Source of the DNA: an uncultured Clostridia bacterium
Lineage (GTDB): Bacteria > Bacillota > Clostridia > TANB77 > CAG-508
Direction: 5' to 3'
Assembly: GCA_944388035.1 (NCBI GenBank)
Contig: CALXHF010000006.1
Span: 15,128 to 79,127, forward strand
DNA: 64,000 bases
In this document: positions 1-64,000 of the stretch, piece after piece
How the letters are laid out: each line of letters opens with the position of its first letter
Numbering within the stretch: position 1 is the stretch's first letter
Notes under the pieces: generated by a model
Told to the model about the DNA's origin: nothing
What the model saw: the letters and a program-made list of their open reading frames with translations, nothing else
Databases searched by the model: none
Program-made: the position numbers and the translations under genes

Positions 1-887
1 GCTCCTCTTGGTGCTCTAATATCTACTCCTGTATGTAATTTATACACTCCTGTAATTGGGTGTGTTCTCATACCATATTTAGATGTTATTACAGTATATC
101 CAGGAACTGGCCAAGCAAGTTCACCACCTATGTATTCTGCTGCAATACTTCCTTGTGCTAAGGCTAAAATTTCTCTATTTATTTCATCAAATCTATTATT
201 ATATTCATCTATTTGTGCTTGAATTTCTTTTTCTTTATCTGATAATTTAGCAATTAGATTTTCTCTAACTGATCTAGTATTTTCTAAAACTCTAGCTGTT
301 TTAGTTTGGTTTGCTTTAATTTCTGATAGACTTTTTTTATCATTTTCCAATTTTTCTTTTGAAAGATTTATTTCATCTTTTTTTGCTTGCATATCATCTA
401 ACAAGTCCATTTCGTAACTAGCAAGCTCTGAAATTAGAAAATAGCTTGATAAAAATTCAGAAATACTCTTAGAGCTAAGTAATACATCTAAATATTCAGT
501 TTCATCTGATTCTTGTACAGCAATTAAATAATTATCTAATAACTTTTTTTGTGAATTATATGCATCTTCTACTTTTTTTAGATTATTTTCTACTTCTTCC
601 ATTGAAGTTTGTAACTCTTCTATTTGTGAATTCAAACCATTTAGCTCTTGCTCAGATTCAGAAATTCTTTCATCTAATTTTTGTATTTGTTGTAAATTTT
701 CTGATAAATCATTTTGTACTCCTTCTAATTGTCCATTTGCCTCGTTCATTTGGTTTTGTATTTCATTTCTTTCATTTTGTAAATTCTCTACTGCTGTGTT
801 ACCTGTTTCATTATTTGCTTGTACATAAGGAAAAATACTAAATAAACATATTACAAAAGCTAAAATAATAATTAAAAACTTTCGCAT
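1..887 (-). CDS. M23/LytM-family peptidoglycan endopeptidase with signal peptide and long coiled coil (EnvC/PcsB-like FtsEX partner); 3' end runs off the window
   Basis: Reverse translation from ATG 887 (RBS AAAGGAG) gives signal peptide MRKFLIIILAFVICLFSIFPYVQA, a long heptad-rich region, then ...AWPVPGYTVITSKYGMRTHPITGVYKLHTGVDIRAPRG (M23 HxxxD motif). Absent from the ORF track because there is no stop inside the window. Directly downstream of ftsE-ftsX. Confidence 0.85.
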   Translation of the reverse strand, partial: MRKFLIIILAFVICLFSIFPYVQANNETGNTAVENLQNERNEIQNQMNEANGQLEGVQNDLSENLQQIQKLDERISESEQELNGLNSQIEELQTSMEEVENNLKKVEDAYNSQKKLLDNYLIAVQESDETEYLDVLLSSKSISEFLSSYFLISELASYEMDLLDDMQAKKDEINLSKEKLENDKKSLSEIKANQTKTARVLENTRSVRENLIAKLSDKEKEIQAQIDEYNNRFDEINREILALAQGSIAAEYIGGELAWPVPGYTVITSKYGMRTHPITGVYKLHTGVDIRAPRG

Positions 888-897
888 ATTTTCTCCT

Positions 898-1810
898 TTA
901 TACTTTTAAATATTTTCTCATAGAAATCACACTTCCAAGTACACCAATACCAATTCCTAGTAGCATATAAACAAATATTATTGAGCTAAACATATCGCTA
1001 AAGCTAATTAAACTCATATTTATTAATTGCATAAATTCTGCATTTACTAACTTTTCTGCCACAAAATTATATGCAAAACCTACAATTACAATTGATATTA
1101 TACTTGATAAAATTCCTATAATCATACCTTCTACTATAAAAGGCCATCTTATAAAATTATTTGTTGCACCTACATATTTCATAATTGAAATTTCTTTTCT
1201 TCTTGCATGTACTGTAAGTTTAATCGTATTTGCTATAATAAATATAGAAATAATAACTAATAATATTAAAATTACTCCTGTTACAATTTTAATTCCATTT
1301 GCTAAATTTATTAAAGTTGAAGTAACTTCATCTTTACTATTGATTTTTTTTACAACATCTGTATATGTACTTATTTGATCTTGCACAGCTTTACTTTTAG
1401 TCAAATCTGTTAGAGTTACTACATATGAAGCTGTAAAAATATTATTTTCACCTTCATATCCTTCTAGTAAATCTTGTCTTTCCCCAAATCTTTCTTTCAT
1501 TTGTTCTAAAGCTTCATCTTTTGAAACAAATTCTACTGTATTTACTCCGGTCTATTGCTCTTATTTTTTCACCTAATTCGTCAATTTGTTCTTGTGTTGC
1601 TTCATTTTTAACAAATACAGAAATTCCTTGTTCTGATTCTACTTCATTTACAAAGTGATTGATATTTTCTCCTAAGATTAAAAATATTCCAAATATAATC
1701 ATAGTAGCACACATAATCATAAGAGAAGCACCAGTTGATTTTTTGTTTTTAAATACATTACTAAATCCTTCACCTATAAAATATCCTAATATGCTATATT
1801 TCATAATCAT
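898..1810 (-). CDS. ftsX: Cell-division ABC permease FtsX; needs a +1 frame change at in-frame CGG (plus 1547-1549)
   Basis: ORFs 1514..1828 (...GEKIRAID) and 898..1500 (MKERFGE... plus C-terminal TM helices) are two halves of one FtsX. Skipping the C of CGG gives AID|GVNTVEFVSKDEALEQMKERFGE. Start is ATG 1810 or 1804. Length minus 1 is divisible by 3. Confidence 0.85.
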
Positions 1811-2480
1811 AACCGCCTTTTTTATCATCTCTAATTATTTCGCCCTTGCGAATGTGTATAACTCTTTTTTTCATTTGATTTACTATGTCTTTAGCGTGTG
1901 TTGCAACAACTACTGTTGTTCCTCTCATATTGATATCATTTAATAAGTTCATAATATCCCAAGCTGTATCTGGATCTAAGTTTCCTGTTGGCTCATCTGC
2001 AATAAGCATTGAAGGATTGTTAACTAAAGCTCTAGCTAATGCAACTCTTTGTTGTTCTCCACCAGATAATTCATTTGGATACATTTTAGCCTTTCCACTC
2101 AAACCTACAAGTGATAAAACCATTGGTACTTGTCTTCTTATATGTCTTGGTGTTGCTCTTACAATATACATAGCATATGCTACATTATCATATACAGTTT
2201 TATCTGGTAAAAGTCTAAAATCTTGGAATACAACTCCCATACTTCTTCTTAAATATGGTATTCTATTAGGTTTTAAGAAAGTTGTATCTTTTCCATTTAT
2301 AATTATATTTCCTGATGTTGGTTCTTCTTCTTTTAATATTAATTTAATAAGTGTTGATTTTCCACTTCCTGATGAGCCTACTAAAAATGCAAATTCTCCT
2401 TTGTCTATAACAAAATTAGCATTTTTAACAGCTTTAGTTCCTGTGTCATATATCTTTGTAACATTTCTAAATTCTATCAT
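1794..2480 (-). CDS. ftsE: Cell-division ABC ATPase FtsE
   Basis: Walker A GSSGSGKST, signature LSGGEQQR, Walker B LIADEPTGNLD. ATG 2480 follows AAGGAG. ftsE-ftsX-M23 synteny. Confidence 0.95.
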   Translation of the reverse strand: MIEFRNVTKIYDTGTKAVKNANFVIDKGEFAFLVGSSGSGKSTLIKLILKEEEPTSGNIIINGKDTTFLKPNRIPYLRRSMGVVFQDFRLLPDKTVYDNVAYAMYIVRATPRHIRRQVPMVLSLVGLSGKAKMYPNELSGGEQQRVALARALVNNPSMLIADEPTGNLDPDTAWDIMNLLNDINMRGTTVVVATHAKDIVNQMKKRVIHIRKGEIIRDDKKGGYDYEI

Positions 2481-2742
2481 TTCCGCACTCCTTATTTTTT
2501 TGGTTTGTGGCATAATACTCTATCTTACTTTACTACTTTATCATATCAATAAACTATAAATTTTGCAATAGCTTTTAAGGAAAAAATTGATAGAAAATGT
2601 TGGTTTTTTTCTTTTATTTTCACTTTTCCTCGTTTTTTCTCTTATTTTCAAAATTCACAAAAAATTCACAAAAGAAAAATTAGGAACACACCTAGATAAA
2701 GATGTGTTCCTAATTGGTCAAAATGTCCAAAATGAAACGTCC

Positions 2743-3672
2743 CTAAAATTGTTCTATTATTTCTTTTGCTGTTATTCCGAAATATTCCATTAATTTTTCT
2801 GCTTTTCCTGATTTTCCAAAAGTGTCTTTTATTCCTAATCTTACTAATTTTTTAGGATATTCTTCTATTAAAACTTCTGCGATTGCAGAACCTAAACCTC
2901 CTATTATGTTATGGTCTTCTATAGATATTAATTTCTCTGTTTCTTTAGCACATTTTATAATTGCTTCTTTGTCTATTGGTTTTATTGTATGAATATCTAC
3001 TACTCTAATATCTTTTCCTTTTTCTTTTAAAATATCTTTTGCAATCAAAGCTTGTTCTACAGTTATTCCTGTTGCAAATATTGTACCATCTTTTCCTTCT
3101 CCTATTTGTATTGCCTTTCCTATTTCAAATTTCATATCTTCATTATATATCCCCATCGTTTTTACACGTGCTAGTCTTAAATATACAGGTCCATTTATTT
3201 TTGATATTTCTTTTACTGCCCATTTTGTTTCTACATCATCGCAAGTTGACATTACTATCATATTTGGCATTGTTCTCATTAATGATATATCTTCTATCAT
3301 TTGATGTGTTGCTCCGTCTTCTCCTACTGTTATGCCACTATGTGTTGCACATATTTTTACATTTTGTTTTGGATATGCTATACTACACCTTATTTGGTCA
3401 TAGCTTCTTCCTGCTGCAAATACCGCAAATGTACTTGCATATGGTATTTTACCACAACTAGCTAAACCTGATGCAACTCCCATCATATTTGCTTCTGATA
3501 TTCCAATATCAAAAAATCTATCCGGATATTCTTTTGCAAATTTTTCTGTTTTAGTTGCAGTTGATAAATCTGCATCTAATACAACGATATTTTTATTTTC
3601 ATTTCCAAGCTCTAGTAAAGCTTCTCCATAACTTTCTCTTGTTGCTTTTTTTATTTTTTCCATAAAATACAC
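2743..3672 (-). CDS. Transketolase, C-terminal (pyrimidine-binding) subunit
   Basis: 309-aa ORF with SYGEALLELG, ISEANMMGVASGLA, THQMIEDISLMR. Adjacent to the N-terminal subunit gene, the two-gene arrangement common in Clostridia. Confidence 0.9.
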   Translation of the reverse strand: MYFMEKIKKATRESYGEALLELGNENKNIVVLDADLSTATKTEKFAKEYPDRFFDIGISEANMMGVASGLASCGKIPYASTFAVFAAGRSYDQIRCSIAYPKQNVKICATHSGITVGEDGATHQMIEDISLMRTMPNMIVMSTCDDVETKWAVKEISKINGPVYLRLARVKTMGIYNEDMKFEIGKAIQIGEGKDGTIFATGITVEQALIAKDILKEKGKDIRVVDIHTIKPIDKEAIIKCAKETEKLISIEDHNIIGGLGSAIAEVLIEEYPKKLVRLGIKDTFGKSGKAEKLMEYFGITAKEIIEQF

Positions 3673-3679
3673 TCCTTAT

Positions 3680-4507
3680 CTATTTTAACTCTTCCATTGC
3701 AATTTTATATTGTTCTTCATCTGGTGCTTTTCCGTGCCATTCCACTTTATTTTCCATATAAGATACACCTTTTCCTTTTATTGTTTTTGCAATTATTGCT
3801 ACTGGTTTTCCTTTAACATTTTTTGCAACTTCAAAAGCTGATTTTATTTCTTCTATATTATGACCGTCTATATTTATTATTTGAAAACCAAAGCTTTTAA
3901 ATTTTTCATCTATTTTATTTAATCCTGCCACTTCTTCTATAGTTCCGTCTATTTGTAAATTATTATTATCTACTATTACACATAAATTGTCTAATTTATG
4001 TTTTGTAGCTGACATAACAGCCTCCCAAACTTGACCTTCTTCTATTTCACCATCTCCTAAAAGACAATAAACTCTATAATTTCTATTATCTAATTTTCCA
4101 GCAATTGCCATACCTACTGCTGTTGATATTCCTTGTCCTAATGAGCCTGTTGACATATCAACTCCTGGTACTTTTGTCATATCTGGGTGTCCTTGTAAAT
4201 TACTTTCTATTTTTCTAAAGTTTTCTAATTCTTTTATATCAAAAAAACCTCTATTTGCAAGACAACTATATAAAGTGGGAACACAATGTCCTTTTGATAA
4301 TACAAACCTGTCCCTATCTTCCCATTTAATATTTTTTTCATCTACATTTAATTCATAAAAATATAGAACTGTCATTATATCTGCAATAGATAAAGAGCCA
4401 CCAGGATGTCCTGAACCTGCTCTATATACTTGTTCTATTATTCCTCTTCTTATTTTTTTTGCCATATTTTCTAACTCTCTATTATCTTCTATTTTCAAAA
4501 ATATCAC
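3680..4507 (-). CDS. Transketolase, N-terminal (TPP-binding) subunit
   Basis: GSGHPGGSLS and GDGEIEEGQVWEA motifs. Start uncertain (GTG 4507, TTG 4498 or ATG 4465). Confidence 0.9.
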   Translation of the reverse strand: MIFLKIEDNRELENMAKKIRRGIIEQVYRAGSGHPGGSLSIADIMTVLYFYELNVDEKNIKWEDRDRFVLSKGHCVPTLYSCLANRGFFDIKELENFRKIESNLQGHPDMTKVPGVDMSTGSLGQGISTAVGMAIAGKLDNRNYRVYCLLGDGEIEEGQVWEAVMSATKHKLDNLCVIVDNNNLQIDGTIEEVAGLNKIDEKFKSFGFQIINIDGHNIEEIKSAFEVAKNVKGKPVAIIAKTIKGKGVSYMENKVEWHGKAPDEEQYKIAMEELK

Positions 4508-4607
4508 CTACCTATGTACTTAATATAACACATCAAATATTTTTTTACTACTTTTTTAGAAAAAAATCTCACAAAAGTTTTTTTATTTACTCTTGTGAGA
4601 TTTATAA

Positions 4608-5135
4608 CTATTCTTCTGGTTCTACTAAACCATAATTTTTACCATCTTTTAATTTATGTACAACATTTACTTTTCCTGTTTCAACATTTATAAAAGCTAA
4701 GAAACTATGTGTTGGTTTTTCTTGTAATTTTAATACTGCATCTTCTGGAAGCATTGGTTTTATTTCATAATAAGATGTTTTTATTATTTCACCTTCTATA
4801 TCTTGGTGCTTTTCTTCATTTACTTCCATTGTTCTAATTGAACCTTCTCTAAGCATTTTTTCTTTTTTAGTTTTTGCTTTTCTGATTTGCCCTTCTAATA
4901 TATCAATATCTTTATCAATAGAAGCATACATATCTTTATCTTCAGTTACTGCTCTATATTTTTCTCCATTTGCTGTTACATATATTTCAGCAATTTGTTC
5001 ATTTTTTTCAGTTTTTAATGTAACTTCAGCTTCTGCATTATCAAAATATTTATCAATTCTGTCTAATTTTCTTTCTACGTAATCATTTATTGCTTCTGTT
5101 ATCTTTAGTTCCTTTCCTATTATTTTTATTTTCAT
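4608..5135 (-). CDS. hpf: Ribosome hibernation-promoting factor (long HPF)
   Basis: 175-aa ORF with a typical N-terminal S30AE domain (MKIKIIGKELKITEAINDYVERKL) and a C-terminal dimerisation domain. Confidence 0.9.
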   Translation of the reverse strand: MKIKIIGKELKITEAINDYVERKLDRIDKYFDNAEAEVTLKTEKNEQIAEIYVTANGEKYRAVTEDKDMYASIDKDIDILEGQIRKAKTKKEKMLREGSIRTMEVNEEKHQDIEGEIIKTSYYEIKPMLPEDAVLKLQEKPTHSFLAFINVETGKVNVVHKLKDGKNYGLVEPEE

Positions 5136-5356
5136 AAAAATCGCTCCCTTCTCTTTTAAAGTTAAATCTTTTTAGTATATTTTTATTATATATGTTATTT
5201 TATTTTTTTTCAAGTTTTTTAGAATAATTCTTCTAACTTATATTCTCTTTCTGTTTTTTATAGGAACCATATAAATTAGTTTGTTTAAATTTATTTTAAA
5301 TTAGTATTTTGTTTTTTACAATACAGTAATCTTTTATATAAATATTTATTATTTGG

Positions 5357-5385
5357 TTGACAAGTTTATTTTTATTATATATAAT
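5357..5385 (+). promoter_or_regulatory. Consensus sigma-A promoter for the small membrane-protein gene
   Basis: TTGACA (5357-5362), 17-nt spacer, TATAAT (5380-5385). Confidence 0.7.
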
Positions 5386-5510
5386 AATTTTGGTTTTGGA
5401 CGCTCACCTAGATATCTTAGTTGCAATAAATAACAGCAAATTATTTTTTAGTTTGTTGTTATCAATTGCAACTAAATGCAATTGTTTCGTTTAAGGGGGT
5501 GAGTGCAAAA

Positions 5511-5699
5511 ATGGAGATCGCAACACTTGCAGTTAAGTACTTAGGTACAGCTTTAATTTCTCTTATTGTCGGTTTCGTAATTTGTTTTTTATCTGCTTTA
5601 GGCTATACTAAATATGTACGTTTCCAAGATAAGAAAAAGAGATTGAAGTTCATACAGACAATTTTAAACTTCAATCCAATACCAAAGAGTGAGGCTTAG
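5511..5699 (+). CDS. 62-aa single-TM small protein with basic tail (type I toxin-like candidate)
   Basis: ATG 5511 behind AAGGGGGTGAG. Protein is MEIATLAVKYLGTALISLIVGFVICFLSALGYTKYVRFQDKKKRLKF.... Long structured 5' UTR. The ORF-track start at 5466 lacks an RBS. Confidence 0.5.
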   Translation: MEIATLAVKYLGTALISLIVGFVICFLSALGYTKYVRFQDKKKRLKFIQTILNFNPIPKSEA

Positions 5700-5720
5700 C
5701 CTTGCTCTATTTTTATTTTA
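5687..5720 (+). terminator. Rho-independent terminator overlapping the small-ORF stop codon
   Basis: Stem GAGTGAGGC / GCCTTGCTC (two G-U pairs), loop TTA, followed by TATTTTTATTTTA. Confidence 0.55.
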
Positions 5721-5779
5721 TTGATTATTTTTTATTTTATTCTAATCAATATTTTTTGTAAAATTTCTTTTACAATTAT

Positions 5780-5808
5780 ATTTTAGCATTTATTTATTTC
5801 ATTGTCAA
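5780..5808 (-). promoter_or_regulatory. Strong minus-strand promoter convergent on the small ORF (candidate antisense RNA promoter)
   Basis: Minus strand reads TTGACA (5808-5803), 17 nt, TGcTAAAAT (extended -10, 5785-5780). No minus-strand CDS follows until hpf, about 640 bp away. Confidence 0.45.
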
Positions 5809-5827
5809 TGTTTCTTTATTGATTTTT

Positions 5828-6556
5828 TTAGAATAATTCTTCTAACTTGTACTCTTTTTCTAATTTTTGGTCAAAATATATTTTAGTTATCAATTTAAAC
5901 TCTTCTAAAGCTTCTTCTTTTATATTAAAAGAATATAATTTTTTTGCAGGTGCTGTAAGGGTATATATAATTGCACTTCTTGCACTTTTGCTTATTTCAA
6001 TTACTGATGTATCTTGTTTTCCACAAATACTACACTTAAAACCATCATCTTTTATACTAAAATATTCTAGATTTTCCTTTTCTTTGCAATTTACACACTC
6101 TCTTATATTTGGAGTAAAACCTAATATTGATAAAAGCCTTAATTTAAATATACTAAATACCAAATCTAAGTTTTTATCAGTTTCAGATATTGTATAAAGT
6201 GTATTTAATAATAATTGTAAAATATTATAACAATTCTGATTTTCATTTGTTACATCTTGTACTATTTTATTTATATTAACAGCATATTTTAGTTTATCTA
6301 AATCTGTTCTTAAATTATAAAAAATTTCAATTGGTTCTACTGAATTTATATGATATGTACTTGTCCCTTTATATACCATATATTCTCCAAAGCAAAACAT
6401 CTGCGTTCCTGCTAAAAGAGCACTCTTAGGTCTTCTTGCTCCTTTAGCAACACAAGATATTTTTCCTATTCCTGGTGTTAACATTGTAATCATTTTATCA
6501 AAATCACCAAGGTTATGTTCAGAAAGTATTATCCCATTTATTTTTCGGCTCGCCAT
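5828..6556 (-). CDS. recO: DNA repair protein RecO
   Basis: 242 aa with an N-terminal OB-fold region and a CxxC...CxxC zinc motif (CVNC..CSIC). era-yqzL-recO synteny. Confidence 0.9.
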   Translation of the reverse strand: MASRKINGIILSEHNLGDFDKMITMLTPGIGKISCVAKGARRPKSALLAGTQMFCFGEYMVYKGTSTYHINSVEPIEIFYNLRTDLDKLKYAVNINKIVQDVTNENQNCYNILQLLLNTLYTISETDKNLDLVFSIFKLRLLSILGFTPNIRECVNCKEKENLEYFSIKDDGFKCSICGKQDTSVIEISKSARSAIIYTLTAPAKKLYSFNIKEEALEEFKLITKIYFDQKLEKEYKLEELF

Positions 6557-6683
6557 CTTTTTCTATATCCTTTTCCTTATTATATTCTATATTTTTTTCT
6601 ATATTTTCTATCTGTTTTAATTCTAAAAAAGTATTTATATCTCCTGTATTCTTAAAAGCATCCCATGCAATTTTCTTTATCAT
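6519..6683 (-). CDS. YqzL-family small protein
   Basis: 54 aa, MIKKIAWDAFKNTGDINTFLELKQIENIEKN.... Lies between era and recO as in other Firmicutes. Below the ORF-track length cutoff. Overlaps the recO start by 38 nt. Confidence 0.55.
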   Translation of the reverse strand: MIKKIAWDAFKNTGDINTFLELKQIENIEKNIEYNKEKDIEKDGEPKNKWDNTF

Positions 6684-6773
6684 AAGCTCACTTCCTTTTT
6701 TATTAAAGTTTTATTTAACTTTAATTTTATCTTTTGCTTTTTTCATCTTTTTTATTCTATTTTTATTTATTTT

Positions 6774-7676
6774 TTATTGTAACTTAAATTTGTTTACAAT
6801 ACTACTATTTTCTTGCCAATCTTCTTTTACTTTAACCCAGGTTTTTAAATTCACTTTTACTCCAAAATTTTCTTCCATATCTAACCTTGCTAACCTTCCT
6901 ATTCTTTTTAACATTTCACCATTTTTACCAATTATAATTCCTTTATGTGAATTTCTTAAGCAATAAATAGTAGCTTCTATATCATAAATATTTTCACCAT
7001 TTTTATTTTTTCTATCTTTCATCTTTGTAACTTCAACATATATTCCGTGTGGCACTTCATCTTGTAATAATTTTAAAGCTTTTTCTCTAATAGTTTCTTC
7101 AGCAAGAGCTCTCATAGTTTGGTCTGTATATTCTTCTTTATCATAATATGCAGGTCCTGGTTTTAAGTTTTTCTCAATTTCGTTAAGAACTATATCTTTA
7201 TATTTGCTCTTTGTTGCAGATATTGGTATAACCGCTTCAAAATCATATTCTTTTCTATATAAATCAATTAATTTTAATAAGTCTTCTTTTTTTACTAAAT
7301 CTATTTTATTAATAATTAAAATTGTTTTACATTTTGCCTCTTTTATTTTGTCTAAAATTCTAGTATCTCCTCTACCAATTTCTTTACTATCTGCTTCTAT
7401 TAAAAACAAAACTATATCAGCATCTTTTAAGCTTGTAAAAGATGTTTCTATCATTACTTCATTTAGTTTAGTTTTAGGCTTGTGAATACCTGGTGTATCT
7501 ACAAAAATAATTTGTGAATTTGGTCTATTTACAATCCCTCTAATTGCTGTTCTTGTTGTTTGAACTTTATTTGCAATTGCAGCTACCTTTTCGCCAACTA
7601 ATAAATTCATTAATGTAGATTTTCCTACATTTGTCCTTCCAATTAAAGTTACAAAACCTGATTTAAATTCTTCCAT
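6774..7676 (-). CDS. era: GTPase Era
   Basis: G1 GRTNVGKST, G3 DTPG, G4 NKID, C-terminal KH domain. Confidence 0.95.
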   Translation of the reverse strand: MEEFKSGFVTLIGRTNVGKSTLMNLLVGEKVAAIANKVQTTRTAIRGIVNRPNSQIIFVDTPGIHKPKTKLNEVMIETSFTSLKDADIVLFLIEADSKEIGRGDTRILDKIKEAKCKTILIINKIDLVKKEDLLKLIDLYRKEYDFEAVIPISATKSKYKDIVLNEIEKNLKPGPAYYDKEEYTDQTMRALAEETIREKALKLLQDEVPHGIYVEVTKMKDRKNKNGENIYDIEATIYCLRNSHKGIIIGKNGEMLKRIGRLARLDMEENFGVKVNLKTWVKVKEDWQENSSIVNKFKLQ

Positions 7677-7876
7677 ATCTTTATTTATTATACTCCTTTT
7701 TTTTGCTAAATTTGTTGAAACTTATACTTTATTTTAATTTTTTATTTTAATATTTTTCTTTTATATTTATATCATATTTTTTATAAATTCTCAAATTTAA
7801 TCAAAAAAAAGAAAGTATTTTTATTTTTCTAATTTCTTTTTATTACATACTTTCTTTCTTTCCTGTTTATTTTAAA

Positions 7877-8755
7877 TTAAATATAAAGTTTTTCAACAAC
7901 AAATTGCGTAAATGATGGTACAGATGCTATCAAATAAAAATTTTCTTTAAATGTTATATACGCTTCTTCTTCTGAACCTATTGAATAATACTCTGGATTA
8001 TCCTCAGAATCAAAATCTACTTCACCTACAAAATATTCTGCTATAAAAGGATTTATTTCATCTATTTCTTTTAACATTTTCTCTGCTTTTTTATAATCAC
8101 TTTTTTTATAATACATAATTGTCATTGGCAATAACATTGATATTGTATAATCTTCTTTGTATTGCTTGTGTAATTTTTCACATTTATCAAATTCTTCAAA
8201 ATAACAATATAATCCTATTAGTACACTTCGAACTCCTAAATTATCATTTTCACATAATCTTAATAATTCTTCACTTTCTTTTACTGCTTCTTTATATCTT
8301 CCCATCATCATTAATTCTTCCAATTTGCTATGTCTTGCTCTCATATATGGTCTTGTTTCTATTATACCCCAAAAATGACCAATATTATCTTCTTCAAGCA
8401 AGCCTTTTTCTTCTAATATTTTTCTTGCTTTTTCTATTGCCCAATCTAATTGTTTTAATCTGTTTACTGGGTTTTTCTCCATATTTGCAAGAAAAACTTG
8501 TGCATCTATATTATCTGGATAAACTTCTAGTGCTTTTTTTGCTAGATTTCTTGCTTCTTTTTCTGTTTCTGCTTCATATGCTTCTTCTAACAATTCATCT
8601 GATTCATATTCTGGAGTATCTTCAAAGTTTATTTCATCCTTATTTAGTTTCTCCAAAAATTTTTGTGTTTCTTTATTTAATTCTTCTTCTGACTCAATTT
8701 CTAAACTATCTAAATGTTTTGTTAATTCTTTTAATATTTTTTCTGATTCTTTCAT
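7877..8755 (-). CDS. Hypothetical acidic helical-repeat (TPR-like) protein
   Basis: Long ORF. ATG 8755 follows AAAGGAG. No family motif that I can name. Confidence 0.55.
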   Translation of the reverse strand: MKESEKILKELTKHLDSLEIESEEELNKETQKFLEKLNKDEINFEDTPEYESDELLEEAYEAETEKEARNLAKKALEVYPDNIDAQVFLANMEKNPVNRLKQLDWAIEKARKILEEKGLLEEDNIGHFWGIIETRPYMRARHSKLEELMMMGRYKEAVKESEELLRLCENDNLGVRSVLIGLYCYFEEFDKCEKLHKQYKEDYTISMLLPMTIMYYKKSDYKKAEKMLKEIDEINPFIAEYFVGEVDFDSEDNPEYYSIGSEEEAYITFKENFYLIASVPSFTQFVVEKLYI

Positions 8756-8819
8756 AAACAGAACTCCTTTCTTTTTTATATTCACATTTTAACATAAACA
8801 TATATCAAATTACAAATCT

Positions 8820-9539
8820 TTACAAAATATTTTTTAATTCTAGTAATTCTTTTATTTCTATATTTGGTTTTATTCCTGTATCATTTTCTAAATTTTTCGA
8901 GTTAAACCAACAAGTATCTATATTATTTTCTATCCCACCTAATACATCTTTTTCTAATTCATCACCTATTATAAGCATTTCATCCACCTTTTTAGTTTCT
9001 ATTTTTTTATAAAATTCATCAAAAAATTCTTTATGTGGTTTCATAAAACCAGCTTCTTCTGCTGTAAATACTAAATTTATATATTTAAAAATTCCTGTTT
9101 TTTCTAATTTACTTTTTGCTGGAATTGTTGGTCCATTTGTTACAATATTTATTTCATAATTTTTATTATACAAATATTCTAGAGTTTCTTTTGCTCCTTC
9201 TATTGGTATTATTTTTTCTTTTAGATAATTTATATATTTATCATTTATTTTTACTGCTTCTTCAAAGCTAATATCTTGGAAAAACATTATAAATCTTTGA
9301 GCTCTTACCCACTTTGTTTTTTCTTCTATTGTTTTAAATTCATATGGATCTTTTAGTTTTTTAGATGCTCTATCTTGCCAATACTTATCATCTAATTTTA
9401 CAAAATCTTCTACTTGATTTTCTCCAAAATATTTATCCATTTCTTTTAATATTTTTCTTATTGCATATTTTCTATTTTCGTTATCATCTATTAGTGTGTT
9501 ATCTAAATCAAATAATATTTTTTTATATTTCTTACTCAT
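8820..9539 (-). CDS. HAD-superfamily hydrolase (YjjG-like nucleotidase type)
   Basis: Motif I FDLDNTL and motif IV IGDELEKDVLGG. Confidence 0.8.
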   Translation of the reverse strand: MSKKYKKILFDLDNTLIDDNENRKYAIRKILKEMDKYFGENQVEDFVKLDDKYWQDRASKKLKDPYEFKTIEEKTKWVRAQRFIMFFQDISFEEAVKINDKYINYLKEKIIPIEGAKETLEYLYNKNYEINIVTNGPTIPAKSKLEKTGIFKYINLVFTAEEAGFMKPHKEFFDEFYKKIETKKVDEMLIIGDELEKDVLGGIENNIDTCWFNSKNLENDTGIKPNIEIKELLELKNIL

Positions 9540-9542
9540 TTT

Positions 9543-9959
9543 CTACTCTCCAAACAATTTATTTTTATATATTTCTACTTGTTTTACCATATGTCCTATA
9601 TTTCCTTCTCCTGCAAATTTTTCAACATTAAAGAAATCTTCATTTTTATCGAGCCAGTATAATTTATTTATTTCTTCTATAACTTCTTTTTCTTTATTTA
9701 ATTTTCCTACATATAATTCTAGTTCCATATCTGACATTTCATATTGGAAATTCATTAGATGTTTTAGATTTATATCTTGTTTTGTTATTCCTGTTTCTTC
9801 TTGTAATTCTCTATATGCTGCATCTAATTCTTTCTCTCCTTGTTCTACTTTTCCACCAACTAAATTGAATTTTCCTTTATAAGGTTCTTTTTCTCTTTTG
9901 CACATAAGTATTTTTTCTTCTTCTTTGTTATACACAAGTATTACATTTAATTTTTTCAT
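9543..9959 (-). CDS. NUDIX hydrolase
   Basis: Nudix box GGKVEQGEKELDAAYRELQEETG. Confidence 0.85.
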   Translation of the reverse strand: MKKLNVILVYNKEEEKILMCKREKEPYKGKFNLVGGKVEQGEKELDAAYRELQEETGITKQDINLKHLMNFQYEMSDMELELYVGKLNKEKEVIEEINKLYWLDKNEDFFNVEKFAGEGNIGHMVKQVEIYKNKLFGE

Positions 9960-10066
9960 ATACTTCTCCTTTTTATTTTATTAAATTTTCTAAAAAACAA
10001 ATTGTTTTTTTATATAATTTTCATTATTTTATCATTTATATCAAAAAAATCCTTAAAACATTTCTA

Positions 10067-20934: not shown

Positions 20935-20981
20935 CAATAAAAAAGAAATAGCTATTAAAGTATTTAAATTTTGCTATTTCT
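20935..20981 (-). terminator. Rho-independent terminator after the lectin/NlpC-P60 gene
   Basis: Stem AGAAATAGC / GCTATTTCT, followed on the minus strand by a T-run. Confidence 0.5.
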
Positions 20982-20992
20982 TTTTCTATTTT

Positions 20993-23089
20993 TTATCTAG
21001 GAATTTCAGCTCTAGAAGTTTCAGCATCATATGGTGAACCAAATCCTATTAAATCATTATCAAGATTTCCTATAATTACACCAAGCTCTGGACTTGCAGC
21101 ATGTATCATAAGTCCGTCGTGATAATAAATTGATGCGTGCCTTGAACCATAAGTTTCGTGATTTTCAATATATGCTGGATCTCCCCAAAACATTAAATCA
21201 CCCGCTTTAATCTGTGAAAGATCTGTTTTTATTCCATTTTTATTTTTTATGTATGGATATTGCCAACTCATATCTTGGTCATCATCTCTACTACCTTCTT
21301 TAAACCTTATTCCTGTTGCATTTGTTACACACCAAGCAGTTAAGCCGTCGCAAACAAAACCTGTTGGAGCTTTAAGTAGTTCATAATCACACCCGACTCT
21401 TGATAGAGCAAGCAGTAATGTACGCTGTCTTTGGTCTCCTATAAGTTCTGGGATTGGTGCATCTTTTCCATGCCCCCCTGGCAAATCATCAAAAGTTGGT
21501 AAATGCCAAGAAGCTCTACCTTCACTATCAAAATCGTATAGTGAACCATATTGCGCTGGGTCTTGCATCATTGGATCTATTCTTGTTGTATTTTTTATAA
21601 GTTCTCCTGTTTGTGGGTCATAACAATACCAATTTCCATTATTATTTACCCATCCTACAATAAATGTTGTTTCTGTTATTTTCCATAATTGTGATTTACT
21701 GTTACTTCCTGTATTTTGAAGTATTTTTGCACCATTATCTGAACTTTCATTTTCTATATCTATATATTTTCCTGAGTTTACATTTTTAAATGAGATATAT
21801 CCTCCATCTTTAATTTCAGGTATCCATCTTTGACAAGAAGCTCCATTATCTTCCCACTGTCTTATGATCGCTCCGTCTTCCCTACTTCCTTCTTCTACAT
21901 CAAATGTTAAATTATGCATTGTATATATAACATATCCATCATCTTTTTTCTCTATTTTAAATTTCTGATTATTATTTTGAGTCCTATCATATATTATAAT
22001 ATTAGTTCCCCAATCAGAACCTGAATTTTCTAAATCAAGAACTTTACCAGATGAAGATGCTATTTCATACCATCCATTTTTTATTAATTGTACTTCATTT
22101 ACAATAAATCTTTGTGATTCTTGATTGCTATTCTTTTCCCATACTTGTATTTTTGTTCCATTCTCATTTCCGTTCCAATTAACATCTAAATAAAGTCCGC
22201 TTTCTTTATTTTTAAATGTTATTCCATTATTCCATTCTATAATCCATACATTATTATCACTAATTGGATCCAAACTATCTCCAAGTTGAACAACTTTTGA
22301 ACCGTTTACTGTTCCCATTTCCGTTAGCCAGCCACCTGACGAAGCTGTTCTTATTCTTACTTCATTTTCACTAACTTTATGAATTTCAAAACATTGTGAT
22401 AAACTTTGATTTTCTTCCCATAATTGTATTTGTGTCTTATCTTCAGAAGTATTATTATTTACATCAAAAACCATATTATGATTTGTTTCTTTTTTTATAG
22501 AAACTATTTTCTCTTCTAAAAGACTTGTTTTTTCTATATTAAATCTTTGTGAATAACTATTTGTATATGTATATTGTTGTATGCTTGTTCCTTCTTGCAT
22601 TATTCCGTTTTCTACATCTAATGCTAATCCAGAACACTCTGCTATAAAATTATAGGACCCATCTATATTTTTACGTATCTTCCATCTTTGTGCTGATGTA
22701 TCATTATTTCCATATTGTCTAATTTTTGCCCCTATTTCTTTAGAGCCATCTGGCACATCTAATACTTTTGCTGATTTTACGTTATATATTTTATAATATC
22801 CATTTCCTGCATACTCTATATAAAACTTCTGATTTTCTGTATTATTTTTTGTCCATAGTTGTAAATTTGCTCCATCTTCTAAAGAGCCATCTTTTATATC
22901 TAACACACAATTAGTATTTTGATAGGAACTTATATAATAAGCTCCATCTTCTATAACTCTAGACATATAAATTGATAATTTTCCATTTTCGTTATCTACT
23001 GCATATGATTTTAAGCAAAAACAAATTAATGCAAAAACAAAAATTAATAGTATTAAACTTATCTTACACAAAAACTTATTTTTATACAT
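20993..23089 (-). CDS. Secreted multi-ricin-type (beta-trefoil) lectin repeat protein with C-terminal NlpC/P60 (C40) peptidoglycan hydrolase domain
   Basis: Signal peptide. Repeated Q-x-W/F subrepeats (QRWKI, QRFNI, QCFEI, QRFIV, QKFKI, QRWIP, QLWKI). One cell-wall-binding-type repeat GWVNNNGNWYCYDPQTGE. C-terminal CDGLTAW...GDLMFWG...HASIYY. Confidence 0.8.
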   Translation of the reverse strand: MYKNKFLCKISLILLIFVFALICFCLKSYAVDNENGKLSIYMSRVIEDGAYYISSYQNTNCVLDIKDGSLEDGANLQLWTKNNTENQKFYIEYAGNGYYKIYNVKSAKVLDVPDGSKEIGAKIRQYGNNDTSAQRWKIRKNIDGSYNFIAECSGLALDVENGIMQEGTSIQQYTYTNSYSQRFNIEKTSLLEEKIVSIKKETNHNMVFDVNNNTSEDKTQIQLWEENQSLSQCFEIHKVSENEVRIRTASSGGWLTEMGTVNGSKVVQLGDSLDPISDNNVWIIEWNNGITFKNKESGLYLDVNWNGNENGTKIQVWEKNSNQESQRFIVNEVQLIKNGWYEIASSSGKVLDLENSGSDWGTNIIIYDRTQNNNQKFKIEKKDDGYVIYTMHNLTFDVEEGSREDGAIIRQWEDNGASCQRWIPEIKDGGYISFKNVNSGKYIDIENESSDNGAKILQNTGSNSKSQLWKITETTFIVGWVNNNGNWYCYDPQTGELIKNTTRIDPMMQDPAQYGSLYDFDSEGRASWHLPTFDDLPGGHGKDAPIPELIGDQRQRTLLLALSRVGCDYELLKAPTGFVCDGLTAWCVTNATGIRFKEGSRDDDQDMSWQYPYIKNKNGIKTDLSQIKAGDLMFWGDPAYIENHETYGSRHASIYYHDGLMIHAASPELGVIIGNLDNDLIGFGSPYDAETSRAEIPR

Positions 23090-23116
23090 CTCTATGTTTC
23101 CTCACTTTAATTCTTT

Positions 23117-25426
23117 TTATTTTTTAAAAAATCTACTATATTTATCGTATTTTTTATATTTAAGATATAAAATTATGCTTATAACTACTGCTGTTACTAT
23201 AAATATTGCTAATGTAATCTTCCCAGCAAAAGGTAAATCCATTATTGCAGATCCAAGATTTCCAGTCCAATTATTTTCTTCTCCATTAATTTGATCATTT
23301 TGGTTGTTCTCTCCTGGTTTTTCTTCTTCATTAAAACTTGTTACTGAAACTGATACTTCTGTTATGTTTCCTGCTAAATCTGTCACACTAATAACATCTT
23401 TTTGGTTTTCTGAATATGTTTTTGTTAATGTCTTTTTATCTTCTGATAATGTCCAACCTTCAACTTCTTGTAATTCCTCATTTGAAATAATACTTACAAT
23501 TACTTTACCATCTTTTTCTTCATACTCAACTTTTGCTTGTGGTTTTTCTTTATCTATATTTTCAACTTTTACTTCAATTTCTGTTTCATTTCCTGCTAAA
23601 TCTTGTACTTTTAATGTAGATACTTCATTTTCAAAATAATATTTACTAATTGTTTTTCCATCTGATGAAATTTCCCATCCATCTGGTTTTTGTAATTGCT
23701 CATTTGATTTTATTTCTACTTTTACTTTTTCATTAGTTAATTCTTGTGTATTATAAGATATTTCTAAAATTGGTTTTTCTTTGTCTATATTATTAATATT
23801 TATAATTGCTGTTGTCTTATTTCCATAAATATCTTCTAATTCTATATTTTCTTCTACATTTTGATTATATGTCTTAGTTAATGTCATTTTATCTTCTGAT
23901 AATGTCCATCCTTCTAATTCTTTCATCTCTCTATTTGATGTAATTGTAACTGTCACTTCTCCATTTGTTGGTTCTATTGTAGAATAACTAACCTCACATT
24001 CTGGAGAATCATTTATTATGTTATTTACAATTATTTCTACTGGTATTGCATTTGAAAGAGAATCATATATAGTTACTGTTTCTGTAGTGTTTTGGTAATA
24101 AGTTTTTGATAACACTTTTTTATCTTCAGATAAAGTCCATCCTTCTAATTCTTGTAATTCTCTATCCGAAATAATTGAAACAGTTACTTCTTTTGCTCCT
24201 AAATCACTATTACTATATTCAACATTTACATTTGCAACTGAACTATCAATATTTGTAATAGTTATTTGCTGGTTTATTTTTTCTCCACCTATGCTAGTTA
24301 TTGTAACAATTCCATCTGTATTTGCAAAAAATTCTCTTTGCATATATTTTTTATCTTCAGATAAAGTCCATCCATTTATTGGTTTCATTTCTTTATTTGC
24401 TGAAATAGTTACAACAACACCTTCTTTTGTTGTTTCTGTTGTGCTGTATTCTATAGATACACTGAATTTTTCATATTGACCATTAGTTAATATTGGTTCG
24501 ACAAAAGTTGTTTTTTGTTCTTCATATGGTTTTATATTTGCAACAAGCATTTCTGAAAAAGTTGTATCTCCTATTGTACTATCATTTCCTACTAAGAAAT
24601 AATTATTAGTATCTTCTGCGTTGTCTAAATCTGGATCAGCACCAAACCATTTTTCATCTAGATTTACTCCTGCCCATTGATGCATCTTAGTTTCATCACC
24701 ATTTATCAAGTCTCCTCTGATGATAGCAGAATTTATTCCTTTTGCTCTACACAATAATACAAATAGATTTGATTCTCCTTCATCGCTTGCTTTGTTATTC
24801 ATTAAAGCTCCATATGCTGTTTGTTGTATTTCAGAACCATCTAAGTCTGTATTTGAAACATTTGTTATTACATAATTATATATATTTTGTAATATTTCAT
24901 AATTATCTTCTCCTGTTATTGAATCTGACACTTCTTGTAATTTTGTCTGAAAAGCTTCCTTTTCCGCACTCTCAGGTAATATATATAATTCCATATCAAC
25001 ACCTGTTATTTCTACTGTATCACTTCCCATATTATAGCTTACTTCAGGAGTAATTGTTCCATCTATACAATTATATCTTATCCAATAATATTCTGGATGG
25101 TCTAATATAAAAGCAGAAAAAGCATCATATATTTCTCCTCTTATACTATTTTCATATAATTCATATAATTTATCTTCTTGATTTTCTGAATTTATACCTT
25201 CTACTTCATATGATAAATCTACATTTACCCTAAATTTTCCAGTTGCTTCTGTATCATTTAAAATACCTTCATAAACACTTTTAGATAAATCAGATGTTAG
25301 TTGATTATAATAAAATTCACTGCCTTCTACATTATCAACAGCTTCAACAATACTCGGAAATATCGATATTAGTGTTGTGGTAATAAAAATAACAATACAT
25401 ATAGAACTTAAAAATTTTCTTTTCAC
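23117..25426 (-). CDS. Surface protein: transglutaminase-like core, about 5-6 tandem Ig-like repeats, and a C-terminal LPFAG/TM/basic tail
   Basis: GTG 25426 follows AGGAGG. Signal peptide. LLCRAKGINSAIIRGD..HQWAGV..DPD. Repeats carry GWTLSEDKK..L.KTY...V.D..GN...NID. C-terminal sequence is DLPFAGKITLAIFIVTAVVISIILYLKYKKYDKY. Confidence 0.75.
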   Translation of the reverse strand: MKRKFLSSICIVIFITTTLISIFPSIVEAVDNVEGSEFYYNQLTSDLSKSVYEGILNDTEATGKFRVNVDLSYEVEGINSENQEDKLYELYENSIRGEIYDAFSAFILDHPEYYWIRYNCIDGTITPEVSYNMGSDTVEITGVDMELYILPESAEKEAFQTKLQEVSDSITGEDNYEILQNIYNYVITNVSNTDLDGSEIQQTAYGALMNNKASDEGESNLFVLLCRAKGINSAIIRGDLINGDETKMHQWAGVNLDEKWFGADPDLDNAEDTNNYFLVGNDSTIGDTTFSEMLVANIKPYEEQKTTFVEPILTNGQYEKFSVSIEYSTTETTKEGVVVTISANKEMKPINGWTLSEDKKYMQREFFANTDGIVTITSIGGEKINQQITITNIDSSVANVNVEYSNSDLGAKEVTVSIISDRELQELEGWTLSEDKKVLSKTYYQNTTETVTIYDSLSNAIPVEIIVNNIINDSPECEVSYSTIEPTNGEVTVTITSNREMKELEGWTLSEDKMTLTKTYNQNVEENIELEDIYGNKTTAIININNIDKEKPILEISYNTQELTNEKVKVEIKSNEQLQKPDGWEISSDGKTISKYYFENEVSTLKVQDLAGNETEIEVKVENIDKEKPQAKVEYEEKDGKVIVSIISNEELQEVEGWTLSEDKKTLTKTYSENQKDVISVTDLAGNITEVSVSVTSFNEEEKPGENNQNDQINGEENNWTGNLGSAIMDLPFAGKITLAIFIVTAVVISIILYLKYKKYDKYSRFFKK

Positions 25427-25459
25427 TTTATTTCTTCCTCCTTTTTATCCTCTCCTTTA

Positions 25460-25488
25460 ATGATATAATATTTTTCTTCTATTTTCAA
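25460..25488 (-). promoter_or_regulatory. Putative sigma-A promoter of the surface-protein operon
   Basis: Minus strand reads TTGAAA (25488-25483), 17 nt, TATCAT (25465-25460). Confidence 0.45.
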
Positions 25489-25502
25489 TCTTTAAAGACA
25501 TT

Positions 25503-25563
25503 TGTAACTCATTTGTAATTTGTTTGTATTTTATTTGTAATATATTTGTAATATAATTGTAAC
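25503..25563. promoter_or_regulatory. Six tandem 11-bp-phased TGTWAH-type hexamers (WalR/OmpR-family-like operator array)
   Basis: TGTAAC 25503, TGTAAT 25514, TGTATT 25525, TGTAAT 25536, TGTAAT 25547, TGTAAC 25558. Spacing is exactly 11 bp throughout. Lies immediately upstream of the -35 above. Confidence 0.6.
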
Positions 25564-25592
25564 ATTTTATAATGTCTTTTTATCTTCCTTCA

Positions 25593-26741
25593 CTACAAAT
25601 ATATAATTGGACGAAATGAGCTATATAAATCAGATAAAGCTATAGTTCCTGCATAACGACTATCTGCTAGAAAACTTTTATCATTTACTCCTCCTCCTCT
25701 AAGAGTACAACAATATTCTTGATTTTTAGAAGTTTCAGTAAACCACTCCCAGCAATTACTTGCTATATCATAAATATTACATTTTACATCATTTGTTGTT
25801 CCTTTGCTTGCAATACTTCCTGTGTTTAAACTAGCTTGCTGTGAATATCTTGTATCTCCTGAACATTTTTGAATAAATACTAAAATTGTATCCCAAGCAT
25901 AACTATTTACTAAATCACTTGTAAAATCTTCTGTTTCTCCATACATATTTCTAGACAAAGTTGCCGCTTGATTTTGCGTCACATAATTATAAACAAATTT
26001 ATCTGCCTTTGTTACTACTTGATTATTATCATTTGTTGAATTATTTCTTGTACTTTCAGCTACTCCATCTCTTGCTTCATATCTTCCTAAATAAAAACCT
26101 TTTGCCTCTCCATCTGCTACTTTTTTCTTAAATATTTCTATATTTCTTGCTGTTATGTTTTTATATATATTGCTAGAAATCTCTTCATAAATATCGCCAT
26201 TATTTTTCTTAATTTCCTTTTCTCCCATAGATGTTTCATTTCCTGTAATTTCTGCAAATGTATATCTATCTAAATTTATTGTTACATCTCCTTTACTTGT
26301 CTTTATAGTTCCTACTGGTATCCATACAAATTGGCTTCCTTTTGTTATATCATCTTTTGCTGATACATCTTCTATTATTATTCCTTCTTCTACATTATCA
26401 TTTGTATTTACTACTTTAAAACCTTTTGGAACTTCTATTTTATTTCCTAAACTATCATTTACTACTATATTATTTTCTTGGTTTCCGTCTGCTTTTGGTA
26501 ATGTATTTAGTTCTTCTAAAGTTTCATCATATATTTGTTTCATTTCATCATCTGATACATTATACTCTTCATATATTTTTCTTATTTCATCTTCTTGTGA
26601 GCTTAATTTGTTCATCATTGAAAAGTATGCTACAAATATTACACCTAAAACAACTAACATTGTTGATAATACAAATATTGTTAATGAACCTTTTTCTTTC
26701 TTTAATATTCTCTTCCCCCCTTTTTCTACTCTTCCTTTCAT
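25593..26741 (-). CDS. FGE-sulfatase (SUMF1/formylglycine-generating-enzyme-like) domain protein with a pilin-like/TM N-terminus
   Basis: C-terminal IYDIASNCWEWFTE...TLRGGG...SSFRPIIYL matches the FGE-sulfatase core. N-terminal KKEKG|SLTIFVLSTMLVVLGVIFV resembles a class III signal peptide. Confidence 0.7.
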   Translation of the reverse strand: MKGRVEKGGKRILKKEKGSLTIFVLSTMLVVLGVIFVAYFSMMNKLSSQEDEIRKIYEEYNVSDDEMKQIYDETLEELNTLPKADGNQENNIVVNDSLGNKIEVPKGFKVVNTNDNVEEGIIIEDVSAKDDITKGSQFVWIPVGTIKTSKGDVTINLDRYTFAEITGNETSMGEKEIKKNNGDIYEEISSNIYKNITARNIEIFKKKVADGEAKGFYLGRYEARDGVAESTRNNSTNDNNQVVTKADKFVYNYVTQNQAATLSRNMYGETEDFTSDLVNSYAWDTILVFIQKCSGDTRYSQQASLNTGSIASKGTTNDVKCNIYDIASNCWEWFTETSKNQEYCCTLRGGGVNDKSFLADSRYAGTIALSDLYSSFRPIIYL

Positions 26742-26853
26742 TTTAATATTAAATATTTATATAAATTTATACTTAATCTCATTTTATTTTTCTATGTGAT
26801 TATTATAAGTTATTAGCAATTATTTTGTAAGCATTTTTAGGTACATATTAAAT

Positions 26854-26892
26854 TGTTTTTTAATTGTAAAATATTTGTAACAAAATTGTTAA
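26854..26892 (+). promoter_or_regulatory. Four 11-bp-phased TGTWAH-like hexamers abutting the RHH-gene RBS
   Basis: TGTTTT 26854, TGTAAA 26865, TGTAAC 26876, TGTTAA 26887. The RHH ATG is at 26911. Confidence 0.5.
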
Positions 26893-26910
26893 TCAAAAAA
26901 AGGAGTTATT

Positions 26911-27129
26911 ATGAAAAAATTAAAAATACCAAAAAATCATAGTGGAGTAAGTAAAACTCTAAGATTACCTGAAAATTTAGTAGAAGATATTCAAATCTTA
27001 TCTGATATGAAAAATATTTCATTTAACAAAACAGTTACAGAACTTTTAGAATTTTCTTTAAAAAATTTAGACGAAGAAGATAAAAAACTAATTGAAGAAA
27101 AACGTAAGAATTTTTCAGAAATATTTTAA
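26911..27129 (+). CDS. Small ribbon-helix-helix (Arc/CopG-like) DNA-binding protein
   Basis: 72 aa. N-terminal KTLRLPENLVEDIQILSD fits a beta-strand/helix RHH pattern. RBS AAGGAG. Confidence 0.55.
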   Translation: MKKLKIPKNHSGVSKTLRLPENLVEDIQILSDMKNISFNKTVTELLEFSLKNLDEEDKKLIEEKRKNFSEIF

Positions 27130-27210
27130 TGATAATTGAAAATAAAAATAAGGTGTTTTGTTAATAAAAACGCCTTATTTTTGTTTAATTTACATATATG
27201 TATATATCTT

Positions 27211-28117
27211 TTATAAAACCGCTCCAATTATTCCAGCTTCATTTCCAAGTACTGCTGTTTGTATATTTAATTCTTTTCTTTTATTAAATAACATATTTTT
27301 GGAAATAATTTCTTTTTTTAAATCATCTAATAAAACATCTTCAAAATATACAAAACTTCCACCTATTCCAATTACTTCTGGTTCAAATATATTTATTAAA
27401 TTTGCTAATCCAATAGCTAAATATTCTATATATTCTTGTTTTATTTTATTTATTATTTTATAATTTTCATCTTCTTTTTTTATATTTTTAATTAAAGCAA
27501 GTAATTCTTTTCCAGAAAAATTTTCATCATAACCTAATGCTTTTCTTAAGTTATTCTTAAAAGCTTTCATAGAAGCATATTTTTCAAAACAACCTTTTCT
27601 TCCACAATTACACTCTAAGCCATCTTTTTCTACTACCATATGTCCTATTTCACAACCTGGTAAATCTCCTGTATCTAATAACTTGTTATTAATAATAACA
27701 GCTCCGTCCTATTCCTGTTCCTAGTGTTAAAAATAAAATTCTATTATAAGCTTTTAAAGCACCATATTTACTTTCTGCAATTGCTGCTGATTTTGCGTCA
27801 TTTTTTATTTTTATTGGTAAATCTATTTTTTTATTTAAAACATCTACTATTTTATAATCTTTAAGTCCTAAATTTACAGATTTAATTACTTCTGTTTTAT
27901 TGACAGTTCCCGGTATTGCTATTCCTATTTCGTCTATTTCATAATCTTTTCTATATTTTTCTACAGTCTCAAAAATAGTTTCTTCTATTACTTTTTTAAC
28001 TTCTGTTGTTATTATTCCTTTTAATCTCTTTTCCGTTTTTTCAAGGATTTTACCATTTTTATCAATTACTCCAATTGCTATATGGCTTCCACCTAAATCT
28101 ATTCCTATTTTTTCCAT
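27211..28117 (-). CDS. ROK-family sugar kinase (glucokinase-like); needs a +1 frame change at in-frame CGG (plus 27704-27706)
   Basis: ORFs 27689..28141 (MEKIGIDLGGSHIA...LTLGTGIG) and 27211..27639 (...CNCGRKGCFEKYAS) join as GTGIG|GAVIINNKLLDTGDLPGCEIGHMVVEKDGLECNCGRKGCFE, which is the ROK signature. ATG 28117 follows AGAGG. Confidence 0.85.
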
Positions 28118-28151
28118 AACTACCTCTTTTCTAAATAACATTTATTAAAGT

Positions 28152-28328
28152 TTATTTATTTAAATATTTTGCAATTTTTATCTTATATTCTTCTAAACTC
28201 TTCTTTTTTTCTTCTATTTGTTTTTTATATAATTTTTTTAAATCTTCTACTTCTTCTTTACTTAAATCTTTTTCTTTTATTTTACCACTTTCATATCTTT
28301 TTTGTAATTCTAATAAAACTTCTTCCAT
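28152..28328 (-). CDS. 58-aa charged coiled-coil protein (hypothetical)
   Basis: MEEVLLELQKRYESGKIKEKDLSKEEVEDLKKLYKKQIEEKKKSLEEYKIKIAKYLNK. The ATG lies 3 nt after the upstream stop. Below the ORF-track cutoff. Confidence 0.35.
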   Translation of the reverse strand: MEEVLLELQKRYESGKIKEKDLSKEEVEDLKKLYKKQIEEKKKSLEEYKIKIAKYLNK

Positions 28329-28331
28329 TAA

Positions 28332-29348
28332 TTATCTTTCTTCTCCTTCTTCTTTTTCTCCTCTTTCTGTTTCTATCTCTTCTAGTAATTTTCTTGCTTC
28401 ATCTTCTTTTCCAGATAATCTTTCGTATTCTTGTCTTAATGCCTCTAATTCTGAAATTTTAGGTCCTAAGCCTAATTCTACTCTTATACTATTTAAAATC
28501 TCTCTAATTTTATCTCTTGTTTCAATAACACCAACATTTCTATTTGCTTTTTCTTCCATTTCTTCATCTGTAAGCATTATATCATCATCGTCATCTCTAT
28601 ATAATAATCTATCAATTTCATCAAAATCAATACTTTCTTCTGTAAATCTTTTTCTCCACTCTGCACATAAAATTCTTGCTTCTTTTATTTTAGCTCTTAA
28701 TCTTTTCCTTAATTCTTTATCTTGTAATTTACTTACTTTTGCACTTAAAATCTTTATTTCTTTTTCTGCCTCTATTAATTCTTCTCCTTCTAATGGATAA
28801 TATGATAATTTTTTTGTTGCTTCTTTTTCTGATATAAAAGATGCAATATTACCTTTTACTCTTTGTAGTAAAGCATTATTACTTCTTAATCCAACTGGGC
28901 TATATTCTACTAATTGTAAAGTTTTTGCTTGATTATTTTTATCTAATAACACATCTATTCCATTTGTCCAAGTAGTCTCTCCTAAAAAACATAAATCACT
29001 TAAAACTAAATTTTCATATCCTGATATACTTTCTTCTCTTTTTATTCTTTCCATTAATTCACTATATGATATAAATTCTACGTCATCATATCTTGTTAAA
29101 CTTTCTTTACTTATTTTTCCTTCACTTATCATTCTTTCTACTTTCTGTTGTATTTTTCCTTTTTTTAATTTACTCCCACTTTCCAAGCAAAGTGTTTTTC
29201 CTATTGTTTCATTAAAAAACTTAACAGCTATATCTTCTATTCTTGTAAAATCCGGATGTACTACTGTAGCAATATTAGTTGTTTTTAACATATTTTTTAC
29301 TTTTTCATATGCTTCTTTATTATATATATCAACAATATCTAATTCCAT
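28332..29348 (-). CDS. Hypothetical protein, last large gene of the pilus transcription unit
   Basis: 338-aa ORF with a C-terminal coiled coil and an acidic tail. No motif recognised. Confidence 0.5.
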   Translation of the reverse strand: MELDIVDIYNKEAYEKVKNMLKTTNIATVVHPDFTRIEDIAVKFFNETIGKTLCLESGSKLKKGKIQQKVERMISEGKISKESLTRYDDVEFISYSELMERIKREESISGYENLVLSDLCFLGETTWTNGIDVLLDKNNQAKTLQLVEYSPVGLRSNNALLQRVKGNIASFISEKEATKKLSYYPLEGEELIEAEKEIKILSAKVSKLQDKELRKRLRAKIKEARILCAEWRKRFTEESIDFDEIDRLLYRDDDDDIMLTDEEMEEKANRNVGVIETRDKIREILNSIRVELGLGPKISELEALRQEYERLSGKEDEARKLLEEIETERGEKEEGEER

Positions 29349-29457
29349 TTTTCTCTCCTTAAAACTTTTTTACTATATATACTTTATCATTTTTTTTATT
29401 AGAAAACAATAAAAGCTAAAGATATTTCTCTAGCTTTTGTTTTATTTATAATAATTC

Positions 29458-64000: not shown

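Follow-up and report, generated by a model that had tools for sequence, protein, structure and literature searches.

Direct repeats that lie one helical turn apart in a fixed orientation are, among the known families of DNA-binding proteins, most typical of OmpR/PhoB regulators. The PhoP boxes of Bacillus subtilis are TTHACA repeats with an 11-bp periodicity, four or more of which are needed; the ArcA sites of Escherichia coli consist of two to five direct repeats spaced 11 bp apart; OmpR has its sites F1-F3. Arrays of short units are also read by ribbon-helix-helix proteins. For instance, the heptads of the omega repressor (pSM19035) are contiguous and occur in both orientations, ParR reads the ten 11-bp iterons of parC in plasmid R1, and Arc dimers sit 11 bp apart on their operator. 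As well, AmrZ, which is Arc-like, is required by Pseudomonas for twitching that depends on type IV pili. WalRK, in turn, has been reported throughout the Firmicutes, including Clostridioides difficile, in which the WalR motif TGTWAH-N5-TGTWAH was used for site prediction and gave 29 intergenic matches genome-wide, two matches belonging to the D,L-endopeptidase gene cd630_27680 (10.1101/2022.04.01.486798).

The stretch of DNA analysed here (64 kb, hereafter the window) has 26% G+C, carries 65 of its 74 accepted ORFs on the minus strand and comes from a lineage of uncultured spore-forming gut Clostridia known from metagenome-assembled genomes. It possesses an array of six 11-bp units on the minus strand (array 1, 25498-25563), which read GTTACAATTAT ATTACAAATAT ATTACAAATAA AATACAAACAA ATTACAAATGA GTTACAAATGT on the gene strand. 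Direct reading of the plus strand gave the hexamers TGTAAC (25503), TGTAAT (25514), TGTATT (25525), TGTAAT (25536), TGTAAT (25547) and TGTAAC (25558), which occupy 25503-25563 with a period of exactly 11 bp throughout, just as the initial annotation had described. That five of the six fit TGTWAH was likewise borne out, the exception being TGTATT with its mismatch at position 5, and three exact matches to TGTWAH-N5-TGTWAH lie inside the array. Tandem Repeats Finder placed the array at 25500-25562 (period 11, 5.7 copies, 84% matches, score 77).

The promoter TTGAAA-17-TATCAT (25460-25488, minus strand), predicted to be of the sigma-A type, had been placed about 15 bp from the array and was recovered by a consensus scan, the gap between array 1 and the -35 hexamer TTGAAA (25488-25483) being 14 nt. 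This -35 hexamer lies 20 bp downstream of the start of the proximal unit, and the promoter is followed by the ribosome-binding site AAAGGAGG and a GTG start at 25426. No known RNA family was found in 25000-27400 at E<=1. A promoter-like sequence on the plus strand, TTGTAA-16-TATAAT (25546-25573), is also present inside array 1 and would read antisense into the neighbouring 382-aa gene; it is probably incidental, because each array unit resembles a -35 hexamer, and by eye it is not kept in the related species of locus L096.

The genes downstream are those of a surface protein and an NlpC/P60 enzyme, as first annotated. The first operon gene (23117-25426, minus strand) encodes a secreted transglutaminase-core protein of 769 aa, in which a signal peptide was found; its C-terminus, read by eye, resembles an LPxTG anchor (LPFAG, a transmembrane stretch and a basic tail), and the NCBIfam LPXTG match is weak (E 0.034). 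The second (20993-23089, minus strand) encodes 698 aa, with RicinB lectin repeats and a peptidoglycan endopeptidase domain of the NlpC/P60 type. In two contigs of the same species (L001 and L010, 4440-6506), an extra RicinB-YkuD (L,D-transpeptidase) gene lies between the transglutaminase-like and NlpC/P60 genes; it is missing from the window strain (23089-23117) and present in the related species of loci L097, L098 and L100. On the other side of array 1 lies a gene for a 382-aa protein with a prepilin-like N-terminus (25593-26741, minus strand), whose stop codon is 30 nt before the array. This gene varies among strains and encodes 267-274 aa in several of them (L001, L004, L005, L009 and L010), with 273 or 274 aa in some.

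Ten contigs of the same species are almost identical to the window in this intergenic region, except for the number of whole units in the array. Six units are present in the window and in L001-3, L006-8 and L010, five in L004, and four in L005 and L009; the promoter is identical in all these alleles and the proximal offset is constant at 20 bp. Such whole-unit polymorphism within one species (6, 5 or 4) is shared with contingency loci, and together with the very high A+T content of the region it would suit a repeat that has no dedicated reader at all, being either an unstable 11-mer that acts by DNA shape (through curvature or in the manner of an UP element) or a contingency repeat. Unlike in contingency loci, the repeats here lie neither between -35 and -10 nor in a reading frame. 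Moreover, the -35/-10 spacing and the 20-bp proximal offset are the same with four, five or six units, and a spacing-based on/off switch is therefore excluded; the promoter-proximal geometry is indifferent to gain or loss of units, which sets the arrays apart from contingency loci.

The array is also present in other species. Orthologues of the 769-aa protein occur in four other uncultured Clostridia species with 85%, 78%, 62% and 47% identity, in neighbourhoods that differ (downstream of dnaJ, of a ROK kinase gene or of mecA). These operons carry 5, 4, 3 and 4 ATTACAA-type units, respectively, in 11-bp phasing, and the distance from the start of the proximal unit to the -35 hexamer is 20, 20, 21 and 20 bp. 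The promoters (L096, L098, L100 and L222) keep TTGAAA or TTGCAA, a 17-nt spacer and TAnnAT, while the spacers between units and the remaining intergenic sequence have diverged, unlike the units and the promoter. In the relatives, the operon combines the transglutaminase-like gene with genes for a RicinB-YkuD L,D-transpeptidase and for a RicinB-NlpC/P60 enzyme; the 47% relative has the transglutaminase-like gene and one RicinB gene only. Judged by this sequence comparison, the array is a genuine cis-regulatory element under selection and conserved across species. The initial annotation had counted three dimer sites in register, and this part did not hold up as a conserved feature, because arrays of three and five units are common; such counts fit simple dimer sites poorly.

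Within the window, the motif TGTWAH-N5-TGTWAH occurs nine times against 1.74 expected, and none of 100 dinucleotide shuffles reached nine matches. A weight matrix was built from 36 units of the window and related loci, and it recognized exactly four phased arrays in the window, while Markov shuffles averaged 0.17 arrays. Three of these four had supplied units to the matrix; the array at 26860-26881 is independent of it. All four lie in non-coding DNA, which makes up 11% of the window (P about 1.6e-4). ATTACAA stands on the gene strand in all four.

The unit core is a heptamer, ATTACAA on the gene strand (TTGTAAT on the plus strand), followed by four free bases. Across the 36 units, each of positions 1-7 has an information content of 0.7-2.5 bits, as against 0.14-0.34 bits for the four spacer positions, which argues for selection on a 7-bp recognition core and against recent tandem duplication. 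This bears again on the possibility that the repeats have no dedicated reader, since tandem 11-mers with TTACAA are common in unrelated metagenomes: a search for TTACAA repeated four times with a spacing of 11 bp returned at least 120 stretches from marine, freshwater and other samples. These are mostly perfect or near-perfect 11-mer repeats, in which the spacer is copied with the core, whereas in the arrays described here the core is kept and the spacers are free. Among the matches listed (at least 120), none of the stretches encodes relatives of the window proteins. In addition, the heptamer, its orientation and the 19-21 bp offset are kept across species with diverged flanks and at four unrelated promoters. 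We therefore regard a repeat without dedicated reader as highly improbable, and the repeats as very likely to be a functional transcription-factor array.

The other three arrays lie upstream of genes of several kinds. Array 2 (26853-26892, minus strand) is made up of two strong units (26860-26881: GTTACAAATAT TTTACAATTAA) and two weak ones, all four in phase. It is situated in a divergent region and oriented to the 382-aa pilin-like gene, and the -10/+1 region of a gene for a 72-aa protein overlaps with it; arrays equivalent to it were found in 15 other species. The predicted promoter of the pilin-like gene is CTTACA-18-TATAAT (26802-26831, minus strand), which is TTGCAA-17-TATAAT in relatives. 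Array 3 (39343-39375, minus strand), recovered with the weight matrix, reads ATTACAATTCT ATTACATTTGT ATTACGATTAC, and its proximal unit starts 21 bp before TTGACT-16-TAAAAT (39332-39305), upstream of a gene for a 541-aa PilM/N/O-like protein (37564-39189, minus strand). A type IV pilus cluster begins with this gene and continues to pilB/T/C at 29458-33582; the PilM-like call was made from the N-terminus by eye and from gene position, and no Pfam match was obtained. Array 4 (61168-61189, minus strand), which was also recovered with the matrix and reads ATTACAATTTA ATTACATTTAT, lies 19 bp before TTGAAA-17-TATAAT (61159-61131), upstream of a gene (60288-61076) for a cytoplasmic 262-aa protein without function assignment.

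Arrays 3 and 4 have counterparts in other genomes as well. The region upstream of the pilM-like gene was compared in four contigs (L225-L228), which hold two orthologous proteins (81-84% identity) and three distinct upstream sequences; each of these has three units, of which the proximal one is a conserved variant (ATTACGR), at the offset seen in the window. The layout of the 262-aa gene array (two units, 19 bp) also occurs in a distant species (L054), which makes two species in all. In other species, arrays were also found before a gene for a lectin-bearing cysteine peptidase and before pilin-like genes paired with the 72-aa gene. All the arrays listed consist of direct repeats in which ATTACAA is read in the direction of the regulated gene, and the start of the proximal unit is 19-21 bp from the -35 hexamer in all 14 entries for transglutaminase-like, pilM and 262-aa promoters.

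The same architecture thus stands before the pilus operon and the 262-aa gene and within the region shared by the pilin-like and 72-aa genes, and it therefore appears to be a cell-surface regulon motif with activator-like geometry. By virtue of the shared motif, the type IV pilus operon, the pilin-like surface proteins and the cell-wall operon are assigned to one putative cell-surface regulon.

Several side observations were made at these loci. The distal end of array 4 coincides with a perfect 14-bp palindrome, TTGTAATATTACAA (61183-61196), that overlaps an RNase H stop codon; inverted pairs of the array half-site also occur in L060 (TTGTAA-N5-TTACAA) and L076. A 338-aa protein encoded after pilC (28332-29348) has a highly acidic, coiled-coil-like C-terminus and is without family assignment; its position after pilC is kept in L227 (39% identity). 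The ROK-family kinase gene is found as two ORFs (27211-27639 and 27689-28141) in the window and in ten of ten same-species contigs, while an intact gene (302 aa) is present in the related species of L098, and the window copy is probably either a split gene or a pseudogene that has become fixed.

As for the mechanism, each 11-bp unit would show the heptamer ATTACAA on one face of the helix, pointing at the promoter, so that three to six protein subunits could line up cooperatively along the array. The promoter-proximal subunit would be centred near -53, with about 14 bp left before the -35 hexamer, a geometry that would suit a class-I-type activator or a modulator touching RNA polymerase from upstream. 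Bound in this way, the array would drive or tune the operon of the transglutaminase-like and NlpC/P60 genes, and of the L,D-transpeptidase gene in relatives. Gain or loss of whole units among strains (6, 5 or 4) would alter the number of docking sites and not the promoter geometry. The promoters may do without an activator, because they have good -35 and -10 hexamers.

The units are all direct, with ATTACAA toward the gene, which points to an asymmetric head-to-tail binder. Taken together, one-turn direct repeats, uniform orientation, fixed offset and variable distal units suggest a protein that binds head to tail on one face of the helix and contacts the polymerase. The arrays share with OmpR/PhoB direct-repeat sites in general their spacing of 10-11 bp, their single orientation and their fixed position relative to the promoter, and a regulator of this family would bind head to tail and oligomerise along the repeats. 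Similar to the multi-repeat sites of PhoP, ArcA and OmpR, they consist of a variable number of direct repeats on one face with strict orientation to the promoter, and they would share oligomerisation from a promoter-proximal anchor if the proposal holds. Promoters activated by PhoP or PhoB differ in that repeats there usually replace the -35 hexamer, whereas here a good -35 is kept 14 nt away. The best explanation at hand, which we hold tentatively, is an upstream array for a sequence-specific factor, likeliest of the OmpR/PhoB family with a WalR-like half-site specificity, and the reader is quite possibly an OmpR/PhoB-type response regulator.

The likeness to WalR boxes goes further. The half-site of the array units is the WalR optimum TGTAAT, the direct-repeat spacing of 11 bp is the same, and by eye 30 of the 36 collected units fit the WalR consensus as DTWACA (the reverse complement of TGTWAH). 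As with WalR (YycF/VicR) boxes, the sites precede the promoter of genes for NlpC/P60-type and other enzymes of the cell wall in a Bacillota host, the operon under array 1 encoding cell-wall-active enzymes (NlpC/P60, and YkuD in relatives). The differences are that three to six hexamers stand in register, often in odd number, against the one pair of WalR; that one more conserved T extends the unit to the heptamer TTGTAAT; and that a type IV pilus operon and pilin-like genes have such arrays too. The putative targets (pilus operon, pilin-like genes, lectin-peptidase and the cytoplasmic 262-aa protein) are thus broader than the classical WalR hydrolase regulon. Spo0A boxes, LytTR repeats, BlaI/CopY boxes, Rex sites and TnrA/GlnR half-sites were set aside, these being inverted repeats or of another core or period (LytTR repeats have a period of about 21 bp, and BlaI/CopY boxes read TACAnnTGTA).

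No OmpR/PhoB effector domain was found by tblastn (E<=0.1, four effector-domain queries) in the window and 108 loci of the lineage, a redundant sample of 1.54 Mb, which is small enough that a single-copy walRK could easily be missed. None of the receiver domains seen in the lineage DNA is fused to a winged-helix domain of the OmpR/PhoB type; one belongs to an HD-GYP protein. The latter, a response regulator with HD-GYP output (the c-di-GMP phosphodiesterase type), lies at 19667-20194 of L031, where it is cut by the locus end, and is also present in L035; pili under cyclic-di-GMP control are known in other clostridia. The proposal of the initial annotation that the operon is under WalR-type or other response-regulator control accordingly stands in part: the conserved cis-element, its WalR-consensus units and the cell-wall enzymes speak for it, and the broader targets and the negative domain search of the redundant 1.54 Mb stand on the other side. 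A true WalR orthologue as the array reader is, in our estimate, rather doubtful.

The same absence could mean that the reader is neither of the OmpR/PhoB type nor the ribbon-helix-helix protein encoded nearby, but another factor, such as a lineage-specific surface-gene regulator encoded elsewhere. No response regulator that carries a DNA-binding domain was found in the sampled DNA, and the content of the regulon (pilus, pilin-like proteins, lectin-peptidase and cell-wall enzymes) matches no characterised regulon. A literature search for TGTAAT direct repeats in Clostridium or for ribbon-helix-helix regulators of clostridial pili returned nothing directly relevant, and no paper in it tied such a motif to clostridial regulators. 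However, this is an argument from absence; among known families it is OmpR/PhoB regulators that most typically use oriented one-turn direct repeats, and the units match TGTWAH very closely. We consider such a factor unlikely.

The window also carries a candidate local regulator, which the initial annotation had left out: a gene (26911-27129, plus strand) 1.3 kb away, with repeats in its own control region, encodes a 72-aa protein related to Arc. It belongs to an unnamed family of more than 1000 sequence clusters, and its relatives in the genome collection are from uncultured Clostridia or Bacillota assemblies throughout (best 80 of 139 confirmed matches). Compared with the PDB, the family profile matched the Arc repressor (E=6e-4), in register over the DNA-reading strand and the N-x-S-x-N turn, and then AmrZ and Mnt; remote homologues matched the Pfam families Arc, RHH_1, HicB and CopG just below threshold. 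Comparisons of the profile with single Arc and CopG sequences were insignificant. A first model, built on a shallow alignment, was a single long helix without fold matches, and the fold was resolved after remote homologues had been added. The resulting AlphaFold model (pLDDT 85) has a ribbon, two helices and a C-terminal helix, and its top Foldseek matches are ribbon-helix-helix proteins only, including AmrZ at 30% identity. As modelled, the 72-aa protein is an Arc/AmrZ-like ribbon-helix-helix protein. Its origin as a plasmid-partition protein or antitoxin is unsupported, because no relatives were found in phage or plasmid collections.

Encoded beside the arrays, this protein might itself read them: the beta-ribbon of one dimer would enter the major groove at each heptamer, and dimers 11 bp apart would touch. 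Its own gene would be repressed via array 2 (at -10/+1), and the pilin-like gene, the pilus operon and the transglutaminase/P60 operon would be controlled as well. Besides its fold and family, which are supported by the Arc match, the AlphaFold model and Foldseek, the protein is encoded near arrays 1 and 2 and adjoining the pilus cluster, and at least two phased units overlap the -10/+1 region in 20 of 75 distinct promoters of the family, in many contexts. The arrays resemble ribbon-helix-helix operator arrays in their short heptamer core, variable unit number and 11-bp register (as in parC and Arc), and in that a gene of Arc/AmrZ-like type adjoins them and has units in its own control region. 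Unlike the omega heptads, the units are spaced and all direct, and, array 2 excepted, they lie upstream of the -35 hexamer and not over the promoter, whereas ribbon-helix-helix proteins are mostly repressors. A two-fold symmetric dimer would not require the uniform direct orientation, and the operon arrays persist in relatives in which the 72-aa gene is not adjacent. Moreover, the arrays in the region shared by the 72-aa and pilin-like genes point to the pilin-like gene, as the regulon-wide rule predicts.

The promoters of the 72-aa family weigh further on this point. The DNA-reading strand SKTLRLPEN is invariant in the family, yet at least two phased units are present in only 20 of the 75 promoters, and the repeats are thus not a family-wide conserved autoregulatory operator of the gene. 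The most conserved element upstream of the family is another sequence, the box TAGGTACATAT (26838-26848, plus strand; family consensus AGGTGCATATTT; called here the GGTGCAT or AGGTGCAT box), which is present in 71 of the 75 promoters, occurs once in the window and is absent from the other promoters. In five species the box is palindromic (ATGCACC-N8-GGTGCAT). From its distribution, this box is a better candidate than the arrays for the protein's own operator. It is thus unlikely, on balance, that the 72-aa protein reads the arrays. We give equally little credence to the general form of this idea, in which a lineage-specific factor, with the 72-aa protein as the most attractive candidate, has the arrays as its non-WalR operator, with two to six dimers polymerised on one face. 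If true, the 72-aa polymer would be an upstream activator or modulator of the pilus and surface regulon, and gain or loss of units would tune expression.

In the examined loci, the 72-aa gene and its opposite-strand neighbour diverge in every case. The 72-aa gene forms a conserved cassette (26742-27129 in the window; L011-L095) with a partner that usually has a prepilin-like N-terminus (KGITLIALVITIIVLLILAG...) and is about 70 aa long at the shortest and more than 3600 aa at the longest. Over 70 assemblies of uncultured Clostridia have the cassette, in many genomic contexts. Between the two genes lie TTGCAA-17-TATAAT, for the divergent gene, and the box AGGTGCATATTT.

Whichever protein reads them, arrays of a known kind, namely tandem direct-repeat sites for a regulator, here mark a putative cell-surface and pilus regulon that has not been described previously, in an uncultured lineage. 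This lineage of low-G+C gut Clostridia is known from metagenomes only. The arrays provide a testable regulatory grammar, consisting of the heptamer ATTACAA, an 11-bp register and a gap of 19-21 bp to the -35 hexamer, and two candidate regulators, an OmpR/PhoB-type response regulator and the 72-aa protein, can be named for binding them. The natural alleles with four, five and six units are a ready series for relating site number to promoter output. Finally, genome-wide scanning with this grammar could define the surface-structure programme of the lineage.
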